Assembly (NCBI GenBank): GCA_005788035.1
Contig: SXZI01000063.1
Coordinates: 27,220-91,219 of the forward strand
Source: Bacteroidota bacterium
GTDB lineage: Bacteria > Bacteroidota > Ignavibacteria > Kapaibacteriales > UBA961
Reading direction: 5' to 3'
Length of the DNA stretch: 64,000 nt
Of the stretch, positions 1 through 64,000 are shown in pieces. Position numbers and translations under genes: made by a program. The notes below the pieces were generated by a model. The model was not told the origin of the DNA and did no database searches. It saw only the letters and a list, made by a program, of their open reading frames with translations. How positions within the stretch are numbered: the first letter of the stretch is position 1; the number at the start of each line of letters is the position of its first letter.

Positions 1-207
1 TGTTTGTCGAACTTTACGTATAAATTCGTGATATGTGATTGATGATCTTTTTGATTCGACATCATAATAAATCATGAATAGATCATCAGGAGATCTCTCT
101 GTTAGATGATTCAAAAGCAAATCGTGAAATGAGTGAATACTTGGCAAGTAAAGCCCTTTTGTTGAACTTCTTGCATGTTGTATGTTTTCAGTCAATGTTG
201 TTGACAT
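1..207 (-). CDS. Partial CDS (N-terminal 69 aa, runs off window edge). Hydrophilic protein of unknown function starting MSTTLTENIQHARSSTKGLYLPSIHSFHDLL.
   Basis: Reverse-complement of 1-207 translates with no stop. Its ATG (205-207) overlaps the upstream permease stop in a TAATG arrangement, suggesting translational coupling. Not in the ORF track because it has no stop inside the window. Confidence 0.3.
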   Translation of the reverse strand, partial: MSTTLTENIQHARSSTKGLYLPSIHSFHDLLLNHLTERSPDDLFMIYYDVESKRSSITYHEFIRKVRQT

Positions 208-1079
208 TATTTATTGTTCCCAAGAACTTTCATTTGTATGAATGATAAAATAGCAATGATACCAAAAAGAACATAGGCAAGCGCCGCACCATAACCCATT
301 GAATCTGTCTTTTCAAATGCATTTGAAAATATCAAGTATACAACAGTCAATGTTGCATTGAGTGGGCCACCCTTCGTCATAGTGTACATTTCTACAAATA
401 TCTGTAGTGATTTGATTGTTGAAATTACCATAACGAATAAGATAGTTGGCTTCAATAACGGCAAAGTAATTCTTCTCAGTATCTGCAATGCATGTGCGCC
501 TTGTAAATATGCTGATTCATAGATGTCCTTTGGTATAGATTGTAAACCTGCCAAAAAGAGCATCATATAGTAACCCGTGGACAACCACACATCCATGAGC
601 ATCACAGAAAATAATGCAGTTGAAGGCTCTAATAGAAATCCCTTTTCACTCTGAGGTAAACCAATAATTCCAGCCAAAGCATTGATATAACCGTCTTTTG
701 CATAAAGATTAGTAAAAATCAATGTAATCACTATAATTGATGTAACTGATGGAAGAAATAATCCTGCACGATAGAATGCTGGATACTTGGTAAATTTTGA
801 GTGAAGTAGCAATGCAAGTAGTAATCCACAACAGGTAGATAGTGGCACGGCACCAAATGCATAGATAATTGTATTCGTTAATGCTTTCCAGAACAATGGA
901 TCAATTGAAATTGAAGCATAATTGTCTAAACCAATAAATTCTGATGTATTTCCGAGTGCTTTATAGCGAGTAAAACTCATATACAAAGCATACAGTAATG
1001 GATACAACCAGAATATAAATAGCTTCACCAACCATGGTGAAAGAAATCCAATGGCGATATGTGACTTCTGAATTTTCAT
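207..1079 (-). CDS. Carbohydrate ABC transporter permease, MalF/UgpA-like first permease subunit.
   Basis: Six predicted TM helices. Has the N-terminal LDNY motif and the EAA loop (ESAYLQGAHALQILRRITLPLLKP) typical of CUT1-family sugar permeases. Confidence 0.85.
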   Translation of the reverse strand: MKIQKSHIAIGFLSPWLVKLFIFWLYPLLYALYMSFTRYKALGNTSEFIGLDNYASISIDPLFWKALTNTIIYAFGAVPLSTCCGLLLALLLHSKFTKYPAFYRAGLFLPSVTSIIVITLIFTNLYAKDGYINALAGIIGLPQSEKGFLLEPSTALFSVMLMDVWLSTGYYMMLFLAGLQSIPKDIYESAYLQGAHALQILRRITLPLLKPTILFVMVISTIKSLQIFVEMYTMTKGGPLNATLTVVYLIFSNAFEKTDSMGYGAALAYVLFGIIAILSFIQMKVLGNNK

Positions 1080-1113
1080 AAATCAAGCTTGTTCTTATGA
1101 ACAACATGCTTCA

Positions 1114-3270
1114 TCATTGTACAATGAAAAGTCCGGAGGCTGATTGTAAATCACCAACAACTCTAAATGCATACATCCCGGGTATAAGTCCTGAAGGAAT
1201 AATACCATAAAATCTATTTGATCCATCCATCTTCATTTCCAATGTCGCAACTTGTTGACCTCGACTGTTAATTATATAAATGGTAGGTTGAGCTATTGAT
1301 TGAATATTGGCATATATTCTGGATTGAGATTGCGCAGGATGTGGAACTACTTCCGTAATATTTTTCACATCTTCCTCTATAGATACAGGACCAAGTAGAA
1401 TATCTGGATTAGTTCTAGGCACGAGTTTATAATTACCAAAAGAGAAATACATTATTCCTGTAATGCTTTTGATGCCTGTTCCTCGCTTTAATGCAGATTT
1501 CTCAGCTGTTGTAACGGAACCATATGTAGTAGAACCATCGTCAGTTTCGACTCGCATTTTTGATAGAGATTCTGTAGGTCCATTGTATAAAAAGCCATCA
1601 ACAATTGAAAATTCACCAAAGTTAGATGATCCATCAGCATTTGAATCAGTGACTATAACATCAGTAAAAGTTACAAGCATGCTTTCCCATTGTTCCGCTG
1701 GGAGCGTGCCTTGAGTCTTTCTGGCAAAGTCAATTGTATTTACAGTGATAGGTTGTATTTGGTCGCCATCAATACCTAACAATTTTGTTTCATTTGAATT
1801 TACGGAGTCAATACATGTTACTCCGAAGTTTTCACGTACAATACCTGAAACTTGTACTTTAGAGCCTCTGGGAAAAGCACGTACAATACTTGAAGGAGAT
1901 GTTGTACGGATGAAAAGTCCAGAATGTGGTGTTACCCCATCTTGTACATAAACTCTTGGCGCATTTACTGCAGCATTAGGAATATCTGAAGCTGAAGCTG
2001 TAACTGTACCATTTACTGTAACTGCATACCCTTCATATACGGATGAACCATTAGATGACAATCTCTCGCGAATGTCAGAGATTTTCGGCAACCTGTCAAG
2101 GACTCGATAATAGTATCCTGTTGTATCTCCTAATGGCGATTTTAATGAAAGTCCTGATTGATCATTGACTCTAATAAACCATTTAACCAAAGATGATCCA
2201 TTGACAAGCGATATAGGTGCAGGTATCGATGCAGTCCATAATGTATCATTCATTTTTTGTGCACTGACTGAATCAACAGATTTCCCATCAAAAGAGAAGT
2301 AAGCCTTTACGGAAGAGATAGGTAATGCACCTGTTTTGATTCCCATTGCTATTGGTACTATGTCTGTTTTTGACGGAAAGGCATTTACACGTGAAGAACG
2401 TACGCTTGTAATAATCGGTGGTGCAGATCCCATGTCCAATTCAAGATCATCGGGCATACCAGGTGAAATCATAAATGGTACTGGTTGTCCAGCAATTGAG
2501 TTCGAAGAAATATACCCACGAAGTTTCTTGATTTTTGTTCCTTCAGTAGGTGCATTATATGTACCTAATTGTACGGCATCTGTTCTGTAATGATTGGATT
2601 GATCACGTAAATACAATTCATTTCCTGATTCATCTGTTACGATGATTGTAGTTCTTTGATTTGTACCTTTAACTGAACTCATGACAGTAAGATTTGAGAA
2701 TTCAACCTTCATTCCCACATATTGAGCTCCACCAGCTATGTTATACATCGGACTTACAGCTTTTCCCTGATTGAACATTGACACTGATACTGAAGGTGGA
2801 GTAGGCAATGCAATACCATCATCAATGAATTCAACTATACCGGATGAAATAACTTCACCTTGAGTTGTACCTAATTTATTATTTGCGGGAAATGCCGTGA
2901 TTCTAACCGGAACTTCAATCAACTGACCTTTTTTCAATCGAATGAAATTGGATGCTGAGTTGGCAGTATCACATACAATTGGAATACCTGCAAATGAAGT
3001 TGATTTTTCATCTTGTAGATAAATAGCATGATTTCTATTTCCTGCAATCATAATTTTGCGAGTATCAGAAGGGAAGTCAACTACAGGAGGAATGGATACA
3101 ATGCCTCGTATAATCACCGTATCGCCGACTTTAGGTGAATTGAGTGTACCAGCATTCAAAGAATCAGTTGGAATAGTCATGATATCCATGATGGATCGTT
3201 TGGGAAAGTTTTGAGCAATTACTGCTGTTGACATCAATCCAATCATGCAAGAGAGTAAGAAATAAATCAT
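1114..3270 (-). CDS. Secreted hypothetical protein carrying a T9SS type-A C-terminal sorting domain.
   Basis: Start moved to Met37 (MIYFLLSCMIGLMSTAVIAQ signal peptide, ATG at 3270). C-terminus ...GMYAFRVVGDLQSASGLFIVQ resembles a Por_Secre_tail beta-sandwich. This removes the apparent overlap with the upstream gene. Confidence 0.65.
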   Translation of the reverse strand: MIYFLLSCMIGLMSTAVIAQNFPKRSIMDIMTIPTDSLNAGTLNSPKVGDTVIIRGIVSIPPVVDFPSDTRKIMIAGNRNHAIYLQDEKSTSFAGIPIVCDTANSASNFIRLKKGQLIEVPVRITAFPANNKLGTTQGEVISSGIVEFIDDGIALPTPPSVSVSMFNQGKAVSPMYNIAGGAQYVGMKVEFSNLTVMSSVKGTNQRTTIIVTDESGNELYLRDQSNHYRTDAVQLGTYNAPTEGTKIKKLRGYISSNSIAGQPVPFMISPGMPDDLELDMGSAPPIITSVRSSRVNAFPSKTDIVPIAMGIKTGALPISSVKAYFSFDGKSVDSVSAQKMNDTLWTASIPAPISLVNGSSLVKWFIRVNDQSGLSLKSPLGDTTGYYYRVLDRLPKISDIRERLSSNGSSVYEGYAVTVNGTVTASASDIPNAAVNAPRVYVQDGVTPHSGLFIRTTSPSSIVRAFPRGSKVQVSGIVRENFGVTCIDSVNSNETKLLGIDGDQIQPITVNTIDFARKTQGTLPAEQWESMLVTFTDVIVTDSNADGSSNFGEFSIVDGFLYNGPTESLSKMRVETDDGSTTYGSVTTAEKSALKRGTGIKSITGIMYFSFGNYKLVPRTNPDILLGPVSIEEDVKNITEVVPHPAQSQSRIYANIQSIAQPTIYIINSRGQQVATLEMKMDGSNRFYGIIPSGLIPGMYAFRVVGDLQSASGLFIVQ

Positions 3271-3280
3271 ATACAAACCT

Positions 3281-5335
3281 TTATTTAATAATGAGAAATG
3301 TTCCGTTTTTGATTTTTCCGGTTTGAACATCTTGCACATGTACAATATACATGCCTGTAGCAAGTGCTTGATCTGCATCAGAAATTAAGTCCCAAGCATG
3401 AATACCACCGGAAAATTGAATATCAGAGGCATTGAATGACCCTGTCTGAGAGAACCATTGTATATCCTGTCCTTCAGATACATTTTGCTCATGTTGCAAT
3501 GTAGCAACTTTATCTCCAGACAAAGTGAATATCGTAATCGTTGCTCTTTGAGGTAGATTATAAAAATATATTTTCCTTCCACGTTCAATATTAGCTTTTG
3601 CATCCCATGCAGCTGATACAGAATATGGATTGGGGAATATACCGACGGTTGTAGCAGAATCTGCAGTATTGACAATTGTTCCCGGAATGATGTTTTTTTC
3701 ATTTGCAAGTAAGCTTGATTCCAATGATGGTAGACCCGCTTGTTCATCCCCATCGCTAAATGCAGTCAATGTAATAGCATATTGCCAACCATTCAATAAA
3801 TCATTCAATGTATACACATAGTTATAGCCAACTGAGTCACCTTCAAAATACTTTACGGTAGGAATCCCTTGATCATCAGTTATGGCAATAGAAGTAAATC
3901 CATTGTCGTAGAATAAACCATTATCAGATTTATCAAAAGATGCTAGCATATTCCAATCTTTGGTGGTGCTTGTGAATTTAACTGGATTGGTTCTATAAAT
4001 TCTATATCCTTCGAAATTTCGTTTATTGGTAAGAATATCTTTAGCTGATTCGGCATTATTTGACCAATACAATAAAGCCTTCCTGTCTTGTACCTCTATC
4101 CTCATTTTTGGCGAAGGTGGGGGAGATGGTAAGATATATCGAACAATGCTGCCATCACCCTTTAAATCAATTTCAGTTGAATCAAGAATATTATTTCCAT
4201 TGACATCGGTGCCATTATATGCTCTTTGTGCCCAACCGGCATTATTGATCAGTGTCACTCTTGTTTCATCATCATTTCTTTCTGGGCTACCTGGTTTCTT
4301 TGCACATATAACTGCAAATGCAACATTAACAGAATCACCTGGAAGAATTCGTGAAAAAGGACCGACGGATAATAACTGGGATCTATTGCCTGCTTTTGAT
4401 ATCAACTTTTCAGCATCACTGATTTTCACTTGATTGAGAAATGTAGTTGAAAGTCTTCTATACTTCTCAATGTCTGTCTGAGGTGATTGCAACCACTCAT
4501 CACCTCTCGTATCTTGAAATGCCCAAACATTATAATTGGTCTTGGATTGCAGAGGTTCTGTACCCAGAAGTCTTATAGCTGCATAATTGTCTGCCAACCC
4601 ATTATCCCCAGAAATGTCCCATTCATACATCATCCGCATTGAATCTATCAGGGCATTTCCTCCGGCTCTATAAAAATCACCTCCACGCGGTGCTCGAATG
4701 GTTGTGTTCCGTATTACTAAATCCGTCCAAAAGCCAATGTAAGCACTGTCAATAGGAGAAGTTGAGACATTTTTCACTGTATATGTCAGAAGAACAAAAT
4801 AGTCAGCAAATGGAAAATTCCAGGCATAACTCTTAAATGAAACATGGAGTCCAAGGGGGTATTCATGTCCAGGAATACGCTGATTCAATTCAGGTACAAA
4901 AAGATTTGTATCGGTGAAATTGCAAACAAAATCTCTATGGCTTATCGCTTTGGGAGAATAATAGAGATCATTAGGTAAACTTGAGGACTGAACAAGATAA
5001 TTACTATCAATATTGGTGAATTCAAAACCTTGAGCAACATTCAATACAGAAGAAACATCAAGAGCCGCAGTTGTAACTGCCGTAATTTGATTCCCGCCAA
5101 TATTTTTTATTCCTCCAATCCATAAACCACCCAAAAACATGTGTTCAATCCCGCTTCCTCGAGGATATTCGCATGATGGAATTTTTGGCCATGCGGCGAA
5201 ACCGGTACCAATTGTTCCGAAACTGCTGATTGACAATCTGATATTTCCAACATCAGTTATCATTCTTTGCTCACCGGTTCCGGAAAGCAGGTGAGAATGC
5301 ATAAACAATATCAAAAGAAAAAGGTGTGTTTTCAT
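3281..5335 (-). CDS. Secreted hypothetical protein carrying a T9SS type-A C-terminal sorting domain.
   Basis: Start moved to the Met in MKTHLFLLILFMHSHLLSG (signal peptide, ATG at 5335). C-terminus ...GMYIVHVQDVQTGKIKNGTFLIIK is a Por-type CTD. Confidence 0.65.
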   Translation of the reverse strand: MKTHLFLLILFMHSHLLSGTGEQRMITDVGNIRLSISSFGTIGTGFAAWPKIPSCEYPRGSGIEHMFLGGLWIGGIKNIGGNQITAVTTAALDVSSVLNVAQGFEFTNIDSNYLVQSSSLPNDLYYSPKAISHRDFVCNFTDTNLFVPELNQRIPGHEYPLGLHVSFKSYAWNFPFADYFVLLTYTVKNVSTSPIDSAYIGFWTDLVIRNTTIRAPRGGDFYRAGGNALIDSMRMMYEWDISGDNGLADNYAAIRLLGTEPLQSKTNYNVWAFQDTRGDEWLQSPQTDIEKYRRLSTTFLNQVKISDAEKLISKAGNRSQLLSVGPFSRILPGDSVNVAFAVICAKKPGSPERNDDETRVTLINNAGWAQRAYNGTDVNGNNILDSTEIDLKGDGSIVRYILPSPPPSPKMRIEVQDRKALLYWSNNAESAKDILTNKRNFEGYRIYRTNPVKFTSTTKDWNMLASFDKSDNGLFYDNGFTSIAITDDQGIPTVKYFEGDSVGYNYVYTLNDLLNGWQYAITLTAFSDGDEQAGLPSLESSLLANEKNIIPGTIVNTADSATTVGIFPNPYSVSAAWDAKANIERGRKIYFYNLPQRATITIFTLSGDKVATLQHEQNVSEGQDIQWFSQTGSFNASDIQFSGGIHAWDLISDADQALATGMYIVHVQDVQTGKIKNGTFLIIK

Positions 5336-5631
5336 TGAATTCAATGGATTTGGGAACTTAAAAATACTGAATTGACATAAGTATTTGTTGGTATTATTGT
5401 GTTTTTTAAAGCCATGTTTCCCACATAATGTCATAATACTTCAAGGAATGTTGAAATTTATCAAAAATTGTTTATCTCTTAATAAATTCGCCATGTTCTG
5501 TGTTTGGTCACAGAGGTAAATTTTGGTATTTTTACATCATTGTTTTTACTGATATTTTTTACCAGATCATGATACCTTTGACAGCTACTTCAACCCTTGA
5601 GAGGGTTCACACCGTCCGCCAGAATAAAATC

Positions 5632-6846
5632 ATGAAAGAACTCATGGATAAAGACACAACCGTGATGTTCGAAGATCCTCTGGAAAATGACATGGTTCTG
5701 AATATGGGGCCGCAACATCCTGCAACGCACGGAGTATTGCGCGTATTGCTCCGCCTTGATGGAGAAACCATTGTAAAATGTGTTCCAGAATTGGGATATC
5801 TTCACAGAGGATATGAAAAACTTGCTGAAGCAATGACATATCATGAGTTTATTCCACATACAGACAGACTTGATTACATGTCGCCGATGTCCAATAATAT
5901 GGGTATCGCTTACTCAATCGAACGAGCTATTGGAATCGAAGCACCAGAGCGAGCACAATGGATTCGCGTATTATTATGTGAAATGGCTCGTATTAGTTCA
6001 CACTTAATGGCAATGGGTGCAACATGCATGGATGTTGGTGCACTAACATTGTTTCTTTGGACATTCACTGAAAGAGAGAAGCTCTACGATATCTTTGAAC
6101 TGATCTGTGGTGCTCGTTTTACCACAAGTTTTTCTCGTATTGGTGGAATCGCAAATGACATTTCTCCTGATGTATTGAAAATGATCAGAGAATGGGTAAA
6201 TCAATTTCCGGATAGACTAAAAGAATCTGAAGGATTGGTTAACCGAAATCGCATCTTTATTGAGCGTTTGGCTGGTGTTGGCTATATGCCAGCAGATAAG
6301 GCAATTCAATTAGGACTCAGTGGTCCGTGCCTCAGAGGTTCAGGAATCAATTTTGATTTAAGAAGAAACATGCCATACTGGGTTTATGACAAATTAGATT
6401 TCGATGTCATTACTCATAATGACTGTGATACCTGGGCGCGCTACATTGTTAGAGTTCAAGAAATGAAGGAATCTGTTAAAATTATTCATCAGGTATTGGA
6501 TAACCTTCCAAAAGGTCCTGTATTAGCAGATGATCCCAAACATGTACTTCCACAAAAAGCACATATCTACACCAAGATGGAAGAGTTGATTAATGATTTC
6601 ATGTTAATCAATTTCGGTGCTATGCCTCCAATTGGTGAGACATATACAGCGATTGAAGGTCCAAAAGGAGAACTTGGTTTCTTTATTGTTTCCGATGGAA
6701 CAGGACATCCATGGAAATTAAAAATCCGTTCACCTTCATCATCCAACCTACAAGGATTAAAATTCATGTCGGAAGGATCCATGGTTTCAGATATAGTCGC
6801 AATCATTGGATCTGTAGATCCAGTCATGGGTGAAGCTGATAAATAA
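5632..6846 (+). CDS. nuoD: NADH-quinone oxidoreductase subunit D (49 kDa subunit of Complex I).
   Basis: Signature NMGPQHPATHGVLRVLLRLDGETIVKCVPELGYLHRGYEKLAE. No NiFe-hydrogenase CxxC ligands at the N- or C-terminus. Start moved to MKELMD (ATG at 5632); the track start at 5500 lies in the leader. Confidence 0.85.
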   Translation: MKELMDKDTTVMFEDPLENDMVLNMGPQHPATHGVLRVLLRLDGETIVKCVPELGYLHRGYEKLAEAMTYHEFIPHTDRLDYMSPMSNNMGIAYSIERAIGIEAPERAQWIRVLLCEMARISSHLMAMGATCMDVGALTLFLWTFTEREKLYDIFELICGARFTTSFSRIGGIANDISPDVLKMIREWVNQFPDRLKESEGLVNRNRIFIERLAGVGYMPADKAIQLGLSGPCLRGSGINFDLRRNMPYWVYDKLDFDVITHNDCDTWARYIVRVQEMKESVKIIHQVLDNLPKGPVLADDPKHVLPQKAHIYTKMEELINDFMLINFGAMPPIGETYTAIEGPKGELGFFIVSDGTGHPWKLKIRSPSSSNLQGLKFMSEGSMVSDIVAIIGSVDPVMGEADK

Positions 6847-6865
6847 CCTTATGGTGTAACAAGAT

Positions 6866-6891
6866 AAGGCAGGCATTGTGCCTGCCTTTTT
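6866..6891 (+). terminator. Rho-independent terminator immediately after nuoD.
   Basis: Perfect 10-bp stem AAGGCAGGCA / TGCCTGCCTT with a 3-nt loop, followed by a T-run (ttttt), 20 nt after the nuoD stop. Confidence 0.6.
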
Positions 6892-6910
6892 CATATATGG
6901 TATTTTCAAC

Positions 6911-7621
6911 ATGAAATTCTCTTGTATCATACCTGCAGCTGGTAAAGGAAATCGTTTTGGATCAATGATTCCTAAACAATTCCTTTGTGTTCAAGATGTA
7001 ATGATCATTGAACATGCGATTCATTCCATTTTAATGGGATTTAGAACTGCAGGAATAGAAACACTGTCTATGATAATTCCATGTGCTGATGAATATCAAG
7101 ATTCCATTTATGATTGTTGCATCAAATATTTACCTGAACATGCATTTGCCATGGTACCTGGTGGGGAAACCAGACAAGATTCAATTCTCAAAGCAATACA
7201 ACACCCTCTCACATTGGATTCAGATATAGTTTGTATTCATGATGCTGCAAGGCCATTTATTCCACAAGTAGTTATGCAACATCTTATTTCTGCATCACAA
7301 GATCATGATTGCATCATTCCTGTATTGGACATACATGATACCTTGAAAGAAGTTGATTATAACTCTGTCATCACTACATTAGATCGGACACGGTATAAAC
7401 TAGCACAGACTCCCCAATTCTTCAAGACTAAGAAATATCTTCATGCATTGGAATTACGTGATAACCAAAGTATGTATACAGATGATTCTTCCATAATGGA
7501 ACATGCCGGCTTTACTGTGTATACAGTGCAAGGTAGCGATATCATGAGAAAAGTTACGCATCCTTATGATCTTGAATTAGCCGAATATCATGCACGTTTG
7601 ATAAAGGATAATCATGAATAA
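6911..7621 (+). CDS. ispD: 2-C-methyl-D-erythritol 4-phosphate cytidylyltransferase.
   Basis: N-terminal IIPAAGKGNRFG motif (PAAGxGxR). Start chosen at MKFSCIIPAAG because the track start at 6878 lies inside the upstream terminator hairpin. Confidence 0.8.
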   Translation: MKFSCIIPAAGKGNRFGSMIPKQFLCVQDVMIIEHAIHSILMGFRTAGIETLSMIIPCADEYQDSIYDCCIKYLPEHAFAMVPGGETRQDSILKAIQHPLTLDSDIVCIHDAARPFIPQVVMQHLISASQDHDCIIPVLDIHDTLKEVDYNSVITTLDRTRYKLAQTPQFFKTKKYLHALELRDNQSMYTDDSSIMEHAGFTVYTVQGSDIMRKVTHPYDLELAEYHARLIKDNHE

Positions 7622-8531
7622 TCCTTTGCGTATTGCATTGATTGGCGGAAATAGTAAAGTTGGCTCTGCCATTACACGTTTATTTGAAAAAGAAACCGAT
7701 TGGCAATTACATGTCTTTTCATCAACCTTGCTGCATACTTCATCTGATAGAATAATCTACAAGCTAATCGATTATGCAAATAGTAAAATGCTCAAAGAAA
7801 TCTTCTTTGAAGTCCGACCTGATTTCATAATCAATACAGCTGCTATGACTAATGTTGACGGATGCGAAGAAAATAGAAAAGAAGCTTGGTTTTCAAATGT
7901 TACTTTTGTTGAACAACTAGCAAGACTATCTTTGATTGTGGAAAGCCATTTGATTCACTTTTCTACGGATTATGTTTTTGATGGTGCCAAAGGACCATAC
8001 ACAGAACAAGATCAACCCAATCCAATCTGTTATTATGGGAAATCTAAATTGGCAGGAGAAAATGCTGTACTCAAATCACATGCAAATAATACCGTTATAC
8101 GGACTAATGTTGTATATGGTTTGACTACAAATGACCAATCAGATTTTGTCCAGTGGGTTATCAAATGCCATGAAGCTAATAAAACAATGAATATAGTTAA
8201 TGATCAATTATCGAATCCAACATTGACCGATGATTTGGCATTAAGTGTTAAACGAATAATTGAAAAGAAAAGATGTGGTCTTTACCATATCGGAGGTAAT
8301 TCATATTGCAATCGGTATGAATTTGCATTGGAAATAGCGAATATTTTTCATTTGGATGAATCACTTATTTCACCTATACAAACTCATTCACTGAATCAGA
8401 AAGCAAAACGACCACTTCGAGGCGGGCTTATCAATCTCAAAGCGCATACTGACCTTGGAATCCAATATAGTACAATCCAAGAAGGTTTGGTCCGATTACG
8501 ACATCAAATGCATGCAATTAATCAAGAGTAA
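7614..8531 (+). CDS. dTDP-4-dehydrorhamnose reductase-like NAD(P)-dependent reductase (RmlD substrate-binding-domain family).
   Basis: Rossmann N-terminus IALIGGNSKVGSAI. Has STDYVFDG...YGKSKLAGE, the catalytic YxxxK region typical of RmlD. Confidence 0.65.
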   Translation: MNNPLRIALIGGNSKVGSAITRLFEKETDWQLHVFSSTLLHTSSDRIIYKLIDYANSKMLKEIFFEVRPDFIINTAAMTNVDGCEENRKEAWFSNVTFVEQLARLSLIVESHLIHFSTDYVFDGAKGPYTEQDQPNPICYYGKSKLAGENAVLKSHANNTVIRTNVVYGLTTNDQSDFVQWVIKCHEANKTMNIVNDQLSNPTLTDDLALSVKRIIEKKRCGLYHIGGNSYCNRYEFALEIANIFHLDESLISPIQTHSLNQKAKRPLRGGLINLKAHTDLGIQYSTIQEGLVRLRHQMHAINQE

Positions 8532-8534
8532 TAT

Positions 8535-9383
8535 ATGATAATTCTCATCTGTGGTTCCGGTACAATGGGTAGAGGGATTGCCCTTTCATCTATCCAATCT
8601 GGTTATATAGCATATGTGTATGACGCTTTCCCTGAAACATTAGGCAAGGCCAAAGCATTTATTGATAATCAAATTGATAAGAGTGTAACCAAAGGATTGT
8701 ACTCTCAGGAGCAAGCTGTAAAATTCAAAGATTCTTGTTTGTATCTTGAATCTCTAGATGCACATGTACAACAGGCTGATATAATCATAGAAGCCATCAT
8801 TGAATCAATAGAAGCTAAAGAATCATTATTCACAATGATTGAACAAAAAGGTCTTCGTGAAGATACAATATTAGCTACAAATACATCTTCATTGTCTGTC
8901 AATGTTCTTTGCAAGCATAGAAAGTATCCTGGTTCTTTCATCGGATTACATTTCTTTAATCCTGCGCATATAATGAAATTAGTTGAAATAGTAAGAACTC
9001 CATCAACACATCAAACGGTTTTAGATATTGCATTGAAGTATTGTATATCTCTCAATAAAGTTCCAGTTATTGCAAAAGATGTCCCGGGATTTATCGTAAA
9101 TAGAGTTGCTCGTAATTATTATAATGAAGCAATGAGAATTGCGATGGAACAAGCTGCATCTATCGAACAGATAGATAATATCATGAAATCGGCAGGTTTT
9201 AAGATGGGTCCTTTTGAATTAATGGATCTGATAGGGAATGATATAAATTTGGAAGTTACGAAGTCAGTATTTGCACAATATTTCAATGATCCACGATTTA
9301 CACCCTCACTAATGCAACAGGATTATGTAAATGCTGGTCTCTATGGTAAGAAAACCGGTTCAGGCTTTTACGATTATGAATAA
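8535..9383 (+). CDS. 3-hydroxyacyl-CoA / 3-hydroxybutyryl-CoA dehydrogenase (paralog 1).
   Basis: N-terminal GSGTMGRGIA Rossmann motif. Has the HFFNPAHIMKLVEIV signature. C-terminal domain with GFIVNR present. Confidence 0.8.
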   Translation: MIILICGSGTMGRGIALSSIQSGYIAYVYDAFPETLGKAKAFIDNQIDKSVTKGLYSQEQAVKFKDSCLYLESLDAHVQQADIIIEAIIESIEAKESLFTMIEQKGLREDTILATNTSSLSVNVLCKHRKYPGSFIGLHFFNPAHIMKLVEIVRTPSTHQTVLDIALKYCISLNKVPVIAKDVPGFIVNRVARNYYNEAMRIAMEQAASIEQIDNIMKSAGFKMGPFELMDLIGNDINLEVTKSVFAQYFNDPRFTPSLMQQDYVNAGLYGKKTGSGFYDYE

Positions 9384-9410
9384 ATACTCTTTTAATATCG
9401 AGGAATCTCT

Positions 9411-10262
9411 ATGAATATCATGGTAATCGGCGCAGGTACGATGGGAAATGGTATAGCTCATGTTTGCGCACAAAATGGACATACCGTATCATTAGTTGAT
9501 ATTAATGATACAGCTTTGCAAAAAGGTTTGTCGACGATTTCGGCTAATCTAGATAGACAAGTAAAAAAAGAATTGTTGACTTCTGAAGAAAAAACAGCCA
9601 TCATAGGAAGAATAACAACTACAACAGATTTGAAGAAAGCAGCTTCTACTGCAAATCTTATCATAGAAGCTGCATCTGAAAAACAACAAGTTAAAGTTTC
9701 ATTGTTTCAGGCTGCTCAGCAATCCGCCCCAGCTGATTGCATATTTGCATCAAATACTTCATCGATTTCCATAACTGAATTAGGTTCAGCAACAGATAGA
9801 CCAGATAAATTTATTGGTATGCATTTCTTCAACCCGGTACCGGTCATGAAATTATGCGAAATCGTAAGAGGATATGCAACTTCAGATGAAACATATCATA
9901 CTATTTTTGAACTTGCAAAGCAACTAGGGAAAGTGCCTGTCACTGTACAAGATTATCCTGGATTCATTTCTAATAGAATTCTTATGCCTATGATCAATGA
10001 AGCAATTTATTGCTTAATGGAAGGAATAGCTTCTATTGAAGATATTGATACAGTGATGAAACTTGGTATGGCTCATCCTATGGGTCCATTGACACTAGCT
10101 GACTTCATTGGTCTTGACGTATGCTTGTCAATCATGGAAGTTCTACATTCAGGTTTGGGAGATAGTAAATATCGTGCCTGTCCACTATTACGCAAGATGG
10201 TTGCTGCAGGACATTTAGGGCGTAAAACAGGAAAAGGTTTCTACGACTATACACAATCTTAA
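9411..10262 (+). CDS. 3-hydroxyacyl-CoA / 3-hydroxybutyryl-CoA dehydrogenase (paralog 2).
   Basis: [30 protein letters not shown] and GFISNRIL motifs. Tandem with paralog 1. Confidence 0.8.
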
Positions 10263-10699
10263 TGAAAGCAATAGTCCAAAGAGTATCTTCATCATCAGTT
10301 AGGATCAATGGTGGTATCCATGCTAATATTGATCACGGTATATGCGTTTTGGTGGGTTACTGCAAAGGTGATAATGAGTCAGTAAATATATGGTTTGTTG
10401 AAAAACTCTTAGGACTACGAATTTTCGAAGATGATCATAATAAAATGAATTTGTCATTACAAGATATTCAAGGATCTATTTTAGTTATCCCAAATTTTAC
10501 TTTGTGTGCTGATACACAAAAAGGGCATAGACCTAGTTTTTTTGGAGCTGAATCACCAGAACAAGCAGAACAATTGTATCATCATTTGTTAACTACATTG
10601 ACCAATAAATACACGAATGTGCAATCTGGTGTTTTTAGAGCAGATATGAGCGTTGAAATACAGAATAATGGTCCGGTTACTCTCATTTTCGAACATTAA
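10262..10699 (+). CDS. dtd: D-aminoacyl-tRNA deacylase.
   Basis: [17 protein letters not shown] start, C-terminal ...DMSVEIQNNGPVTLIFEH typical of Dtd. 145 aa. Confidence 0.8.
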   Translation: MKAIVQRVSSSSVRINGGIHANIDHGICVLVGYCKGDNESVNIWFVEKLLGLRIFEDDHNKMNLSLQDIQGSILVIPNFTLCADTQKGHRPSFFGAESPEQAEQLYHHLLTTLTNKYTNVQSGVFRADMSVEIQNNGPVTLIFEH

Positions 10700-10702
10700 T
10701 CA

Positions 10703-11716
10703 ATGACTGAACATTTACATCATGATTTTACACTTTCAACGGGTTTTAAAACTCCCATTCTAATTGAGAGATATTTTGTCGTTAATGACCAGACTGATAG
10801 CTCCTTGTTTACTGATCAAATAGCGAAATACAATCCTCATATCATTGGTGATGCAACAAATTATCTATTTGTTTCAGAATCATTAAAAAGTGCAATTACT
10901 TACTCGGGCAATAGTGTATCCATTCTTTCAGATTATGACACACATGCTATAATACGTAGTGAAGCGGGTAAAAATTGGCATGAATTCGTCATGGAAATGC
11001 TGAATATGCATTTATATGGTATAGAGAATCTTGCACTCATTCCAGGAACAATAGGAGCTGCTCCGGTTCAGAATATCGGAGCATATGGAAAAGAAGTTGC
11101 TGATACTATCTTATCAGTTCATTGCTTGAATGTATCTACAGGCGAGAAATATGTATTTTCAAAAGATGAATGTCAATTTTCCTATCGTAGTAGCATATTC
11201 AAGAAGCATGATTATTCCAACTTGTTAATTACACATGTTGATTTCATTCTCAGTAAAGTTCAATCTCCGAAAGCAGATTATCCTGATGTTGAAACATTTT
11301 TCATTGAAAAACAGATTACCAATCCTTCTTCTCATGATATAGCACAAGCAATCATAGCTATCAGAAGAATTAAATTACCGGATCCCCAAATTATTGGAAA
11401 TGCAGGTAGTTTTTTCAAAAATCCTGTTATTTCTATTGAAACATTTCAATCCCTCTTATTAGAATATCCAACATTGCCTTCTTATCCTGTAGATGACCTT
11501 AATGTAAAGATTCCTGCCGGATGGTTAATTGATAATTCTGGATACAAAGGATTCCGCTATAAAGGTGCTGGAGTACATGATAAGCAAGCCCTAGTTCTTA
11601 TTAATTCACATAATGCAACTGGTCGCGATATATATGAATTGTCTCTATTGATTCAACATAATATTCATCAACGATTTGGAATCATGCTGGAACCTGAAGT
11701 CAATATTCTATTGTGA
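10703..11716 (+). CDS. murB: UDP-N-acetylenolpyruvoylglucosamine reductase.
   Basis: FAD-binding motif NLALIPGTIGAAPVQNIGAYGKEV. Length 337 aa. Confidence 0.85.
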   Translation: MTEHLHHDFTLSTGFKTPILIERYFVVNDQTDSSLFTDQIAKYNPHIIGDATNYLFVSESLKSAITYSGNSVSILSDYDTHAIIRSEAGKNWHEFVMEMLNMHLYGIENLALIPGTIGAAPVQNIGAYGKEVADTILSVHCLNVSTGEKYVFSKDECQFSYRSSIFKKHDYSNLLITHVDFILSKVQSPKADYPDVETFFIEKQITNPSSHDIAQAIIAIRRIKLPDPQIIGNAGSFFKNPVISIETFQSLLLEYPTLPSYPVDDLNVKIPAGWLIDNSGYKGFRYKGAGVHDKQALVLINSHNATGRDIYELSLLIQHNIHQRFGIMLEPEVNILL

Positions 11717-11723
11717 GTTTAAG

Positions 11724-12878
11724 ATGAAAGTATTAAAATTCGGTGGTGCTGTTCTCAATCGAGAAAATGGTTTTTTGTCGATGGTTGATATTATAAAACA
11801 AAGAACTGATAAATGCATCATTGTCATCTCCGCTTTTTCAGACATAACAAGATCTCTTGATTCATCAATGCAATTAGCTCTTAATGGAAATATTGAATCA
11901 GCCATGAATATCATTGATGATGTAATTACTTATCATAAGAATTTAACATCATCATTATCATTATCAGCAGGCCCTTTAGAAGAGGTTATTTATCGAATAG
12001 AGTTATTACTGAAGAGATTGTTAAAAGGTATATCATTGACAGGGGAAATAAGTGCTAAAACACGTGATCTATTTCTTTCACAGGGCGAAGAAATAGCGGT
12101 TATCTTTATACAGCAATTATTTCATTCAAAAAATATCAAATCTCATTTACTTGATGCTCGTAAGATAATTATTACCAATAGTGAGCACGGCCATGCCAAA
12201 CCAATTGATTATCATATACAATACAAATTGCAAGAAGATGTGTTTCCTTTGTTTGAAAAGCATGATGTAATGATAATTGCCGGATTCATTGGTTCAAATG
12301 AACATGGCGAAGTAACTACTATGGGGTATGAAAGCTCAAATTTGACTGCTTCTGTTTTAGGTAGCTTATTAAACGCCGATGAAATTCAAATATGGACTAA
12401 TGTAGCAGGAATAAGAAGTGTTGATCCCAAACTCTGTGATAATAATATCCCCATTCGTAATATATCATTCAATCTTGCTCATGTTTTGGCTAATCATGGT
12501 TCCAAATTATTGCATCATTGGATGATTGAATTACCAAATAAATATAATATTCCTGTCACTATACGTAATGCTTATGATAAGAATGGTGAGTTTACAATCA
12601 TAAATGATGAAGAAATGTCATCCATTCCAACAATATTCATTGTATCTGATAACATACCTTTACATTCTCAAACATTACTTACAATCATAACAACAAATAC
12701 AAACATAATTAAATCTCTATATGAGTATTGCTCAAGCAAAGTAGATAATAATCAAATTCAACTTTCGACATATGTTACACCTTATCTCCATACTTTGTTA
12801 ATGAATCATTCATTAGTTCAAGATATAATTGATAGGTTACATATTTTCATTGAGGACAGACATGAAACATCATCATGA
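11724..12878 (+). CDS. Aspartate kinase family protein (amino-acid kinase fold); divergent.
   Basis: MKVLKFGGAVL and IIVISAFSDITRSL match the KFGG[ST]S / VVSAxxxxTD pattern. The second ATP/aspartate motif is degenerate, so the assignment is to the family only. Confidence 0.55.
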   Translation: MKVLKFGGAVLNRENGFLSMVDIIKQRTDKCIIVISAFSDITRSLDSSMQLALNGNIESAMNIIDDVITYHKNLTSSLSLSAGPLEEVIYRIELLLKRLLKGISLTGEISAKTRDLFLSQGEEIAVIFIQQLFHSKNIKSHLLDARKIIITNSEHGHAKPIDYHIQYKLQEDVFPLFEKHDVMIIAGFIGSNEHGEVTTMGYESSNLTASVLGSLLNADEIQIWTNVAGIRSVDPKLCDNNIPIRNISFNLAHVLANHGSKLLHHWMIELPNKYNIPVTIRNAYDKNGEFTIINDEEMSSIPTIFIVSDNIPLHSQTLLTIITTNTNIIKSLYEYCSSKVDNNQIQLSTYVTPYLHTLLMNHSLVQDIIDRLHIFIEDRHETSS

Positions 12879-13095
12879 ATCACCTGATCGAGCTACAATG
12901 CCAATTCAGGGTAATACGTATACTGTTAGCAGAGAAGGGAAGCAATTGTTTACTGCGATAATTCAGGAATACAAACCGGCTTCATGTTGGGCGGAAGTTG
13001 AAGTAGTAGAGGCAAAAACAGGGTATGAAGAATATTATCCATTGAAATCAAAGATGAGGTTAAAAGTAGCTATGTATTCTTTTCAACAAGATTAA
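12862..13095 (+). CDS. Small hypothetical protein (about 77 aa).
   Basis: An ORF only; overlaps the lysC-like stop. No recognisable motif. Confidence 0.25.
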   Translation: MKHHHESPDRATMPIQGNTYTVSREGKQLFTAIIQEYKPASCWAEVEVVEAKTGYEEYYPLKSKMRLKVAMYSFQQD

Positions 13096-13097
13096 CA

Positions 13098-13727
13098 TTA
13101 CATACTATTTATAAAGGAATCAACAATTGAGCATACTTGGAGTCGAATAGATTCTACTTCTTCATTAGCTTGAATGACAAATATTTTACGATTAGCTTCT
13201 TCAGCTATTTTTAAATATCCTTCTCTTGTTTTCTTGAAGAAATCTTCACCGGATTGTTCCATCCGATCAGGAGATGATTTCTTATTGGTAGAACGAAAAC
13301 CAGCCCTCAAAGCTGCATCTTCAACAGGTATATCAAAGATAAATGTAATATCCGGTACCAGTCCGTTTGTTGCAAAATCATTAATCACTTGAATGTCGTC
13401 TATAGGCAATCCTCTCCCATATCCTTGATATGCAACAGAGGAATCAATATATCTGTCACATATAACGATAGATCCTTGTATTAGAGCTGGTCGAATTACT
13501 TTGCTAACTAATTGAGCTCTTGCTGCTGTAAATAGCAATAATTCACTTCTTGGATCAATCTCTTCTTTTGAATCAAGCAATAATGTTCGAATCTGCTCTG
13601 ATACAATATTACCACCCGGTTCACGCAACACAAGTACTTTATGTTTTTTCTCTTCTAACCATTCTTTTAGAAAAGTTATCTGTGTTGATTTACCACTTCC
13701 GTCTATTCCTTCAAATGTAATAAACAT
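13098..13727 (-). CDS. tmk: Thymidylate kinase.
   Basis: P-loop MFITFEGIDGSGKSTQ, DRY motif (CDRYIDSS). Confidence 0.85.
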   Translation of the reverse strand: MFITFEGIDGSGKSTQITFLKEWLEEKKHKVLVLREPGGNIVSEQIRTLLLDSKEEIDPRSELLLFTAARAQLVSKVIRPALIQGSIVICDRYIDSSVAYQGYGRGLPIDDIQVINDFATNGLVPDITFIFDIPVEDAALRAGFRSTNKKSSPDRMEQSGEDFFKKTREGYLKIAEEANRKIFVIQANEEVESIRLQVCSIVDSFINSM

Positions 13728-13729
13728 AA

Positions 13730-14431
13730 TCAGTAACTCCCGGAAATAATCAATACAAATTCACCCTTTGCAGGACTCTCTTGGAGTGCTTCAAGAATTT
13801 CTTTTGGAAGTCCTCTATATGATTGCTCGTATTTTTTTGTGAGCTCTCTAATTAAATACATTGATCTAACTTGTAATTGAGAATGATTATTAAGTTCTTC
13901 CATCAAATTCATTATTCTATGTGGACTTTCGTAAACAATGATAGTATGTTTAATATTAGCCAGCTTATCAATAAACATAGACCTTCCTTTTTTATGAGGT
14001 GGGAAACCCATGAAAGTCCATTCATCGGATGAAAAACCACTTTGCAATAATGCTGGTATCAAAGCAGTAGATCCGGGTAACACATGATAAGGTATATCCT
14101 CTTCAATTGCAGTTTGAATAAGTATACTTCCAGGATCTGAAATACCAGGCGTTCCTGCATCAGAGACATAACATACTCTGAGACCTTTTTTTACTTCAGA
14201 ACATAAATAGATACTTGCTTCTTTCTCATTATGTTCTCTACATGAATATAATCTTTGTGGAGTGATAGAATATTGTTTGAGCAATTGTCCGGTGACTCGC
14301 GTATCTTCACAGGCTATTATTTCAGCAGTTGAGAGTAAACGCAAAGCTCTAATGGTCATATCTTCAAGATTACCAATTGGGGTTGGAAGCAGATATAATC
14401 CCGGTTCATATATGGATTGTTCTTTATTCAA
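13730..14431 (-). CDS. rsmI: 16S rRNA (cytidine1402-2'-O)-methyltransferase.
   Basis: Tetrapyrrole-methylase-fold N-terminus LYLLPTPIGNLEDMTIRALRLL typical of RsmI. Confidence 0.8.
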   Translation of the reverse strand: MNKEQSIYEPGLYLLPTPIGNLEDMTIRALRLLSTAEIIACEDTRVTGQLLKQYSITPQRLYSCREHNEKEASIYLCSEVKKGLRVCYVSDAGTPGISDPGSILIQTAIEEDIPYHVLPGSTALIPALLQSGFSSDEWTFMGFPPHKKGRSMFIDKLANIKHTIIVYESPHRIMNLMEELNNHSQLQVRSMYLIRELTKKYEQSYRGLPKEILEALQESPAKGEFVLIISGSY

Positions 14432-14922
14432 GATATTTTCGTTGATTGCGTTTTAATAATATCTCCTTTACGAAGATCCCTAAAAAATGATTGAATCAAG
14501 CTTGAACACTCAAGTTCTAAAGTTCCAAAATGAATCATGCATCTATGATTTAGTCTTGTGTCAGTTAACAATTCATACAAAGACGTCACGGCTCCTGATT
14601 TTGCATCTTTACAAGCAATATACACATTAGGAATCCGAGCTAAAATGATTGCTCCTGCACACATTGAACAAGGCTCAAGAGTAACGTATAATGAACAATC
14701 ATGCAATCTTCTGGACTTCAATTTTGCTGACGCTTCTTGAATTACAAGTAATTCCGCATGAAATAGCGGATTTTGTTCACGTTCTGTTAGATTATGTGCT
14801 TTAGCGATGATCTTATCATCATGAACAATGACCGCACCAATTGGAACTTCTCCTAAATCATAGGCTTTTTTGGCTTCATTCAAAGCTTCTTGCATGAAAG
14901 ATATGCGTAATTGATCATTCAC
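14428..14922 (-). CDS. tadA: tRNA-specific adenosine deaminase.
   Basis: CDA zinc motifs HAELLVIQEA and TLEPCSMCAGAI. Confidence 0.85.
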   Translation of the reverse strand: MNDQLRISFMQEALNEAKKAYDLGEVPIGAVIVHDDKIIAKAHNLTEREQNPLFHAELLVIQEASAKLKSRRLHDCSLYVTLEPCSMCAGAIILARIPNVYIACKDAKSGAVTSLYELLTDTRLNHRCMIHFGTLELECSSLIQSFFRDLRKGDIIKTQSTKIS

Positions 14923-15704
14923 AATAATTGAATCCCTAAATGATCCGGGTAGTGTACCTTTTCCAATACCAATCCTTCAGGAGAGGCCAATGGAGCCCTT
15001 TTTCTAGTTGATATTCTTTCAGGTTTATGTAGTAACTGTATGATTTCGTCACTTGAAAGAGTGCCTCTTGAATATTCTAGCATTGCACCAACTATTGAGC
15101 GAACCATCCCATAAACAAATCTATTAGCACCAATGCGTAAAATAAATGTTGAATCATTTATTTGTTGCCATGCGCAATGTTTAACATTGCAAATATAGGA
15201 GAGTGTAGAAGGATTATTCTTTGAAAATGAAGTGAAATCATGTTCTCCGACAAAGAGTTCATTTGATGTTATTAACTTTTCGATAGAGAACGGATAAGGA
15301 TAATATGTAGCGAAATGTCGTTCAAAAACAGATTCATGATTAGTGAATGTATAAGAATACTCTCTATAGACAGCATCTCTAGTGCAATGAAAAGATGCAT
15401 CAGCCAAACAATGAGATAAAATTCGTACATCGTTGGGAAGCCTACTATTTATTGCTTTGACTATTTTAGATTCTGGAACAGAGAATACTTCATTGGTTGT
15501 CTTGAAATGAGCTACTTGACCTTTTGCATGAACTCCAGCATCGGTTCTGCCTGAACCCAATACATGAATTTCATGTCCGGTTAAACGATACAAAGCCTGT
15601 TCTATAGCATGTTGAATAGACAAACCATTTTTTTGTCTTTGCCAGCCTGAATAGTTGGTTCCATCATATTCAACTTTCAGTACATGTGTAATTCGTTTTG
15701 ACAT
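14919..15704 (-). CDS. truA: tRNA pseudouridine(38-40) synthase.
   Basis: GWQRQ and GSGRTDAGVHA catalytic Asp motif. Confidence 0.85.
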   Translation of the reverse strand: MSKRITHVLKVEYDGTNYSGWQRQKNGLSIQHAIEQALYRLTGHEIHVLGSGRTDAGVHAKGQVAHFKTTNEVFSVPESKIVKAINSRLPNDVRILSHCLADASFHCTRDAVYREYSYTFTNHESVFERHFATYYPYPFSIEKLITSNELFVGEHDFTSFSKNNPSTLSYICNVKHCAWQQINDSTFILRIGANRFVYGMVRSIVGAMLEYSRGTLSSDEIIQLLHKPERISTRKRAPLASPEGLVLEKVHYPDHLGIQLL

Positions 15705-15710
15705 ACTCTA

Positions 15711-17048
15711 TCATATGACTGATAATTGAATATAGCCATTGTTTAGTTGAGGATCTTCAAGTAATGTTGAAGTCACTGTTCCTGATACATGATCATACTG
15801 CTCAAGGTGAACTGCATATGGTTGCATATTCAAGAATTGCGTACCTGAGAATTGAACACGAACATAGTTCTCAGTCCATCCTCTCCAAAAACCAGTTGAT
15901 TCATCAAATGATTCAGGAATAACTTTGTGAGAAGATCCGATTTGTGATTCATAAAAAACGCGTCGTTTTGCATCTGACAATGCTCGCAATCGTGCATTTC
16001 GTAGTTTACGTATTCTCATAGGTATTGAATCATCATAATTGGCAGCCGGTGTATTGTCCCTTTCAGAATATGTAAATACGTGTAGATAAGAAAAGGGGAG
16101 CTGTTCAATAAATGTGAATGTCTCTTCATATTCTTGATCTGTTTCTCCAGGAAAACCAACAATAACATCAGCACCTATACATGCATGAGGCATCAACTGT
16201 TTACAAAGAATGAGATTGTCATAATATGAGGATATTTTATACCTACGTTTCATTCTCTTCAGAACTGATTGAGAACCACTTTGCAATGGCATATGCAAAT
16301 GAGGAACAATCTTATTAGATGAGGCTATCAATCTTAATATTAATTCATTAACAAGATTAGGTTCAATCGAACCAATTCGGAAACGAGCTTTTGTATCAAG
16401 AGATTCTATAAGATGCAATACATCAATAAATGAAGAATCATCATGAGAATAATCACCAAGATTAATTCCAGATAGAATGATTTCGTGATATTCTTGTTCT
16501 TCCAATTGCCTAATTCTATTGGGTATCTCTGAAATATCTATACTTCTGCTTTTTCCTCTTGCCAATGGAATAGTGCAGAAACTACAACTATAATCACAAC
16601 CATCCTGAATCTTCAAAAAGGCTCGTGTTCTGCTATCTTCATCAGCTGATTGTGAAAAGGAAAATATTGCATCATCAACAGATGAAACATGTAGCTCAGG
16701 TTTATTTCTTTTTGAATAATCAGATATTATTTCATCAATGCGAAGTTTATCGGATGTTCCAATAACAGCATCAACACCTGGTATGGATGCTATTTCATGA
16801 GATTTTAATTGTGCATAGCAACCAGTTACGCCAATGAAAGCTTCCGGTGAGACTTGCTGTATTTTCCTGATAATTTTGCGACATTCAGTATCGGCATTTT
16901 CAGTCACTGTGCAAGTATTAATAATAACAGCATCAGTTTCATTCCCAAAAGGAACAATTTCATGTCCCAATTTTTCATATTGATCTCGCAACTGAGACGT
17001 TTCTGAATAATTGAGTTTGCAACCTAGGGTATGAAAAGAAATTCGCAT
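15711..17048 (-). CDS. mtaB: Radical-SAM methylthiotransferase, MtaB-type (tRNA t6A37 methylthiotransferase).
   Basis: MTTase N-domain FHTLGCKLNYSETS. Radical SAM CDYSCSFC. Has a TRAM-like C-terminus. Confidence 0.75.
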   Translation of the reverse strand: MRISFHTLGCKLNYSETSQLRDQYEKLGHEIVPFGNETDAVIINTCTVTENADTECRKIIRKIQQVSPEAFIGVTGCYAQLKSHEIASIPGVDAVIGTSDKLRIDEIISDYSKRNKPELHVSSVDDAIFSFSQSADEDSRTRAFLKIQDGCDYSCSFCTIPLARGKSRSIDISEIPNRIRQLEEQEYHEIILSGINLGDYSHDDSSFIDVLHLIESLDTKARFRIGSIEPNLVNELILRLIASSNKIVPHLHMPLQSGSQSVLKRMKRRYKISSYYDNLILCKQLMPHACIGADVIVGFPGETDQEYEETFTFIEQLPFSYLHVFTYSERDNTPAANYDDSIPMRIRKLRNARLRALSDAKRRVFYESQIGSSHKVIPESFDESTGFWRGWTENYVRVQFSGTQFLNMQPYAVHLEQYDHVSGTVTSTLLEDPQLNNGYIQLSVI

Positions 17049-17104
17049 TTTATGTAGTTTAGAGTTATACTTTACACAAAATACGGAATTATGGAGACCC
17101 TTCC

Positions 17105-17518
17105 ATGAAGATGGATATCATTGGTATGACATATACACTCGATTTTATCGTAAACCCTACCATGACAGCTAGATTAGATACTATTGAAATCCATAAAGTG
17201 TGTTCAACAGTCACTATGATTTACTTTGCCGAATTAGCTGCTAGGAAAGCCATAGAACCATATTTTGATCATCTAGAAAATGCTATAGGAGGGGGAATAA
17301 ACTTGGTACATAAAGGTATGGCTGCAATAGGGGAGAATGTGTCAATGACTGCTACTATCATGTCCTTCGACGGGAAAATCCTGATTTGCGACATTGAAGC
17401 AAAAATATCCGGATCGGATTTTATCCTATGCAAGGGTACACAAACCCAAATTGTACTCAATAAAGAGATTATCGAACAATTGATTAGTAATGCTTATAAA
17501 CGTACTAAATCACAATAA
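17105..17518 (+). CDS. Hotdog-fold acyl-CoA thioesterase, FlK (fluoroacetyl-CoA thioesterase)-like.
   Basis: Collinear similarity to FlK-type thioesterases: IGMTYTLDFIV ... EPYFDHLENAIGGGINLVHKGMAAIGENVSMTATIMSFDGK. Confidence 0.55.
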   Translation: MKMDIIGMTYTLDFIVNPTMTARLDTIEIHKVCSTVTMIYFAELAARKAIEPYFDHLENAIGGGINLVHKGMAAIGENVSMTATIMSFDGKILICDIEAKISGSDFILCKGTQTQIVLNKEIIEQLISNAYKRTKSQ

Positions 17519-18781
17519 ATATGATGATTTTTCCAACATTTCTCTATGAACAGGATGCGCGATATCAATCAATGCTTTGCATCGTTGTTTTATATTTTTT
17601 CCATATACATCTGCTATACCATATTCTGTGACGATATAATGAGCATGTGCTCGTGTTGTGACTATTCCTGCACCTTGTTTCAAGGTGGTGACTATTTTGC
17701 TTTCTCCATTCGCCGTTATTGAAGGCATGGCAATGATTGGCTTACCATTCTCTGAAAGAGAGGCTCCTCGAATGAAATCCATTTGCCCACCAACACCCGA
17801 ATAAATATGCCTTCCAATAGAATCAGCGCATATCTGCCCGGTAATATCAATTTCAATTGCACTGTTTATTGCAACTACATGCGGATTTCTGCGAATAACA
17901 TTTGTGTCATTTACATATGCAATATCCAAAAATACAACAGAAGGGTTGTCATTAACAAAATCATAAAGTTTCTTACTACCCATTACAAAACCGGTAACAA
18001 TTTTTCCAGGGTGTACAACTTTTTTACTTCCATCAATCACCCCTTTTTCAACCAAAGGAATCACACCATCAGAAAACATTTCCGTATGTATTCCCAAATA
18101 TCTATGATGTTTCAACGCAGACAAAACAGCATCCGGAATCGCACCAATACCCATTTGTAAGGTAGCACCATCTTCTATCAGTGAAGCTACATTATTTCCA
18201 ATTGTATCGTGTATGTCGGAATGAGGAGATACAAAATATTCAGGAAGAGGTGTATTGTGAATTACTCCAAAGTCTATGGAATCAATATGTATAATTCCAT
18301 CTCCATGTGTTCTTGGCATGTGTTCATTAATTTGAGCAATGATTATTTCAGCATGTTGTATAACAGACTTTGTAATGTCTACCGATATACCCAAAGAACA
18401 ATATCCATGAATATCAGGAGGAGAAACTTGAATCAATGCCACTTTCACAGGTAATATACCTTTCTTGAACAATTGAGGTACCTCACTAAGAAAGACAGGC
18501 ATATATTCAGCTCTACCTTCTGAAACTGCATCCCTTATATTTTCACCAACAAAAAAGGTATTTACAGTAAAATGGGGAGACATTTCAGGATCTGCATAAG
18601 GGGCAGGGCCTTCTGTATGCAATTGGACAATTTCGACTGTTTCCAAACGATGTGCATGTTCCATCATCCCATTAATTAAACATTGCGGTGCAGCAGCCAC
18701 ACTGTGAATAAAAACACGATCATGAGAATGAAGATTGGCTAAAGCTTCGAAAGCTGATGTCAATTGCATTTTTTGATCCAA
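17510..18781 (-). CDS. Acetyl-CoA hydrolase/transferase family protein (4-hydroxybutyrate/acetate CoA-transferase-like).
   Basis: 423 aa. Conserved C-terminal region GIADVYGKNIKQRCKALIDIAHPVHREMLE typical of Cat2/ScpC-type CoA-transferases. Confidence 0.75.
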   Translation of the reverse strand: MDQKMQLTSAFEALANLHSHDRVFIHSVAAAPQCLINGMMEHAHRLETVEIVQLHTEGPAPYADPEMSPHFTVNTFFVGENIRDAVSEGRAEYMPVFLSEVPQLFKKGILPVKVALIQVSPPDIHGYCSLGISVDITKSVIQHAEIIIAQINEHMPRTHGDGIIHIDSIDFGVIHNTPLPEYFVSPHSDIHDTIGNNVASLIEDGATLQMGIGAIPDAVLSALKHHRYLGIHTEMFSDGVIPLVEKGVIDGSKKVVHPGKIVTGFVMGSKKLYDFVNDNPSVVFLDIAYVNDTNVIRRNPHVVAINSAIEIDITGQICADSIGRHIYSGVGGQMDFIRGASLSENGKPIIAMPSITANGESKIVTTLKQGAGIVTTRAHAHYIVTEYGIADVYGKNIKQRCKALIDIAHPVHREMLEKSSYLL

Positions 18782-18877
18782 GTATGAGTATAAGTTGTAG
18801 TCAATTATGTAATTTTGAGATAAATTACAAAGAGATTTTCATCTCATAAGCATGCATACTGTTGTTAAGAGGAATAT

Positions 18878-19558
18878 ATGATTAAAGCTGTCATTTTTGA
18901 TCTAGATAATACCCTTGTGGATTTCATGGCAATGAAACAACAAGCAATTGATGCAGCAATAAATGCAATGATAGATGCAGGTCTAAATCTTACCAGCTCT
19001 CAATTGCAAGGCCATATCAAAACTATTTATGATGCTCAAGGAATTGAATATCAACGAGTCTTTGACGAACTTCTCACGCAGCAACTTGGATATTTGGATT
19101 ATCGTATTTTGTCTGCAGGTATTATTGCTTATAGAAGAGCAAGAGAGGCAGCACTCAAACCATATCCACATGTTACAGCCACATTAATGTCATTGGTAAA
19201 ATCAAATATAAAATTGGGTGTTGTTTCAGATGCTCCAGCAAGAGAAGCTTGGCTGAGATTATGCCACATTAATTATCATCATACATTTGATGCAGTTGTA
19301 ACCTATGATGATACAGGGGAAAGAAAACCGAGTCCGGTACCATTTCTTACAGCTTTAAAAAAGTTGGATATAGAACCTGAGCATGCAATTATGGTAGGAG
19401 ATTGGGTTGAACGTGACATGGTGGGCGCCAAAAATGTGGGAATGCATACCGCTTTTGCTCAATATGGTGATTCATTCGGCAATCAGGATGTAAAAGCTGA
19501 CTATATATTGGAGGACATTTCTCAATTGCTCAGCATAGTTGCCAATCATAATTCCTAA
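18878..19558 (+). CDS. HAD-superfamily hydrolase (subfamily IA).
   Basis: Motif I VIFDLDNTLVDF. Motif IV GDWVERDMVGAKNVG. Confidence 0.7.
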   Translation: MIKAVIFDLDNTLVDFMAMKQQAIDAAINAMIDAGLNLTSSQLQGHIKTIYDAQGIEYQRVFDELLTQQLGYLDYRILSAGIIAYRRAREAALKPYPHVTATLMSLVKSNIKLGVVSDAPAREAWLRLCHINYHHTFDAVVTYDDTGERKPSPVPFLTALKKLDIEPEHAIMVGDWVERDMVGAKNVGMHTAFAQYGDSFGNQDVKADYILEDISQLLSIVANHNS

Positions 19559-19567
19559 AATTGATTC

Positions 19568-22111
19568 ATGGCATTAAAGAACCCCATATTTCGTTTCCTT
19601 GGTGAACATGCACCACCATTGATGATTACATTAGTGATCTGCGGTGTAGCTCTTATCATTTTCTCATTATCTCTTGTAACAAAGACTTCAATTGATAAAG
19701 GCGAACAACTTCATTCAGAATTGGTAAAAGATTCTGTTAAAGTATACAGAAATAAGTTTAGTATACCTCATATTATTGCAAAAAATGAACATGATGCTTT
19801 TATTGCAATGGGATATGTTCATGCGCAAGACAGATTATGGCAAATGGATATAGCTAGACGTGCAGGTAAAGGTAGATTATCTGAAGTGTTCGGTGAAAAA
19901 GCATTAGCATCTGATAAATTTATGCGCATTATGAATCTATCAGAAATAGCTGATAGATTGTATGCATCATCAAGTAAAACCACAAAGCAAATACTGGAAG
20001 CCTATAGCTCAGGTATTAATCTATTCTTAACAGAAAATGCTGACAAATTACCTTTTGAATTTGGAGCATTGAGTTATTCACCAGAACCATGGACTCCCTC
20101 TGATTGCTTGATTATCATGAGATTGATGGCAATTGAAATGAATATGAGTATGTGGACAGAGCTTGCATTTGGCAAAATTGCTGACAAAATTGGTATAGCA
20201 GCAGCTATGTCACTTGTACCTCAACAAACTCCAGGAACTGTCTTTCAATATGACAATGATAGAATTTCCACACAGGAACAAATTGAAACATTATCAAGAT
20301 ATTCTGATGATTATTTGAATGGATTTTCAAATATAGCTACATCCATGCTCTATGAAGGAAGATCTTTTTTGGGTTTTTCCGGAGATGGAATCGGAAGCAA
20401 TGCATGGGTCATGAGAACATCTCCAAAGGGAAAGTCATCATCTGTTATCCTAGCAAATGATCCTCATTTAAAGCTATCTTTACCTGCAAGGTGGTATCAA
20501 GCTCATATAACTTGTCCGGGTTTCAATGCAATAGGAGCGACCATTCCTGGCTTGCCATTAATTGTATCGGGAAGAAATGATCATAGCACATGGGGAATAA
20601 CTAATATGATGAATGATGATTTTGATTATTTCATCGAAAGGGTAGATAAGACAAATTCAAACTTTTACTTCAATGAAGATGGCAATCGTTTAAAATTTAG
20701 ATATAAACGTGATACCATTCATATCAAAAATGCAGAGCCAATTATTTATGATATTCGTTTCACAAAAAGATCCGCTATTATTTCAGACGCACCACCTACA
20801 GGTATGGTGAAAAATGCACATTTCAAAAAAAGTAAATTCGATAATTACTGTCTTTCATATTTGTGGACTGGAACCAATATGTCAGATGAAATACTTGGCG
20901 TTTACAAAGTAATGAAATCAAATACTTGGGCAGAGTGCAGAAAAGGATTTGATTTATGGTGCGCACCAGCACTGAATTTTGTGTATGGTAACTCTCAAGG
21001 TGTTATAGCATCTGCTACTATTGGGATGATGCCTAAAAGACAAGAAAAAAACAATCCTAATTTACCTTCTCCCGGTTGGAAAAAAGGTTATGCTTGGAAT
21101 GGAGTGCATCCATCATCCATACTACCATCACATTCATTTGCCACAAATGATCATTCACGAAGATTTATAGTAACGGCAAATAATCCACTTCAATCAAGAC
21201 CTGCATTTTATCATTCGGCTTTATGGGAGTCTTCATCAAGGGCAGAACGATTAAATCAAGCATTAAATGAATTCGACGAATACGATGTTAGGGATGCACA
21301 GTTTTTACAGATGGATGTATATTCCGCATATGCAAAGCAAATCAAGGACTCCATAATTCCCAGATTGATCGCAAAGAAGAAATATTTATCTCCAAATGCT
21401 AAAAAAGCACTTGAAAAGTTAAAGAATTGGAAATGCTTCATCACAAATCAAGATGTAGAACCCACAATTTATACCTTATTTCTCGAAGAATATCACCGCT
21501 CTGTTTTTGAGGATCAATTAACAAAACCATTTTTGGCATTGTATAATATCATCACCAATGTTCCCACAAGGATATTACTCCATACTCTGCACGATCCTGA
21601 GTCAAAATGGAGTAATTGGATGGATGATGTACGAACCAAAGGTATAAGAGAAAATCGCGCTGAAATTATTTTTAGATCATTTGTACGAGCAATAAAACGT
21701 GGGGACAGCATATTTGGCACTACGGATATTCGTACATGGAAGTATGGAAAATTACATTCATTAACTTTAGAACACGTATTTTCAGCGAACTCTTTGCTTT
21801 CACCAATTGTCACTCATGGTCCTTTTCCTCATGGTGGAAATAATACCACGCTCAATAATGGTTCATGGTCTTTCAATGATCCATTTAAGCAAACACTTGG
21901 AGCCTCTGTTCGCATCATATCAGATATGAGAGACTCAATGGTTTATTGTGTATTACCTGGTGGAGTTTCAGGCGAACCACTGAGTTCACATTATAGTGAT
22001 CAAGTTCAGTTGTGGTTGAATGGAGGATATATAGCTTTATCGTCCACTTCCAACATTCATTCTGATTTTACCTTATTTTCAACGTTACTCCCAAAGCCCA
22101 AAGATGAATGA
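19568..22111 (+). CDS. Penicillin acylase family Ntn-hydrolase (S45), membrane-anchored; possible acyl-homoserine-lactone or beta-lactam acylase.
   Basis: HAQDRLWQMD motif. Predicted N-terminal nucleophile GSNAWV. 847 aa. N-terminal TM helix ITLVICGVALIIFSLSLV. Confidence 0.75.
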   Translation: MALKNPIFRFLGEHAPPLMITLVICGVALIIFSLSLVTKTSIDKGEQLHSELVKDSVKVYRNKFSIPHIIAKNEHDAFIAMGYVHAQDRLWQMDIARRAGKGRLSEVFGEKALASDKFMRIMNLSEIADRLYASSSKTTKQILEAYSSGINLFLTENADKLPFEFGALSYSPEPWTPSDCLIIMRLMAIEMNMSMWTELAFGKIADKIGIAAAMSLVPQQTPGTVFQYDNDRISTQEQIETLSRYSDDYLNGFSNIATSMLYEGRSFLGFSGDGIGSNAWVMRTSPKGKSSSVILANDPHLKLSLPARWYQAHITCPGFNAIGATIPGLPLIVSGRNDHSTWGITNMMNDDFDYFIERVDKTNSNFYFNEDGNRLKFRYKRDTIHIKNAEPIIYDIRFTKRSAIISDAPPTGMVKNAHFKKSKFDNYCLSYLWTGTNMSDEILGVYKVMKSNTWAECRKGFDLWCAPALNFVYGNSQGVIASATIGMMPKRQEKNNPNLPSPGWKKGYAWNGVHPSSILPSHSFATNDHSRRFIVTANNPLQSRPAFYHSALWESSSRAERLNQALNEFDEYDVRDAQFLQMDVYSAYAKQIKDSIIPRLIAKKKYLSPNAKKALEKLKNWKCFITNQDVEPTIYTLFLEEYHRSVFEDQLTKPFLALYNIITNVPTRILLHTLHDPESKWSNWMDDVRTKGIRENRAEIIFRSFVRAIKRGDSIFGTTDIRTWKYGKLHSLTLEHVFSANSLLSPIVTHGPFPHGGNNTTLNNGSWSFNDPFKQTLGASVRIISDMRDSMVYCVLPGGVSGEPLSSHYSDQVQLWLNGGYIALSSTSNIHSDFTLFSTLLPKPKDE

Positions 22112-22850
22112 GTTTGTCGTTGATACGAAGAAATATCCAAAACCCAGAAGTAGGCATCATAATGCAGCAAATGTCTATTTTCCATTGCAACAATTAGAGA
22201 AGATACCAAAGTATTATCCGCCTATCATTACTACAATAAATTGGAATGATGTGTTTTCCAATGGCTTACCTCCTAATATATTGGATATTGGTTGCGGATG
22301 GGGAGCATTTCTTTTCAATTTTGCTAAATCTCATCCTGAATCAAATATTCTGGGAATTGAGATACGAAAGATCTTAACTGACTGGATATATGAAGTCACC
22401 CAAGGAGAACATATACATAATGCACATGCTTTATGGTATTCACTCCCAAATGGATTACCATTTTTGGAAAATTCGTCCATTGATACATTTTTTTCATTTT
22501 TCCCTGATCCGTGGGTCAAGAAAAAGCATCACAAAAGAAGGGCTTTTTCGCAAGAACTGGTACATGAGATTATTCGATTGGCTAGGCATAATTCTAAGTT
22601 ATACATCATGACCGATGTTCCGGAAGTCGCCGAATATCAAATTGCCTTATTGAAAACATTCCCTATGATTAAGAATACATACACTGAATTCATAGGAGAA
22701 ATAGATGCAGAATGGAATGTAGTACTAAAAGACCTTCGTGCCGATATTTCAGGTTCATCATGGGACCTTCCTTCCACAGATCAAGAAATATTTTCTCAGA
22801 AAAAGAATATTTCCTATATACGATTGACTTTTTCGATCCATAGCACATGA
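22104..22850 (+). CDS. trmB: tRNA (guanine46-N7)-methyltransferase.
   Basis: SAM motif ILDIGCGWGAF and the FPDPW motif. Confidence 0.8.
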   Translation: MNEFVVDTKKYPKPRSRHHNAANVYFPLQQLEKIPKYYPPIITTINWNDVFSNGLPPNILDIGCGWGAFLFNFAKSHPESNILGIEIRKILTDWIYEVTQGEHIHNAHALWYSLPNGLPFLENSSIDTFFSFFPDPWVKKKHHKRRAFSQELVHEIIRLARHNSKLYIMTDVPEVAEYQIALLKTFPMIKNTYTEFIGEIDAEWNVVLKDLRADISGSSWDLPSTDQEIFSQKKNISYIRLTFSIHST

Positions 22851-23473
22851 TGACCTCAGTGAATATTCTTGATTTCTTTGAGCATCAGCCTCTTACATCA
22901 TCGCTCATATTGTTTGCATATCAAACAGGTTGGTTTCCAATGGCTGATGATGAGGATGGTGATATATACTGGCATTCACCAGAGAGAAGAGCTATTATAC
23001 CACTTGAAAAAACCTATTTAAGAAACTCACTTACTAAATCATTTGCTAAGTCAGAATGTTCATTTACGATCAATTCCAATTTTCAACATGTCATTGAACA
23101 ATGTTCGAATAGAACCACAACATGGATCAACTCAGACATTATTTCTGTGTACTGTGAACTTCATCAAAGAGGTTTTGCACATTCTGTTGAAGTATGGAAG
23201 AATAATGAGATTGTAGGAGGTCTATATGGTGTTTCCATTGGAGCTGCTTTTTTTGGGGAATCCATGTTCAGTCATATAAGTAATGCATCTAAACATGCAT
23301 TTGTGTATTTGTATACCCATCTTCTATCAAAGAACTTTTTACTCCTTGATTCACAGTATATCAATGATCATACACAATCACTTGGTGCTATTACAGTTTC
23401 ACGAAAGGAATATTTAGAAATGCTTTCAAATGCAGTACACAGAAGTGATATTAATTTTATGCAAGAGTTATGA
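22847..23473 (+). CDS. aat: Leucyl/phenylalanyl-tRNA--protein transferase.
   Basis: GWFPMADDEDGDIYWHSPERRAIIPLE, typical L/F-transferase N-terminus. 208 aa. Confidence 0.75.
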   Translation: MMTSVNILDFFEHQPLTSSLILFAYQTGWFPMADDEDGDIYWHSPERRAIIPLEKTYLRNSLTKSFAKSECSFTINSNFQHVIEQCSNRTTTWINSDIISVYCELHQRGFAHSVEVWKNNEIVGGLYGVSIGAAFFGESMFSHISNASKHAFVYLYTHLLSKNFLLLDSQYINDHTQSLGAITVSRKEYLEMLSNAVHRSDINFMQEL

Positions 23474-23949
23474 GAACAATAACTATCGAAAGTAATGGTA
23501 GACTCGAACGTACAGCAATCTATGTGAATGGCGAGCAAGTCACTGGTGTTAGAGAACTCCTCATATCTATTGATGAAGAAGGTACTTTTCATTCCATCAT
23601 TTCATTCATTAGTGGATCTGGCATACAAGTAACCAAACAATTATTTACAGATGACATTTCGCAATTACAAAGAAAAGAAGCTGCTTTCACTTCTGAAGAA
23701 TCTTTCCAATTACAATCATTTAGCATTGAAAGTGATGGTGACTTAGAACAAACATCACTTTTTATGAATGATGATTTTGTTGAAGGTGTAGTTTCAATAA
23801 TTATTCATATCAGAATTGAAACTTCACAACCAACTAAATCGTTATTTTCTTGGTTTACAAAACATCGTAATGTACATGAGAATGTCTTTCAGACTGAAAT
23901 AGTCTTTAGGAATCCCAATGGTACCCAATCAGTTGAAACTATTTTTTGA
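23470..23949 (+). CDS. Hypothetical protein with an internal tandem duplication of a roughly 55-aa module.
   Basis: ITIESNGRLERTAIYVNGEQVTGVRELLISI aligns with FSIESDGDLEQTSLFMNDDFVEGVVSIIIHI. The ATG overlaps the aat stop (ATGA). Confidence 0.5.
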   Translation: MRTITIESNGRLERTAIYVNGEQVTGVRELLISIDEEGTFHSIISFISGSGIQVTKQLFTDDISQLQRKEAAFTSEESFQLQSFSIESDGDLEQTSLFMNDDFVEGVVSIIIHIRIETSQPTKSLFSWFTKHRNVHENVFQTEIVFRNPNGTQSVETIF

Positions 23950-23957
23950 GGAAAAGT

Positions 23958-24572
23958 ATGTCCGCATTTATAAAACATATATATGCATTGCTCTTTATGT
24001 GCATGCTTTCTTTCATAGTGTTACCAATTACAGTTGATGCTAGATCTGGTTTTGGTAGGGGAGGAGGAAGATCATTTGGATCTCGATCATTTGGTGGAAA
24101 TCGTTCTTTTGGTTCTTCCAATAGAAATTCATTTGGTTCCTCACGAAGTTTTTCTAGTGGCAGAGGCTTCCGTTCAAGTTCTACCGGTAGATTTGCAAAT
24201 GGACAGCAATATAGAATGCGATATGGTATTCCACGTAAATCCTCTTCAATGAAAATCAATCAAAATGGTTCAAATAGAAATTATACGATGCATTCTTATG
24301 GAGGATTGGGTGATGGTTTTATGACCGGTTATCTACTTGGTTCTATTCCATGGTATTGGCATATGCCTTTTCATCCAGCATTCTATTATTCTCGCCCTGT
24401 AATTGTTGATGGTGCTAATGGTTCAAAAGAAGTCTATCCCGGAACATTCTCATTTGGATCGATAATCATGGCAATTATACTTATAAGCGGAGTTGGTTTT
24501 GTAATATATGCTCTGTTTTTTAGAAGAAGAAGTCAAATCCGTGAATATGGTGATTATTCATCATTTGGTTAA
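23958..24572 (+). CDS. Membrane-anchored low-complexity protein rich in RGG / RSFG repeats.
   Basis: GAGGA Shine-Dalgarno (ribosome-binding) sequence then ATG at 23958. N-terminal signal/anchor (ALLFMCMLSFIVLPITVDA), about 60 aa of GFGRGGGRSFGSRSFGGNRSFGSS... and a C-terminal TM helix (IIMAIILISGVGFVIYALFF). Confidence 0.5.
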   Translation: MSAFIKHIYALLFMCMLSFIVLPITVDARSGFGRGGGRSFGSRSFGGNRSFGSSNRNSFGSSRSFSSGRGFRSSSTGRFANGQQYRMRYGIPRKSSSMKINQNGSNRNYTMHSYGGLGDGFMTGYLLGSIPWYWHMPFHPAFYYSRPVIVDGANGSKEVYPGTFSFGSIIMAIILISGVGFVIYALFFRRRSQIREYGDYSSFG

Positions 24573-25877
24573 TTATTGTTGTATAGTCATAAATATATTC
24601 ACCGCCCTAGAACGTTGTCTTTTGCTGTCCGATGATTCAGTACGATCCAATAGTCGAACACCTTCGCCAAGTATATCATAGGATTTCAAACCACATTCTA
24701 TTAGAAAATCAGCTACTGAATTAGCTCTTTTTAGCGACAATGCTTTATTGTAATTGCTTGATCCTCGATCGTCTGCGTAACCTCTGATGATCACATGTTT
24801 ATTTTTATCTCTCACACCGCGACACAACTCTCTTAATTGTTCACTATGTCTTGGTAGAAGTTTCCATTCATTTGTTTCAAAATACAACTCCATTGATGTG
24901 TCTGAATGATTTGTTAAAGTGGGTTGAGCCAAAGATATCTCTTCTTTTTGTTCCTGAGGCCTGATTTCTGGTTGAAGACAAACAAAATATATTCCTTCTT
25001 GATCATTATCTGCATCTGTTGAAATAATACATGCTGTGTCACCACGGGAAGTAAGTGTGATGGAACGCTCATTTCCTGCAGTATTGATATAAGGACCAAG
25101 ATTAACGGGCTTGGACCATTGAGTCCAAGTGTCATCTAGACGTCTAGTCATGAACAAATCCGAACCGCCATAGCCTCCAAATCCATTTGAATAAAAATAG
25201 AGTGTCTTATTATCTTGAGCTAGAAATGGCGACCCCTCCCTTGAATTTGTATTGATTGAATTTCCCATCCAAATTGGTTTTGACCAAATATTCTGATTAT
25301 TCTTCAAAGAAACATATAAATCAAGATCTCCTAATGATCCTTGGTGACTCATGGCTAATATCAATACATTCTGATCTGCATTCATAGTTGCAAAATACTG
25401 TGCTGAATTCATTGTGAAATCACTTATCGTGAATTGTTTACCAATAGACCAAGAATTTCCAAATAGTTGTGCCATGTGAAATGTTAGATTTCCATCATAT
25501 GACACTGATGCTACAAATGCTGAATTACCATCAGCAGTAATAGAAAATAAAGCATTGGAATTCGGAGTGTTAATCGTAGGGCCTGCATTGATGGGTGCTG
25601 TCCAGAATTTACTATTTACTCTGTCTGAATACCATATATCGTCAGGATCATTGACCCCTCCAATATTATTGGGATGTTCTTTTCTTACAAAATACAAACG
25701 TGATCCTGATGGATGCAAAACAGGAAGTAAAGTCCTTGAATAGCTATTTACAATATCAGGAAGTCTTTCTTTGCAGTAAAAGGTTTGTTGTGCCTGAACA
25801 GATACTGCAAGAAAGAAGAGTATGAAAAGTAAAGATGAAAAGATCAATTGTTGAATTGTGCTTTTATTGAACTCCAT
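24573..25877 (-). CDS. OmpA-family protein with TolB-like (PD40) beta-propeller repeats.
   Basis: Signal peptide. PD40-like repeats. C-terminal OmpA domain IIRGYADDRGSSNYNKALSLKRANSV. Confidence 0.7.
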   Translation of the reverse strand: MEFNKSTIQQLIFSSLLFILFFLAVSVQAQQTFYCKERLPDIVNSYSRTLLPVLHPSGSRLYFVRKEHPNNIGGVNDPDDIWYSDRVNSKFWTAPINAGPTINTPNSNALFSITADGNSAFVASVSYDGNLTFHMAQLFGNSWSIGKQFTISDFTMNSAQYFATMNADQNVLILAMSHQGSLGDLDLYVSLKNNQNIWSKPIWMGNSINTNSREGSPFLAQDNKTLYFYSNGFGGYGGSDLFMTRRLDDTWTQWSKPVNLGPYINTAGNERSITLTSRGDTACIISTDADNDQEGIYFVCLQPEIRPQEQKEEISLAQPTLTNHSDTSMELYFETNEWKLLPRHSEQLRELCRGVRDKNKHVIIRGYADDRGSSNYNKALSLKRANSVADFLIECGLKSYDILGEGVRLLDRTESSDSKRQRSRAVNIFMTIQQ

Positions 25878-26485
25878 GTTGCACCGATAGAATCTTTGAT
25901 AAGTAAATAATCAGACCATCTTTGTATTGACCAGAGTCCATTTTTTTGCCTTTTCATAACAAATCGTAATCCACCGGAAGAAACATTCTGTATAGACGCA
26001 ACATTATGTGGAAGAGTCAAAACATAATCCGATTGTACGATAACTGAATCCGGAGTAATGCCATCAAATACCGTATTCATAAACTTTAATTCGGTATTAG
26101 CATCTTTTGGGATCTTGGACAGGACATTTTGAAAATAAGCTCTTTCTTGATTTATTGACCATTGTTGAAACAATCCTGAGTATCTGGTCAATACTTCAAT
26201 GCTAGGTTCAAATACAAAGAGTTGAGCATTTTGTTCTAGTGTATCTGATAAACAACGAATATACCCGGTTGGATCTTTATACTGAATTGATTTTTTTAGA
26301 TTTATCAATACAGTTTGATAATCGAAAGCTGGATCATACTGCACAGTATTTCCAGGTGATTCCGGTGTTCTTGTATCGAGCAAAGAACATGAAACGCAAT
26401 TCATAATGATCAAACTGAATATACTAGAAACAAGTACATTACATAGTAATTCTTGATTCCAGGGCTTTCGATAATGTTGCTTCAT
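25844..26485 (-). CDS. Hypothetical exported protein or lipoprotein.
   Basis: N-terminal basic region plus hydrophobic stretch VLVSSIFSLIIMNCVSC. An alternative start at Met28 (26404) would remove the 47-nt overlap with recR. Confidence 0.4.
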   Translation of the reverse strand: MKQHYRKPWNQELLCNVLVSSIFSLIIMNCVSCSLLDTRTPESPGNTVQYDPAFDYQTVLINLKKSIQYKDPTGYIRCLSDTLEQNAQLFVFEPSIEVLTRYSGLFQQWSINQERAYFQNVLSKIPKDANTELKFMNTVFDGITPDSVIVQSDYVLTLPHNVASIQNVSSGGLRFVMKRQKNGLWSIQRWSDYLLIKDSIGATWSSIKAQFNN

Positions 26486-27035
26486 CTGTATACTCCAATT
26501 CGCTACCTATTGGTATACCTCTTGCAGGCCTGCTTACAACAATATCAAGCGGTTTGATCATTCGAGCAAGATATTGCATGGTGACCTCTCCTTCTACTGT
26601 TGGATTTAATGCAAGTATTACCTCTTTTACATCAGTATTTAAACGGGAAATCAATTCTCTAATCTTAAGGTCATCAGGACTAATTCCTTCCAAAGGATTG
26701 ATATTACCGTGTAATACATGGAATAACCCCTTAAATTCACTCATTCTTTCAATAATTAGTACATCTGTCGGTTGTTCAACGACGCAAATGAGAGATCGGT
26801 CTCTTTTGGATGATGAACAGATCGGACATGGATCTTGTTCTGTATATGTAAAACAAATTGAACAAGATTTCACGGTTTCCTTCATATGAATGAGGGAAGC
26901 GCTAAAGGAACGAATATATTCTTCAGATTGTCTTAAGAGGAAGAAAGCCAATCTTTGAGCAGTTTTTCTTCCAATGGATGGAAGGGACGCAAAGTGCTCA
27001 ACTACTGCTTCTATGGCTTCAGACTGAAGACTCAT
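26439..27035 (-). CDS. recR: Recombination protein RecR.
   Basis: Helix-hairpin-helix (HhH) N-terminus LPSIGRKTAQRLAFFLL. C4 zinc finger CSICFTYTEQDPCPIC. Toprim domain. Start moved to MSLQSEAIE (ATG at 27035). Confidence 0.85.
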   Translation of the reverse strand: MSLQSEAIEAVVEHFASLPSIGRKTAQRLAFFLLRQSEEYIRSFSASLIHMKETVKSCSICFTYTEQDPCPICSSSKRDRSLICVVEQPTDVLIIERMSEFKGLFHVLHGNINPLEGISPDDLKIRELISRLNTDVKEVILALNPTVEGEVTMQYLARMIKPLDIVVSRPARGIPIGSELEYTDEATLSKALESRITM

Positions 27036-27123
27036 GGTGGTATTCTCTTGATTAATGACTTGCAAATTTACTAAGTTATCCCTCCATACGTAAATGTCAG
27101 CCAAAAAACCAATAATAATCCGT

Positions 27124-27131
27124 TATTTTTG
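27124..27131 (+). promoter_or_regulatory. Bacteroidota-type -7 promoter element TAnnTTTG upstream of pspA (within CGTTATTTTTGC).
   Basis: TATTTTTG lies about 30 nt upstream of the pspA ATG. The same CGTATTTTTGC motif recurs upstream of the pfkB-family gene (41197-41204) and the metalloprotease gene (62507-62514). Confidence 0.3.
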
Positions 27132-27162
27132 CAGTATACATAATTGAGAATATGGAGTGTTT

Positions 27163-27867
27163 ATGAGTTTATTTTCTAGAATAGCCGATGTATTCAAAGC
27201 CAATGTCAATGATGCCTTAGACAAAGCAGAAGATCCCGAAAAAATGCTGAAGCAAATGGTCTTGGAGATGGAAGAATCTGTGAATAAGGCAACGTTAGCT
27301 GTTGCGAATTCCATGGCACATGAAAAATCACTTCTCAGAAAGATTGAAAAGGCAAAAAGTGAATCTGCTGAATGGCTTTTCAAAGCTCAACAAGCAGTTA
27401 CTGCCGGTAGGGAAGATTTGGCTCGTGCCGCTTTGGAAAAGAAAGCTGTTCATGAAAAAAACATCATTGATTTAGAACCACTTTATATTACTGCTAAATC
27501 TACCTCTGAAAAATTAAGAACTCAATTGGATGCATTAAAGGCAAAATTAGATGAAGCTCGTGGAAGGCAAGGAACTCTTATAGCACGTTCACAAGCAGCA
27601 AAGGCCCAAAAACAAATAGCGCAAACTTTCAGTGGTGTAGGATCTGATGCATTTTCAAAATTTGACAAATTCGAAGCTAAAATAGAAACGCTGGAATCAG
27701 AAGCAGAGGCTTTCGAACAGTTGGGTGGATCTTCCACATCTTTAGATGATGAGTTTAAAAAACTATCCTCATCTTCACAGGTCGAACAACAATTATTGGA
27801 ACTCAAAGCATCTATGGGAAAATTACCCTCAGGTAGCAAAGATGCACTTCCACCACATCAACAATAA
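27163..27867 (+). CDS. pspA: PspA/IM30 (phage shock protein A / Vipp1) family protein.
   Basis: MSLFSRIADVFKANVNDALDKAEDPEKMLKQ is a canonical PspA N-terminus. Coiled-coil throughout. GGAG Shine-Dalgarno sequence 5 nt upstream. Confidence 0.8.
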   Translation: MSLFSRIADVFKANVNDALDKAEDPEKMLKQMVLEMEESVNKATLAVANSMAHEKSLLRKIEKAKSESAEWLFKAQQAVTAGREDLARAALEKKAVHEKNIIDLEPLYITAKSTSEKLRTQLDALKAKLDEARGRQGTLIARSQAAKAQKQIAQTFSGVGSDAFSKFDKFEAKIETLESEAEAFEQLGGSSTSLDDEFKKLSSSSQVEQQLLELKASMGKLPSGSKDALPPHQQ

Positions 27868-27876
27868 GGTATAAAG

Positions 27877-28308
27877 ATGCATACTCCCCAACATTTCATT
27901 GATATTACAAAACAAAAAGTAGAACAAGTTCTCAATGCACATTACCCTGACCATATTAATTTTGGCGAAGGTTCTTATTCAATTGATGCCGGTTCTTCTA
28001 GACTCATGATAATTGTCAGACCATTCACAGATTCAGATACCTGCATTGAATGTATGGCTACACTAGTGTCTGGAGCCCAAATCAATGAAGAATTGTTACG
28101 ATTTCTCATGAGAAAAAATGCAGAACTACATTTTGGCGCTTTTTCATTGTTGTTTGATGACACTATTTGTTTCGCTCACTCAATTGCTGGCATTAATGCT
28201 GATGAGAATGAAATCATAACGAGCATTCAATCTGTTGCAGTGATTGCAGATCATTATGATGATGAGATTATTTCAATCGCTGGTGGTAAAAGATGTAGCG
28301 ATGAATAA
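27877..28308 (+). CDS. YbjN-domain-like protein (putative sensory-transduction/chaperone-like).
   Basis: 143 aa acidic protein immediately after pspA. The YbjN assignment is by overall pattern only. Confidence 0.35.
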   Translation: MHTPQHFIDITKQKVEQVLNAHYPDHINFGEGSYSIDAGSSRLMIIVRPFTDSDTCIECMATLVSGAQINEELLRFLMRKNAELHFGAFSLLFDDTICFAHSIAGINADENEIITSIQSVAVIADHYDDEIISIAGGKRCSDE

Positions 28309-28311
28309 GTA

Positions 28312-29109
28312 TTAAGGTGTGACAGGGCTTGGAGCAAATGTCCGTATTGAATATCGTATACCACATTGCGCTCTTATTCCCGCAATATTAAGATTAGCGT
28401 CTTTGAAAGCAGAAGAGAATGGAATATCGTATTGCAGAGAACCTGTTATATGCATAGAAGGGGATATTCTTATCATTGGTTCTAATCCAATCACGCCCCC
28501 TGCTTGCAATCCTGCAAATGAAGTTATGTCACCTGACGACAAAGTTCTTTGTTGAACTATTTGATTATTTACAATAAAACCAGCATTATCCGGACTAATA
28601 ATTGTGCCTTGTTGGGTATATGTACCACTCAAAGGCACACCAATTCTTAATCCCCCCAATAGTCTGATCGCATATGTATATCGCTCAAACATAATGTAGC
28701 GGGCATCTAATTGCGTTTCAAGAAACCTCATCGATGTTGCAATGGATTGCTCCATGACAACCTGCGTAAAACCATTTGAAGTTGAATTGTATCGTATGGG
28801 AAAAGATGAATTAGTTGAAAGTGCTCCACTTCTATCATGAAAACCAAGACCACAAACCACAGAAACTACATTTGATACTGGAAGTTCGAATTGAAAGCCG
28901 GCAGTCAGTCCATTACCGGTACCATTTGTAAATTTATCGCAAGATACTGTTCCTGAAAATTCCGTGAAATCAGCTGCATATGAGGTAGTTAAATATCCAC
29001 CATATACTTGCATACCATACAATTCGGTTTGGAGTAATTTATACTGTTGGGATAAGATACTTTGAGTTAAACACACAAATGTTGTTAGTATGACAAAAAC
29101 GAAGCGCAT
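28312..29109 (-). CDS. Putative outer-membrane beta-barrel protein.
   Basis: Signal peptide MRFVFVILTTFVCLTQSILSQQ. Alternating amphipathic beta-strand pattern with a C-terminal aromatic residue. An alternative start at 29151 exists. Confidence 0.4.
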   Translation of the reverse strand: MRFVFVILTTFVCLTQSILSQQYKLLQTELYGMQVYGGYLTTSYAADFTEFSGTVSCDKFTNGTGNGLTAGFQFELPVSNVVSVVCGLGFHDRSGALSTNSSFPIRYNSTSNGFTQVVMEQSIATSMRFLETQLDARYIMFERYTYAIRLLGGLRIGVPLSGTYTQQGTIISPDNAGFIVNNQIVQQRTLSSGDITSFAGLQAGGVIGLEPMIRISPSMHITGSLQYDIPFSSAFKDANLNIAGIRAQCGIRYSIRTFAPSPVTP

Positions 29110-29196
29110 TATGCAGAGAAGAGTATGAATAATAAAAGTTAATTTAGTCACTTTGCGGCATAGATTACATTGAATTTATACACATATCATAAGAAA

Positions 29197-30429
29197 TCAA
29201 GCAACGGGGGCACGCAATGTAATGAGAGTTATTTCCGGCCTTATTCCTATCCTAATAGGTGGTCCAACGGTACCTATTCCACGATTGACATATAGATAAT
29301 TACCATTTGATTTATATATTCCGGACCAATGTTGATAGACAAATTGTGCAGGACTGTATGATGAACCTAAATATTCAATACCTATTTGGCCGCCATGAGT
29401 ATGTCCGGACAATGTAAGATCAGCTAATTGCGATTCAGCAATCTGCATATCCCAATAAGTTGGGTCATGTGCCATCAAAATCACAGGAACATCTTTAGGT
29501 ACATTAATGAATGTCTTATCCAAATCTCCAAAACGTTGGTTGAATCCTGTATTATCTGTACCTGCAATGACAAGTTTAGATCCATTAACTACTATTGTTC
29601 TCGATTCATTAATCAACAAATCTACCTTTGATTTTCTTATCAATGAGAGAAGATATTCATGCTTATCTTCTGTCATATAGTGATCATGATTCCCTAATGA
29701 TCCATATACACCATGTTTTGCTTGTAATTGAGAAAACAATGGTACAAATGCGGCATATTCCTGAGGATCAAAGTTAACATAATCACCTGTAATAGCTATT
29801 ATGTCGGGTGACATTTGATTGATTGATTGAACTACTTCCTCAATGTACGTAGTGCCAAATAATGAACCTGTATGAATATCAGAGATTTGAATGATCTTAT
29901 ATCCATCAAATACTAATGATAGTCGAGGTATTATCAATTCCAATGTTCGGATTTCAATATCATAAATCGTATGAAATACGCCTTGAGCTGTACTAATGAA
30001 TGGAATTGAAGCAATACTGACACCTATAGAGTGAATCACCTTGCGTCTTTTTTCATCAATCGAGGAAACCTGAAGTTTATCTGAAGTCATTCTGGATTGA
30101 ATGAATGTTACAATTACTTTTATAACCTTGTAAATGCACAAGATCAAAGCAATAGGGTATTTTGGTAGATACCACAAAGCAATGGCAATTTGAGCTCCCC
30201 TTCCGGTTAGTAAATTGTTTCCCAACAACAGGCGTTCGATTGTAGTCAAGACCAAAACAATGAGCATGATAAACGAAGTGTGTTTGTACAGTCTCAGAAC
30301 TTTTGAAAACCAAGCTCCATAGAATGCTTCATACTTCTTTATTGTTCTAAAGAGATAGAAATCTACCCCACCTTGAATGGCAATAAGCACAAACAAGAAT
30401 ATGATTAGCCTCTTAATGTCAGGAGTCAT
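29197..30429 (-). CDS. Membrane-anchored calcineurin-like metallophosphoesterase.
   Basis: Several N-terminal TM helices. Metallophosphatase motifs GDYV, GNHD and GHTH. Confidence 0.7.
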   Translation of the reverse strand: MTPDIKRLIIFLFVLIAIQGGVDFYLFRTIKKYEAFYGAWFSKVLRLYKHTSFIMLIVLVLTTIERLLLGNNLLTGRGAQIAIALWYLPKYPIALILCIYKVIKVIVTFIQSRMTSDKLQVSSIDEKRRKVIHSIGVSIASIPFISTAQGVFHTIYDIEIRTLELIIPRLSLVFDGYKIIQISDIHTGSLFGTTYIEEVVQSINQMSPDIIAITGDYVNFDPQEYAAFVPLFSQLQAKHGVYGSLGNHDHYMTEDKHEYLLSLIRKSKVDLLINESRTIVVNGSKLVIAGTDNTGFNQRFGDLDKTFINVPKDVPVILMAHDPTYWDMQIAESQLADLTLSGHTHGGQIGIEYLGSSYSPAQFVYQHWSGIYKSNGNYLYVNRGIGTVGPPIRIGIRPEITLITLRAPVA

Positions 30430-30459
30430 TGAATACTGTGATTACACATACAAATATGT

Positions 30460-33400
30460 CTATTTATCCGTTTTAGGGTATAATAATGTCTGATTCCAAT
30501 ATTGACCTTGTAATGTTATTGCATACATGCCAATATTCATAGGAGGAAGTTTTACAAAATATTGTTCTCCCGAACGCATGGTGATTTGCTCATCATGTAT
30601 CGTTCTACCATCTATAGTAGTAATTCTGCAATGCATCGTTTCATTAAATGCTGAACGTAGATGAATCATATTTTCAATGATAATACATTGATAGGTTGGA
30701 AGAGCATTAATAGGCCTATATGTCCAAGCACAACCTGACATGTAAGGAATTGTACAATCTTGTAATTGGACATCGGCGCAATTCATATCCTGTTCAGCAA
30801 GTTTCAATTTGTAGGTATTTGATGTTCTTACATCATGTGGCAATAAAGGATTGAGTTGTAATTCAATTACAGAACTTTCTTGCTTTGTATTTTCAATATC
30901 TAGAAGGTATTCTCCGGTCCGTGATGGAAGTTGCTTTGCAATAACAGAACCTGACTTTATACTATGTGATTCAATTATTCCGGAAGTGGAGTCATATTCA
31001 ATAGCGAGCTTTATTTTAAAGGAGTAAGAAGGTAGGTTCAGCATAATCGGAAAACGAATACCAGGAATCATTTCTCCTGTAAAGGAAAGCGCTATCGGTA
31101 TATTAAGTGGATCTTTAACATTTATCGCCATTTCATCTGTTGCAGAGCAAAGACCATTTGAACCCGTTAACTTTACTATTATAGATTTCTTTGCATTCCT
31201 GAAAATAATTTTGTTATTGGATAGTGTATCAAATGCTTCATTGCTTTCCCAAAGGTATTGCAGCCCGCCATTTGCATTCAATTCAATATCATTACCCTTA
31301 CAAATCACTGTATCAACCGGAAGTGTAACAAGTGGTATATCTTCAACTTTTATATAGACTGAATCAGCAGATTCGCAACCATTTCTATCTCCGTTCACAA
31401 TGATCATGCCGGAAGATTTTGGCAGAATGGTAATTGAATCTTTCGATGTTGAGAGAACATTGCAATCTCCAACAACCTTCACATTAGAAGAAGGAAATAG
31501 CTGTATTACTACGTTGGAATTTCTACATACAATTGTATCTGAAGAACGGATAATTGGTAATTGTTTTTGAACTTTTACAAGTATGCTGTCAATGCTCGAT
31601 TTACAACCATCTTTGATACCCAAAAAAGAGAAGTATGTATCCATTGTTGGTTGAACGAGTAATTGATCTCCATTTTTGGACAATATTGACGGATGATCAA
31701 CCCATTCATACGTATCAGCTCCTGTTGCCTTCAATGAAGCTGTTTTGCCCAAACAGATTAAAGTGTCACCAATTACAGATATTGTTGGTTGGGGCTTAAG
31801 CGTAACAAATACACTATCCAAAACCTCGCAAGCACCATTGGAGCCTCGAACATAATACAAAGTAGAGGCATTGGGTTGAATAGAAATTTGATCACCTGTA
31901 CCAATATCGCCTAATTGACTTGTAAACCAAGAATATGAAGTAGCCCCGGTTGCTTTCAACAGGATTGAGTCTCCCTTACATACGGCAAGGTCTTGCCCGG
32001 CATCTAATGCCGGTAAAGGTAGAATGCGAATAGTAATTGAATCCGATCCTGTACAATTGCCGTTTTTTGCTTCAACATAATATGTAGTGGTTTGATTAGG
32101 GGAAAAAACAGGTTGAGATGACAATGTATCATCAATGCCATTAGGTGGATACCACCTATATGTTTGCCCGCCGGATGGTTTGATTCTAATTGGCTTTCCA
32201 GGACAAGTTGATGTATCGGAAGGCAGTGCAATTTCCAATTTATCTGCAACGGTAACATTCATGGTATCGCGAGAAGTGCATCCAGAAGAAGATGTAATTG
32301 TCAAAACATATTGCATTGAAGAAGTTGGTGTGCATGAGGGCGTTGGGCTTTTGGGATTATTCAAAAACGTAGTAGGAGACCATGAATATGAAGCCCCATT
32401 TTGAAATCCTGAACCTAAATTAATTGACTCACCGGGACAAGTAGATTGATCTTTACCAGCATCTGCAATAACAGCATCAACAACATTCACAGTTACAAAT
32501 GCAGTATCTATACAAAGTCCACTCGATACTATTACGCCATATATTGTGTTCTTATCCGGTCTGACAAGTGGGGAAGATGAAGATGTGTCTGATATATTAC
32601 TACCTTGAAACCATCTATATGTACTGCCTCCGAATGCCCTCAATTGCAGTGCATCTCCTCTACAAATAGTTGTATCAGCAGAGGTAGTTGCCGTGAGTGT
32701 ATTTTCTATCCTGACGAGCACCGTATCATAAGCTATGCAACCATAATCATTTGTTACTTTGACAATGAATGGAAAATTATTGGTTGGCGGTGAAGCGATA
32801 GTCTTTGATAGATTTGGATTTGAAACATATTGTTGAGGAGACCAGACATAAGTATATCCAGATTTTGGCTTAGATCCAATTTCTACACTACCTCCTGGAC
32901 ATGTAACTTTATCTGAACCAGCATCAGCTATTGGAAAAGGAACAACATCCACTCTTATAGGAATAGTATCAGAACAAACATTGTTTGATGCAACTAAAAA
33001 ATAAGTTGTAGATGAATCAGGGCTTGCAATAGGATTTGATATTGTTGTTGAAGATAGTCCATATGAAGGGAACCAGGAATATCTACTTGCTCCAAAAGCT
33101 TTTAACTGGACTTTTCCACCTTTACAAATGCTTGTTGGGACTTCATAAGTCACCGATACAGGAGGAAGTAGGCTAACGTGATATTGCTGTTTTATTTGAC
33201 ATCCAAATGGATTAGTAACAAAAACAGTATATGTGGTTGGCTGTGTTGGTTTTGCAATTGGATTTGCAATCATTGGATTGCTCAAACCTACAGATGGAGT
33301 CCATGAATATGTATATCCGGGTAATGATGGTGGACCAATCGTTATACCTGAACTAGGACATGCAAGAACTGAATCGCTACTTACCGCAAGATTATAGTCA

Positions 33401-34509
33401 ATCACCGAAGGTAATCCCAGAACGGTTCTACCCATATGATTCAACACATTGATTGAATATCCAATATCAGGACCGGGCATATTTGGTTTATTGATAACAT
33501 CCAATTGGCTTGGTACATCTGAGATAGCATATATCTTTCCATCTGGTCCTAATTGCAGACCGAATAATTTTCTGGTTCCGAGTGGTAAAGTCCACATTGA
33601 AGTGGCAATAGCAGCTTCGTTATTTTGAGATAAATCAAATTGAAACAATGCTGATTCTGAAGATCGTTGTTTATCCAATGTCCCTGAAGTAAATAACTTA
33701 TTACTATTCGGAGAAAATGCAGCTCCATAATTTCCATAACACTTGTTTTTGGCTATGAATTTAGGGCTTGTTGCCTGGCCTGTTTGCAAGTTGAAATCAA
33801 AAAGAACAATTGTTTGCAAATAGCTATTTCCATCGGCTTCAGATACAACAACAAGTTTAGATCCATCCGGTGATACTTTCATTGCTCCCACATTATAGAA
33901 ATTATTCAGATTACTATATGTTGAAACAACAGGATTGGTTGAAACACCCCCCGCGGTAACTTTATATGCAAGAATTCTCGATTGAGATTTATGATGATAG
34001 AGAACCCAGTATGTATTGTCGGCACAATGATATGTCCCGGCAATTTTTTCTGACATATTATCCTGGAGGACAACATTTGTCAAAAGCATAGAAGGTGCGC
34101 CTTCCAAACTTATGTGGGAATAGAATGACTTCGTTTCAGTTGCTCCAATACCTGTGAGATCAGGAGCAGTAAAAAGATAGACTCTCTGTGGATTAGCTGG
34201 ATCAGGAATGAAAATGCAACATTGGGTTGAGGAAATTCCACTTTTTATTGCATCACCGCCGGGAACTATAGTTCCATCTGCTTGATATAATTTTCTACCA
34301 TCTGAGTATAAAAGTGGATTTCCTGTTGCTGGATCGGAATGTACTGCACAACCTTCCCATGTATCCAATTTTCCTGTAATAGGTGTGGCAACTGCATTAT
34401 TGAATCTCAAACCACCAAATTTCCCAAAATACCATGTTTGATTCGGGGATTGTTGGCCAAGCAGTGTAGAAATACAAATGAGAAATATGGCAATGAACAA
34501 CTGCACCAT
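30460..34509 (-). CDS. Giant (1349 aa) secreted T9SS cargo protein with an N-terminal propeller-like region and about 10 tandem Cys-containing Ig/PKD-like repeats.
   Basis: Signal peptide. Repeating unit ...C.G..V.L.A.G...Y.W.P..GLS....P.A.P...TTY.V...N..C...D.V.V.V... (e.g. YTYSWTPSVGLSNPMIANPIAKP, YSWFPSYGLSSTTISNPIASP). C-terminal Por-type CTD ...GMYAITLQGQYWNQTLLYPKTDK. Confidence 0.7.
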   Translation of the reverse strand: MVQLFIAIFLICISTLLGQQSPNQTWYFGKFGGLRFNNAVATPITGKLDTWEGCAVHSDPATGNPLLYSDGRKLYQADGTIVPGGDAIKSGISSTQCCIFIPDPANPQRVYLFTAPDLTGIGATETKSFYSHISLEGAPSMLLTNVVLQDNMSEKIAGTYHCADNTYWVLYHHKSQSRILAYKVTAGGVSTNPVVSTYSNLNNFYNVGAMKVSPDGSKLVVVSEADGNSYLQTIVLFDFNLQTGQATSPKFIAKNKCYGNYGAAFSPNSNKLFTSGTLDKQRSSESALFQFDLSQNNEAAIATSMWTLPLGTRKLFGLQLGPDGKIYAISDVPSQLDVINKPNMPGPDIGYSINVLNHMGRTVLGLPSVIDYNLAVSSDSVLACPSSGITIGPPSLPGYTYSWTPSVGLSNPMIANPIAKPTQPTTYTVFVTNPFGCQIKQQYHVSLLPPVSVTYEVPTSICKGGKVQLKAFGASRYSWFPSYGLSSTTISNPIASPDSSTTYFLVASNNVCSDTIPIRVDVVPFPIADAGSDKVTCPGGSVEIGSKPKSGYTYVWSPQQYVSNPNLSKTIASPPTNNFPFIVKVTNDYGCIAYDTVLVRIENTLTATTSADTTICRGDALQLRAFGGSTYRWFQGSNISDTSSSSPLVRPDKNTIYGVIVSSGLCIDTAFVTVNVVDAVIADAGKDQSTCPGESINLGSGFQNGASYSWSPTTFLNNPKSPTPSCTPTSSMQYVLTITSSSGCTSRDTMNVTVADKLEIALPSDTSTCPGKPIRIKPSGGQTYRWYPPNGIDDTLSSQPVFSPNQTTTYYVEAKNGNCTGSDSITIRILPLPALDAGQDLAVCKGDSILLKATGATSYSWFTSQLGDIGTGDQISIQPNASTLYYVRGSNGACEVLDSVFVTLKPQPTISVIGDTLICLGKTASLKATGADTYEWVDHPSILSKNGDQLLVQPTMDTYFSFLGIKDGCKSSIDSILVKVQKQLPIIRSSDTIVCRNSNVVIQLFPSSNVKVVGDCNVLSTSKDSITILPKSSGMIIVNGDRNGCESADSVYIKVEDIPLVTLPVDTVICKGNDIELNANGGLQYLWESNEAFDTLSNNKIIFRNAKKSIIVKLTGSNGLCSATDEMAINVKDPLNIPIALSFTGEMIPGIRFPIMLNLPSYSFKIKLAIEYDSTSGIIESHSIKSGSVIAKQLPSRTGEYLLDIENTKQESSVIELQLNPLLPHDVRTSNTYKLKLAEQDMNCADVQLQDCTIPYMSGCAWTYRPINALPTYQCIIIENMIHLRSAFNETMHCRITTIDGRTIHDEQITMRSGEQYFVKLPPMNIGMYAITLQGQYWNQTLLYPKTDK

Positions 34510-34564
34510 TTTTGCTCCAGTTTTTTTGTATAAAATACAAAAATCTTGAGGTGTATAATGAAGG

Positions 34565-35686
34565 TTATTTTGTTTGAGGGTAGAATACTAATAAATCATC
34601 GGGGATTTGGATCTCGGCCAATTCAGCTACCTGTATAAAATCCACTGGCGGGGGTTGTTCAAAAAGGAGATGTTCTTGTGTAATTGGATGTTGAAAACCC
34701 AGAATCCTTGCATGAAGTGCTTGTCTTTTCATGATTTCAAGGCATTCCTGAGCCTTTCTTTTCAAAGCTGTAGACTTTATTCCGGTATAAGCAATAGCAT
34801 TTCCTCCATATGAGACATCGCCAATCAATGGATGATGTATGCTCGAACAATGGACTCTTATCTGATGTGTTCTTCCTGTATGAAGTTTTACTTGAAGAAG
34901 GGAAGCGAAATGCCCCCTTGATCGTGTTACATATTCAGTTTTTGCTATTTTCCCCCCTTTATTTACCACAGAAAATATTTTTCGGTTTCTCGGCGAGGGA
35001 GCTAGCTGATTTTCTATTATATCATGATCTTTTTTTACGATTCCCCATGCCAATGCAACATATTCTCTTTGCACTGTTCTATCTGCAAATTGTTTAGTGA
35101 GTTGGGGTGTAATTGAACTTTGTTTTGATATAACCATTAAACCCGAAGTATCCTTATCCAATCTATGAACGATACCAGGTCGGAGTATATCATCACTTAT
35201 ATTGACAGCATCAATGAAATCATCTACAGGTAATGATATCTCTGATTCATCTTCTTCTTCGCTATATCCAAGCAGTGGTATAGCTTCTCGATGTCCAATA
35301 TGCCAAAGAACCGCATTGACCAATGTCCCATACCTGTTTCCAAAACCTGGATGGACAACAAGTCCTGCAGGTTTATTGATGACAAGTAAATATTCATCTT
35401 CATATAATATTGAGAGAGGAATATCTTCTGGAAGCAATTCCAATGGTGGTGGGCGCATAAATACACAGGTGATTACATCTCCCGGTTTAACTTTGTATGA
35501 ACCCTTTCTAGCAATACCATCTACATGCACTTGCTCATTGTCAATAGCAAGCTGAACCTTGTTACGAGTTGCATTTGCAATGGCATTGGTTATATATACA
35601 TCGAGTCTTATTGGTTCTTGACCTTTGGATACGATGAGTTCAATTGTCTTTTCAACATAATCAGGATATTGATTATTACTGTCCAC
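34565..35686 (-). CDS. rluD: RluA-family 23S rRNA pseudouridine synthase (RluD-like) with an S4 domain.
   Basis: S4 N-terminus. Catalytic HRLDKDTSGLMV motif. Confidence 0.8.
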   Translation of the reverse strand: MDSNNQYPDYVEKTIELIVSKGQEPIRLDVYITNAIANATRNKVQLAIDNEQVHVDGIARKGSYKVKPGDVITCVFMRPPPLELLPEDIPLSILYEDEYLLVINKPAGLVVHPGFGNRYGTLVNAVLWHIGHREAIPLLGYSEEEDESEISLPVDDFIDAVNISDDILRPGIVHRLDKDTSGLMVISKQSSITPQLTKQFADRTVQREYVALAWGIVKKDHDIIENQLAPSPRNRKIFSVVNKGGKIAKTEYVTRSRGHFASLLQVKLHTGRTHQIRVHCSSIHHPLIGDVSYGGNAIAYTGIKSTALKRKAQECLEIMKRQALHARILGFQHPITQEHLLFEQPPPVDFIQVAELAEIQIPDDLLVFYPQTK

Positions 35687-36290
35687 CTTGCTCCTTGATT
35701 TCTAAATTTGGCGGTTTAGCCGTAAATGGATAAGGTAGATGCTTATTGAACAAGATGAGCAAAATCATGCCTGATGTAACACATGAATCGGCTACGTTAA
35801 ATACTGGCCAATGAGTGTAGGTCAAAGTTCCTATTGTTATATCGGGTATGTCGATTTGTATAAAATCCACCACCAACCCATAGAACAGAGGACCCTCTTC
35901 ATATAGTACACCGTAAAACATTCGATCAATAAAGTTTCCGAATGCGCCGGCCAGAATAAGCATTATTGCAATGCGTATCCATCTATTGGCATTACTGATA
36001 ACTCTGAGATAATACGCCAAAGCAAATGAAGCAACTAGTGAAAATAATGTTAAGACTATTTTCCCTGAACCAAACTCGACTCCAAAAGCCATTCCTGGAT
36101 TTTCAACAAAAGTTATGCGAACAATTTCACCAAATACAGGGAAGCTCTCGCCTAAATGCATGCCTTCATGGTGAAAACCAAAGAGATTATATCCCTTAAC
36201 AGCTACCTTTGTGATCTGGTCAATTAGAACAAGTACAAAAGCCGCTATAAGATATGATAATGTTTGCCCGGATGTGGACTGCCGAATCAT
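35676..36290 (-). CDS. lspA: Lipoprotein signal peptidase (signal peptidase II).
   Basis: Four TM helices. Conserved FNVADS and catalytic Asp regions. Confidence 0.8.
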   Translation of the reverse strand: MIRQSTSGQTLSYLIAAFVLVLIDQITKVAVKGYNLFGFHHEGMHLGESFPVFGEIVRITFVENPGMAFGVEFGSGKIVLTLFSLVASFALAYYLRVISNANRWIRIAIMLILAGAFGNFIDRMFYGVLYEEGPLFYGLVVDFIQIDIPDITIGTLTYTHWPVFNVADSCVTSGMILLILFNKHLPYPFTAKPPNLEIKEQGGQ

Positions 36291-37273
36291 TCATTTCTAC
36301 CGGAAATTATATCAACTCCGTTTGCAGGACATCTTCCATGTATCTTAAATGAAGCCGATTGAGTCGTAATTGGAACAGCAAGCAGACGGGCCTTAGCAAT
36401 GAGAATATTACATTCTTTACAAATACCATATGTTTTATCATCAATGCGCTTTAATGCATCATCAAGTTTCTTGATATAATCAATGATTCTATTCATCTGA
36501 GCATATGTCTTTTCCTTTTCAAGTGCTTCAGAACCTTGCTCAGCCATGTGTACTGAATAAATCATTGTTTCAGAAGCCAACTCTGCATTTGTAAGATCCT
36601 CCAAACGCTCTCTGAGCATACGCATTTCATCCAAAGCATCTTCTTTGATCTTCAATATATGTTGCTTGAACATCTTGAGATCAGATTCTGAATAACGAAC
36701 CTTCTTTTTGGATGGGATGATTATTGGTTTTTCCTCTTTTGGTCGCATCGCAAATGCAGCAGCTCCTTTTCCTTCTGGCATTTTCATAGCCTCGAGGCCA
36801 GCAGCAGTTGGTTTTTCCGAAGCCTTATTACCAGACTTGGATCTACCGGCCGGCTTCTTCTCTTGAAGATTCAGTTGAAGAGGTGGCATTGGAATTCCCA
36901 AATCAATTATTGGTTCATCCGGTATAGGCATCACTTCTGGCTGTGCTGCTTTGCCTTTCTTTGTTTCTTCGGACTTTACATTTTTTTCAGATTTTGAACT
37001 TGCTTTTTCTTTTAGGGGCATAATGCTCTTTTGATCAGCAGCCTTATTTGGCTTGACCGTAGCTTTTGTTTTTGTGGTGACTGGCGGCTTTGAAGTAGAA
37101 ATACCTTTCTTTGAAACAGAAAGCGAAGCCGATTGCTTCGGAGTTGCCGATTTGGCACTCTTAACAATTGGCTTCGCTTGTTTTTTTCCGGCTTTGGCTG
37201 AAACAGCCGCCGAAGATGACTTCGCAACCTTTTTAGATGAAACAGGAGACTTGCCGACAATTGTTTTTGCCAA
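36287..37273 (-). CDS. DksA/TraR-family protein with a roughly 250-aa Lys/Ala/Ser/Pro-rich histone-H1-like N-terminal extension.
   Basis: C-terminal coiled-coil plus CKECN(x17) finger region. The second Cys pair is replaced (SASF...HGRC), so the zinc finger is degenerate. The N-terminal two-thirds are basic low-complexity (KKVAKSSSAAVSAKAGKKQAKPIVK...). Confidence 0.6.
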   Translation of the reverse strand: MAKTIVGKSPVSSKKVAKSSSAAVSAKAGKKQAKPIVKSAKSATPKQSASLSVSKKGISTSKPPVTTKTKATVKPNKAADQKSIMPLKEKASSKSEKNVKSEETKKGKAAQPEVMPIPDEPIIDLGIPMPPLQLNLQEKKPAGRSKSGNKASEKPTAAGLEAMKMPEGKGAAAFAMRPKEEKPIIIPSKKKVRYSESDLKMFKQHILKIKEDALDEMRMLRERLEDLTNAELASETMIYSVHMAEQGSEALEKEKTYAQMNRIIDYIKKLDDALKRIDDKTYGICKECNILIAKARLLAVPITTQSASFKIHGRCPANGVDIISGRNE

Positions 37274-37329
37274 TGGCTTTACCTGCTTCTTGGTTGTGAC
37301 TTTAGCAGATTTCGGTCCTTTACTAGGAC

Positions 37330-37698
37330 TTACTTTTTTTTTACGGCTGCTTTCTTAGCTGCCGGTCTTGCTGCTTTTTTTGCTGCCGGCTTTGCTGCTT
37401 TCTTAGCTGCCGGTTTTGCCGCTACTTTCTTTGCTGCCGGCTTTGCTGCTTTCTTTGCTGCCGGCTTTGCTGCTTTTTTTGCTGCTGGTTTTGCAGCTTT
37501 CTTAGCAGCTGGTTTTGCTGCTTTCTTTACTGCGGGCTTCGCAGCTTTCTTTGCTGCAGGTTTCGCAGCTTTCTTAGCAGCTGGTTTAGCTGCTTTCTTA
37601 ACAGCTGGTTTAGCTGCTTTCTTGGCAGCTGGTTTAGCCGCTTTCTTAGCAGCTGGTTTAGCCGCTTTCTTTGCTGCGGGTTTCTTAGTTGAGGCCAT
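37330..37698 (-). CDS. Histone H1 / AlgP-like basic repeat protein (about 13 AAKKAAKP units).
   Basis: MASTKKPAAKKAAKPAAKKAAKP.... Near-perfect 8-aa tandem repeats encoded by 24-bp DNA repeats. Own promoter element upstream. Confidence 0.6.
   Translation of the reverse strand: MASTKKPAAKKAAKPAAKKAAKPAAKKAAKPAVKKAAKPAAKKAAKPAAKKAAKPAVKKAAKPAAKKAAKPAAKKAAKPAAKKAAKPAAKKVAAKPAAKKAAKPAAKKAARPAAKKAAVKKK
37350..37685 (-). repeat. Coding tandem repeat, 24-bp unit (GCTGCCGGCTTTGCTGCTTTCTTT-like) in about 13-14 copies.
   Basis: Direct 24-nt periodicity visible in the sequence. In-frame with the H1-like CDS. Confidence 0.8.
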
Positions 37699-37728
37699 AC
37701 AGCATACACCTTAAATAATAAAACAAAA

Positions 37729-37736
37729 CAAAACTA
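37729..37736 (-). promoter_or_regulatory. Candidate -7 element (TAGTTTTG on the minus strand) for the H1-like/dksA/lspA/rluD transcription unit.
   Basis: Plus-strand CAAAACTA lies about 30 nt upstream of the H1-like ATG and matches TAnnTTTG on the coding strand. Confidence 0.3.
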
Positions 37737-37766
37737 AATGCGGGATGCATTTATTTTTTCTGTTAC

Positions 37767-40700
37767 TCAATGAAACTTTGTGATGTTGACAAGGATAATG
37801 TCTTGTTCGATTTCAAGTGTGTGAACATCTTCACTCAAATGTTCAACATATTCACAACTTGTGCACAAAATTTCATTACAAACATAATCAGATAATTTGA
37901 TAATTGCATCACAAATTTCTTTTGATGCAAAAAATTTTACAATTACTCTATCAGTAACATGCAGTCCGATACTCTTTCTTAGGTTCTGAATTCTGTTTAC
38001 AAATTCGCGTGCTATGCCTTCTTGTTTTAAAGATTCATCAATTTCAGTATCAAGCGCAACTGTCAAAGAACCTTCATTCGCTACAAGCCAACCTTCCATG
38101 TCTTGTGTCATGACATCCACTTCATCCAAATTGATCAGTTGATCATTTCCATCAAGAGAAATGAGTAAGGATTGATCTTGAATCAATGATTTGATTTGTT
38201 GTTCATTCAAAGTGGAAATGATTGTAGCCACTGTTTGAGTTTGTTTGCCAAATCTCTTGCCCAATGCCTTGAAATTGGCTTTTACAGACCTTTTAACGAC
38301 ACCTGCTTCTTCACTGACATATTCCACTTCTTTAATATTTATCTCATCTTTGATGATTGATTCAACAGCTTGAATATCCCTTCTTTGTTGAGGAGAAATC
38401 ACCGGAATCAGTATTCTTCGAAGGGGCTGTCGAGTCTTGATTTTTGATTTTTCACGGAGTGATCTGGCCAAGAACACTATTGTTTGAGCCAAAGACATTC
38501 TTCTTTCCAAATCAACATCTATCAAAGACAATTCACCAGGGGATAATAGTCTCATGTGAATTGATTCGACATCCGAGTTCACTCGTAATCTTTTGAATAA
38601 GACCTCGGGTAAAAATGGTGCCGCGGGAGCCATCATGGACAATACATGAATTGTCACATCTCTTAACGTTTGATAAGCGGCGAGTTTATCACTATCCTTT
38701 TCACCCTTCCAAAATCTTCTCCGATTCCTTCTTACATACCAGTTTGAAACATCATTTATCATGAATTCTTGAACAATCCTGCAAGCTCTGAATACATCAT
38801 ATGCCTCCATATACTGATGATATTGACGAAGCACTGTATGAACTCTGGAAATAATCCATTTGTCTATTTCGGGCCGTTCATTATTAGGAATTATGCCCTC
38901 ATTTCCATCAATTTGATCGATATTGGCATAAAGAGCATAAAAGGAGTAAGTATTGGTCAATGTTCGGAAAAAGTCTGCAATGACAGTCTTTGCGATGTCT
39001 GATTCATTGAACAATGTTGGCCTCCAAGGTGGATTATTCACCATGAAATACCAACGAACAGCATCCGCGCCATATAGGTCCATCATCTGAAATGGATCAA
39101 CGGTATTACCCCTACTTTTTGACATTTTCAGACCGTTTTTATCCAAAACGAGTTCATTAACGATAATATTTTTGAATGCCGGCTTATCGAATAATGCAGT
39201 TGCTATATTATGAAGAGTGTAAAACCACCCTCTTGTCTGATCTATACCTTCGGATATAAAATCGGCAGGGAATTGAGATGAGAAAAGTTCTACATTTTCA
39301 AATGGATAATGAAATTGTGCAAAAGGAACACATCCAGAATCAAACCAAACATCAATGACTTCGGTTGTTCTACGATACACTTTGCCATTTTTTCTGAAAA
39401 TCACATTATCAACAAATGGCCTATGTAAATCCAAGGGCAAAGGGGCTTCCGGCACAGGAACAATAGAACCATCAGGGCATTCATATTCTCCCTTTGACAA
39501 CTCCTCGATCGATCCGACGGCAAACATGTCTTCTTTGTCTTCACTAATCCAAATAGGCAATGGAGTACCCCAATATCTATCTCTACTGAGAGACCAATCC
39601 TTGACTTCTTCCAACCAATTGCCGAATCGACCAGTACCGATTTCCTGTGGTTGCCAATGTATTGTCTTATTAAGATCAATCATTGACTTCTTATAAGAGG
39701 GTGACTTTATGAACCAGGAATTTCTAGCATAATACATCACAGGATTATCAGTTCGCCAACAATGAGGATAACTGTGCACATAATCAAATGATGATTTATA
39801 GATCTTTTTTGCTGTCTTTAATGCAATGATGATATCTTTATCGGAACCTTCCTCAACATGATCTGCATACTTGAAGGTTTTGATTGCTCTGCCGGCAAAA
39901 GGTGTAATCTCTTGGGTAAAATGTCCATTGGGCGTCACAGGCTGCAAAACCGGTAAATCGAATTTCTTTGACAATTCAAAGTCATCAACACCAAAAGCAG
40001 GGGATATATGAACAACTCCTGTCCCGTCTTCAGTTGATACAAATGATCCCGGCAAAATTGTCAAAGCATTCGGATGAACATTTTTGTCAATATGACAATA
40101 AGGGAAAATCTGCTCATACGAAGATCCTATGATATCTTTACCCTTAAAAGTCTTGATGATCGAGATCCCTTCACCAAGTAAACCTTGTAATGAATGAGCT
40201 ATTACATAATATTCAGGATTGGAATCTACATGTTTCACCTCGGCAAGCACATAGTCGATATCTTCACCAACAGCCAAGGCAACATTTGAAAAGAGAGTCC
40301 AAGGGGTTGTTGTCCAAACTAAAATTGAAGCATTGACCAATTCTTGAATTGGTGACTGTACGATGGCAAGCTTCAAATAGACACTGGGATCTTTCACTTC
40401 CCGATAGCCTAATGAAAGCTCATGGGAGCTTAGTGGTGTTTCAATTGTAGGGGATTGCGGAACAACTTTGTAGCCCTTATAAATAAGCCCTTTATCAAAA
40501 AAAGACTTCAATGCCCACCAGACAGACTCAACATATTCATTTGTGCAAGTTACATAAGCAGTTTTCATGTCGACCCAGTAACCCATACGCTTAGTAAACT
40601 CGCCCCAACCCATGTCTCTTTCTATATTGCTATAAACGAAGTCTCTGCATGTGGCATTGAATCTATCAATACCCATAACTTCAATTTCAGATTTGTTAAC

Positions 40701-41006
40701 AAGGCCTAATTGTTTTTCAACGGCAATTTCGACGGGTAAACCATGCGTATCCCATCCGGCTTGACGACGTACAAAATGATTTGTCATCGTTTTATAACGA
40801 CAAACAAGGTCTTTGTCAGTTCTTGCCATTAAATGATGAATGCCAGGATTACCATTGACGGTTGGAGGGCCCTCAAAAAAACTAAAGACAGGTGAATCTT
40901 TTCGCGCTGAAAGCGTTTGTTCGAATATTTGACGCTCATCCCAAAAGGCAAGGATTTCCTTTTCCAATTCAGGATAATGTAGTTTTTCGGGTAAGGGTTG
41001 ATACAT
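37767..41006 (-). CDS. ileS: Isoleucine--tRNA ligase (type 2).
   Basis: 1079 aa. HIGH-region PPTVNGNPGIHH. KMSKSRGN. Editing and anticodon-binding domains present. Confidence 0.9.
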   Translation of the reverse strand: MYQPLPEKLHYPELEKEILAFWDERQIFEQTLSARKDSPVFSFFEGPPTVNGNPGIHHLMARTDKDLVCRYKTMTNHFVRRQAGWDTHGLPVEIAVEKQLGLVNKSEIEVMGIDRFNATCRDFVYSNIERDMGWGEFTKRMGYWVDMKTAYVTCTNEYVESVWWALKSFFDKGLIYKGYKVVPQSPTIETPLSSHELSLGYREVKDPSVYLKLAIVQSPIQELVNASILVWTTTPWTLFSNVALAVGEDIDYVLAEVKHVDSNPEYYVIAHSLQGLLGEGISIIKTFKGKDIIGSSYEQIFPYCHIDKNVHPNALTILPGSFVSTEDGTGVVHISPAFGVDDFELSKKFDLPVLQPVTPNGHFTQEITPFAGRAIKTFKYADHVEEGSDKDIIIALKTAKKIYKSSFDYVHSYPHCWRTDNPVMYYARNSWFIKSPSYKKSMIDLNKTIHWQPQEIGTGRFGNWLEEVKDWSLSRDRYWGTPLPIWISEDKEDMFAVGSIEELSKGEYECPDGSIVPVPEAPLPLDLHRPFVDNVIFRKNGKVYRRTTEVIDVWFDSGCVPFAQFHYPFENVELFSSQFPADFISEGIDQTRGWFYTLHNIATALFDKPAFKNIIVNELVLDKNGLKMSKSRGNTVDPFQMMDLYGADAVRWYFMVNNPPWRPTLFNESDIAKTVIADFFRTLTNTYSFYALYANIDQIDGNEGIIPNNERPEIDKWIISRVHTVLRQYHQYMEAYDVFRACRIVQEFMINDVSNWYVRRNRRRFWKGEKDSDKLAAYQTLRDVTIHVLSMMAPAAPFLPEVLFKRLRVNSDVESIHMRLLSPGELSLIDVDLERRMSLAQTIVFLARSLREKSKIKTRQPLRRILIPVISPQQRRDIQAVESIIKDEINIKEVEYVSEEAGVVKRSVKANFKALGKRFGKQTQTVATIISTLNEQQIKSLIQDQSLLISLDGNDQLINLDEVDVMTQDMEGWLVANEGSLTVALDTEIDESLKQEGIAREFVNRIQNLRKSIGLHVTDRVIVKFFASKEICDAIIKLSDYVCNEILCTSCEYVEHLSEDVHTLEIEQDIILVNITKFH

Positions 41007-41196
41007 GGAGTATCCGCACTAGTCAAACAGACTTGTATTCTTCAGAGAATTATGTCACGAACAATGTGCTGCCATTTGTCCATGAAGATTCAATACATGG
41101 CAATTATACTGATTTTTCATTGTAATTACCAATAAAAACAACTTACTCCATCAAAGAAAGGATGAATCTAAAGCATACATTTACCGTATGAATGCG

Positions 41197-41204
41197 TATT
41201 TTTG
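41197..41204 (+). promoter_or_regulatory. Bacteroidota-type -7 element TATTTTTG upstream of the pfkB-family gene.
   Basis: Lies within GCGTATTTTTGC, about 43 nt upstream of the ATG at 41247. No Shine-Dalgarno sequence. Confidence 0.3.
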
Positions 41205-41246
41205 CATTGCAGTATTATAACCCAAATCAACATTTCTTTTCCCTTC

Positions 41247-42239
41247 ATGAAAGATATCCATGTTTGTGGCATAGGCCATGCACTCGTTGACATTGAATTT
41301 GCGATTGATGAAAGCACTTTTGAATCACTGGGCTTGCAAAAGGGTTCAATGGCATTGGTTTCCGAATTGGATCAATCAAAAGTGATTCAATCACTATCTG
41401 ATAAATCGCATCATAGATCCAGCGGGGGGTCGGCTGCGAATACTATGATTGCCATCGGTCAATTCGGTGGAAAAGCCGCATATAAGACAATTCTTGGAGA
41501 TGATTCTCTTGGTGCATTTTATGCCAGTGAGTTTCGTGATTTGGGGATTTTGCTTGAAGCTGAATGTATCCCGGATTCAAAAACAGGTACATGTCTTGTG
41601 CTGATAACACCTGATGCCGAAAGAACGATGATGACTTCATTAGGAGTTAACAGTACATATAATCGTGATCATCTTGTTGAAGACACAATTTCAAGATCCG
41701 AGTGGCTTTATGTTGAAGGGTACAGATTAACAGAACCCGGTGGTGCCGATGCAATTCGCGAAGCAGTTTCTTTGGCAAAAAAGCATTCAACTAATATAGC
41801 ATTCACATTTTCAGATACTTTCGTTGTCAATGCATTTCGAGATATAGTAATGGAAATATCCACATCAACAGATATGGTATTTTGTAATGAATCCGAAGCT
41901 TGTGCTTTTACGGGAAAGAACCGATACGAAGATGCTTTTAATGAACTTATTCAAATGTTCCCACATGTAGTCATGACTAAAGGGAAACATGGAGCCGAGA
42001 TTTTTTTCAATGGAGAACATGTATCCATTCCTGCATATGATACAGTAGCGATAGACACTACGGGGGCCGGCGATATGTTTGCAGGAGCTTTTCTCTTTGG
42101 CATTACTCAAGGTTGTTCAATAACTCGATCTGGACATCTTGCATCAATGGCTTCATCGAAGGTCGTTTCTCAATTTGGTGCTAGATTACAAGAATCACCC
42201 AAATCAATGTATCAAACAATACTATCAACTATTTCTTGA
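41247..42239 (+). CDS. PfkB-family carbohydrate/nucleoside kinase (adenosine kinase-like).
   Basis: N-terminal GIGHALVDI. C-terminal AIDTTGAGDMFAGAFLFG (the PfkB DTxGAGD motif). The track start at 41202 lies inside the promoter element. Confidence 0.75.
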   Translation: MKDIHVCGIGHALVDIEFAIDESTFESLGLQKGSMALVSELDQSKVIQSLSDKSHHRSSGGSAANTMIAIGQFGGKAAYKTILGDDSLGAFYASEFRDLGILLEAECIPDSKTGTCLVLITPDAERTMMTSLGVNSTYNRDHLVEDTISRSEWLYVEGYRLTEPGGADAIREAVSLAKKHSTNIAFTFSDTFVVNAFRDIVMEISTSTDMVFCNESEACAFTGKNRYEDAFNELIQMFPHVVMTKGKHGAEIFFNGEHVSIPAYDTVAIDTTGAGDMFAGAFLFGITQGCSITRSGHLASMASSKVVSQFGARLQESPKSMYQTILSTIS

Positions 42240-43543
42240 AGACAATATTTCCATATTTAGTGTCTTTGCTCATCAGTTTTGTACCGGTATGTGCTCAATC
42301 CGGTACATCTTTGAAGGAGTTTGAAAAAAAATTATCGGATTATTATGATCCTGAATTAATCGAAGATGTTGTTCAAACGATTGGTTCTACAGATCAAGTA
42401 AAAGTCTGGAGTTGGGATATTGGTGATTTTTCATCAGACGAACACAATGATTTGGCTTTCGTGGTCCGTTATTCAAAAGAAAAAACCAAACAATGCTCTA
42501 TTTTCTTCTTTGTTGATATTAATGGATCATTGATACCCGCAGGAAACATTACCCGAGATTTTGTTGATTCTCCTTTGGAAGTTGGTGTTGCCATAAGAGA
42601 CGCTTCATGTTATGTTACGTCTAAAAAAGAACAATTCAATTGGAATATAGTCGGATACCGCTACAGACATGGAATATTTTTTGAATCCGATACATTTTCA
42701 ACTAGCCGAATTGGCACTCAGACTATGGAGACGTTCACCGACCATGTTCAGAGAAGAAACAAGATTCATGTTTTTTCAACAAGAAATGAAGAAACAACAT
42801 ATTATCATCATTTTCATGATATTCCGGCTTTTAAAAAAGGCGACATCATCATGCCTTGTTATGCTGGACCGTTTATCATTGATAAAGCTGATGATGTTTC
42901 AAAGGGTGCCTATTTTTGGAAAGGGCCCTCAGATGCTTCAGTACATATACTTGAATCTTTGTATGACGAGGCCTCATTACACATGACATTATTCATTAAG
43001 GATGATACCCTTTCGGAAAAAATCTGTGATTCTTGCATACAAGACAAATTGACAATTATACTCCATGACAGAATTCCTGGATATGATCCTGAACGAATCG
43101 AAAAAAAACAAGAAAAGAATATTCCAAGTACCTATATGGTTGATATCATTCCTTCATTTGAACAACCCTATTCGAGTAAAGCAATAGTTCAGGAACAACG
43201 TACGGGCAGAAAACAACTACTTTCCGAAGAATCAATGAAACTTAAAGTAGGAAACGATGGGTATTACATTGATATTACTATTCCTTTTTCATCTATGCCG
43301 GAAATAGATGTATCTGCTGTAGGAAGTGATGTGCATTCTATTGGCTGTACAATAATCCTTTCTGATTCAGATAATCGTTTCAGACCCGAAGAAATGACAC
43401 AAATACAATCTTCTGATTATGAAGCAGGGAATCCAAGATCACTTGGAATATTGACATTTCATCCTTCTGAAGCACATATTGGTCTGATACAACCCTATTT
43501 TTTAAAAGAATTAACTGAAGCTTTGCTACAAATTGGATTTTAA
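42236..43543 (+). CDS. Secreted hypothetical protein (435 aa).
   Basis: Signal peptide MKTIFPYLVSLLISFVPVCAQSG. No recognised domain. ATGA overlap with the upstream gene. Confidence 0.45.
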   Translation: MKTIFPYLVSLLISFVPVCAQSGTSLKEFEKKLSDYYDPELIEDVVQTIGSTDQVKVWSWDIGDFSSDEHNDLAFVVRYSKEKTKQCSIFFFVDINGSLIPAGNITRDFVDSPLEVGVAIRDASCYVTSKKEQFNWNIVGYRYRHGIFFESDTFSTSRIGTQTMETFTDHVQRRNKIHVFSTRNEETTYYHHFHDIPAFKKGDIIMPCYAGPFIIDKADDVSKGAYFWKGPSDASVHILESLYDEASLHMTLFIKDDTLSEKICDSCIQDKLTIILHDRIPGYDPERIEKKQEKNIPSTYMVDIIPSFEQPYSSKAIVQEQRTGRKQLLSEESMKLKVGNDGYYIDITIPFSSMPEIDVSAVGSDVHSIGCTIILSDSDNRFRPEEMTQIQSSDYEAGNPRSLGILTFHPSEAHIGLIQPYFLKELTEALLQIGF

Positions 43544-43546
43544 AAG

Positions 43547-44125
43547 ATGAAGGTATTACCCATATATGTTTATGATCATGCTATCTTGAAGAAGAAAGCC
43601 CAGAAAGTTGAGCATGTAGATGAATCTACGAAATCGTTCATTGAAGACATGATACATACAATGCACAATGCCGAAGGAATAGGCTTGGCAGCTAATCAAG
43701 TTGGCTCACCTTTGGCCATTACAGTTATTGATATTTCTCCCGTGGAAGGATATGAGTCTACCAAACCATTCGTTATGATCAATCCTGAAATAACTTTTTA
43801 TTCAGAAGAAGAAAGTGATTATGAGGAAGGGTGCCTTAGTCTTCCACATGTACGGGAACTTGTAATAAGGCCTGAAGCAATTCAAGTTTCTTACTATGAT
43901 CAAAACATAAATCCTCAAACAATACAAGCGGATGGTCTATTGGCCAGGGTCATGCAACATGAAATTGATCATTTAAATGGTATTTATTTCACTGAAAGAC
44001 TAAGTCAGTTGAAACGAACTCTTCTCCAATCAAAATTGAGAAGAATAAGTAAAGGCGAAACATCTGCTGACTATACGATTGTTCTTCCCGATGGATCCAT
44101 CATTTCTGGAGACGATATAGAATGA
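43547..44125 (+). CDS. def: Peptide deformylase.
   Basis: Motifs GIGLAANQVG, EGCLSLP and HEIDHLNG. Confidence 0.85.
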   Translation: MKVLPIYVYDHAILKKKAQKVEHVDESTKSFIEDMIHTMHNAEGIGLAANQVGSPLAITVIDISPVEGYESTKPFVMINPEITFYSEEESDYEEGCLSLPHVRELVIRPEAIQVSYYDQNINPQTIQADGLLARVMQHEIDHLNGIYFTERLSQLKRTLLQSKLRRISKGETSADYTIVLPDGSIISGDDIE

Positions 44126-45108
44126 AGACATTAGTGACCGGAGCCACAGGATTTATTGGAAGCCATGTTGTCGATATACTTAAGCAAGTAGATACTGAGA
44201 TTGCATGCATTGCAAGACCTACTAGCGATCTTAGATGGCTAGAAGGTAAAGGGGTCCATATCGTCAATGCATCACTTCACGATAAGGAGTCATTGATTCC
44301 TGCAGTGAAAGGTGTAGATATGATCATACATGTCGCAGGACTAACCGCAGCTAGAAATGACGAGGAATTTCTCAAAGGTAATAGGGATGCAACTCAATAT
44401 TTGTTGGAAGTTGCTCAAAATTATGCCCCAAATTTGCAGAGATTTTTACATGTGAGTAGTCAAACAGTGACCGGTCCATCCTCCTCAATACAAGATCCTG
44501 TTAATGAGCAATCACCATTACAGCCAATTACTGCTTATGGTCGTTCTAAAAGAGCAGCAGAGGAAGTAGTGCAGTCATTTGCTCAAACCATCCCTATGAC
44601 AATTGTCCGCCCACCTGCCGTATTTGGAGAACGCGATACAGCAATCCTCACCTTTTTTCAATCAGTATCCAGAGGCATACTTCCATTGATTGGTTTTGAT
44701 GAAAAAAGAGTAAGTCTGATTCATGGAGTTGATTTAGCAAGAGGAATCGTTGAAGCAGCATTTCATGCCAATACCATCGGAGAAACATATTTTGTTTCCA
44801 GCGAAGAATTCTACTCTTGGAAGCAGATTGCAGAAATAACAAAACATGCCTTTGGTAAATCATTCGTTATTCCTGTACGCATACCACATGGGATTGTAAT
44901 GACATTGGCAGGACTATCAGAGATATTCGGAAGATTTTCCTCCAAACCACCAGTGCTGAATTATGAAAAAGGAAAAGATTTGATACAACCCTATTGGGTA
45001 TGCTCCGTGGAGAAGGCAAAGAAAGATTTTGGTTGGAAACAACAGATACCAATTGAAGAAGGAATTGAACGCACAGTTCGTTGGTACATAGATAATAAGT
45101 GGGTTTGA
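44122..45108 (+). CDS. NAD-dependent epimerase/dehydratase (extended SDR).
   Basis: TGATGFIGSHV Rossmann motif. YxxxK (YGRSKRAAE). Confidence 0.7.
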   Translation: MKTLVTGATGFIGSHVVDILKQVDTEIACIARPTSDLRWLEGKGVHIVNASLHDKESLIPAVKGVDMIIHVAGLTAARNDEEFLKGNRDATQYLLEVAQNYAPNLQRFLHVSSQTVTGPSSSIQDPVNEQSPLQPITAYGRSKRAAEEVVQSFAQTIPMTIVRPPAVFGERDTAILTFFQSVSRGILPLIGFDEKRVSLIHGVDLARGIVEAAFHANTIGETYFVSSEEFYSWKQIAEITKHAFGKSFVIPVRIPHGIVMTLAGLSEIFGRFSSKPPVLNYEKGKDLIQPYWVCSVEKAKKDFGWKQQIPIEEGIERTVRWYIDNKWV

Positions 45109-46349
45109 TCATGCAATCACTCATTGGAATACTCGGAATGTTGATGATATTCTTATGTTGCTGGCTAATGTCAGAAAACAGAAGGGTGTTCCCGTGGAGA
45201 ATGGTCCTCATCGGACTTAGTCTTCAGATTGCATTAGGGTTCTTCATGATGAAACTTCCCATAGGAATATCTGTGATGTCTGAATTTGGAAAAGCCGTCA
45301 CTGGATTTCTTGGCTTGGCCTCTCATGGAGCCGAAATGCTCTTTGGAAATCTTGCAAATCCGTCATATTCATCAACATTTGGATTCCAATTTGCATTATC
45401 CGTATTGCCGGTTATCATCTTTTTCTCTTCGGTAATGTCGGTTTTATACCATCTTGGCATAATGCAATATATTGTGAGGGGAATGTCTTGGTTTATGAGT
45501 CGGACATTAAAAACATCGGGAATTGAGTCATTATCAGCATCTGCCAATATATTCCTTGGTCAAACAGAAGCTCCATTACTTATAAAACCCTACTTATCTT
45601 CTGCTACACGATCTGAACTCAATACCATAATGGTTGGTGGGTTCATCACAATTGCAGGGGGTGTAATGGCAGGATATATTCAAATGGGAGTACCTGCATC
45701 TGCATTAATCACAGCAAGTGTGATGTCTGCACCGGCAGGACTTATGCTTTCAAAAATAGTCATACCGGAAGAAAATAACGCAATAGTTGACCTTGATTCA
45801 ACTCCTGTATTACCATCAAGTTCAACTATGGTAGAAGCTGCTGCGAATGGTGCAATGGATGGTTTGAAACTTGCTGCTGGTATTGCAGCAATGTTGATTG
45901 CTTTTGTTGCAATAATAGCTGGATTCAATGCAGTATTATCCGGTATGAATACATTATTTAGTGGATATTCCATATGGTTCCCATCAAATTTGAAAGAACT
46001 CTTTGGATTTCTTTTCCAACCAGTCGGATATCTTATAGGAGTACCTGAACAAGACATCAAAGCATTCGGGTCTCTTGTCGGTACGAAAATAAGTTTGAAT
46101 GAATTTTTGGCTTATGCTGATTTGTCTACATATATCAAAGAGGGAAATCTGATGCCAAAAACGATTACAATGGCTACTTTTGCATTATGCGGATTCGCAA
46201 ATTTCAGTTCTATTGCCATTCAAATTGGTGGTATTGGAGCTATGATTCCTGAACGAAAGAATGATATAGCAGCGCTTGGGCTCAAAGCAATGATTACCGG
46301 AGCTTTGGGCAATCTTTTGACCGCCACATTGGCCGGATTACTTTTTTAA
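45099..46349 (+). CDS. Concentrative nucleoside transporter, NupC/CNT family.
   Basis: Polytopic protein. Conserved C-terminal region FALCGFANFSSIAIQIGGIGAMIPERK typical of CNT transporters. Confidence 0.75.
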   Translation: MGLIMQSLIGILGMLMIFLCCWLMSENRRVFPWRMVLIGLSLQIALGFFMMKLPIGISVMSEFGKAVTGFLGLASHGAEMLFGNLANPSYSSTFGFQFALSVLPVIIFFSSVMSVLYHLGIMQYIVRGMSWFMSRTLKTSGIESLSASANIFLGQTEAPLLIKPYLSSATRSELNTIMVGGFITIAGGVMAGYIQMGVPASALITASVMSAPAGLMLSKIVIPEENNAIVDLDSTPVLPSSSTMVEAAANGAMDGLKLAAGIAAMLIAFVAIIAGFNAVLSGMNTLFSGYSIWFPSNLKELFGFLFQPVGYLIGVPEQDIKAFGSLVGTKISLNEFLAYADLSTYIKEGNLMPKTITMATFALCGFANFSSIAIQIGGIGAMIPERKNDIAALGLKAMITGALGNLLTATLAGLLF

Positions 46350-46358
46350 AGAACAACA

Positions 46359-47138
46359 ATGAATAATTGGACATGCATTCTTACTTCTGAACCCCAACAA
46401 GGAATTGGAGTAATACAAATCAATCGCCCGCAAGTGCTGAATGCTTTAAGCTTGCAAACTATGACGGAAATAGTTGAGGCAATGGAATATTTTGACCAAT
46501 CCACTGACATACGATGCATCTTGATTCACGGAGATGAAAAAGCTTTTGCTGCTGGTGCTGATATTAAAGAAATGTCCGGTGCCGGTTCTATGCAAATGCT
46601 TGAACGAGATCAATTTGCAAAATGGGAACGGATTCGTGCCATCAAAAAACCAATCATTGGAGCCGTATCCGGATTTGCTTTAGGTGGAGGATGCGAATTG
46701 GCTATGAATTGCGATATGCTGATTGCAAGTGAATCTGCACAATTTGGTCAACCTGAAATAAATATTGGCGTAATGCCCGGAGCTGGTGGAACGCAAAGAC
46801 TCACCAGAGCCATAGGCAAAGTGAGGGCTATGGAATTAGCATTAACCGGTAGGATGATATCAGCTCAAGAAGCATGGCGATGTGGTTTGGTGAATAAAGT
46901 GGTTCCGATTGAGTCATACCTACATGAAGCAATGGCACTTGCTTCAGAAATTGCTACGAAAGCACCTATTGCAGTCAAGCTCATAAAGGAATCAGTATTG
47001 AAGTCCTTTAGCACTACTTTAGAAGTTGGGTTGGAATTTGAAAGAAAGAATTTTTACCTGTTATTTTCTTCCGAAGATCAAAAGGAAGGAATGAATGCAT
47101 TCATAGAGAAAAGAAAACCACATTGGAGCAATTCATAA
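46359..47138 (+). CDS. Enoyl-CoA hydratase/isomerase (crotonase family).
   Basis: Oxyanion-hole motifs AFAAGADIKEM and GAVSGFALGGGCELAM. Confidence 0.8.
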   Translation: MNNWTCILTSEPQQGIGVIQINRPQVLNALSLQTMTEIVEAMEYFDQSTDIRCILIHGDEKAFAAGADIKEMSGAGSMQMLERDQFAKWERIRAIKKPIIGAVSGFALGGGCELAMNCDMLIASESAQFGQPEINIGVMPGAGGTQRLTRAIGKVRAMELALTGRMISAQEAWRCGLVNKVVPIESYLHEAMALASEIATKAPIAVKLIKESVLKSFSTTLEVGLEFERKNFYLLFSSEDQKEGMNAFIEKRKPHWSNS

Positions 47139-47141
47139 ATC

Positions 47142-47759
47142 ATGGTCTATCTCATTTTGCTCCGTCATGGAGAATCTCAGTGGAATGTAGAAAATCGCTT
47201 CACCGGTTGGGTTGATGTCGACATAACATCCAAGGGCGAAGATGAAGCTCGAAAAGCCGGTATTGCATTAAAGGATTACCCCATCGATATGTTATTCACT
47301 TCGGCATTGCTAAGAGCAATACGAACAGCTGACATTGCATTGCAATCTGCCGGAAAAGGCATGATTCCAACACAGAGAAGCGAAAAATTAAATGAACGTC
47401 ATTATGGAGATCTGCAAGGACTCAATAAAGATGAAGTAGGTAAACAATTTGGTACAGATCAATTGAAAATATGGCGAAGAAGTTACGACACACCTCCTCC
47501 GAATGGAGAATCATTGAAAATGACCCAGGAACGTGTGCTCCCATACTTTCATGAGCAAATCATTCCTGTTCTCAAGGAAGGTAAAAATGTCCTTATAACT
47601 GCTCATGGCAACTCATTGAGAGCACTTATAGCAGAATTGGACAATCTCTCAAGAGAAGAAATACTGGAACTTAATATAGCCACAGGAAAACCAATAGTCT
47701 ACACATTGGACGAACAAACCATGTGCATACTTAACAAACAACAATTACTCGATTCATAA
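47142..47759 (+). CDS. gpmA: Histidine-phosphatase-family phosphoglycerate mutase (2,3-BPG-dependent type, short form).
   Basis: LLRHGESQWNVENRFTGWVDVDITSKGEDEA, the canonical dPGM catalytic-His N-terminus. Confidence 0.7.
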   Translation: MVYLILLRHGESQWNVENRFTGWVDVDITSKGEDEARKAGIALKDYPIDMLFTSALLRAIRTADIALQSAGKGMIPTQRSEKLNERHYGDLQGLNKDEVGKQFGTDQLKIWRRSYDTPPPNGESLKMTQERVLPYFHEQIIPVLKEGKNVLITAHGNSLRALIAELDNLSREEILELNIATGKPIVYTLDEQTMCILNKQQLLDS

Positions 47760-47844
47760 TTCATTGGAGTTACACTTGGCGTCATCAACATCAAAGTCAA
47801 CCGCTGCTCGAAGCAAAGCTTTTGCATTGTTTTGCTCAAGAATA

Positions 47845-48270
47845 ATGGAAGACAAAAAAGCAGAAAATATCCTAGTCTTGGATTTGTCAAAATCAGATGG
47901 CGCTCCGGCTGAATACTTTGTCATTGGGTCTTGTTTATCTGAAGTTCAAGTCGATTCAGTCTCTTCTGCAGTAGAACGTGGGGGAAAAGAAGCCGGACAA
48001 GGTTTTCCTAAATCTGAAGGTTGGGATGCTAGACAATGGGTTATTTTGGATTATTTTGATGTTGTAGTTCATGTGTTTCATGCAGATGCTCGTGACTTTT
48101 ACAGAATCGAAAAACTCTGGAGTGATGCTGATTTCTATACTTTAAAAGAAGATAAGCTTTCGAAAATGACGAAGACAGCAAAACAGACATATCTCACTGA
48201 ATTATCAAAAGAACGTAGACTACCAGAACGCTTTAATCAAGCTTCCTCATTTGAGGAGGATTTTTTATGA
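47845..48270 (+). CDS. rsfS: Ribosome silencing factor RsfS (Iojap).
   Basis: ENILVLDLSK ... DYFVIGSCLSEVQVDSV ... WVILDYFDVVVHVF. Start chosen at MEDKK; the track start at 47764 gives an atypical extension. Confidence 0.7.
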   Translation: MEDKKAENILVLDLSKSDGAPAEYFVIGSCLSEVQVDSVSSAVERGGKEAGQGFPKSEGWDARQWVILDYFDVVVHVFHADARDFYRIEKLWSDADFYTLKEDKLSKMTKTAKQTYLTELSKERRLPERFNQASSFEEDFL

Positions 48271-49910
48271 TGCATACTTTCATCGAATCTTCTTTTCAAC
48301 AGGCTCTTGATGCAATGGGTATTGAACATCAAACGATTGCATTTGAAAGACCCAAAGTTGCTGAGCATGGTCATATGTCAACTAACATTGCCATGGTCCT
48401 TGCAAAGCAATTGAAAAAAAAACCACAGGATATAGCTCAAGAAATATTATCTCAATTGCAATATGATACAAGCTTTGTTCAATCTTTAGAAATAGCAGGC
48501 GCAGGTTTTATAAATATAAAATTCCAACCGAATGCCTTTCATCAAGCCATGCAAATAATGATGGGAAAAAAAAGGGATTTAGGAAAAACAACAGTCGGTT
48601 CCGGTAAAACAGCAAATATCGAATATGTCAGTGCCAATCCAACTGGGAAATTACATTTAGGGCATGGTAGAAATGCAGCTATTGGGGATACAGTGGCTAA
48701 TCTCTTGGAATGGTCCGGTTATAAGGTTACTCGTGAATATTATTTCAACAATGCCGGCAATCAAATGAATTTGTTGGCAGCATCTATTTATGCTCGATAT
48801 CGACATCTGATAGGTGATAATGAGTACCAATTTCCTGAAGATGGTTATCATGGTGAATATATTGCTGACATAGCTCAACAAGCATTGGATCTTCACGGAA
48901 AACAGTTAGCAGTTGAAAATCAAGATCATATTGAAATTTGCAAGAAATTAGGTGAGGAATGGTGTTTTTCATCAATTCTAGAAACATTGAAAAAAATGAA
49001 TATCCATCAGGATACATATTTCAATGAAGACTCCTTATTTACCGATGGCACTATTGCATCATTATTGAGTGAATTGAAAGAAAAGGGTCTGTCATATGAG
49101 AAAGATGGTGCAACATGGATGAAATTCTCTTCTATTGATGAATCACTCACGGACAGAGTTATCGTGAAAAGTTCCGGCGAACCAACATACCGATTGCCAG
49201 ATATTGCCTATCATCGGACGAAATTTGAAAGAGGCTATGACTTGATAGTCGATATCTTCGGCGCTGATCACATTGCGACCATACCGGATGTAAAAGCAGG
49301 AATACAAGCCCTGGGATATGATGTTTCGAAGCTCAAAGTACTCATTTATCAATTTGTAACGCTTTGGGATAATGGCGAACAAGTAAAGATGTCTAAAAGA
49401 TCAGGCAAAAGTTATACACTTGATGAACTTATAGATGAAGTTGGAGCTGATGTTGTCAGGTTTTTCTTTATCATGCGAGGGGCTCAAACCCAATTGGAAT
49501 TTGATCTTCAGATAGCACGAGAGCAAAATGATAAAAATCCAGTGTATTATCTTCAATATGTCCATGCAAGAATATGCTCGCTTATACAACAAGTACACGA
49601 TCATGATAAGCAAGTTCTCGAACATCCGGATCTTTCTACTTTGACTCATCCTTCTGAAATCACTTTAATTGGTACCCTAACTCGATTTGAGGAAGTGGCA
49701 ATAAGAGCTGCACATCATCTTGAACCACAAATGTTGGCTGAATATTTACGAGAAGTCGCATCTGCATTTCATTCTTTCTATCATGATTGCAGAATACTGG
49801 GTTCTGAGCATGCTGTTTTGTCAGCTAGAGTGCATTTAGCATTATTAACAAAAACCGTCATGAATAATGGATTGACAATTTTAGGAATTTCATCACCCGA
49901 ATCAATGTAA
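48267..49910 (+). CDS. argS: Arginine--tRNA ligase.
   Basis: SANPTGKLHLGHGRNAAIGD (HIGH) and KMSKRSGK. Confidence 0.9.
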   Translation: MMHTFIESSFQQALDAMGIEHQTIAFERPKVAEHGHMSTNIAMVLAKQLKKKPQDIAQEILSQLQYDTSFVQSLEIAGAGFINIKFQPNAFHQAMQIMMGKKRDLGKTTVGSGKTANIEYVSANPTGKLHLGHGRNAAIGDTVANLLEWSGYKVTREYYFNNAGNQMNLLAASIYARYRHLIGDNEYQFPEDGYHGEYIADIAQQALDLHGKQLAVENQDHIEICKKLGEEWCFSSILETLKKMNIHQDTYFNEDSLFTDGTIASLLSELKEKGLSYEKDGATWMKFSSIDESLTDRVIVKSSGEPTYRLPDIAYHRTKFERGYDLIVDIFGADHIATIPDVKAGIQALGYDVSKLKVLIYQFVTLWDNGEQVKMSKRSGKSYTLDELIDEVGADVVRFFFIMRGAQTQLEFDLQIAREQNDKNPVYYLQYVHARICSLIQQVHDHDKQVLEHPDLSTLTHPSEITLIGTLTRFEEVAIRAAHHLEPQMLAEYLREVASAFHSFYHDCRILGSEHAVLSARVHLALLTKTVMNNGLTILGISSPESM

Positions 49911-49922
49911 GGAGTTTATATC

Positions 49923-50174
49923 ATGGAAAAACCAGAAATCGGTGGCTATAAATCAGTAAGAATGGAAATGAATCCGGGAACGTATTATTGGTGTTCATGC
50001 GGAAAATCATCCAATCAACCTTTTTGTGATGGTTCCCATAAAGGTTCAACCTTTAGTCCGAAAGCAGTGGAGATGACCGAGACAAAAACTGTCTCTTGGT
50101 GTACCTGCAAATTATCTGCAAATCAACCTTTTTGCGATGGAGCACATAAACAATTGACTCCTCCTCAGGAATAA
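49923..50174 (+). CDS. CDGSH iron-sulfur domain protein (two CDGSH motifs).
   Basis: [16 protein letters not shown] and [16 protein letters not shown]. Confidence 0.7.
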
Positions 50175-50182
50175 TAAAGCGA

Positions 50183-50971
50183 ATGACTAAAATCATTGCA
50201 ATAGCAAATCAAAAAGGTGGGGTTGGCAAAACAACTTCTGCAGTCAATATTTCAGCCTCACTTGCAGCCGCTGAAAAGAAGGTATTGCTTGTAGACATCG
50301 ACCCTCAAGCAAATGCCTCCAATGGACTTGGGATTGACACCAAAAGTTTGGACATCACTGTCTATGAAGTTCTTATCGGAAATGCCTCGATTCACGAAGC
50401 AATACTTCCAACAGTGATGCCTAATTTATCAATTCTGCCATCGCATATAAATTTGGTTGGCGCTGAGATAGAGATGATTGAAATGCATGATCGTGAATTT
50501 GTTCTCAAGAAAGCATTACAACCTATACTTAATAAATATGATTTCATAATATTCGATTGCCCCCCTTCACTAGGAATTCTTACTTTGAATGGTTTAACGG
50601 CTGCCCATTCTGTTCTGATACCTGTTCAATGTGAATACTATGCTCTTGAAGGATTGGGTCAATTATTAAACACAATTTCAATTGTTCGCAATCATCTTAA
50701 TCCTTCACTTGAGATTGAAGGTGTATTACTCACAATGTATGATGGTAGACTTCGGCTTTCACAACAGGTTGAAATTGAAGTTCGCAAGCACTTTGAAGAC
50801 AAAGTAATGAAAACTGTCATACAACGAAATGTCCGATTATCTGAATCGCCTAGTCATGGAAAACCAATTGTGCTCTATGATGCATTAAGCACAGGTTCTA
50901 GAAATTATCTCGATTTAGCTATGGAAATCATAGAAAACAATACAACTCATACTGCAAAAGGGAGTGAATAA
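50183..50971 (+). CDS. parA: Chromosome partitioning ATPase ParA/Soj.
   Basis: Deviant Walker [15 protein letters not shown]. Confidence 0.85.
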
Positions 50972-51888
50972 TGAAATCTCCATTAGGCCTTGGAAAGGGG
51001 CTTGGCGCCCTAATCCCCGGTAATCAGGATAATCCATCGAAGACCGTTGAGCAACAAGATGAGAATCGTATAGGTTTGATTGATATAACTAAAATTAAGA
51101 CTAATCCCTTTCAACCCAGAGTTATATTTGATCAAACTGCTTTGGAAGAACTAGTTGATTCAATCAAGCTTCATGGTGTGATTCAACCAATAACTGTTCG
51201 AAAGTCCATAGGGAATACTTATGAACTCATTTCCGGTGAAAGAAGAATTCGTGCTTCCATAGAAGCCGGCTTGGAGAAAATACCAGCATTCATTGTGGAT
51301 ATCGATACAAATGAAGCAATGATTGAACTTGCAATCATTGAAAATGTTCAAAGAGAAAACTTGAATGATATAGAAGTTGCAATGGGTTATCAAATGTTGA
51401 TGGATCATTGCAAACTCACGCAGGAAGAAGTGGCTGCAAAAGTAGGTAAAGACAGGGCAACTGTATCTAATTTTCTTAGACTTTTAAAGTTACCCTCTGA
51501 AATACAACAACTTGTGGCTATGAAAGAACTGTCTAATGGTCATGCTAGGGCTTTATTGTCACTACAATCCCCAGATAATCAACGTTTGATTGCTCAGAGA
51601 ATCATTGATGAACAATTATCTGTACGTCAAACTGAAGACATCATACGAGAATTGATGGGGGGAACAAAAAGAAACCCCAAAAAGACTTCAAAGAAAAAAA
51701 ATGATATAACAAGCAAAAAACAACCTTTGAGCAATGATGTATTGGCCTTGGAGGATAGTCTTAGAGAATATTTTGCAACGCAAGTTTCCATTCATTTAAA
51801 AGATCATGAAACTGGAAAAGTTGAAATCACATTCTTTTCTTTGGATGATTTGCAAAGAGTTATTGAATTAATCATCAATAAGCAATAA
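50971..51888 (+). CDS. parB: Chromosome partitioning protein ParB/Spo0J.
   Basis: ParB box ISGERRIRAS. HTH. C-terminal dimerisation domain. Confidence 0.85.
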   Translation: MKSPLGLGKGLGALIPGNQDNPSKTVEQQDENRIGLIDITKIKTNPFQPRVIFDQTALEELVDSIKLHGVIQPITVRKSIGNTYELISGERRIRASIEAGLEKIPAFIVDIDTNEAMIELAIIENVQRENLNDIEVAMGYQMLMDHCKLTQEEVAAKVGKDRATVSNFLRLLKLPSEIQQLVAMKELSNGHARALLSLQSPDNQRLIAQRIIDEQLSVRQTEDIIRELMGGTKRNPKKTSKKKNDITSKKQPLSNDVLALEDSLREYFATQVSIHLKDHETGKVEITFFSLDDLQRVIELIINKQ

Positions 51889-51895
51889 AGCGTTC

Positions 51896-52336
51896 ATGAA
51901 AGATCATTCTCATATTTCTTCTATTCGTGTTCGATATGCCGATACTGACAAAATGGGCATAGTGTACAATGGAAATTATCTTACGTATTTTGAGATTGGA
52001 AGAACAGAGCTATTGCGTTCTATGGGATTACCTTATTCAAAACTCGAAGAGCAGGGAATTCAATTCCCTGTAATAGAAGCACATGTTGAATATAAAGTGC
52101 CTGCTCATTACGATGAGATACTTGATATACGAGCTACTTGTTCTCTGAAAAAGGGTTTATTATTGCATATTGCATATGAGATTACAAGAGGAACAACATT
52201 GCTTACAACAGGTTATACCATACATCCTTTCATAGGTATCCGTACCGGAAAACCAATGCGACCACCTGCATTCTTCATGGATATTTGGGAATCTCGTGAA
52301 TCTGAACATTTCATACACAAGGAAATCCGTTTATGA
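51896..52336 (+). CDS. Acyl-CoA thioesterase, YbgC/4HBT family.
   Basis: RVRYADTDKMGIVYNGNYLTYFEIGRTELLR, a hotdog-fold signature. Confidence 0.7.
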   Translation: MKDHSHISSIRVRYADTDKMGIVYNGNYLTYFEIGRTELLRSMGLPYSKLEEQGIQFPVIEAHVEYKVPAHYDEILDIRATCSLKKGLLLHIAYEITRGTTLLTTGYTIHPFIGIRTGKPMRPPAFFMDIWESRESEHFIHKEIRL

Positions 52337-53277
52337 AAAAGGTTATGTTAATAGCATTGCTTCTTGGAACGCTATCATTCAACGATGTGATTAAAGCACA
52401 GTCTCCATTTGATTTTGTGCAATTAACCATAAGTGCACGTTCAGCAGCTTTGGGAGGTGCTTTCACAAGTATTGCCAATGATCAAACAGCTGTTTTCTTT
52501 AATCCTGGGGCACTTTCAACGGTTGAAAAGTCTTCTGTTTCAGCTACGTTCATGAGGCATGTTTTAGACATAAGTTCCGGTCAAGCAGTATATACACTCC
52601 CTTTCGACAAGCAATCTTCAGAACGTTTTGCAATTAGTGCCATGTATACGACATATGGATCCTTTGATAGAACAGATGAATTCGGAACTGTACTTGGGAC
52701 ATTCTCCTCAAATAATATTGCAGTAATGGGGTCTTATTCTAATGAATTAGACTCAACTTTGAGTTATGGTTGCAATGCTAAGTTTATACATGCAACATTG
52801 GACGATCTTTCATCATCTGCGATAGCTTTAGATGCAGGTATATTGTATAGACTTCCTGCTACGAGAACCAATGTCGGTTTTTCCATATTGAATATTGGAA
52901 CTCAATTGTCAACATTCACTGGTATCACTGATGAATTACCAATAGACGTGCGCCTAGGTATCAATCATCGTTTAAGAGGGCTTCCGCTCTTATTGAACTT
53001 TTCATTCCATCATCTCGCTGATGATGCAGATTCATTCTTTGACAGAGTGGGTAATTTTAGTATTGGTGGTGAGTTTATCCTTAGCAAGGTTCTAGACATG
53101 CGACTAGGATTTGACAATTATGTCAGAGACGCAACAAGCATTCAAGGGCAAAGACGCTTTTCAGGATTTTCAGCAGGTGTAGGTGTAAGAACTGAATATG
53201 TCAATATAGATTATGGTGTTTCAGCACTTGGAACAGCTGGTACGATTCACAGATTAACATTACATACTTCATTATAA
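52333..53277 (+). CDS. Outer-membrane beta-barrel protein, PorQ/PorV-like (T9SS-associated family).
   Basis: Signal peptide, then N-terminal motif ARSAALGGAFTSIANDQTAVFFNPGAL and C-terminal aromatic residue. Length is consistent with PorQ. Family assignment is from memory, not from a search. Confidence 0.4.
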   Translation: MKKVMLIALLLGTLSFNDVIKAQSPFDFVQLTISARSAALGGAFTSIANDQTAVFFNPGALSTVEKSSVSATFMRHVLDISSGQAVYTLPFDKQSSERFAISAMYTTYGSFDRTDEFGTVLGTFSSNNIAVMGSYSNELDSTLSYGCNAKFIHATLDDLSSSAIALDAGILYRLPATRTNVGFSILNIGTQLSTFTGITDELPIDVRLGINHRLRGLPLLLNFSFHHLADDADSFFDRVGNFSIGGEFILSKVLDMRLGFDNYVRDATSIQGQRRFSGFSAGVGVRTEYVNIDYGVSALGTAGTIHRLTLHTSL

Positions 53278-53293
53278 TTTCAGGTTAATATTT

Positions 53294-53674
53294 ATGAAAA
53301 ACATTATTGCATTAATCTGCATTTCAATCATTTGTGCCTCAACCTCAATTGCACAACAACAAAATCAACAAATATTGAAACCGGTCATTCAATATTCAGA
53401 AATTGATTTTTGTCTGCAATTATTAAAGAACATCGAATTGCGAGGAAATGAAGTTGATGCACTGATTGAAATTCGTTCAATTATGATCGGTGAGTTGCAA
53501 AAAGGCTCGAAGGAAAACAAGAAACTAGAAGATTCAACAACTTTGGTGTTTACCTTCAATCAAGCCAAGAATTTGTTGTCATTTCTGCAAAGGGCAACTT
53601 TGACCGGGGCGGTAGCTGATAGATATAAGCGATTTACGGATGCAATCACAGCATCGGCACAAGCGAAAAAATAA
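53294..53674 (+). CDS. Small secreted hypothetical protein.
   Basis: Signal peptide MKNIIALICISIICASTSIAQQ. No known motif. Confidence 0.35.
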   Translation: MKNIIALICISIICASTSIAQQQNQQILKPVIQYSEIDFCLQLLKNIELRGNEVDALIEIRSIMIGELQKGSKENKKLEDSTTLVFTFNQAKNLLSFLQRATLTGAVADRYKRFTDAITASAQAKK

Positions 53675-53677
53675 TAC

Positions 53678-53704
53678 AAAGGGTCGTTTACGGCCCTTTT
53701 TTTT
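53678..53704. terminator. Bidirectional rho-independent terminator between convergent genes.
   Basis: Stem AAAGGGTCG / CGGCCCTTT (one G-U pair), loop TTTA. Flanked by an A-run on one side and a T8 run on the other. Confidence 0.55.
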
Positions 53705-54866
53705 GTCCTTTCTCCAATGCAAGTAGCTGCATTTTTAATGATTGAAGTAGCTCACTTTCATTCACTTTTCCATAAACAAAAAGCATAAGCTGTTCTTCAA
53801 GTATGCGTTCTGCATCAAGAAAATAGGGTGGAGAAGGCAATATTTTTGAAATCTTCGTTTGTTTTGTGAACTGCGCAATATCTTGGTTAACTAGGAAATC
53901 CTGGTCATTCCATGATTGCATATTTGCAGGCAATCCAATATCCTGTAATTGCATGCACATATTCTTTACACGTTCATAGTTAGTAATATAAGAAACAAAC
54001 AATGTTGCTTCTTCTGGATATCGTGACGAAGCTGATATCCCAAGGCAATCTCCGCTTAATATAGATGCTCCGCTTTTACCGGGCAATGACGATGCAATGA
54101 TATGAGGAATATTTGCAAGTTGTGGAAGTATCCACTGTCCAGTAATGACCGCATGAATAGTGCCATTGACAATGTACTCATCTAACTTTCTTGACTGTTC
54201 AATTCTAGCATATTTAGACAGTTTTCTAATTAAACGTAATCCATCAATCAGTTGACTATCACATGTGGAACTAAATGGTAATGTTTGAAACAAGTTGCTA
54301 CCAGTAGACCAAATAATAGGTAATAGCTTTTTTGAAACATTATGCGGTTCAGATGAATTAATTCCAATGATGGAAGATGTATTCAATCTTGAAATGATAA
54401 TATCCCAATTTAAATCATTGGTATCCAGTGTTGAGAGATCATGGCTGAACACTAGTGCTCTGGTGTTCATTGTCCATGGTTTACAATAAATCTTACCGTT
54501 TTCCCCTTTGATCTGATTAATAAACTGCTCTGGGATTCCCTTATTGATAGGCATTGATGCAAATACATCATTTGAAATAAATTCTTGAGCCCATTCTATT
54601 CCCAAATGGGTAATGTCAGGAGGATTACCGGATGTATGAGCTAGGACTAATTTTGTTCTTCCTTCATTCCATTGAACCGGAATTTGTTCAATTGTAATAT
54701 GAGGATATTGTCTCTCAAATGCAGCCACAAGCGAATCAATAAGCGCCTGTTGTTTTGGTTCAGTCCAGAAATGTAGAAACTGCAATCTTATCGGGGATTG
54801 AGAGTGATGTCCGCAGCCGAACAATAGGGAGGAAAAGAATAAGATATTGAAGAAAATGCGAAACAT
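53688..54866 (-). CDS. ABC transporter substrate-binding lipoprotein (family 1, sugar-type).
   Basis: Lipobox LLFGC. Solute-binding protein (SBP) family-1 N-terminal pattern QFLHFWTEPKQQALIDSLVAAFERQYPHITIE. Confidence 0.7.
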   Translation of the reverse strand: MFRIFFNILFFSSLLFGCGHHSQSPIRLQFLHFWTEPKQQALIDSLVAAFERQYPHITIEQIPVQWNEGRTKLVLAHTSGNPPDITHLGIEWAQEFISNDVFASMPINKGIPEQFINQIKGENGKIYCKPWTMNTRALVFSHDLSTLDTNDLNWDIIISRLNTSSIIGINSSEPHNVSKKLLPIIWSTGSNLFQTLPFSSTCDSQLIDGLRLIRKLSKYARIEQSRKLDEYIVNGTIHAVITGQWILPQLANIPHIIASSLPGKSGASILSGDCLGISASSRYPEEATLFVSYITNYERVKNMCMQLQDIGLPANMQSWNDQDFLVNQDIAQFTKQTKISKILPSPPYFLDAERILEEQLMLFVYGKVNESELLQSLKMQLLALEKGQKKGP

Positions 54867-54869
54867 GAA

Positions 54870-56747
54870 TTATTCTTTTGCCGTAATCGGTCTATTGGCA
54901 CTATTCGCTTTTTTCTTTGTGACAGGTATCGTATCCAGTAATACGGAATCACCTGACTCCTTTGCCGTAGGATAAAAGAACTTTGTAAGCAATCGTTGCG
55001 CGATAGGTGCAGCTACCGTTCCTCCAAATCCTGCATTTTCAACCAGGACACAAAGAGCGATTCGTGGATTTTCTCTTGGAGCAAAAGCGATAAACCAAGC
55101 ATGATCTTCTCCATGAGCATTTTGTGCAGTACCAGTCTTACCACAAACACTTATTCCTGAAACTTTTGCGGACAAAGCAGTTCCACCGGCAGTATTCACA
55201 ACATCATACATGCCTCTGTGAATGACATTCCAATATTCATCCGACATGGTAATAGCTTTTCTGCTCGCATAAGCTACATCTTGCAATTGTTTGGTTTTAC
55301 GATTATAGATAGAACGAACGATATGAGGCTGATGAATGATGCCCTTATTTGCGAGTGATGCACAATACACAGCCATTTGAAGCGGGGAGACTCCAATTTC
55401 ACCTTGACCGATACCAAGATTTACCAAACGACCTCGAATCTCACCAGCTGATAGATTTTGTTTTTTATAAAATTTTTCTCCGGGTAATTTCCCCTTTGAA
55501 TCCTCAGGAATATCGACAAATGTCTTTTGACCAAAACCAAAGTCCCTACCATATTTCTCAAAATTAATGATACCTAATTGAGGACCTATCTTATTGAAAA
55601 AGACATTGCAAGAAACGTGGATTGCTTTTTGCAAATTAGTTGCTCCATGGGAGCCATGGCATTTCCACGAACGACCACCAAACTCATAAGCACCTGAGCA
55701 ATAAATTGTTTTTTCGGGTGTTATGATTCCTTCTTTCAAAGCTGCAATACCCATGAGCATTTTCCAAGTCGAGCCAGGAGGATATATTGTTTGAGTTGCA
55801 CGATTGAAAAGAGGTTTACCTTCATCTTTCAATAATTTTGAAAATAAATTGCTTTTTGTTCGACCACTAAACTCACGAATATCGTAGTCTGGCATGCTCA
55901 CAAGTGCCATTATTTCTCCTGTATTCGGATCCAATGCAACTATTCCACCTCTTTTTCCTTTTAGAAGTTTTTCAGATAATTCCTGAAGAGGTTTGTCTAT
56001 TCCTAATCGTAGATCAAATCCTTCTTCTGCTTGTATATCGTTTTTACCTTCTTGAAAGCTTGCTACTTTTTGGCCAGTAGAATTTACGGCAACAAATTGA
56101 ACTCCTTTCGTTCCACGTAAGAAGTTTTCATATGTCTTTTCGAGCCCTGCATAGCCCACAATATCACCTGGTGCATAATAATCACCCATTGTTTGGATTT
56201 GTCTTTTGTTTATTTCTCTGGAATATCCCAAAATATGAGACATGTTTCCCTGAATCGTGTACAATCGTTTTGATTCAACCGATATATCCACACCTGGAAG
56301 AAATTCATGATTTTCTTCAATAAGTGAAATGATGGACCAATCAGCATCGCGATAAATTTTATTGGGCTTTACTCGTGATATCTTTTTTGAATCCTCAACA
56401 AATTGTTTAATCTCATCTTGCTTTAATTGTAAAATAGAAGCCAAAAGGGGAATGGAAGAGTCATCAAACTCATTAGGAGTTATGGAAATAGAAAAGGAAG
56501 GAGAATTATGCACCATTCGCTCCCCATTACGATCAAATATATTCCCTCTGAATGGATCAACAGTCACTTCCTTGATTGCTTGCGTTTCAGCTTTTAAACG
56601 ATAGACATTTCCCTGAATGATTTGCAAATATGCTAGTCTTCCAACATAGATGGTAAGTACGGCCAATACTATCACTCGTAAAACGAGGATACGATCTTTA
56701 CTTCCAATATTTATAGATTCATTGTGTAGATTCATTTTCATAGCCAC
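54870..56747 (-). CDS. mrdA: Penicillin-binding protein 2 (class B transpeptidase).
   Basis: N-terminal TM. Transpeptidase motifs STWK, SCN and KTGT. Confidence 0.8.
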   Translation of the reverse strand: MAMKMNLHNESINIGSKDRILVLRVIVLAVLTIYVGRLAYLQIIQGNVYRLKAETQAIKEVTVDPFRGNIFDRNGERMVHNSPSFSISITPNEFDDSSIPLLASILQLKQDEIKQFVEDSKKISRVKPNKIYRDADWSIISLIEENHEFLPGVDISVESKRLYTIQGNMSHILGYSREINKRQIQTMGDYYAPGDIVGYAGLEKTYENFLRGTKGVQFVAVNSTGQKVASFQEGKNDIQAEEGFDLRLGIDKPLQELSEKLLKGKRGGIVALDPNTGEIMALVSMPDYDIREFSGRTKSNLFSKLLKDEGKPLFNRATQTIYPPGSTWKMLMGIAALKEGIITPEKTIYCSGAYEFGGRSWKCHGSHGATNLQKAIHVSCNVFFNKIGPQLGIINFEKYGRDFGFGQKTFVDIPEDSKGKLPGEKFYKKQNLSAGEIRGRLVNLGIGQGEIGVSPLQMAVYCASLANKGIIHQPHIVRSIYNRKTKQLQDVAYASRKAITMSDEYWNVIHRGMYDVVNTAGGTALSAKVSGISVCGKTGTAQNAHGEDHAWFIAFAPRENPRIALCVLVENAGFGGTVAAPIAQRLLTKFFYPTAKESGDSVLLDTIPVTKKKANSANRPITAKE

Positions 56748-56794
56748 TCATGTTTGTCAAAATTACAGAAATTCGAGTGCATGAAATGTACAAA

Positions 56795-58075
56795 TCATAG
56801 ACTTGCCATTATTTCTTTTTTTCTGAAATATATTGTCAGTATTAGTAATAATAGGGATGAAGCAATAATACCCCAAATCAATCCCAAAACACCAAATTCT
56901 TGGGACAAGACAAAAAACAGTCCGAGTGTTATCAAACATGTAAAACCATAGATCTTGGCAAATACTCCGAATTTCCCTGCTATTGGAAAATAATGTATAA
57001 GAAAGATATTTATTGTCAATACGAATGTTTCAATACATAATAACCTAAAATACATTGCTGCCTGATCATTGAATTCGCCCGAAAAGACGTAAATGATCCA
57101 TGGTGCGGATAAGATAATTAATGGGGTACTTATAAGTGCATAGATCACTGTCCAATGCTGATATGTACGAAGTGTTTGAAGACATTCCTCGCGATCATGT
57201 TCGAACATATATGACAATTTTGGTAAAGCTGATATCACAAAGAGCCATACAGGAAACAATTGAAAAACTCCGGCTGCTTTATCAGCAATCGCATAAGTCC
57301 CGGTCATTAACGGTGTGCTGATCAATGAAACATAAAATACACGTGGTTGAGTATACAAAACTTGTGCTACTGAAGACAAAAAAGGGCGAATTCCCAATCT
57401 AAATTGCTCTTTCATGATGGCCAAAGACGGCATTCTTACCTTCAATCCAAGTAGGCGATGAGCAAATGCCAAGGTTGACATAGCCATTATTACTTGCGTG
57501 CCATAATACAATGCAGGGTAGAGTAAATAATCTTTAGGTTCATTTACAATGGAAAGCACTCCAATGAATAAGATGATTCTGGCAATGATTTGAAATCTTG
57601 ACAAATAATACATCTTTTCATATCCTTGATATAACCAAACAGGGAAGAGTACATCACCAATGATAAAACCAAAGGTAATGATGACCAGACCTAATTCGCT
57701 TTTCAAAGAAGGCAAAGAAATTGCCATGAAGAGCATGACAATAAAAGAAACACACATCAATAAAGATTTTAACGCGATAATTGCACCTGCAATTCGGGAA
57801 GCCTTTTCAGGATTATCTCTGTGGATGGATATCTCTCTTGCTGCAGAGTAATTGAAACCAAAATTGGTGATCACCAAGAAGATATACATACAAGATACAG
57901 CTGTCTGCACTAAGCCATATCGCTCTAGGCCTAAGGATCTAACGAGATAGGGAACGAGGATAAGAGGGACAAGATATTCCAACCCTTTCAGGAATGTCAA
58001 TGAAAAGAAATTTTTCATGACACTGGCATGATCATCTCTGATAACTTTGATCACGGATTTTACTATGCTGCGCAT
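56795..58075 (-). CDS. Wzx-type polysaccharide/O-antigen flippase (MOP superfamily).
   Basis: Twelve predicted TM helices. N-terminal KNFFSLTFLKGLEYLVPLILVPYLVRSLG typical of Polysacc_synt family. Confidence 0.7.
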   Translation of the reverse strand: MRSIVKSVIKVIRDDHASVMKNFFSLTFLKGLEYLVPLILVPYLVRSLGLERYGLVQTAVSCMYIFLVITNFGFNYSAAREISIHRDNPEKASRIAGAIIALKSLLMCVSFIVMLFMAISLPSLKSELGLVIITFGFIIGDVLFPVWLYQGYEKMYYLSRFQIIARIILFIGVLSIVNEPKDYLLYPALYYGTQVIMAMSTLAFAHRLLGLKVRMPSLAIMKEQFRLGIRPFLSSVAQVLYTQPRVFYVSLISTPLMTGTYAIADKAAGVFQLFPVWLFVISALPKLSYMFEHDREECLQTLRTYQHWTVIYALISTPLIILSAPWIIYVFSGEFNDQAAMYFRLLCIETFVLTINIFLIHYFPIAGKFGVFAKIYGFTCLITLGLFFVLSQEFGVLGLIWGIIASSLLLLILTIYFRKKEIMASL

Positions 58076-59041
58076 TCAAAGACCGATAGAATGTGCTTGA
58101 ATAATCCTATTGGGCAAATTATGCAAAAGATCGGGATGCCGATCATATTGATGGATGGTATTACATAGTGATCCATCCGAATTAAGTAATAAACCGGATT
58201 CTGGATCAATGTTTCGCAATTCTTGTTTCATGAGCCCCATAGTCATGACCGGACCCTTCATGTTCTCGAAGAGATGCAATCTATCTCCGAAATCTTTCAT
58301 GCGAATTGCATAATTGTGAATTCCTTGATCCAAACCTGTTATTCCAGCAATAGATCGAATTCTTGGAGTAAGTAGAATACTACACATGCGGCGCGTGTAT
58401 TCCAATACAGCTTCTACACTACCCATTGTGATTCCTGCGCAGGAAATAGGGTTTTTTCCAATCGCATCCAATATTTCTTGTCCGAAACCTCTTCGGATCC
58501 ATCCTGCATTATGAACTTCATTTTCTATTGTTATTGAAGGGTCTTCAAGAAAACAGCATAGTGAATCATTGATTGCAAAATCGAACGGGTCTCGTTGAAA
58601 AACGACATCTCTTGTATCACTCAACATTATTCTCGAATAAGAATGATTATTCTCCAAAAATTCAGTATAAAGAAAATGTCTTGATTGATGAATATGAAAT
58701 GCATTTGAAGCAAATTGTCTCTTAGCTTCTTCAGAAGCTACATAAAACCACATTTTTTGCACCGGACTGAATATCCTATATGCATTGACTTTTTTATTGA
58801 GAAAAGGAATAGAAATACGTACTTCTCTGAAATCACGTAAGTAAATTCCCATTGAAGAGAATGCAGATCGAGTGGATGAACTGATATCATCACAGAAAAA
58901 GGCTAAACCCCCCGAATATCCTGTAGCATGTAATGTAGAAAGGAATGGACTTAGATGTTCATACTCCAATGAACGAACTATACCCATGATAAGTGAACCA
59001 TTCTCATCTTTGAAGCTTGGCAACTTGGAAGATACGCTCAT
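58076..59041 (-). CDS. Hypothetical protein in a polysaccharide locus (possible novel glycosyltransferase or modifying enzyme).
   Basis: 321 aa soluble protein between wzz-like and wzx. Stop/start junctions abut both neighbours. No motif I can assign. Confidence 0.45.
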   Translation of the reverse strand: MSVSSKLPSFKDENGSLIMGIVRSLEYEHLSPFLSTLHATGYSGGLAFFCDDISSSTRSAFSSMGIYLRDFREVRISIPFLNKKVNAYRIFSPVQKMWFYVASEEAKRQFASNAFHIHQSRHFLYTEFLENNHSYSRIMLSDTRDVVFQRDPFDFAINDSLCCFLEDPSITIENEVHNAGWIRRGFGQEILDAIGKNPISCAGITMGSVEAVLEYTRRMCSILLTPRIRSIAGITGLDQGIHNYAIRMKDFGDRLHLFENMKGPVMTMGLMKQELRNIDPESGLLLNSDGSLCNTIHQYDRHPDLLHNLPNRIIQAHSIGL

Positions 59042-60219
59042 TATGCGATATCTCCGTTGTCTATTGTTGCTCTACGTGAATGAATAGTTGCTGCTTTTCT
59101 GAACTGTGTGGCAATGATGAGATACAAGCAAGTTAGAACAAATACACCTATTGATGTACCGGCAGCAATTGTCAATCGTTTGGGGCGTGATTTTTTGAAT
59201 GCTGGTTTGGCATAATCCAAAACATACATCATCGGAGCTTCACGTATTTCATCCAATTTTGCTTGTTCCAACATGGGCATGAGAAATGCTTTTACTTTGG
59301 ACATTGCTTCATACTCGGTGTATAATTTCATGTATTTCGCACCAACTTTAAGACCATCTCTTAAAGCGAAGTCACCTGCAAATCCAGGTTTATTCTCTGC
59401 CTTGTATACTTGTTGACGCATTTCACTGAGAAGTTTCTCGCCTGCAATGGTTGAGGGATCTTTATCGCCATAGGTATTTTTCAGAATCTCAACTTGGATT
59501 TCTTGTTTCAAAGCAGATGCTTTTAATGTTGCTAATGCTTGAGAAACAGCTTGGGCTTGATCAAGAGGAGAAAAAACCAAACTCTGGGATGAAAATCTTC
59601 CAAGATCTTGAGCAATGGAATTTAGAATTGAATCTGTTCTCTTGAGACGTAAATCCATATATGCTCTATTTGTTTCAGCTTCAGCTTTTTGAAGGCGTAG
59701 GGAGATATTGTTGGCAATTGTAACAACATCATTGGCCATCTTTGCTGCTTTTTCTTTATCCTTTGAAAGCACCGTTACATTATAATTTCCTTCAGGTGAC
59801 AATTCAACTTCATAATTGGACAAAAATTCTTTGTATAATTCTTCTTTGTCTTCCTTTGGAATTTCATATTCGGCGGGGAGATTATACTTGTTTATAAGCG
59901 TATCCATCAAACTCCGAGAATTCAGCACTACCATATATGAGTAGGATTCGCCTTTGTTCATTTTTCCCAAACCCAAATCTTTCAATGCACTCGATACATT
60001 ACCCATCATTCCACTTATCATAGAATTAGCATTATTTGGGGGAACGAAGGTAACCGTTGAAGCATACCAATTGGGTAAAGTCCATGAAATTCCGTAGGCA
60101 ATTATCCCTGAACAGATAGTCAGAATGATCAAAAGCCATTTTTTTGAGGAAAGAATTCCCAGAAATTCAGCACCATCCAAAGCCAAGGACGTGATATTGC
60201 GTTTGATAGGATCTTGCAT
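59041..60219 (-). CDS. Polysaccharide chain-length determinant protein (Wzz/PCP family, no kinase domain).
   Basis: N-terminal TM after LALDGAEFLGIL. Long periplasmic coiled-coil. C-terminal TM (LTIAAGTSIGVFVLTCLYLIIA). Confidence 0.65.
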   Translation of the reverse strand: MQDPIKRNITSLALDGAEFLGILSSKKWLLIILTICSGIIAYGISWTLPNWYASTVTFVPPNNANSMISGMMGNVSSALKDLGLGKMNKGESYSYMVVLNSRSLMDTLINKYNLPAEYEIPKEDKEELYKEFLSNYEVELSPEGNYNVTVLSKDKEKAAKMANDVVTIANNISLRLQKAEAETNRAYMDLRLKRTDSILNSIAQDLGRFSSQSLVFSPLDQAQAVSQALATLKASALKQEIQVEILKNTYGDKDPSTIAGEKLLSEMRQQVYKAENKPGFAGDFALRDGLKVGAKYMKLYTEYEAMSKVKAFLMPMLEQAKLDEIREAPMMYVLDYAKPAFKKSRPKRLTIAAGTSIGVFVLTCLYLIIATQFRKAATIHSRRATIDNGDIA

Positions 60220-60250
60220 TCAATTCTCTTCTTGGGGTTTACATATTTGG

Positions 60251-60258
60251 CAAATTTA
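60251..60258 (-). promoter_or_regulatory. Candidate -7 element (TAAATTTG on the minus strand) for the wzz-like operon.
   Basis: Plus-strand CAAATTTA lies about 32 nt upstream of the wzz-like ATG. Confidence 0.3.
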
Positions 60259-60387
60259 CAAAAATTGAGCTTATTTTTTCTGTTTTGGATCATATAAAAT
60301 TGATTTCTTTTGTTTGTAACTTCCAATTATATGAGAGCGTTGTAGATTTGTTTTTAACTGATCATCTTCTAAAGGCACCATTTAGGC

Positions 60388-62433
60388 ATGATGGCTAAAT
60401 TACTCCGATTTATCCGTTCTATACCATACTCGTTGTGTTTCAGCATTTCCGGGTATATCTTTATTGCAGCATTCATCATTTCACTGATTGCTTTTTTTGT
60501 TTTTGATGCATGGTATCCTGAAACTGCATTTGCAATGCACGTGTCATGGTTGTTTTTACTTATTGGATTCTACCAAAAAGATAGAGATTGGTTTTCTACA
60601 AACGGTTTCATAAAAGACAGTAAAACTATAATTGAGGATGCAAAGACACTGGCAAGTATACTTTCCATGGCCGGATTATTAAATCTTCTTGGAGTATTCG
60701 ATAATGTGTCATTAGTAAATTCTAATATTTTTACATTGGCGATGGTTATCCTATATGCCGGATATATTCTTCTTTGTTCAGGTTTTGCTCTCTCCTTACT
60801 CTTTCGGTTAATGAAACAAAGACCCCATGCACAGCTGAAACGCATTTCGCTGTACATCTATGTATTAGCGGGAATCATGTTGATTATGCAAATGACTGTG
60901 CCGATAGATGAGCCTATCATAATGCATATCTTAAGTGCTTTCACTGCACTTTTGGCATTTTACAATACTCGGGGTATTTCATGGTTTAAAGGTATTTCAC
61001 GAAAACAGAAAAGAGACTTGGCCTGGTCAATGTTTGTTATTTCCATTTCTATAGTACCGATAGCGATACGTTATAATAGTAATACGATGCAAGCATTGAA
61101 TATCACAACATTCCATGTTGAACCTCTTATTGCAACAATTGGAATGTGGCTTTTGCTCATTGCATCTAGACTAACAATACTTTCTTTATATTCTTTACCT
61201 ACAGCAGGACTATTGGATAGAAAATCATTGGAATTTTCAACGCTTGCTCAATTAACATCTAATGCAATTCATTCGGAAGGAATAGATGCAATCATATCCG
61301 ATACCATGGAGTTATTACCAAAATCTATTCAACTTGAGGGTATGTATTGTAGAATTCATGCGTTCAATGCAGATCATATTCGTTTTTCTGGACGATTAGG
61401 GGCGGAATTGTCATTACTCTTGAATAGTGCATTCTTTGCCGATTGGATTTCATCATTGAATGAACCTGAAACTTTATACGAATTACCTACAACTGCAAAT
61501 CCTCAATCACTATTTTTTTCTCAAAGTATATTGGCAATGCCTTTGAAGAAAAATGGAAACGTATTCGGTGAAATTCTCTTATCTCATACACAATCGTATC
61601 ATTTCACTCCAGAAGATGAAGCAATTTTGCAAGCTTTCGGTGAGAGCATCAATATTGCAACTGAACATATGGCATTGATTTCCATTTCAAAAGAACATGA
61701 TCGTTTGGAAAATGAAATGATCATTGCCAAAAGCGTGCATCAATCACTTTTACCAAAAACAATCATACAACCCTCCGGTTATGCAATAAAATGTTGTTCA
61801 TTATCAGCAAGAGAGGTTGGAGGTGATTTCTACGATGTATTCCGTATGGCAAATGGGAACACTTGTATTATCATAGCCGATGTTTCCGGGAAAGGTATTC
61901 CAGCCGCTTTTTTGATGGCCACACTTCGAGGTACAATTCTCTCTCTTCAGTCATCTAACTTTGGAGCAAAAGAGATACTTACAGAGATACAGCTTAATCT
62001 TTCTTCGATACTCGAACCACATATGTTTATTACGGCATCCTGTTTGATTATTGAAGAATCAAAGGGTACTGCACAATTTGCAAGAGCAGGACATATGCCG
62101 CTGATTCATCTAAAAAGCGGGGTATTGACTGAATATAAACCACAAGGTATAGGAATTGGACTCACTAAAGATATTGATGTTTTTTCCGATCATTTACAGG
62201 AACTCCATTTGCAACTTTCAATAGGTGAAATGTGTTTATTGTTTACTGACGGTTTAACGGAAATGTTGGATATGCAACAAAATTCCGAGCAATTGTTCAA
62301 GATGCATGATCCTGATCCGGAACACATCATAGATTCTGTGATGAGTAGTGTATCTACACTTCCAAATGATGTGATTCGAGATGATATCACCATCATTGCC
62401 ATCAAGAAGACTCAGGATGTTCTTTTTGAATGA
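60388..62433 (+). CDS. Membrane-anchored PP2C-family (SpoIIE/RsbU-like) serine phosphatase with a GAF-like sensor.
   Basis: Seven N-terminal TM helices and a central GAF-like region. C-terminal PP2C motifs GGDFYDVF and IADVSGKGIPAAFLMA. Confidence 0.75.
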   Translation: MMAKLLRFIRSIPYSLCFSISGYIFIAAFIISLIAFFVFDAWYPETAFAMHVSWLFLLIGFYQKDRDWFSTNGFIKDSKTIIEDAKTLASILSMAGLLNLLGVFDNVSLVNSNIFTLAMVILYAGYILLCSGFALSLLFRLMKQRPHAQLKRISLYIYVLAGIMLIMQMTVPIDEPIIMHILSAFTALLAFYNTRGISWFKGISRKQKRDLAWSMFVISISIVPIAIRYNSNTMQALNITTFHVEPLIATIGMWLLLIASRLTILSLYSLPTAGLLDRKSLEFSTLAQLTSNAIHSEGIDAIISDTMELLPKSIQLEGMYCRIHAFNADHIRFSGRLGAELSLLLNSAFFADWISSLNEPETLYELPTTANPQSLFFSQSILAMPLKKNGNVFGEILLSHTQSYHFTPEDEAILQAFGESINIATEHMALISISKEHDRLENEMIIAKSVHQSLLPKTIIQPSGYAIKCCSLSAREVGGDFYDVFRMANGNTCIIIADVSGKGIPAAFLMATLRGTILSLQSSNFGAKEILTEIQLNLSSILEPHMFITASCLIIEESKGTAQFARAGHMPLIHLKSGVLTEYKPQGIGIGLTKDIDVFSDHLQELHLQLSIGEMCLLFTDGLTEMLDMQQNSEQLFKMHDPDPEHIIDSVMSSVSTLPNDVIRDDITIIAIKKTQDVLFE

Positions 62434-62506
62434 TTTTTCACTCAATTTTCGGGAAAATTCGATAAAATTTGCCCATTAACTTGACAATAGACGTGCTATT
62501 TTTCCG

Positions 62507-62514
62507 TATTTTTG
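62507..62514 (+). promoter_or_regulatory. Bacteroidota-type -7 element TATTTTTG upstream of the metalloprotease gene.
   Basis: Lies within CCGTATTTTTGCC, about 50 nt upstream of the ATG at 62566. GGATGG Shine-Dalgarno-like sequence precedes the start. Confidence 0.3.
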
Positions 62515-62565
62515 CCTTGTATGATTGACTTTCTCCGACGACTTAATTCTATTGAAGGATGGATA

Positions 62566-64000
62566 TATGAAAACCACATTTGCCCTACTATGCGGAATGA
62601 TGTTATTCCTGCACAAATATGACTCGCATTCTCAAACTTATGATGCTGACTCATTCATTTCTGCTCCCATGACAAATAAGTTGCCTGCATTGTTAAAGAG
62701 GTCTATGCAGACATTTACTATTGATGCAACTTCTTCTGAAAAAGTATTCGCTTCTTATGCTCAGTCACTCACATTGAATAATTTCCCTGTTTCACTTGAT
62801 ACAAAGAAAACAATTCAACTGAGGGCTGTACCATCATCTATCGATGCAAAAACAATCATAATGATTGGAAATAAGCAAATTTCCATACCACATATCATAA
62901 GTTATGAGGGGTATGTTCAAGGGGATGAAGGTTCTAAAGTATTTATGACCTATGCTTCTGGCGAACTCTATGGCTGGGTTGCTTCATCAACAGGTTCTAC
63001 TATTACATTCCTTCCTGAAACAACGAATTCCTATTCAAAGAAGGATCATATGCTTTACAGTGAATCTGCATTGTCCGTTCAATTGCAATTACCTGCAAAG
63101 CTCTGCGGAACCGATGAGATATCTCATACGGGCATCAAAACATGGGAAGTTGAAGCATCACTAACAAAGGGAGAAAGAAAACTCGATAATCGTTTATTGG
63201 AAATGCAAGTGATCATGGAGACAACAACTTCCTATTTCACAAAGGTTGCTTCCAGAAATGAAACAAGGGCAATGAATCTTCTCATCGCAATGGCCAATGC
63301 GACTAATGCCCTTTATAGAAGAGAATTGAATCTGAACATCGTAATTCCATTTATACAAATTTGGACAGAAGAAACTCCTGATCCTTATACCAAAGATGGC
63401 GGAGACACACCCGCGCTACTACAAGAAGTACAAACAAGATGGGGTAAAATAACAAACAGAACACGTGATATTGTTCATTGTTTGGATGCGATGGGTAGTT
63501 CATCAGCAGGAGCCGGAATCGTAGCCGGAATCGCAAATGGTATTGGAGCATTATGTAATTCTGCGATTTCCAATGCATATTCAGTCACAGGCGTGTCATC
63601 GTTTGCGAATTTACCTGTGACCACTTACATGAAAGATGTTTCTACCATGGCTCATGAACTTGGACACAACATGGGTTCATATCACACACATAATTGTGAT
63701 CAATGGAAGCCTGCAGTTGATTCATGTCTATCAAGTGGAGCGGCATATCAAAACAACATAGCCTATTCAACTGAAACATGTAATACGGGAGCGCCCAAAC
63801 CAGTTCCCGGGTCAATCATGAGCTATTGTGATTTAACTAATTCAACAAAATCCGTTCCTTTTACTTTTTTACCTAGGGTATATACATTCTTGAGAAATAG
63901 ATTGGAAAACAGTAAATGCATCACGGAAGCACAAGAACCTCAAATCAGAGTTATTGGCCCATGGGGAAATCAAACCTTTATTTCCGGAAGAAGTGTACCC
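62566..64000 (+). CDS. Secreted zinc metalloprotease of the metzincin clan (reprolysin/M12B-like), partial; continues beyond the window.
   Basis: Signal peptide MKTTFALLCGMMLF. HELGHNMGSYH matches HExxHxxGxxH. Open reading frame has no stop to the end of the window and is absent from the ORF track for that reason. Confidence 0.65.

Follow-up and report, generated by a model that had tools for sequence, protein, structure and literature searches.

We analyzed a 64-kb stretch of DNA, called the window throughout, in which a gene for a complex I subunit had been singled out as an orphan. The open reading frame at 5500-6846 on the forward strand encodes full-length NuoD, the 49-kDa subunit (chain D) of NADH:quinone oxidoreductase; the annotation draws on profile matches, dN/dS and a tree. 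The protein matched Pfam Complex1_49kDa (PF00346) with E=6e-110 and exceeded the equivalog cut-offs of the NCBIfam models TIGR01962 (526.8 bits, cut-off 459.35) and NF004739 (507.3 bits, cut-off 360), bearing out the original prediction of a full-length NuoD. Homologs are 424-430 aa long and tblastn alignments, down to 67% identity, begin at residue 1. Translation is accordingly assigned to ATG 5569, giving a 425-aa protein (nuoD, 5569-6846, with the TAA stop codon at 6844-6846), and these same observations ruled out a start at 5632.

The quinone-site residues of the window NuoD are all intact: His54 in the motif QHPATHG, Tyr103 in TDRLDY and Asp155 in MDVGA. We take them to be the counterparts of Thermus Nqo4 His38, Tyr87 and Asp139, a numbering mapped from residue spacing (49 residues from H to Y). 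His54 and Tyr103 were invariant in every NuoD aligned, both those encoded by solitary genes (52/52) and those encoded in operons (41/41), and Asp155 was seen in all seven representatives inspected in the alignment. Strong purifying selection acts on nuoD, with a dN/dS of 0.015 at a dS of 0.75 in the comparison with the related locus L055. The protein had also been predicted to lack NiFe-hydrogenase cysteine ligands, and this proved correct. The N-terminal RxCGxC and C-terminal DPCxxC motifs are absent, the C-terminus reads DPVMGEADK, and the six cysteines (71, 137, 153, 180, 254 and 286) include no CxxC pair. Hydrogenase models scored 16-20 bits against cut-offs of 392-600 (E=0.003 or weaker). 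The missing nickel-ligand motifs and the sub-cut-off scores ruled out the large subunit of a group 4 membrane-bound [NiFe]-hydrogenase.

Upstream of nuoD, and outside its transcription unit, the open reading frame list contains a divergent gene (3281-5335, reverse strand) encoding a secreted protein (about 684 aa; signal peptide MKTHLFLLILF). Its start is most likely at 5335, where the signal peptide begins with MKTHLF, rather than at 5434; the syntenic gene of the related locus L001 encodes 688 aa. The original description of this neighbor as a divergent T9SS cargo gene holds for its orientation. For the T9SS label, the one basis is a sub-threshold match to the sorting-domain model TIGR04183 (13.6 bits, cut-off 23).

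As predicted, nuoD was the one nuo gene that we recovered from the 64 kb. Searches of the window with E. coli Nuo subunits as tblastn queries matched nuoD alone, and tblastn with NuoA, B, C, E and F of the Ignavibacteria/Kapabacteria type, or with every open reading frame of 90 aa or more from the downstream part of two canonical nuoA-N loci, returned nothing beyond nuoD. A Pfam scan of 36 of the 51 window open reading frames of at least 150 aa revealed no further nuo gene. Two gene groups, five reverse-strand frames at 13.1-17.0 kb and nine forward-strand frames at 41-50 kb, were considered as Rnf or Nqr clusters and rejected as housekeeping genes.

The nuoD terminator and downstream genes

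An intrinsic terminator with a 10-bp GC-rich stem, a 3-nt loop and a T-tract is predicted at 6866-6893 on the forward strand, starting 19 nt past the nuoD stop codon and folding at -17.9 kcal/mol. Its hairpin (6866-6888) reads AAGGCAGGCA-TTG-TGCCTGCCTT, with 6 GC pairs among the 10 bp, and is followed by TTTTCATAT. The strong 10-bp-stem terminator of the original prediction is thus present. We then compared the locus with a set of 58 related loci, to which GTDB species genomes (species-representative and named Kapaibacterium or Kapabacteria) contribute 49. Terminator-like hairpins of unrelated sequence lie 3' of nuoD in 41 of the 58 loci scanned, and this conservation across the lineage supports the description of nuoD as monocistronic.

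On the same strand, a mere 64 nt beyond nuoD, lies ispD (6911-7621, identified by Pfam and by synteny with L001), followed by an rmlD-like gene and two 3-hydroxyacyl-CoA dehydrogenase genes. This proximity, together with conservation of the nuoD-ispD synteny within the genus, raises the question of whether nuoD is strictly monocistronic or is coupled to ispD-rmlD-hbd by terminator read-through. In other sub-clades, moreover, nuoD ends in a 4-nt overlap of its stop with a SpoU methyltransferase gene, and the terminator is absent. Against coupling, all relatives of the genus keep the strong 10-bp GC-rich hairpin and its T-tract at this position although the sequence has drifted, and the genes that follow have no functional relation to complex I. 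We therefore consider read-through unlikely and favor a separate nuoD transcription unit.

The region upstream of nuoD

The original prediction gave nuoD a leader of roughly 300 bp. The intergenic region between the divergent genes (5336-5568; 27.5% GC) is 233 bp long, given the most likely start of the upstream gene at 5335, and it holds a putative nuoD promoter. In an alignment of 11 close relatives, the block TTTGGT is invariant and contains a putative -33 box, TTTG (5503-5506, forward strand). A putative -7 box, TATTTTTA (5527-5534, forward strand; consensus TAnnTTTG), is conserved in the same alignment. It follows the -33 box by 20 nt and precedes the ATG by about 35 nt, and the window copy ends in A rather than G; at the aligned position, L013 has TATTTTTG and L016 has TAATTTTG. 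Of the 51 unique related regions upstream of nuoD, 18 contain an exact TAnnTTTG, compared with a background of 8.3%; two of these matches (the window and L055) overlie the start codon, leaving 16. We assigned the two boxes by presuming that the Bacteroidetes promoter consensus (-33 TTTG, -7 TAnnTTTG) applies here. The promoter is putative, a consensus match backed by conservation from which promoter use and a transcription start may be deduced, and the boxes would imply a nuoD 5'UTR of about 30 nt, far shorter than the proposed leader.

The leader had also been proposed to contain a potentially regulatory hairpin. An inverted repeat is indeed found at 5496-5515 on the forward strand (TTCTGTG-TTTGGT-CACAGAG), folds at -7.6 kcal/mol, and would be the key element if the upstream region were a regulatory leader controlling nuoD by attenuation or as a protein-binding RNA. 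Besides the 6-7 bp stem, the 233 bp of intergenic DNA could be cited in favor of such a leader, as could the core TGTG-N6-CACA, which in our own reading of the sequence resembles a CRP/FNR-type palindrome. However, hairpins of this kind are expected by chance: one perfect 6-bp hairpin was observed compared with 0.79 expected in shuffles (P=0.47). Stem pairing across relatives (48.6% of cells) was close to that in shuffles (47.4%), there was no covariation, and the stems are unconserved even among relatives whose proteins are 96-98% identical. In those relatives the left half-site of the palindrome is likewise unconserved, and a CRP/FNR-like site was rejected. The intergenic region had no Rfam match at E<=1, and its folding z-score of 0.05 indicates no excess structure. 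The loop TTTGGT alone is conserved, as befits a -33 box. If the loop is the -33 box, followed after 20 nt by the -7 box, the hairpin would sit upstream of the transcription start. The hairpin thus exists at chance level, and a regulatory role for it is highly improbable. A comparison by eye of the nuoD and nuoAB upstream regions for a shared cis-motif found nothing beyond -7-like boxes.

Solitary nuoD in related genomes

Across the 58 related loci, the nuoD ortholog is detached from the rest of the nuo operon save for single linkages in three. In L052 the order is nuoD-nuoA-nuoB, with nuoA and nuoB downstream of nuoD; in L049 an otherwise solitary nuoE is divergent from nuoD; and L054, from Ignavibacteria, has an intact nuoA-B-C-D-E-F cluster. 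In all three, nuoD and the complex I genes linked to it are of one type. Nearly all of the 49 species-representative loci have a solitary nuoD, in about 30 distinct flanking-gene combinations, and metagenome contigs show it in four distinct genomic settings. A close relative of the window NuoD (89% identity) is encoded at about 795 kb on the 2.49-Mb chromosome OZ123195.1, which belongs to the same genus. In none of the scanned genomes did a second NuoD copy of the window type appear.

The partner genes show a similar pattern. Kapabacteria-type nuoA-nuoB pairs stand alone in at least five contexts among relatives. Four look-ups of nuoAB context returned isolated pairs, with a single link to a solitary nuoD in the same MAG: in GCA_018335795.1 (JAGXRP01), a solitary nuoD (L032, contig ending in 077) and a solitary nuoAB (L146, contig ending in 037) lie on different contigs, a link that depends on binning. 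NuoB searches found many Kapabacteria NuoBs, none of them, among the matches listed, on contigs with close NuoD relatives. A search with an Ignavibacteriaceae NuoC query matched Ignavibacteriaceae and recovered no Kapabacteria NuoC.

This arrangement has precedent in the literature. Thiel et al. 2019 (PMC6338057) reported that one Kapabacteria genome combines an 11-gene 'NUO I' operon, which carries its own D, with a dispersed 'NUO II' set. The supplement to that paper lists NUO II as LMN, JK, BA, D, E, GHI, F and C under separate gene IDs, with exactly one D and with D, C, E and F placed apart from the other nuo genes. A dispersed 14-subunit set was described in Ignavibacterium album (PMC3362086), Melioribacter roseus has a similar split (PMC3534657), and splitting of complex I gene sets is common (PMC3144371; bioRxiv 2025.03.13.643058). 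A look-up of the window NuoD by exact match gave no record. From relatives and the literature we infer that the source genome also encodes the NuoA, B, C and E-N partners and a second, 11-gene nuoABCDHIJKLMN operon. The term orphan, taken to mean an anomaly or an extra copy, finds no support for a gene that is detached in related loci, whose nuoA-nuoB counterparts are isolated too, and for which a dispersed 14-subunit set has been published. What we found is a split operon common to the lineage: solitary nuoD is a lineage-wide arrangement, already published, and not an anomaly.

Phylogeny of NuoD

We next compared the window NuoD with operon-encoded NuoDs. Its closest relatives within operons (57-67% identity) lie in nuoABCDEF clusters of Ignavibacteria, while NuoDs from other operons share 40-46% identity with it, and those from canonical nuoA-N operons 41-46%. 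In an NJ tree, the solitary NuoDs formed one clade, sister to the nuoABCDEF-cluster NuoDs; this is the phylogeny against operon-encoded NuoD that had been proposed as a check. As judged from these comparisons, the window NuoD is orthologous to the NuoD of nuoABCDEF-type clusters and not to the NuoDs of 11-subunit or canonical A-N operons, and the gene is assigned by sequence to the dispersed 14-subunit ('NUO II') type.

Recent horizontal transfer, or arrival on a mobile element, would account for the isolation of nuoD from all other nuo genes and for neighborhoods that differ between genera. This explanation is effectively refuted. The GC content of nuoD (40%) is close to that of the whole window (37%), no mobile-element genes flank it, and synteny at the locus holds between species of the genus with dS values above 0.75. 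Moreover, the solitary NuoDs form an exclusive clade that tracks the grouping of genera.

We also considered whether nuoD encodes an additional, moonlighting paralog that acts outside complex I, for example with another partner module, the true complex I NuoD being encoded in an operon elsewhere. The absence of nuo neighbors in the 64 kb fits this idea, and the second nuoD reported in the 11-gene operon of Kapabacteria means that two NuoD genes do co-exist. However, the published NUO II set would be incomplete without its one D, the solitary NuoDs are orthologous to those of nuoABCDEF clusters, and their quinone-site residues are maintained. Furthermore, scattering extends to the nuoA, nuoB and nuoE of this type, which are sometimes still linked to nuoD (L052 and L049), and the genome scan turned up no additional copy of the window type. 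We regard a moonlighting paralog as very unlikely.

Discussion

Our data argue that the window nuoD is, very probably, the single NuoD of a canonical 14-subunit-type complex I whose genes are scattered in small units in the class Kapabacteria (Bacteroidota). We propose that nuoD detached once from an ancestral nuoABCDEF-type cluster, at the base of the solitary clade, and has since been kept as its own transcription unit, with a Bacteroidota-type promoter about 35-65 nt upstream of the ATG, a short 5'UTR and a terminator after the stop codon. NuoD would then be made separately and assembled post-translationally with NuoB, NuoC, NuoH and the remaining subunits, whose genes would lie elsewhere, as happens in other organisms whose complex I genes are split. 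The dispersed set appears to be split into about eight transcription units. There is a slim chance that the fixation of solitary nuoD since the Kapabacteria ancestor reflects subunit-specific control and not neutral operon decay. Under such control, NuoD might, for example, be a separately regulated, assembly-limiting subunit of the Q module, or might be combinable with either the NUO I or the NUO II membrane arm.

The outcome is an ordinary one: viewed within 64 kb, the gene looks like an orphan, yet it is a normal part of a gene set that is scattered. Genome scans should accordingly treat nuo genes without operon context in Bacteroidota, Ignavibacteria and Kapabacteria as no anomaly. What is documented here, across about 49 species, is that solitary nuoD is ancestral to the clade and stable, has moved into many neighborhoods, and regularly has its own promoter-like boxes and terminator. 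The Kapabacteria may thus offer a natural system in which to study how a 14-subunit complex can be assembled stoichiometrically without operon co-transcription.

Among known systems, the NUO II set of 'Ca. Thermonerobacter thiotrophicus' (PMC6338057) is of the same class. In the published gene list, through which we draw the likeness, D stands under a contig and gene ID of its own, separate from A/B, C, E, F, GHI, JK and LMN, and an 11-gene operon stands beside the dispersed set. That organism belongs to a different genus and is a thermophilic sulfate reducer, whereas the window derives from a Kapaibacterium-like genome of low GC content, apparently from freshwater; the paper is silent on the solitary nuoD and on the promoter and terminator of that gene. 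A combination of an 11-gene operon with a 14-subunit NDH-1 set split over several loci is likewise found in I. album and M. roseus (PMC3362086, PMC3534657), and it is in nuoABCDEF clusters of this type that the window NuoD has its closest relatives within operons. In those two species, however, nuoD is still within the nuoABCDEF cluster, whereas Kapabacteria have fragmented further, to single genes and pairs. The D domain of E. coli nuoCD is homologous to the window NuoD (38% identity over 388 aa). The E. coli genes form a single 13-gene operon in which C and D are fused, while the window D is unfused and solitary. In cyanobacterial and plastid NDH-1, the ndh genes lie in several scattered units, with ndhH located separately. 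There, too, the NuoD homolog is encoded away from most of its partners and the complex is assembled from several transcription units. That enzyme belongs to another complex I clade and lacks NuoEFG, and the window protein, which scored 362 bits against the NdhH model NF005649, below its cut-off of 583, is classified by these model scores as a NuoD equivalog and not as NdhH.

A full-length NuoD is encoded in the window

The ORF that holds nuoD spans positions 5500-6846 (+). We placed the gene itself at 5569-6846 (+), encoding 425 aa, because database homologues of the protein are 424-430 aa long and, in tblastn alignments, relatives as distant as 67% identity match from the first residue of a protein starting at ATG 5569. 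The product matched Pfam Complex1_49kDa (E=6e-110) and exceeded the curated cut-offs of two NCBIfam NuoD equivalogs, with 526.8 bits for TIGR01962 (cut-off 459) and 507 bits for NF004739 (cut-off 360). No CxxC pair was found in the protein and its C-terminus reads DPVMGEADK, indicating, as the original prediction had it, that this is a full-length NuoD and not a hydrogenase large subunit.

We then aligned the window NuoD with E. coli NuoCD and 93 further NuoDs. Two residues, His54 (QHPATHG) and Tyr103 (TDRLDY), were invariant in all solitary and operonic NuoDs aligned, and Asp155 (MDVGA) was seen in each of the seven representative sequences inspected. From their spacing, we take these residues to be His38, Tyr87 and Asp139 of Thermus Nqo4. 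Comparison with the closest species gave a dN/dS of 0.015 at dS 0.75, indicating strong purifying selection on nuoD. We regard a moonlighting NuoD paralogue as very improbable. Relative to Thermus Nqo4, the protein presumably carries about 20 extra N-terminal residues ahead of the LNMGPQHP loop. This extension (window 5569-5700; ...R(Q/K)xKI..EL(M/L)DKD...) is kept in the solitary clade and partly in NuoDs from nuoABCDEF clusters, and lies outside the TIGR01962 model, whose match covers residues 41-425.

nuoD has no nuo neighbours and is followed by a predicted terminator

Searches of the 64-kb window by tblastn with E. coli Nuo subunits returned nuoD as the sole match. Nothing beyond nuoD matched when the queries were Ignavibacteria/Kapabacteria-type NuoA, B, C, E and F together with every downstream ORF of 90 aa or more from two canonical nuoA-N loci. 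Pfam scans of 36 of the 51 window ORFs of at least 150 aa identified housekeeping genes and no further nuo gene. The predicted absence of other nuo genes from the window was thus upheld. So was a strong terminator: a perfect 10-bp stem (AAGGCAGGCA/TGCCTGCCTT) with a 3-nt loop and a T-tract lies at 6866-6888 (+; -17.9 kcal/mol), beginning 19 nt past the nuoD stop. ispD starts 64 nt past the same stop, and partial read-through into it from nuoD seems unlikely, though it is the least improbable of the alternatives weighed here.

Upstream, nuoD is divergent from a gene for a secreted protein. Synteny with the related locus L001 and a signal peptide place the start of this gene most probably at 5335, so the intergenic DNA is 233 bp, shorter than the leader of about 300 bp first described. 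The T9SS sorting-domain match of this secreted protein was below threshold, and the description of its gene as T9SS cargo is tentative. The mechanical 717-aa ORF at 3281-5434 (-) reaches too far 5'; MKTHLFLLILF, its signal peptide, begins at 5335. Together with 1114-3378 (-) this ORF forms a tandem of large secreted proteins whose C-terminal tails resemble T9SS sorting domains; in precomputed Pfam records, a Por_Secre_tail match occurs only in the L001 homologue of the second gene.

Beyond ispD lie an rmlD-like gene and two 3-hydroxyacyl-CoA dehydrogenase genes (Pfam), tandem paralogues at 8535-9383 and 9411-10262. With an enoyl-CoA hydratase (46359-47138) and an acetyl-CoA hydrolase/transferase (17510-18781) elsewhere in the window, these suggest butyrate or fatty-acid metabolism. 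A parA-parB pair at 50183-51888 hints that the window may be close to the region of the chromosomal origin.

The upstream region contains promoter-like blocks

Across 11 aligned relatives (88-98% protein identity), the upstream region was poorly conserved except for two blocks: an invariant TTTGGT at 5503-5508 (+) and, 20 nt downstream, TA(T/A)TTTT(A/G)C at 5527-5535 (+). We take these to fit the Bacteroidota promoter (-33 TTTG / -7 TAnnTTTG), which would probably place the transcription start near 5540 and give a 5'UTR of about 30 nt. The putative -7 box is an exact TAnnTTTG in two relatives (L013 and L016). Exact matches occurred in 18 of 51 unique related upstream regions versus a background of 8.3%; two of these (in the window and L055) overlap the start codon, leaving 16, and one-mismatch versions were visible in many other regions.

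The hairpin originally proposed as regulatory (5496-5515, -7.6 kcal/mol) has the putative -33 box as its loop and occurs at chance level (1 observed versus 0.79 in shuffles, P=0.47). Covariation was unsupported, with 48.6% of cells pairing versus 47.4% in shuffles, and slid controls scored equally or higher. An Rfam search of the region gave no match, and the intergenic region had no excess folding energy (z=0.05). We therefore consider hairpin-based regulation of nuoD very improbable.

One sub-clade (L030, L031, L032, L052 and L056) carries the short motif CTCTGA...GGAGAAAA 20-30 nt upstream of the nuoD ATG, which resembles a Shine-Dalgarno-like GGAG plus A-rich tract and may include a small hairpin. 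Such a motif is unusual, since Bacteroidota generally make little use of Shine-Dalgarno sequences.

Solitary nuoD is not unusual in this lineage

Source names on the best protein matches include Candidatus Kapabacteria and Kapaibacterium. Context look-ups for orthologues at 89%, 81%, 77% and 73% identity found nuoD alone in all four, in four unrelated neighbourhoods. Scanning a single genome for each GTDB species yielded 49 nuoD loci at 62-99% identity; tblastn with all E. coli Nuo subunits, over flanks of up to 10 kb each side, found no other nuo genes beside them, with three exceptions. L052 has the non-canonical order nuoD-nuoA-nuoB (9995-12233), and in L049 a lone nuoE diverges from nuoD and has a rhomboid-like gene after it (9219-11275); both are apparent relic or secondary linkages inside the solitary-nuoD clade. 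L054, an Ignavibacteria locus whose NuoD is the most distant of all (62%), shows the order nuoA-B-(inserted gene)-C-D-E-F. Its insertion between nuoB and nuoC (8356-9267) codes for a secreted protein of 303 aa whose C-terminal tail is T9SS-like, and may represent an early stage of operon break-up. Flank clustering gave about 30 distinct upstream/downstream gene combinations among 59 loci, and, of 58 related loci scanned, 41 have a terminator-like hairpin 3' of nuoD, these hairpins being unrelated in sequence.

In 16 related loci the gene directly 3' of solitary nuoD encodes a SpoU/TrmH-family methyltransferase. Among L023, L026, L027, L029 and L051 (about 11250-11870), the last four have a 4-nt overlap of this gene with the nuoD stop and lack a terminator, implying co-transcription, and L023 has a 23-nt gap. 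The gap is 818 nt in L024 and 56-71 nt in most of the others (L038-L050, L042), usually with an intervening terminator.

Partner genes and origin

Every context examined for Kapabacteria-named NuoBs showed an isolated nuoAB pair. In the MAG GCA_018335795.1, labelled Desulfobulbaceae yet with Kapabacteria-type NuoD and NuoB, nuoD (L032) and a nuoAB pair (L146) each stand alone, on different contigs. Five MAG loci (L024, L030, L032, L036 and L044), labelled Patescibacteria group, uncultured Hyphomicrobiales or Desulfobulbaceae, encode Kapabacteria-type NuoDs at 69-75% identity, one of these MAGs also having a Kapabacteria-type NuoB; such labels probably reflect taxonomic mislabelling or mis-binning of public records.

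With the L052 NuoB as query, a metagenome scan returned at least 80 loci, with context readable only in the longer ones (>6 kb). Among the matches listed, the closest NuoBs were in isolated nuoA-nuoB pairs, the next tier was in nuoABCDEF six-gene clusters whose NuoDs are 57-67% identical to the window NuoD, and canonical nuoA-N operons had NuoDs only 41-46% identical to it. In a neighbour-joining tree all solitary NuoDs, with L052 and L049 nested among them, formed one clade, sister to the ABCDEF-cluster NuoDs. The topology fits nuoD having detached once, at the root of this clade, and having then been relocated. We give almost no credence to horizontal transfer of nuoD.

We consider it highly probable that nuoD is transcribed independently, from its own putative promoter to its own terminator, and that its product joins subunits encoded elsewhere, most likely NuoB, NuoC, NuoH and others, in a 14-subunit-type complex I. 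All four alternatives (paralogue, hairpin, read-through and transfer) are weakly supported.

Comparison with published complex I gene sets

The observation of a solitary nuoD holds, but the arrangement is ordinary and has been described for this lineage before. In the supplement of Thiel et al. (PMC6338057), NUO I comprises 11 consecutive genes, the 49-kDa subunit included, and NUO II is dispersed as LMN, JK, BA, D, E, GHI, F and C with separate contig and gene IDs. The 49 species loci and the published NUO II thus argue that the gene originally described as an orphan belongs to a split set common to the lineage, the outcome named at the outset as one that would refute that description. Split 14-subunit sets are likewise described in I. 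album (Liu et al. 2012, PMC3362086) and M. roseus (Kadnikov et al. 2013, PMC3534657), and split complex I gene sets are reported to be common in prokaryotes generally (PMC3144371; bioRxiv 2025.03.13.643058).

Follow-up and report, generated by a model that had tools for sequence, protein, structure and literature searches.

An open reading frame at positions 23958–24572 (+) of the window (the whole 64,000-nt stretch of DNA that was analysed) is a real, conserved gene with an architecture beyond chance, since this architecture recurs in 131 database proteins and the low-complexity tail of the product is under purifying selection. Together with the gene for an acidic protein located directly upstream, this gene (the target) makes up a two-gene cassette; sequence comparisons indicate that this cassette, not an aat operon, is the conserved functional unit. 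We propose, with a probability of roughly 40%, that the target is a type I inner-membrane protein whose SFG-containing arm would bind an anionic component of the cell envelope and whose SSF-ending tail would dock the acidic partner, the pair acting as a trans-membrane tether or sensor. Within this explanation, the architecture and the cassette are highly probable.

The target frame is intact and has 204 codons, from ATG 23958 to the stop codon at 24570–24572, with a product of 204 aa. ATG 23958 was chosen over the in-frame TTG at 23946 because homologues in the alignment share the first Met of the target. A GAGGA Shine-Dalgarno-like motif (23948..23952, +) overlaps the TGA stop codon of the upstream gene (23947–23949) and lies 5 nt before the target ATG. 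The peptides quoted in the initial annotation, GFGRGGGRSFGSRSFGGNRSFGSSNRNSFGSSRSFSSGRGFRSSS and WYWHMPFHPAFYY, are both present in this ORF, and the succession described there (signal/anchor helix, low-complexity S/G/R/F region, aromatic segment and C-terminal TM helix) was confirmed in full. Strongly hydrophobic segments of the protein are confined to residues ~3–28 and ~166–190.

Residues 29–80 (24042..24197, +) form a disordered polycationic tail made of S (31%), G (25%), R (19%) and F (15%), which jointly account for 90% of its residues; the net charge is +10 and there is no D or E. The entropy of the tail is 2.35 bits versus 3.0–3.9 bits in the other regions of the target, and AlphaFold2, run with an alignment of 82 sequences, gave pLDDT <50 to residues 26–77. 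The low-complexity stretch is therefore present as described, although its length is 52 aa rather than the ‘about 60’ given earlier. Its repeated unit is (R/N)SFG, in four copies; an extra SFG occurs just before the TM helix and one more at the C-terminus of the target. In the family, a near-invariant GGRSFG opens the tail and a motif of SFGGxR type closes it; S39, F40 and G41 are invariant in the family alignment, while S73 and F74 are nearly so. Tails of family members are 50–98 aa long, contain two to eight SF motifs and have a mean charge of +13 (range +9 to +24). Such a composition had been called unusual for a bacterial membrane protein; this holds, and the composition is conserved as well.

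In comparisons of the target with six close relatives, dN/dS was 0.02–0.31 in every region, which indicates purifying selection throughout; the values for the tail were 0.05–0.25, with a length difference of at most one codon (51–52 aligned codons). These data bear on the reading in which the gene is non-functional, either a pseudogene or a simple-sequence expansion. The low-complexity composition of the tail could be taken in its favor, and so could a P/E/L-rich 106-aa ORF on the opposite strand (23939–24259, −) that overlaps the low-complexity coding region; this antisense ORF is probably a shadow of biased codon content, not a gene. With an intact frame, conserved motifs inside a tail that evolves under selection at constant length, hundreds of homologues and no tandem repeat found by a DNA search of the low-complexity region, the non-functional reading has next to no chance of being correct and we consider it ruled out. 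The initial annotation had said that its view of the gene would fall if no relative conserved the gene or if the region turned out to be a pseudogene expansion; the homologues, the selection and the absence of a tandem repeat exclude both.

A search of 5.8 billion proteins produced 131 homologues at E ≤ 1e-3, all of 195–250 aa. Those that have a name are all ‘hypothetical’, and those labeled with an organism come mainly from Kapabacteria, Ignavibacteria or FCB-group MAGs. A profile search among 1.8 billion cluster representatives gave 55 representatives at E < 1e-30, and a scan of reference genomes, with one genome for each species, revealed 195 loci that encode it. The cassette occurs once per genome in 195 species-level genomes, which belong to a coherent lineage and show gradually declining identities. 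Neither the target nor its partner had a match above threshold in Pfam, NCBIfam, PADLOC or PHROGs, and in the literature on Tim44-like bacterial proteins and on Kapabacteria we found nothing specific. The target family, of well over 100 proteins, is unannotated and previously undescribed. Several MAG records with a Kapabacteria-type cassette (L022, L024, L026, L030–L033, L039, L047, L056 and others) have odd titles, ‘uncultured Hyphomicrobiales’, ‘Patescibacteria group’ or ‘Chloroflexota’, which look like taxonomic mislabels or mis-binned contigs.

Members of the family follow one plan, which runs from the signal segment through (R/K)R-GGGRSFGGSR, an S/T/P/R/K linker that varies, SFGGxR, Y..YGxPRK and NYxVHxYGG to G(F/L)MTGYMMG, WxWxMPFHPAFYYSRP, DG...VYPPTFS, the TM helix, an R/K cluster and SSF followed by one residue.

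The first 28 residues (23958..24041, +) are predicted to be a Sec signal peptide, with a hydropathy peak at residues 3–28 and a predicted cut after VDA, before R29. Among 80 parsed sequences, the residue preceding the basic tract is Ala in 51, and 25 more have the pattern LA|Q; the residue after the predicted cleavage site is Arg in 69 and Lys in 11. The Q rule of Bacteroidetes does not hold for the whole FCB group (PMC5837995), therefore we used the LA|Q pattern solely as evidence for Ala at position −1. The n-region carries 2.7 Lys+Arg on average in the family. A positive n-region, a hydrophobic core, small residues at −3/−1 and a TM helix followed by basic residues are what is expected, at the sequence level, of a type I protein exported by Sec and processed by signal peptidase I. 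From the signal-peptide features and the R/K cluster after the C-terminal TM helix we infer that the signal peptide is cleaved, that the tail and the aromatic domain would reside outside the cytoplasm and that the SSF end would stay inside. Arg-Arg directly after the cleavage site and a tail of +13 are unfavorable for Sec export in E. coli.

The proposed topology makes it unlikely that the tail binds RNA or drives phase separation in the cytoplasm, as suggested earlier, since sequence rules would put the tail on the other side of the membrane. We also considered an arrangement with a cytoplasmic tail, in which the first hydrophobic segment escapes cleavage and stays as an anchor, or the protein has an inverted or dual topology, and the tail interacts with RNA, DNA or polyphosphate or forms condensates with the partner at the membrane. 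In the window protein the charge is higher within ~19 residues after the first hydrophobic segment (+3) than ahead of it (+1), the opposite charges of partner and tail would suit complex coacervation, and the R/G/S/F composition resembles that of eukaryotic condensate-forming regions. Nevertheless, this arrangement is unlikely: an Ala-X-Ala-type site is conserved, the R/K cluster after the C-terminal TM helix would need to cross the membrane, tails average only about one RGG, and the N-terminal module is common to Tim44-like proteins, in which the order of domains is consistent with export of the N-terminus.

The aromatic-rich juxtamembrane domain occupies residues 81–165 (24198..24452, +). 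It has, in order, a helix, a beta-hairpin, the G-rich helix GFMTGYLLG, WxWxMPFHPAFYYSRP, a second hairpin and VYPGTFSF. In the AlphaFold2 model built with the 82-sequence alignment, pLDDT is about 90 both for this domain and for residues 78–196 as a whole; the predicted elements are a helix (82–89), a hairpin (94–113), a helix (117–126), two short helices, a hairpin (148–160) and the TM helix (166–196). The domain holds the majority of the invariant columns in the family alignment (Y114, M122, G124, Y125, P137, F138, H139, A141, Y143, P147, G155, Y160 and P161), and dN/dS of the aromatic core against the six close relatives is 0.02–0.10. The Tyr/Trp/His-rich segment, earlier described as simply following the repeats, is in the model part of a confidently predicted compact domain sited at the membrane, not a loose linker. 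No PDB match was found for it by fold or by sequence profile, and the model suggests a new fold, a novelty that refers to solved and viral structures. Metal binding by the conserved His and Met residues was considered and is not favored; several second-tier relatives (see below) have no such His.

The TM helix at residues 166–190 (24453..24527, +) reaches a Kyte-Doolittle value of 2.69 and ends in an RR(R) stop-transfer cluster. It is followed by a short tail, predicted to be cytoplasmic, of residues 191–204 plus the stop codon (24528..24572, +), with SSF encoded at 24558–24566. Across the family the tail after the TM helix has 14–36 aa and a mean charge of +4, and SSF occupies positions −4 to −2 in 79 of 82 members.

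The partner gene (23470..23949, +) codes for an unannotated protein of 159 aa with net charge −11. The protein is predicted with confidence to be all-beta (pLDDT 89.8) and has no signal peptide; its two halves are an internal duplication (E 5e-8). Fold and sequence-profile searches found no relative of it in the PDB, and a Foldseek comparison with viral structures gave nothing at E ≤ 0.001.

Six neighborhoods of target homologues were inspected by hand. In all six, a gene for a 158–161-aa protein with no Pfam hits is located directly upstream of the target; it overlaps the target start by 1–4 nt in five contexts and is separated from it by an 8-nt gap in the sixth, while all other neighbors differ among the six. 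The upstream proteins are homologues of the window protein encoded at 23470–23949 (42–57% identity); 40 partner homologues were found, and in most relatives the two genes overlap. In the set of 80 reference loci, a partner homologue lies directly upstream on the same strand in 71 of the 76 loci that can be judged, the other four having no visible partner at contig edges. True exceptions, in which the target has no adjacent partner, are the loci of four species, L043, L044, L051 and L076; L044 and L051 have an adenylosuccinate-synthetase-like gene upstream of the target instead. When all neighbors were clustered without bias, 78 loci contained the target family and 70 the partner family; the next most frequent family appeared in just 18. 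Since the partner is the sole recurrent neighbor across diverse neighborhoods, the two genes appear to constitute a functional unit.

The gene aat (22847–23473) lies two genes upstream of the target. The genes in this string are tightly packed: acylase and TrmB overlap by 8 nt, TrmB and aat by 4 nt, and aat and the partner by 4 nt (the partner start over the aat stop); then an 8-nt gap follows. The initial annotation had described the target as the last member of a tightly coupled operon with aat, and a packed string that includes aat and ends with the target does exist, though the 159-aa gene, which that annotation had left unmentioned, intervenes. Conservation of the target downstream of aat did not extend beyond the clade of the window: aat (counted within 4 kb), TrmB and acylase accompany the target in only 9 of 80 loci, all of them close relatives. 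These three genes are absent from five of the six inspected contexts, and synteny with the window was seen in the close relative P0006 alone. A link to PspA/PspC, suggested by two contexts, was rejected because the PspA-like cluster is present in only seven loci, which also carry the acylase/TrmB/aat neighbors of the window's clade.

Leucyl/phenylalanyl-tRNA-protein transferase, the Aat enzyme, modifies N-terminal Arg or Lys, and the mature protein would begin with one of these two residues in most family members. As aat is also a near neighbor, two genes away on the upstream side, though in no other clade, the target could be an Aat/N-degron substrate. The sparse linkage with aat speaks against this idea, and about a quarter of family members would start with Gln if cut after Ala. 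Furthermore, Aat works in the cytoplasm, but cleavage by signal peptidase creates the new N-terminus on the far side of the membrane. Given the mismatch of compartments and the non-conserved linkage, a functional tie to aat is very improbable.

On its other side, the target stop abuts, with zero intergenic bases (24572/24573), the stop of a convergent gene with PD40 and OmpA domains (24573–25877), which has weak PorE/CHU_0125-like matches. A terminator-like site was found on neither strand at this junction, and counts in the promoter/terminator scan were at shuffle level. Next to it, a gene downstream of recR (25844–26485, −) shares 34 nt with the beginning of the PD40-OmpA gene and encodes a 213-aa protein with no family match and with homologues in eight related loci; its hydrophobic N-terminus followed by Cys residues makes it a possible lipoprotein.

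The layout of the cassette, with an acidic gene first, a basic gene second and overlapping reading frames, is reminiscent of type II toxin-antitoxin operons, and the cassette is found in varied genomic neighborhoods. The target might then be a membrane-active polycationic protein held in check by an acidic upstream antidote. We regard this as highly unlikely: in addition to the lack of PADLOC, PHROGs, Pfam or NCBIfam matches, there is no DNA-binding or known toxin fold, the distribution follows a coherent lineage, with one locus per genome, and strong purifying selection acts on folded and disordered parts alike.

The partner is always acidic (net charge −24 to −10, mean −16) and the target tail is always basic. 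The two charges covary (Spearman rho −0.49, unchanged after control for GC content), also when sequences are reduced to 35 clusters at 70% identity (rho −0.52, p 0.001); on nine clusters the covariation is not significant, and the sequences are not phylogenetically independent. It stems from acidic residues of the partner (rho 0.44), not from the basic ones (rho −0.11), which disfavors an overall increase in charged residues as the cause. Covariation with the charge of the partner is seen in all regions of the target, hence the cytoplasmic tail is not singled out as the contact site.

Charge complementarity of this kind would also be expected if the partner were a chaperone for its client, binding the basic tail in the cytoplasm to keep it soluble or neutral and then passing it to Sec or gating its export, without ever touching the mature target. 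Besides the invariably opposite and covarying charges, with the partner's acidic residues as their source, this account can draw on the difficulty of exporting highly basic segments and on the overlap of the two genes, which would supply both proteins together. It leaves the invariant cytoplasmic C-terminal SSF unexplained, though, and the partner, a rigid two-domain beta protein, is unlike known export chaperones. We consider a chaperone-client relationship rather doubtful.

The tether or sensor that we prefer would work as follows. The signal peptide would be cleaved, and the mature target would then start with its basic tail in the periplasm, anchored by the TM helix. The tail could serve as a flexible polycationic arm that binds anionic material of the envelope, be it peptidoglycan, lipopolysaccharide or the head groups of anionic lipids. 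At the opposite end of the target, the short SSF-ending tail may be where the acidic cytoplasmic partner docks. Arm binding and SSF docking, if both occur, would make the pair a small trans-membrane tether or sensor of the envelope; as to function, this is what we infer from the features described. Counted in favor of the proposal are conservation, purifying selection, the predicted structure of the target, topology rules, linkage to a partner that is confidently folded and has no signal peptide, the invariant SSF and the covarying opposite charges, along with the same N-terminal module being placed ahead of a TM helix in Tim44-like proteins. Counted against it are the strongest electrostatic match, which pairs the partner with a tail predicted to be in the other compartment, as well as the export problem of Arg-Arg and the +13 tail, covariation in all regions, its loss at nine clusters and the four loci with no adjacent partner. 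Neither an RNA-binding RGG role of the target nor a functional link to aat finds support.

A broader version of the proposal takes the pair as an old envelope module of at least Kapabacteria and Ignavibacteria, possibly also of Armatimonadota, in which the exported SFG arm would form a multivalent periplasmic network, a condensate-like layer or a tether controlled by the partner. This version is quite unlikely; were it correct, the ‘AxA-RR-GGGRSFG’ start, found on Tim44-like proteins too, would be a widespread undescribed exported module for targeting or interaction.

Both proteins represent families that lie outside all curated libraries searched and have no relative among solved structures. 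Target and partner belong together as a single conserved genetic unit within a large lineage of uncultured bacteria, and the target supplies a bacterial example of a disordered low-complexity region selected for composition and short SFG motifs, not for exact sequence. By the topology rules, this selected region probably sits outside the cytoplasm; it is tied to the N-terminal module, so far unexplained, that bacterial Tim44-like proteins carry. That module is the sole recognizable piece of the two proteins. If the pair is an envelope tether or sensor, it would be a new component for the cell-envelope biology of Bacteroidota-related (FCB) lineages. For now the pair is a well-delimited conserved unknown, not a demonstrated mechanism.

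The target was not placed in any named family; it resembles exported single-pass membrane proteins with a disordered arm. As in eukaryotic RGG/RG boxes and FG-nucleoporin repeats, its tail is disordered, rich in R, G, S and F and has recurring xSFG motifs. RGG/RG boxes are defined by two or three RGG (or RG) units spaced 0–4 residues apart; the target has a single RGG, at residue 34, and family tails have 0.97 on average, so the ‘RGG-box’ label of the initial annotation had to be dropped. FG-nucleoporins are recognized by many FG motifs with hydrophilic spacers in a long disordered region; the target tail contains four SFG motifs within 52 residues. Unlike both eukaryotic systems, the target has one RGG and four to five SFG motifs, not tens; the acidic or polar spacers that characterize nucleoporins are missing from its tail, which is predicted to be extracytoplasmic, and the target is a bacterial protein.

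In SARAF/DUF1183 proteins (PF06682), as in the target family, a low-complexity linker rich in S, P and G comes after a TM helix. Weak matches to PF06682 were observed in 6 of 30 members and none in the window protein itself; they span only profile positions 162–270 (TM helix and linker). Membership in the SARAF family was rejected: the best member scored 24.8 bits, over profile positions 162–269, versus a gathering score of 30.8 bits, and the SARAF luminal domain is absent.

Second-tier relatives of the target (P0213–P0221), detected by profile search at E 1e-14 to 1e-5, likewise have a signal peptide, a long SFG-rich G/S/R tract, a WYYxPFHPAFYY...YPGGF core and a TM helix; they end in (R/K)YT(N/S)YR, whereas the target family ends in SSF. 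At two loci (L091:3431-4699 and L093:3001-4167) a gene for a 148–155-aa acidic protein (net −12 and −14) is located just upstream of a target-like gene whose GGGGSFGSSR tract is even longer. These loci were attributed to Armatimonadota by way of labeled members of the upstream-gene family, which are Fimbriimonadaceae. We do not claim homology between the upstream protein and the partner, the hhalign probability being 4–6% (5.8%). The target-like ORF of L093 is annotated incompletely, the gene caller having kept just its last 105 codons. Another second-tier relative, P0220, is found among many very short ORFs, beside an RNA-ligase/PHA02142-like gene, in a region (L092:22-5522) that may be phage derived.

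The closest parallel at the N-terminus is with Tim44-like proteins (PF04280), which share with the target a hydrophobic signal segment, Ala-X-Ala and (K/R)R-x-GGG(R/K)S(F/M)G, then an S/T/P/R-rich disordered stretch, a Gly-rich helix, a TM helix and an R/K cluster. Proteins of ~300 aa that match the N-terminal module only are true Tim44-domain proteins (PF04280, E down to 3e-41), with AEA-RR-x-GGGRSFG, the Gly-rich helix, the TM helix and the R/K cluster followed by the Tim44 domain; P0246, P0248, P0256, P0264 and P0272 are Tim44-domain proteins that open with a signal segment and AEA-(K/R)R-x-GGGRS(F/M)G. The match of the module between the target and Tim44-like proteins is modest (E 1e-4 to 1e-6) and partly compositional, and a Pfam scan of the target and 30 relatives found no PF04280. 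The mitochondrial namesake of these proteins is located on the matrix side, the equivalent of the cytoplasmic side. In contrast to Tim44-like proteins, the target has a new aromatic domain before the TM helix, a tail of 14–36 aa after it and, instead of the Tim44 domain, a separate partner protein. The comparison suggests that the signal segment with AEA-(K/R)R-x-GGGRS(F/M)G is a shared, as yet undescribed, N-terminal module, predicted to be exported, that is used by otherwise unrelated membrane proteins.

Follow-up and report, generated by a model that had tools for sequence, protein, structure and literature searches.

A candidate recoding site between an H1-like and a DksA-like reading frame downstream of ileS in Kapabacteria

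Is the DksA-like open reading frame (ORF) downstream of ileS in the window, the whole 64,000-nucleotide stretch of DNA that was analysed, a gene of its own, or the second part of a gene that begins in the adjacent H1-like ORF? An earlier note had described a DksA/TraR-like ORF at 36287–37273 with a basic tail and an incomplete zinc finger, next to an H1-like protein. This ORF is real; it lies on the minus strand, encodes 328 aa, and has the DksA fold in its last 137 residues. Judging from sequence comparison, we put the probability at about 75% that the two ORFs are one recoded gene, in which −1 frameshifting or RNA polymerase slippage would give a free H1-like protein and a 470-aa fusion. The features on which the argument depends are as follows.

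37767–41006, minus strand: ileS (isoleucyl-tRNA synthetase), the upstream neighbour, ORF of 1079 aa
37330–37698, minus strand: H1-like ORF (0 frame), 122 aa, ATG start
37334–37342, minus strand: A9 run, the candidate shift site, with 0-frame codons GTA AAA AAA AAG TAA
37333–37339, minus strand: slippery heptamer A AAA AAG in the H1-like phase, as read from the sequence
37330–37332, minus strand: TAA stop of the H1-like frame, immediately 3' of the heptamer
37274–37333, minus strand: linker VSPSKGPKSAKVTTKKQVKP, 20 codons in the −1 frame, with no upstream start codon
36287–37273, minus strand: DksA-like ORF, 328 aa from TTG
36701–37273, minus strand: basic low-complexity tail, residues 1–191
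36746–36886, minus strand: conserved 47-residue segment PPLQLNLQEKKPAGRSKSGNKASEKPTAAGLEAMKMPEGKGAAAFAM, residues 130–176, within the tail
36290–36700, minus strand: DksA-fold core, residues 192–328
36410–36421, minus strand: CKEC (C285 and C288), the first CxxC, kept
36347–36358, minus strand: SASF (306–309), at the place of the canonical second CxxC
36329–36331, minus strand: C315, the third invariant Cys, in an RCP motif
35676–36290, minus strand: lspA (signal peptidase II), whose ATG overlaps the stop of the DksA-like ORF (ATGA)
34565–35686, minus strand: rluD-type pseudouridine synthase, the last of the conserved gene string

The DksA-like ORF is thus found in the order ileS, dksA-like, lspA, rluD. 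All genes neighbouring the junction are on the same strand, and none is convergent. The ileS gene is the constant context at every related locus, and its orthologues at loci L003, L004 and L108 match the Pfam families tRNA-synt_1 and Anticodon_1.

The C-terminal domain is predicted to have the DksA/TraR fold, a long antiparallel coiled coil with a small globular domain. In the AlphaFold model of this domain (pLDDT 83), helices span residues 15–53 and 61–97 in domain numbering; in the ORF, the helices at about 196–234 and 242–278 form the coiled coil and are followed by the small C-terminal globular part. Foldseek aligns the model with 4IJJ (Pseudomonas aeruginosa DksA2; E 1e-5, TM 0.67/0.76) and also with 1TJL, 7KHI, 5VSW and 6PTG, so the predicted structure agrees with DksA2 and Escherichia coli DksA. 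The best PDB sequence match is 6PTG (Chlamydia trachomatis DksA, E 4e-8), and hhalign against E. coli DksA gives a probability of 95%. Family models score lower than their cut-offs. Pfam zf-dskA_traR (PF01258) covers residues 281–305 (E 2e-4) with 21.7 bits, not reaching the cut-off of 24.9; the best NCBIfam match, yteA (TIGR02890), has 60.1 bits (E 3e-16) against 134.4, and dksA (TIGR02420) has 41.5 bits against 115.5. Precomputed PF01258 matches exist on more distant Kapabacteria homologues. The core is under strong purifying selection (823 synonymous vs 185 non-synonymous differences) and must therefore be expressed; pseudogenisation was rejected on this ground.

The positions of the cysteines should be noted. 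The C4 finger CxxC-x17-CxxC is absent; as the earlier note had seen, CKEC (285–288) has been kept, while SASF at 306–309 and HGRC at 312–315 stand where the second pair would be expected. S306 lies 18 residues after C288, just as C135 lies 18 residues after C117 in E. coli DksA, and S306 and F309 take the places of the second pair. Among the 34 aligned Kapabacteria homologues, S306 and F(Y)309 occur in all 34, and C285, C288 and C315 are invariant. DksA proteins with a degenerate finger (C2 and C1 types) are functional and accepted members of the family (PMC9126822), so the lost second pair does not bar family membership and is no oddity in itself. The coiled-coil tip has an invariant IYS.HMAEQGSEA with E245 and E249, a motif common to Chlamydia DksA. 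Compared with E. coli DksA, the tip region has 12 additional residues, and the Asp pair (DxxDxA) does not align in hhalign.

The tail N-terminal to the core is Lys/Ala/Ser/Pro-rich as had been described (K 21%, A 13%, S 13%, P 10%; pI 10.3; net charge about +26), but has 191 residues rather than about 250. Its supposed likeness to the H1-like neighbour holds for charge only: the tail is non-repetitive and S/T-rich, whereas the neighbour consists of (AAKPAAKK)n repeats. The tail evolves fast, with more non-synonymous than synonymous differences. Within it, the segment PPLQLNLQEKKPAGRSKSGNKASEKPTAAGLEAMKMPEGKGAAAFAM is nearly invariant among lineage homologues of 68–89% overall identity, and its free variation at synonymous sites shows that it is the peptide that is constrained. 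Packing of this segment onto the DksA globular domain was considered and rejected, as AlphaFold leaves it disordered with pLDDT below 50; a hidden conserved internal Shine-Dalgarno (SD) sequence and ATG within residues 130–176 was likewise rejected, the free synonymous sites showing no nucleotide-level constraint. The N-terminal basic region is probably disordered.

Neither the tail nor the cysteine loss is peculiar to this ORF. Kapabacteria homologues range from 183 to 533 aa, nearly all with K-rich N-terminal extensions, and such extensions are common in distant DksA-like proteins too. An alignment proposed in the earlier note therefore gives the long tail as the common form in the clade, an outcome that the note itself had named as counting against its reading. 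The idea of a DNA-tethered factor of the secondary-channel type keeps its foundation, a DksA-fold module with a long basic region for which Streptomyces DdbA is an experimental precedent, but not as a special property of this ORF. The K-rich extensions of the distant proteins suggest, at the level of sequence, that coupling of a nucleoid protein to an RNA polymerase regulator is widespread.

Where does the DksA-like ORF begin? The TTG start of the 328-aa ORF has no SD sequence and is a non-start codon at L005, L086 and L106, and the frame stays open for 27 codons further upstream, through the H1-like stop codon. Coordinates 36287–37273 thus probably miss the true N-terminus. The linker has no start codon upstream, so that only ribosomes that have read the H1-like ORF and then shifted by −1 can translate it, and it has a modest coding signature. 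Within the lineage, its synonymous and non-synonymous codon differences are 63:63, compared with 152:587 in the next 84 codons, and the differences by codon position are 58/46/73 in the A9 clade of the window.

The H1-like ORF itself is composed of A 45%, K 37% and P 11% (pI 12), is below every Pfam threshold in a Pfam scan, and has an SD-like TAAGGTG 8 nt ahead of its ATG. With respect to this ORF, the DksA-like sequence is in the −1 frame, which has no stop codon across the A9 run. The site contains A AAA AAG with 0-frame codons AAA AAG, in agreement with the X XXY YYZ rule for slippery heptamers; this heptamer at 37333–37339 is the same sequence as the −1 frameshift site of E. coli dnaX. 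In the window, with 37% G+C, 2 A9 runs were found against 2.7 expected by chance, and in the window clade AAA already accounts for 65% of Lys codons, so codon usage does not single the run out there.

The window lineage was sampled as 8 loci found through proteins and 22 metagenome contigs (30 contigs in total), and the run is exactly A9 in 8/8 and 22/22, respectively, although the search pattern for the metagenomes allowed A8–A11. A separate clade of about 30–31 species-level loci has A10 or A11, never shorter, in the same −1 arrangement, with A AAA AAA as the heptamer. No split locus (8 A9 and about 31 A10/A11, ~39 species-level lineages) has the −1 frame closed across the run, and the complete genome CP129493.1 has the same split arrangement. 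Throughout the A10 clade (29/29 loci), the three Lys codons are spelled AAA AAA AAA, whereas AAA accounts for just 76 of 802 Lys codons (9.5%) in these ORFs; the codon preceding the run is GCA in 30/30 (37% of Ala codons). The loci thus show a run of at least 9 A/T with a length fixed beyond coding need, as transcriptional slippage calls for, and a conserved −1 ORF that lacks its own initiation signals and overlaps the end of the 0-frame ORF, as expected of programmed −1 frameshifting.

A homopolymer error of sequencing or assembly was rejected as a cause of the split, as ~60 contigs, the complete genome among them, agree on the run length although they stem from many projects and assemblers, and as two run lengths in two clades both give the −1 relation. 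The earlier note had considered a frameshift that splits one ORF into an H1-like ORF and a normal DksA; a putative frameshift site does exist, but its role would be the reverse, a conserved site that joins the H1-like ORF to the DksA-like ORF. Separately, H1-like repeats often break assemblies or carry runs of N, and the arrangement is then hidden.

The same counts bear on DNA-level phase variation, in which replication slippage would alter the run length and a population would toggle between two states, one split, with the H1-like protein alone, and one fused. Homopolymer tracts of 9–11 nt are mutable (PMC1088944), and the two states are one base apart. Yet about 60 independent contigs contain no in-frame 'ON' length, as far as assembly consensus tells, in which minor variants within a population are invisible; all 22 metagenome contigs keep A9 where A8–A11 was allowed, and the other clade keeps A10/A11 in the same frame relation. 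A virtual junction peptide was also compared with a collection of 5.8 billion proteins, and among the 8000 scored candidates that shared most words with it there was no in-frame fused protein of the window lineage. This empty search speaks against phase variation, while it neither supports nor refutes slippage, and we consider toggling of the run at the DNA level scarcely credible.

The absence of a fused protein among those candidates also favours two ordinary genes translated separately, in which the dksA-like gene starts at the first TTG, GTG or ATG (the TTG at 37273 in the window) or at an internal ATG, the A-run merely encodes Lys-Lys-Lys, and the open −1 frame is a leftover. All gene callers and annotators see two genes every time, and the TTG of the window permits a 328-aa protein without recoding. 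However, they disagree on the start of the second gene, giving 214, 256 or 309–336 aa. The first possible DksA-like start is 7–104 codons after the run, in a stretch free of starts and stops, and it varies among close relatives as TTG, ATG or GTG, with none for 104 codons at L005, L086 and L106. Of 33 split loci, 32 have a strong SD sequence before the H1-like ATG and only 2 have one before the first start of the DksA-like frame, leaving the supposed starts without one in 31/33. Substitutions in the pre-start stretch are biased to the third position, as if this stretch were translated: A10 subclade 1 has 94/79/193 differences at the three codon positions, and synonymous to non-synonymous differences are 114:162 there vs 166:592 further on. 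Two separate genes would leave unexplained why the run is kept all-A against codon usage in 29/29 loci and why all of the ~39 species-level loci have an open −1 frame there.

One further point in favour of separate translation comes from the A10 clade, which has a conserved internal GTG or ATG about 50–55 codons before the core (14 GTG, 7 ATG), while GTG is only 25% of its Val codons elsewhere. Judging from this codon, the DksA-like part may also be produced alone, and shorter DksA-like isoforms from internal starts may accompany a fusion.

The relatives with a single ORF argue for one gene. At about 40 other Kapabacteria loci, ileS is followed immediately by one ATG-started ORF of 255–533 aa and a separate H1-like gene is absent, and at L062, L078, L081, L021 and L060 true H1-like repeats are in frame with the DksA domain. 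In the sister clade L011–L013, the 166-aa dksA-like gene begins with MA[SA]TKK in the same upstream context as the H1-like ORF of the window, the N-terminus of which, MASTKK, is thus the opening of the sister-clade dksA-like protein. With these relatives and this homology of the start, we judge two independent genes to be unlikely, and what had been described as two adjacent genes with H1-like basic regions is most likely one recoded gene.

RNA structure at the junction was evaluated by folding each sequence against its local background, in place of an alignment-based consensus. In the window lineage, no significant stimulatory structure follows the A9 run, as the folds of ~53% of background windows taken from that locus are equally stable or stabler, and only a GTCC..GGAC stem of 4–5 bp is found. 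In the A10 clade, a hairpin begins 0–2 nt after the run and is stabler than the local background (median percentile 0.10), with stems that differ between subclades. When 21 A10-clade junctions were aligned with MAFFT and submitted to RNAalifold, no consensus structure emerged, since their hairpins vary in length and sequence. A stimulator of frameshifting would be sought as a structure about 5–9 nt downstream and/or an upstream SD-like element; neither clade has such a structure at this distance, and an Rfam scan of the junction (window and L108) gave chance-level matches only, with no frameshift element. A search for tRNA-Lys, which would bear on how prone to shifting A AAA AAG is, found no tRNA genes in the window, and sites in a sigma-70 promoter scan were no more frequent than in shuffled sequence.

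A terminator scan found the hairpin GGTCCTTTACTAGGACT followed by T9 on the plus strand at 37314–37342. Together with the A10-clade hairpin, this might make the A-run part of a transcription element, that is, an antisense intrinsic terminator, or a partial terminator or 3' stabiliser raising the H1-like mRNA over the downstream message. There is no convergent gene to terminate, though, the window-lineage hairpin is weak and not significant, and such an element would explain neither the open, coding-like −1 frame nor the absent start signals. As a replacement for recoding it is improbable; it could exist alongside recoding.

Recoding at the A-run, the reading we prefer, would proceed as follows. 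Translation would begin at the H1-like ATG, the sole start here with an SD sequence, and most ribosomes would end at the TAA (37330–37332) to give the histone-H1-like protein of 122 aa, which is extremely basic. At the A9 run, a fraction of events would move into the −1 frame, either by ribosomal −1 slippage on A AAA AAG beside the stop codon or by insertion of one extra A into the run by RNA polymerase, for which 9-nt A/T runs are efficient slippage sites (PMC5009743, PMC1088944). The stop codon right after the heptamer could act as a frameshift stimulator. Both routes would lead to the same 470-aa product (49.6 kDa, pI 10.3), with H1-like repeats, the 20-residue linker, the basic tail and the DksA-fold domain in this order. 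By analogy with DdbA, its basic part would bind DNA or the nucleoid and its C-terminal coiled coil would enter the RNA polymerase secondary channel. We infer that the shift occurs, at some efficiency and by one of these routes, and that the product binds DNA and RNA polymerase.

A bolder extension is that two separate Kapabacteria clades (~39 species-level lineages) keep, in a gene that is cellular and not mobile, a recoding site that fixes the ratio of a free histone-like protein to the same protein carrying a secondary-channel module. If it is the polymerase that slips, the slippage product would itself be an RNA polymerase-binding factor, and so the gene could sense or feed back on polymerase behaviour as an autoregulatory slippage switch. 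In E. coli, GreA/B alter slippage at A9 and DksA does not (PMC4666387). We regard this extension as a long shot.

A fusion of H1-like and DksA-like parts has already been described in Streptomyces DdbA, and the new point is the conserved A-run linking two ORFs. To our knowledge, few chromosomal genes of bacteria show conserved recoding, with prfB and dnaX as the classic examples, and no case for a dksA-like or histone-like gene was found in literature searches, including a 2016 recoding review. If true, the proposal would add a recoding case across dozens of species, relevant to research on frameshifting and polymerase slippage, and would extend the single studied histone–DksA fusion to another phylum. 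For annotation, it would mean that pipelines call two genes, with a disputed second start (214 to 336 aa), where there is one.

The closest known fusion is Streptomyces coelicolor DdbA (SCO2075), which has an H1-like N-terminal domain and a DksA-like C-terminal domain (Aldridge et al. 2013, PMC3643593). In vitro, DNA is bound and condensed by the N-terminal part, the basic part varies in length between species, and orthologues were found in streptomycetes only (PMC3643593). The annotated window ORF shares the order of a basic H1-like region before a DksA-like domain by virtue of its 191-residue tail (pI 10.3). DdbA, however, is encoded by one ordinary ORF and retains both the C4 finger and the equivalents of Asp71/Asp74, whereas the window ORF has lost the second Cys pair and shows no recognisable DxxDxA, and H1-like repeats can join it only by a −1 shift. 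On these sequence features, the window ORF is an analogue or a distant positional counterpart of SCO2075 in another phylum, not a member of its family.

As for the shift, dnaX likewise has a slippery A-run in a cellular gene that gives two proteins in a fixed ratio (PMC1088944, PMC5009743). E. coli dnaX uses −1 ribosomal frameshifting on a heptamer, A AAA AAG, identical to that of the window, and Thermus thermophilus dnaX uses RNA polymerase slippage on an A9 of identical run length (PMC1088944, PMC5009743). Unlike in dnaX, where the shift shortens the product (gamma vs tau), the shift at the window locus would lengthen it, as in OrfAB of IS elements, and the window has neither a dnaX-like upstream SD sequence nor a downstream stem-loop at the proper spacing. 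In Citrobacter rodentium tssM, a cellular gene interrupted at a poly-A tract is reported to undergo transcriptional frameshifting, and short and full-length products are both used (PMC4256274). This is an unrelated family in a single species, whereas the Kapabacteria arrangement extends across about 39 species-level lineages.

For the two parts of the putative fusion, other relatives should be compared. The H1-like ORF resembles Chlamydia Hc2 and Pseudomonas AlgP in its (A/P)AKK-type repeats and extreme basicity, and Pfam HC2 (PF07382) matches some relatives, but this is a low-complexity resemblance in which homology is not demonstrable. In the DksA-like part, C. trachomatis DksA (6PTG, C1-type) shares the YS.H.A[DE]QG[ST][DE] tip, the degenerate finger and a dksA gene that adjoins lspA, and P. 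aeruginosa DksA2 (4IJJ, zinc-independent C2-type) shares a degenerate finger and is the best structural match. Both have about 130 aa and no basic extension, and the cysteine pattern of the window ORF, with CxxC kept, the second pair lost and an invariant downstream Cys, is a variant distinct from both. Bacillus subtilis YlyA, of the yteA type, binds RNA polymerase. It lacks a basic tail, and the yteA score of the window ORF (60 vs 134 bits) is far under the cut-off. Its gene, ylyA, nevertheless adjoins ileS (PMC5282499), in the same conserved neighbourhood as the DksA-like ORF of the window.

The genes at the locus form a string on the minus strand, as follows.

37767..41006, minus strand: ileS, the first gene of the string
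37330..37698, minus strand: H1-like ORF of 122 aa with (AAKPAAKK)n repeats, next after ileS
36287..37273, minus strand: DksA-like ORF, 328 aa from TTG, between the H1-like ORF and lspA
35676..36290, minus strand: lspA (Peptidase_A8 in Pfam), whose ATG overlaps the DksA-like stop as ATGA
34565..35686, minus strand: rluD-type pseudouridine synthase (PseudoU_synth_2 in Pfam)

The neighborhood is familiar, as dksA adjoins lspA in Chlamydia (PMC9126822) and ylyA adjoins ileS in Bacillus according to the literature. A protein of 1349 aa, with many repeated Ig-like modules that contain Cys, lies 3' of rluD (30460-34509, minus strand). Its orthologues, syntenic in the related loci L001, L003, and L004, give a weak match to Ig_7 (Pfam).

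The Pfam DksA/TraR zinc-finger model matches the DksA-like ORF weakly (21.7 bits at residues 281-305; cut-off 24.9), and the NCBIfam models yteA (60 bits, E 3e-16) and dksA (41 bits) give significant scores, both under their cut-offs. The structure prediction proposed in the earlier note, made with AlphaFold for residues 182-328 only (36 aligned sequences), gives a DksA-like fold with a pLDDT of 83, in which two long antiparallel helices are followed by a small globular end. The top PDB match of the model is P. aeruginosa DksA2 (4IJJ; E 1e-5; TM 0.67/0.76); others are E. coli DksA, free or bound to RNA polymerase (1TJL, 7KHI, 5VSW), and Chlamydia DksA (6PTG), the last being the top PDB match by sequence (E 4e-8). 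CKEC and HGRC are found at residues 285-288 and 312-315, respectively, and SASF (306-309) occupies the exact position of the second CxxC in E. coli DksA. Thus, the DksA-like module, the basic tail, and the replaced second Cys pair described in the earlier note are all present at 36287..37273. The tail, however, comprises residues 1-191 (K 21%, A 13%, S 13%, P 10%), not about 250, and it resembles the adjacent H1-like protein in charge rather than in sequence. Its pI is 10.3, against 6.4 for the core (residues 192-328). Within the tail, a 47-residue segment (PPLQLNLQEKKPAGRSKSGNKASEKPTAAGLEAMKMPEGKGAAAFAM; residues 130-176, 36746-36886, minus strand) is almost invariant in the lineage while its synonymous sites are free to vary. 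This segment, disordered in AlphaFold, may be a conserved linear motif with a partner.

A protein search gave 437 homologues of 183-406 aa, of which those named are from Kapaibacteria/Kapabacteria MAGs. In an alignment of 34 homologues, Cys285, Cys288, and Cys315 never vary, and Ser and Phe/Tyr/Trp take the place of the second Cys pair throughout. Cys315 (36329-36331, minus strand), the third Cys, lies in an RCP motif 27 residues past the CxxC and is invariant in all the Kapabacteria homologues; together with Cys285 and Cys288, it might form a three-Cys metal site. A genome scan with one genome per species yielded 80 loci, almost all with a K-rich N-terminal extension and with open frames of up to 550 codons. 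The long tail and the Cys loss, singled out in the earlier note for one ORF, are therefore the norm in Kapabacteria, the tail being the common form that the note had named as evidence against its proposal. Distant relatives (35-48% identity) among 1.8 billion cluster representatives are also K-rich-extended, several with textbook AKK repeats. Seven DksA-like proteins with 35-45% identity (P0169, P0173, P0192, P0196, P0199, P0205, and P0227) carry K/A/P/T-rich N-terminal extensions of 150-290 residues, and one protein of this set has a Bacteroidetes-type YGICRVTGK finger. Histone-like tails on DksA-like factors seem widespread and little studied.

The H1-like ORF ends with GTA AAA AAA AAG TAA, and the DksA-like ORF is in the −1 frame. 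This frame is open upstream of the TTG, where it passes both the TAA and the A9 run (...RKKKVSPSKGPKSAKVTTKKQVKP-L(TTG)AKTIVGK). A AAA AAG, the dnaX slippery heptamer, is in phase at the junction. The same structure is repeated in every relative of the window lineage (8 loci, from proteins or the genome scan), and all 22 relevant metagenome contigs share it with a run of exactly A9, though the retrieval pattern permitted A8 to A11. The window has only one further stretch of nine A/T (48414-48422, plus strand), which is in frame inside a 547-aa ORF (48267..49910). The start of the DksA-like ORF varies: the window type has TTG, L085 has an ATG three codons further upstream, others have GTG, and L005, L086, and L106 have no start codon over 104 codons past the run. 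Annotation pipelines accordingly call different lengths for orthologues (214 aa for P0008 at NCBI, 256 for P0030/31, and 309-336 for P0001-P0029), a disagreement that fits the absence of a genuine initiation site. These observations suggest, with a probability of roughly three in four, that recoding takes place at the window locus. One mRNA would then give two proteins: termination at the TAA would release the 122-aa H1-like protein (pI 12), and a −1 shift at the run would produce a 470-aa, 49.6-kDa fusion.

About 30 species-level loci, which form one deep clade in a neighbor-joining tree of the core domain, have a related junction. Their H1-like ORFs end with GCA AAA AAA AAA, 0-3 further codons, and a stop. 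The A10 run (A11 in L054 and the complete genome CP129493.1) is again crossed by an open DksA-like frame in the −1 register. AAG is the preferred Lys codon in these genomes, and AAA accounts for just 76 of the 802 Lys codons of the H1-like ORFs; nevertheless, AAA AAA AAA forms the run in 29/29 loci. The tenth A comes from a GCA codon in 30/30 loci, though GCA makes up 37% of Ala codons. This departure from codon usage points to nucleotide-level selection on a run longer than the heptamer needs. In one subclade, the stretch from the run to the earliest possible start codon bears the signature of translated sequence, with differences of 94/79/193 by codon position and a higher synonymous:non-synonymous ratio than the following annotated part. 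Tests in the window lineage, where AAA is the common Lys codon, agree more weakly: the linker (20 codons, 37274..37333, minus strand) has differences of 58/46/73 by codon position, and its synonymous:non-synonymous ratio is 63:63, compared with 152:587 over the 84 codons that follow.

Two independent genes, one H1-like and one dksA-like, would be the simple alternative, and it has some support. In the A10 clade (for example L028, L038, L049, L084, L034, and L042), a codon about 50-55 residues ahead of the core is conserved as GTG (14 loci) or ATG (7 loci), against 25% GTG among other Val codons, and is preceded by AGGAA/GGGAAG. This suggests an internal start giving a separate DksA-like isoform of ~185 aa besides the fusion, and such an isoform can coexist with recoding. 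Two genes would nevertheless leave unexplained the conserved run, the open coding-like frame, and the absent start signals: of 33 split loci, 32 have a strong Shine-Dalgarno sequence 7-9 nt upstream of the H1-like ATG, but only 2 have one ahead of the earliest start of the DksA-like frame. DNA-level phase variation of run length and assembly error in the run were also weighed. No contig has an in-frame run length, and none of the 8000 candidates scored from the protein collection is a fused protein, which argues against both. Assemblies often break or have N-runs inside the H1-like repeat ORF (L003/L004 at 3642-3741, L022, L048; contig ends in L001, L006, L017), so that the upstream half is missing in many MAGs and the dksA-like gene seems alone. 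A further alternative considered is that the run is part of a transcription element, formed on the opposite strand by a hairpin and a T-run. At 37314-37342 (plus strand), the hairpin GGTCCTTTACTAGGACT with T9 on its 3' side resembles an intrinsic terminator, and the A10-clade counterpart has a stronger hairpin and T10.

Recoding could proceed by two routes that would give an identical protein. RNA polymerase may add one extra A, a route to which we assign somewhat less than an even chance. In about 60 contigs, no run has fewer than 9 A's, 9 being the length for efficient slippage of bacterial RNA polymerase (PMC5009743, PMC1088944), and the A10 clade retains three A's beyond the need of the heptamer. 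Alternatively, the ribosome may shift by tandem slippage on A AAA AAG or by P-site slippage with the stop codon waiting in the A site; we give this route a slightly smaller share, and the remainder of this rough split to both together. Both clades have the heptamer in phase, and in the window lineage an optimal A AAA AAG stands immediately 5' of the stop. In the A10 clade, a hairpin directly 3' of the run exceeds the local background in stability (median percentile 0.10; 22 of 24 under 0.25), and its stems vary between subclades in a compensatory pattern. It starts 0-2 nt past the run, however, nearer than is usual for a canonical frameshift stimulator, and folding against local background gave no significant RNA structure at the junction in the window lineage.

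In all remaining clades, a single ATG-started ORF of 255-533 aa lies 30-250 nt past ileS without a separate H1-like gene, and true H1-like repeats are in frame with the DksA domain in L062 ((KKAPAPA)n), L078, L081, L021, and L060. In L060, the H1-like repeats of the single-ORF homologue span 311 codons without ATG/GTG/TTG; at about 1925-1945, an ATT preceded by TAGGG (N6), which would give M-AKAKAKEEG, is the likely start codon. L011-L013, which form the sister clade to the window lineage, encode a tailless protein of 166 aa whose N terminus is MA[SA]TKK and whose start context, AAGGT...ATGGC.TCAAC, is the same as that of the H1-like ORF in the window (MASTKK). This match, together with the single-ORF relatives, indicates on sequence grounds that the H1-like ATG is the ancestral start of the dksA-like gene.

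We found no description, in the literature searched or in the parts consulted of a 2016 recoding review, of conserved recoding that links histone-like and dksA-like ORFs. The components themselves, DksA with a basic tail and a degenerate finger, are of already known kinds. Degenerate C2 and C1 fingers occur in DksA proteins (PMC9126822), and in the characterized Streptomyces DdbA, the N-terminal domain is H1-like and is joined to a DksA-like one (PMC3643593). Since the tail and the Cys loss are also usual in the group, the DksA-like ORF is at face value a new member of a known architecture. The basic half of DdbA binds and condenses DNA, and DdbA has DksA-like genetic activity (PMC3643593). 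With this precedent and the DksA fold, we infer that the protein may act as a DNA-tethered secondary-channel factor.

Follow-up and report, generated by a model that had tools for sequence, protein, structure and literature searches.

The closest known protein to the gene described here, as judged by architecture and gene slot, is DdbA (SCO2075) of Streptomyces coelicolor, a bifunctional nucleoid protein with an H1-like and a DksA-like part, whose N-terminal domain binds and condenses DNA (PMC3643593). DdbA is reported as a single ORF, with no frameshift mentioned, and orthologues were found by its authors only in streptomycetes (PMC3643593). It carries five (S/T)(A/T)AKK repeats, a canonical C4 zinc finger and the aspartates equivalent to D71 and D74, and its gene (SCO2075, PMC3643593) lies between ileS (SCO2076, PMC3276577) and lsp (SCO2074, PMC4941574). 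In CarD of Anaeromyxobacter dehalogenans, a module that interacts with RNA polymerase is also joined to an H1-like DNA-binding tail needed for function (PMC2919716); in this case the RNA polymerase-binding fold is an unrelated one (CarD_CdnL_TRCF), the tail is at the C-terminus and recoding plays no part. Tandem repeats rich in K, A and P are present in chlamydial Hc2 and Hc1 and in Pseudomonas AlgP, with which the likeness is one of composition only. In Bacillus subtilis, ylyA is the gene located between ileS and lspA. YlyA and YteA, DksA-like proteins of the Firmicutes, have neither an H1-like tail nor a frameshift, and their function in the regulation of RNA polymerase is poorly defined (PMC3113569).

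The second system to be compared is dnaX, a chromosomal, non-mobile gene that gives rise to two products through an A9 or A10 run or the heptamer A_AAA_AAG in Thermus thermophilus, the Chlorobi and Escherichia coli (PMC3711429, PMC1088944, PMC5009743). The A9 run of Thermus dnaX causes transcriptional slippage, and selection against runs usually sets in at a length of nine nucleotides (PMC1088944). In the Chlorobi, dnaX is divided into two ORFs that meet at an A10 run, an arrangement that has been read as transcriptional realignment (PMC3711429).

Here we describe a DksA-like gene found in a stretch of 64,000 nucleotides (the window) from a bacterium of the Kapaibacteriales (contig SXZI01000063.1, positions 27,220 to 91,219). 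In the window, the gene order is ileS, the tail ORF (ORF1), the DksA-like ORF (ORF2), lspA and rluD, and the start of lspA overlaps the stop of ORF2 (ATGA). The features of the locus are the following:

37767 to 41006, minus strand: ileS, the upstream neighbour, a class-I tRNA synthetase of 1079 aa (PF00133, PF08264, PF19302)
37721 to 37752, minus strand: weak terminator-like hairpin (AAATGC-ATCCC-GCATTT) with a T-rich tract, 3' of ileS
37707 to 37712, minus strand: Shine-Dalgarno-like AAGGTG, 8 nt 5' of the ORF1 ATG
37330 to 37698, minus strand: ORF1, zero frame, encoding a 122-aa H1-like K/A/P-repeat tail (ATG at 37698, stop TAA at 37332-37330)
37346 to 37683, minus strand: 14 tandem copies of a 24-bp repeat that encodes PAAKKAAK units (Tandem Repeats Finder)
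37333 to 37342, minus strand: slippery site, an A9 run (37342 to 37334) and then G, with the zero-frame heptamer A_AAA_AAG and TAA directly 3'
36287 to 37354, minus strand: ORF2, -1 frame, encoding KKK at the run, then about 200 aa of basic S/T/K/P-rich linker, then the DksA-like domain (stop at 36289-36287)
36290 to 36730, minus strand: DksA-fold C-terminal domain of 147 aa, with a coiled-coil hairpin and a CxxC...HxxC zinc lobe
35676 to 36290, minus strand: lspA (signal peptidase II), the downstream neighbour (PF01252, E=4e-35)

The 3' end of ORF1 reads GTA AAA AAA AAG TAA. The slippery run next to this stop is the key feature of the locus, and it had been missed in the initial annotation. 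The -1 frame is open from position 37354, four codons before the A9 run, to the stop of the DksA-like ORF. In the public annotation ORF2 starts at TTG 37273, which gives a 328-aa product with a DksA/TraR match; the 19 codons between the TAA and this TTG encode VSPSKGPKSAKVTTKKQVKP, in which the basic tail is continued.

From the sequence we propose that the region from 37698 to 36287 on the minus strand is one recoded gene in two frames, with a -1 shift at the A-run in a fraction of events, a reading to which we give a probability of roughly 0.8. Standard decoding from ATG 37698 to the TAA that follows the A9 run would produce a free, very basic H1-like polypeptide of 122 aa. In the favoured route, the RNA polymerase would slip on the T9 template and add one A to the mRNA (programmed transcriptional realignment); in the alternative route, ribosomes would slip -1 on A_AAA_AAG. 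Either of them would give a 470-aa protein formed by the H1-like tail, the basic linker of approximately 200 aa and the DksA-fold domain. This predicted fusion would carry the junction peptide ...AAVKKKVSPSKGPK..., and its first 325 residues include 91 K+R versus 15 D+E. By analogy with Streptomyces DdbA, the tail may bind and condense DNA non-specifically and could tether a factor of the RNA polymerase secondary channel to the nucleoid; the frame split would then determine how much free tail is made relative to the tethered factor. The slippage itself, the product ratio and the function are what we infer here.

The layout was compared across 81 species-level loci of Kapabacteria/Ignavibacteria (about 80 loci drawn from 210 genome hits). 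The split layout, with a repeat ORF, an A-run, an early stop and the DksA frame at -1, was found in 30 of the 81 loci, that is, in at least 30 species; loci L033 and L036 are similar and are interrupted by an N-gap or a contig edge. In the split loci the tail ORFs begin with M-A-[AS]-[AT]-KK, and the run is A9 in 6 species, A10 in 23 and A11 in one. The zero-frame stop is located 0-9 nt (0-3 codons) past the run and the DksA frame is -1 in all 30 loci, while the nucleotide that follows the run is G in 28 of the 30 species. Just past the run the encoded peptide is conserved (KKKSQVRVTPNSAK), the indels in the linker are multiples of three and the frame stays open. Variable sites in the linker show a modest bias by codon position (14/14/24), a test that is weakly informative because the linker evolves fast. 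In other relatives (P0086, P0094, P0115 and P0040, with HC2 and zf-dksA Pfam matches) the tail and the DksA domain are encoded in a single ORF, and in the sister forms L025-27 a single DksA ORF starts with the same MA[AS]TKK. In a neighbour-joining tree the tail-less forms separate two split clades; therefore, a single or a double origin of the layout are both possible.

The junction sequence is unchanged in eight independent assemblies, six species and 22 JGI metagenome contigs, and the layout recurs in 30 species. Freshwater data sets such as those of lakes Tanganyika, Mendota and Biwa were among the sources of these contigs. An assembly or sequencing artefact, a danger that had been raised for the repeat region, was ruled out on these grounds.

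The window clade is AT-rich and writes Lys more often as AAA (fAAA 0.5-0.8); taken by itself, an A9 run is therefore statistically unremarkable in this clade, and it is the A10 clade that provides the strong statistic. There (A10/A11 clade, 48-58% GC), AAA accounts for only 10% of the Lys codons in the tail apart from the run (approximately 90% are AAG), and yet the site is AAA AAA AAA in 24 of 24 species. Among 36 single-ORF relatives, none of 51 KKK tripeptides is written as A9, and the longest A-run has at most 8 nt in 35 of the 36. A_AAA_AAG heptamers are present in the fused relatives L035, L040, L049 and L056; junction runs always have at least 9 nt. Over 22 nt the junction does not vary at all in the A9 clade, although pS is as high as about 0.76. 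The homopolymer is evidently under selection at the nucleotide level, beyond coding needs. The window includes a second A9 run, in frame inside argS (48414-48422), which indicates that an essential gene can tolerate such a run and was counted against recoding.

The domain encoded at the end of the -1 frame was matched by the NCBIfam families yteA (the best one) and dksA, and a profile search against the PDB detected Chlamydia DksA (6ptg, E=9e-11). An AlphaFold2 model of the domain (pLDDT 81) has helices at residues 15-53 and 61-97, and its top Foldseek matches are DksA2 4ijj (TM 0.67/0.76) as well as 1tjl and 7khi, both of E. coli DksA; for 4ijj and 1tjl the TM values are 0.67-0.76. As modelled, the domain has the DksA fold, in which a long coiled-coil hairpin with antiparallel helices is combined with a globular lobe that binds zinc. 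With Pfam PF01258 the window protein scored 21.7 bits against a gathering threshold of 24.9, its match being limited to positions 2-26 of the 36 in the profile; of four relatives, three are above the threshold (25.1-29.6 bits), and P0094, with 24.7, is just under the cut-off. The invariant residues of the zinc lobe (C104, C107, H131 and C134) form a CCHC set, in contrast to the C4 set of CxxC-x17-CxxC. The acidic DxxDxA motif is missing from the tip of the coiled coil in this domain, where the invariant residues are Y58 S59 x H61 M62 A63 E64 Q65 G66 S67 E68; this tip resembles the YSQHQADQGTD of Chlamydia DksA and is unlike the D71/D74/A76 motif of E. coli. The pN/pS ratio of the domain is 0.04-0.12, with pS up to 0.76 (synonymous sites near saturation), three A10-clade pairs having been left out as mis-registered sequences (aa identity 0.04-0.12). 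The DksA domain is under strong purifying selection and shows no decay. Given these sequences, the downstream ORF appears to be functional without a conserved initiation site of its own.

The initial annotation had described an H1-like gene inserted between ileS and dksA. On such a view of two independent genes, the DksA/TraR gene would have its own start at TTG 37273 or later, and gene callers and NCBI also annotate two ORFs. The location between ileS and a dksA-like ORF holds; an independent insertion, in contrast, we consider quite improbable, the repeat ORF being much better read as the 5' frame of the dksA-like gene. In the window, L020 and L021 a TTG or GTG is present at the same position, 23 codons past the run, and a weak AGGT lies 7 nt before it, so that some independent initiation of a tail-less product may occur, and the zero-frame product would be a free H1-like peptide under every model. 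However, no conserved start codon was found 3' of the run across the split loci: the equivalent of TTG 37273 is missing in L019, L022, L023 and the whole A10 clade, the first ATG/GTG/TTG appears up to 71 codons past the run in L048, L054 and L060 and 107 codons past it in L019, and eight species lack an ATG before the DksA domain. Besides, all 30 species keep the -1 frame open between the run and the DksA domain, with the conserved peptide right after the run, the homopolymer is maintained against codon usage, and there are relatives with one ORF as well as the forms L025-27, which join the N-terminus of the tail ORF directly to the DksA domain. It could also be proposed that the A-run is a contingency tract at the DNA level, in which replication slippage toggles the gene between a fused (ON) and a split (OFF) state, given that homopolymer tracts of this size (9-10 nt) mutate at very high rates and poly-A is known to serve as a phase-variation switch (PMC3711429). 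A toggling tract is expected in both states, and the single state of all the consensus assemblies argues against it, since the run is out of frame in the same way in the representatives of all 30 species, in 8 MAG/ENA contigs and in the 22 contigs from JGI. When the window-clade junction was searched by its DNA pattern, the in-frame version (A10) was found in 0 metagenome contigs versus 22 with A9; a search with the junction peptide found that 0 of 32 protein clusters span the junction, and in a separate listing of cluster members (40 of 48 members read, 15 listed) the largest one listed has 331 aa. Such toggling is the least probable of the explanations considered.

A gene split by an ancestral frameshift mutation or a sequencing error, and now a decaying pseudogene or one rescued incidentally by leaky slippage, is likewise very hard to sustain, even though homopolymer indels are the commonest way of splitting genes and the existence of single-ORF relatives makes a fused ancestor plausible. 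It is known from the endosymbiont literature that polymerase infidelity at poly(A) can rescue such indels. Against decay, the low pN/pS of the DksA domain is observed in lineages with saturated synonymous sites, and the split persists in at least 30 species and two clades with the run intact; against an error, independent Illumina assemblies agree on the sequence. Moreover, an incidental rescue selected for this long would be, in effect, programmed slippage.

Within the reading of one recoded gene, the shift could be purely ribosomal, a -1 programmed frameshift at A_AAA_AAG/A_AAA_AAA as in E. coli dnaX, and this is an unlikely but serious alternative. The window clade carries the heptamer that is optimal in E. 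coli, A_AAA_AAG, in the correct phase and with the stop directly 3', and 3 nt past the site there is a small hairpin, GUCCU-AGUAA-AGGAC, with a local fold z-score of -2.5. Nevertheless, no covariation supports this hairpin, and in L019, L020 and L022 it is weakened; only invariant small hairpins, with 0 compensatory changes, were found in the A9 clade, and RNAalifold predicted 0 pairs in the A10 clade. Neither a conserved RNA structure of the stimulatory kind nor an SD-like element was seen near the site, which weakens the ribosomal version and has no bearing on transcriptional slippage. Furthermore, the run always has at least 9 nt though 7 would do, and A_AAA_AAG in phase is tolerated in fused relatives. 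Junction runs of at least 9 nt, together with the tolerance of runs of at most 8 in fused relatives, fit the threshold for slippage of the RNA polymerase better than a ribosomal heptamer, and on this comparison of sequences transcriptional slippage is favoured over ribosomal frameshifting as the route of the shift.

It is doubtful that the run works in addition as a regulatory sensor, with the level of the tethered factor set by the NTP (GTP) pools, by its own occupancy of RNA polymerase, or by both. Slippage would in that case depend on pausing for the next nucleotide (G) and on the state of the secondary channel, and the outcome would be a transcription-fidelity feedback loop acting on a factor of the stringent-response type, and the free H1-like peptide would serve as nucleoid protein by default. 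For the A9 run of lacI in E. coli it has been reported that GreA/B reduce slippage and that DksA has no effect (PMC4666387), which argues against a simple autoregulation.

Compared with DdbA, the window gene occupies the same slot and differs in being written in two frames instead of a single ORF. An H1-like N-terminus and a DksA-like C-terminus are present in one polypeptide in DdbA and in the single-ORF relatives, and would be so in the window only if the -1 shift occurs. The window family has CxxC...HxxC and a YS-HMAEQGSE tip in place of the C4 zinc finger and the aspartates of DdbA, and the window repeats are 14 PAAKKAAK units. In contrast to Hc2, Hc1 and AlgP, the tail has no dedicated stand-alone gene and would be the zero-frame part of a DksA-like gene. 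Few bacterial genes that are chromosomal and non-mobile have a conserved programmed frameshift, prfB and dnaX being the classic examples. The window gene belongs to a different family from dnaX, and a stimulatory SD or hairpin of the E. coli dnaX type was not found in it; unlike dnaX, it would need the shift to make its conserved catalytic or regulatory domain at all, given that the zero-frame product is only the low-complexity tail. If our reading is correct, the DdbA-type combination of a histone-like part plus DksA, which had been regarded as restricted to streptomycetes, is found at the ileS-lsp slot of the FCB group as well. Public annotation would be corrected in dozens of MAGs, in which the start now assigned to the DksA-like gene is an arbitrary internal one and the tail is annotated as an orphan hypothetical protein or overlooked. 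The split, fused and tail-less clades form a clean comparative data set that fits the rule by which A-runs of at least 9 nt slip and those of at most 8 are tolerated.

Upstream of ORF1, the hairpin 3' of ileS has a fold z-score of only -1.1 and was not flagged by the terminator scan. A TAnnTTTG match (TAGTTTTG, 37736 to 37729, minus strand), which had been taken as the promoter element of the tail gene, is indeed present and sits in the T-tract after this terminator-like hairpin. The motif occurs in 15 of 73 upstream regions versus a 5% background and in 0 of 24 A10-clade loci; among the split loci it is confined to the near-identical A9 clade, and as a conserved promoter element it was not established. 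No sigma-70-type promoter was found on the minus strand 5' of the ORF1 ATG, the number of matches being no higher than in shuffled sequence, and Rfam families gave only chance-level matches in the region (E >= 0.2, scores far below gathering). In nearly all related loci GAGGT, AGGAG or AAGG is present at the Shine-Dalgarno position.

The product of ORF1 consists of MASTKK, 14 units of the P-A-A-K-K-A-A-K type and AAVKKK followed by the stop. Tandem Repeats Finder reported for the array a period of 24, 14.0 copies, 84% matches and a score of 355, in agreement with the 24-bp periodicity noticed before; the repeats, then counted as about 13 and perfect, are less uniform, since 10 of the 14 units are exactly PAAKKAAK and the rest are PAVKKAAK (two), PAAKKVAAK (one) and PAAKKAAR (one). 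Adjacent units are never identical in DNA, and the mean pairwise identity among units is 0.81. Variation among units falls on the third codon position (7/8 variable, versus one first and two second positions), which points to selection on the tail protein and bears out the initial view that this 122-aa ORF is real and coding. Its description as H1-like is right as to the Hc2/AlgP-like composition and finds no counterpart among curated profiles: the window tail gave no Pfam HC2 (PF07382) match even at E<=1, with Cornifin and DUF4816 only below threshold, and it matched neither an Hc1 profile nor any NCBIfam family (0 families). A database search for homologues of the tail returned compositional look-alikes only (the tails of ribosomal L17, L29 and L30, SWIB and DUF1508). 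In the single-ORF relatives P0086 and P0115 the tails are above the Pfam HC2 gathering score. As had been anticipated for such an array, the number of units differs between populations, being 11, 14 or 15 in near-identical MAGs and 10-18 in the 22 metagenome contigs.

The K/A/P-repeat ORF of the window (ORF1, read in the zero frame) is located on the minus strand between ileS and an ORF with DksA/TraR matches, in the following arrangement:

37767-41006, minus: ileS, 1079 aa, upstream neighbour of ORF1
37698-37330, minus: ORF1 (ATG start), 122 aa, composed of MASTKK, 14 PAAKKAAK-type units and AAVKKK before the stop
37346-37683, minus: tandem array with a 24-bp period, 14.0 copies (Tandem Repeats Finder, 84% matches, score 355)
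downstream of ORF1, minus: the DksA/TraR-matching ORF (328 aa), then lspA, whose start overlaps the stop of the 328-aa ORF, then rluD

The 3' end of ORF1 reads GCC GTA AAA AAA AAG TAA, that is, a run of nine adenines (A9, 37342-37334), a G and the stop codon. The same bases read CGT AAA AAA AAA GTA AGT in the -1 frame, which is free of stops from 37354 until the DksA ORF terminates at 36287; the initial annotation had described the locus without the A9 run beside the ORF1 stop and without this open frame. Between the TAA and the TTG annotated as the start (37273) lie 19 codons reading VSPSKGPKSAKVTTKKQVKP, with which the basic tail carries on past the ORF1 stop. Residues 1-195 of the annotated 328-aa protein are also rich in K, S, T, A and P, and the matches to DksA-type models are confined to residues 196-308 (NCBIfam yteA family, E=3e-16; NCBIfam dksA, E=1e-10; Pfam zf-dksA_traR, partial). 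Shifting to the -1 frame at the A9 run, or transcribing one additional A into the mRNA, would yield a product of 470 aa made up of the H1-like tail, a basic linker and the DksA-like domain. We consider it probable (approximately 0.8) that this is a conserved programmed -1 recoding site, at which standard decoding would produce a free H1-like peptide and slippage would produce a fusion of the H1-like tail to the DksA-like domain. This reading stands on the observed anatomy of the site, its conservation, selection at the nucleotide level, functional constraint and the lack of in-frame variants; the occurrence and efficiency of slippage, as well as binding to DNA and RNA polymerase, are what we infer from it.

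A profile of the DksA-like domain retrieved at least 80 species-representative loci from Kapabacteria/Ignavibacteria MAGs, placed by NCBI in the Bacteroidota; 80 loci plus the window were classified.

Classes of loci carrying the DksA-like domain
Split, 30 loci: repeat ORF, A-run, then DksA domain in the -1 frame
Probably split, 2 loci (L033, L036): split layout cut short at a contig edge or by an N-gap
Tail and domain in a single ORF, 38 loci: M followed by a K-rich tail and, in the same frame, the DksA domain
Short form lacking the tail, all other complete loci: only a short N-terminus ahead of the DksA domain

In all the split loci the upstream ORF starts with M-A-[AS]-[AT]-K-K, carries K/A/P repeats of 42-168 aa and ends 0-9 nt past the A-run, and the DksA domain is in the -1 frame in 30 of 30. 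The run is A9 in six species, which form the clade of the window (GTA AAA AAA AAG TAA), A10 in 23 species, typically GCA AAA AAA AAA GCC AAG TAA, and A11 in one. Downstream of the run no start codon is conserved among the split loci: the TTG of the window is absent from the related loci L019, L022 and L023, the first ATG, GTG or TTG appears 71 codons past the run in L048, L054 and L060 and 107 codons past it in L019, and eight species have no ATG between the run and the domain. Despite the missing starts, the frame past the run is open, the indels in the linker are multiples of three, and the residues that immediately follow the run are conserved, as KKKSQVRVTPNSAK across the A10 clade and KKKVSPSKGPK across the A9 clade. 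A neighbour-joining tree of the domain places the A10 loci in a clade of 26 and the A9 loci in a separate clade of 7, the latter sister to the short forms L025-L027. The single DksA ORF of these short forms starts with MA[AS]TKK, matching the N-terminus of the repeat ORF of the window, and therefore this N-terminus belongs to the DksA-like protein. Their domain identity is 76%, the ORF starts approximately 90 nt before position 3001, and the repeat tail, the linker and the A-run are all absent; the sequences suggest that tail, linker and slip site were cleanly deleted. Tail and domain are found in one ORF in many relatives, and two of these proteins (P0086 and P0115) pass the Pfam gathering scores of HC2 and zf-dksA.

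The A-run is also distinguished by its codons. In the A10/A11 clade (locus GC 48-58%), 90% of the tail Lys codons outside the run are AAG (mean fAAA 0.10), and the junction Lys codons are AAA AAA AAA in 24 of 24 species. In the single-ORF lineages, several of them very AT-rich, none of the 51 KKK tripeptides present in the tails is encoded as A9, and the longest A-run is at most 8 nt in 35 of 36 relatives. Long A-runs are thus retained at precisely the sites that require a change of frame and avoided at those that do not. The 22-nt junction is invariant across six A9-clade species. Strong purifying selection acts on the DksA domain past the split (pN/pS 0.04-0.12 for the window versus L019-L023, with pS up to 0.76), and the ORF that needs a change of frame is clearly functional.

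A split of this kind could also be a sequencing or assembly error, or one state of a run that varies in phase at the DNA level. Independent assemblies, among them MEGAHIT contigs and NCBI MAGs, supplied at least 23 contigs with the identical 328-aa ORF; the GTAAAAAAAAAGTAA junction is identical in 8 of 8 retrieved loci, and a scan of JGI metagenome contigs gave 22 A9 junctions versus 0 in-frame A10 versions. No protein spanning the junction was found in a collection of 5.8 billion sequences, a search that is word-seeded and not exhaustive, given that P0122, the representative of the window protein's cluster, was absent from the domain-search listing and present in the linker search. The 32 clusters that match the linker have 214-336 aa, and all of them leave the tail portion of the query uncovered; in the window protein's own cluster the largest member among those listed is of 331 aa (40 of 48 members read, 15 listed). 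The uniform junction, the lack of in-frame contigs and the lack of a spanning protein make both sequencing error and phase variation unlikely, and the possibility of an assembly artefact, raised in the initial annotation, is rejected for the junction of repeat ORF and DksA ORF.

The recoding could follow either of two established routes: programmed transcriptional realignment, in which RNA polymerase would slip on A/T runs that reach or exceed about 9 nt, or ribosomal -1 frameshifting on A_AAA_AAG or A_AAA_AAA. In Thermus dnaX approximately 50% of the product made through an A9 run is shifted, and selection against runs usually sets in at 9 nt (PMC1088944); in Chlorobi dnaX two ORFs are joined at an A10 (PMC3711429), and E. 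coli dnaX uses ribosomal -1 slippage on such heptamers (PMC5009743, PMC4066793). We favour the transcriptional route because the run is never shorter than nine although a heptamer is enough for the ribosome, because A7-A8 runs, including the in-phase A_AAA_AAG, are tolerated in fused relatives, and because no conserved stimulatory RNA structure was found at the slip site, the A10 clade giving 0 pairs and the A9 clade nothing beyond invariant mini-hairpins. Both routes may contribute. The sole other homopolymer of at least 9 nt within the 64-kb window is an A9 run at 48414-48422 (plus strand) in the 547-aa argS ORF (48267-49910), where it is read in frame as L-KKK-P and leaves the ORF unsplit; A9 runs are therefore tolerated in an essential gene here, a caveat for the slippage reading.

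The initial annotation had proposed an inserted, stand-alone H1-like gene with its own TAnnTTTG promoter. The repeat ORF is real, and this interpretation is only partly right. The sequence match exists (TAGTTTTG, 37736-37729, minus strand, 38 nt before the ORF1 ATG), but it is at most a putative promoter: a weak hairpin (AAATGC-ATCCC-GCATTT) that looks like the ileS terminator precedes the T-rich tract in which it is included, and it is conserved only in the A9 clade, where the entire intergenic region is nearly identical, being present in 0 of 24 A10-clade loci. An SD-like element (GAGGT/AAGGT/AGGAG) 6-10 nt before the ATG of the tail ORF is widely conserved, which supports this ATG as the genuine start codon of the gene. 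In A10-clade loci (e.g. L043, 2620-2680) the interval from ileS to the tail ORF holds a conserved GC-rich hairpin, GTGCG[TC]C-AAGGTG-GCGCAC, followed by GCGTTTTCA. Being a stronger terminator-like element than its counterpart in the window clade, it implies that the tail/DksA gene depends either on a promoter of its own or on read-through of the terminator.

The repeats, described as perfect, comprise 14 units of which 10 are exactly PAAKKAAK at the protein level, the rest being two PAVKKAAK, one PAAKKVAAK and one PAAKKAAR; their DNA has a mean pairwise identity of 0.81 and adjacent units are never identical. Variable columns include 7 of 8 third codon positions, one first and two second positions, a concentration that indicates a translated repeat selected at the protein level. 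The predicted variation in copy number was borne out: near-identical MAGs carry 11, 14 or 15 units and 22 metagenome contigs 10-18. Part of this variation may be a short-read assembly artefact: an N-gap within the array of one scaffold (L002, 5618-5944) and "partial" MAG proteins from contigs that end near the repeats (P0129, P0132, P0134, P0135) indicate that the array is hard to assemble from short reads. A 60-aa ORF (37527-37709, minus) and a 101-aa ORF (37053-37358, plus) were rejected as genes, being Q/R/L-rich off-frame or antisense readings of the K/A repeat; such overlapping ORFs, including an antisense 138-aa ORF across the linker called as a gene in L010-L013, are almost certainly not genes.

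In the AlphaFold2 model of the DksA-like domain (pLDDT 81), a pair of long helices (15-53 and 61-97) is accompanied by a small zinc lobe. Foldseek ranked P. aeruginosa DksA2 and E. coli DksA highest, RNA polymerase-bound DksA among them (TM 0.6-0.76), and the profile also matches Chlamydia DksA (6ptg, E=9e-11). The putative zinc ligands are CxxC...HxxC and the coiled-coil tip has an invariant YS-HMAEQGSE, not DxxDxA; given these changes, the domain has a DksA fold and yet is not a canonical DksA, with most resemblance to the YteA/YlyA and Chlamydia type.

The nearest counterpart among described proteins is DdbA (SCO2075) of Streptomyces, a bifunctional H1-like and DksA-like nucleoid protein which affects nucleoid condensation, supercoiling and ppGpp-related phenotypes, and whose orthologues were found by its authors in streptomycetes only (PMC3643593). 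By gene numbering, DdbA is placed between ileS (SCO2076, PMC3276577) and lsp (SCO2074, PMC4941574), the same slot as the gene of the window; in contrast, DdbA is one ORF whereas the window gene is written in two frames. CarD of Anaeromyxobacter, with an RNA polymerase-binding module and an H1-like tail, is an analogue (PMC2919716). Recoding in a DksA-like gene is not described in the DdbA paper (PMC3643593), the GeneTack survey (PMC3711429) or the literature searched, and DksA, TraR and zinc finger are all unmentioned in a review of recoding (PMC5009743). The gene would belong with the known poly-A programmed slippage genes and with the DdbA-type architecture.

For the tail of the window no curated family was found (Pfam gave sub-threshold Cornifin and DUF4816, NCBIfam gave 0 matches and HC2 did not match), and a database search retrieved only compositional look-alikes, mostly the K/A/P tails of ribosomal proteins L17, L29 and L30; "H1-like" refers here to composition, not homology. 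Downstream of rluD, a 1349-aa ORF (30460-34509, minus) carries many Ig-like repeats with CxxG motifs (weak Pfam Ig_7); its position is conserved in related loci, and in the L002 and L006 assemblies the gene calls do not include it whole, only short ORFs being listed. The look-alikes of the tail (P0136-P0146), which come from metagenomes and are very similar to it in composition, also include DUF1508 and SWIB-domain proteins, and it seems that nucleic-acid-binding proteins have repeatedly acquired K/A/P repeat tails.
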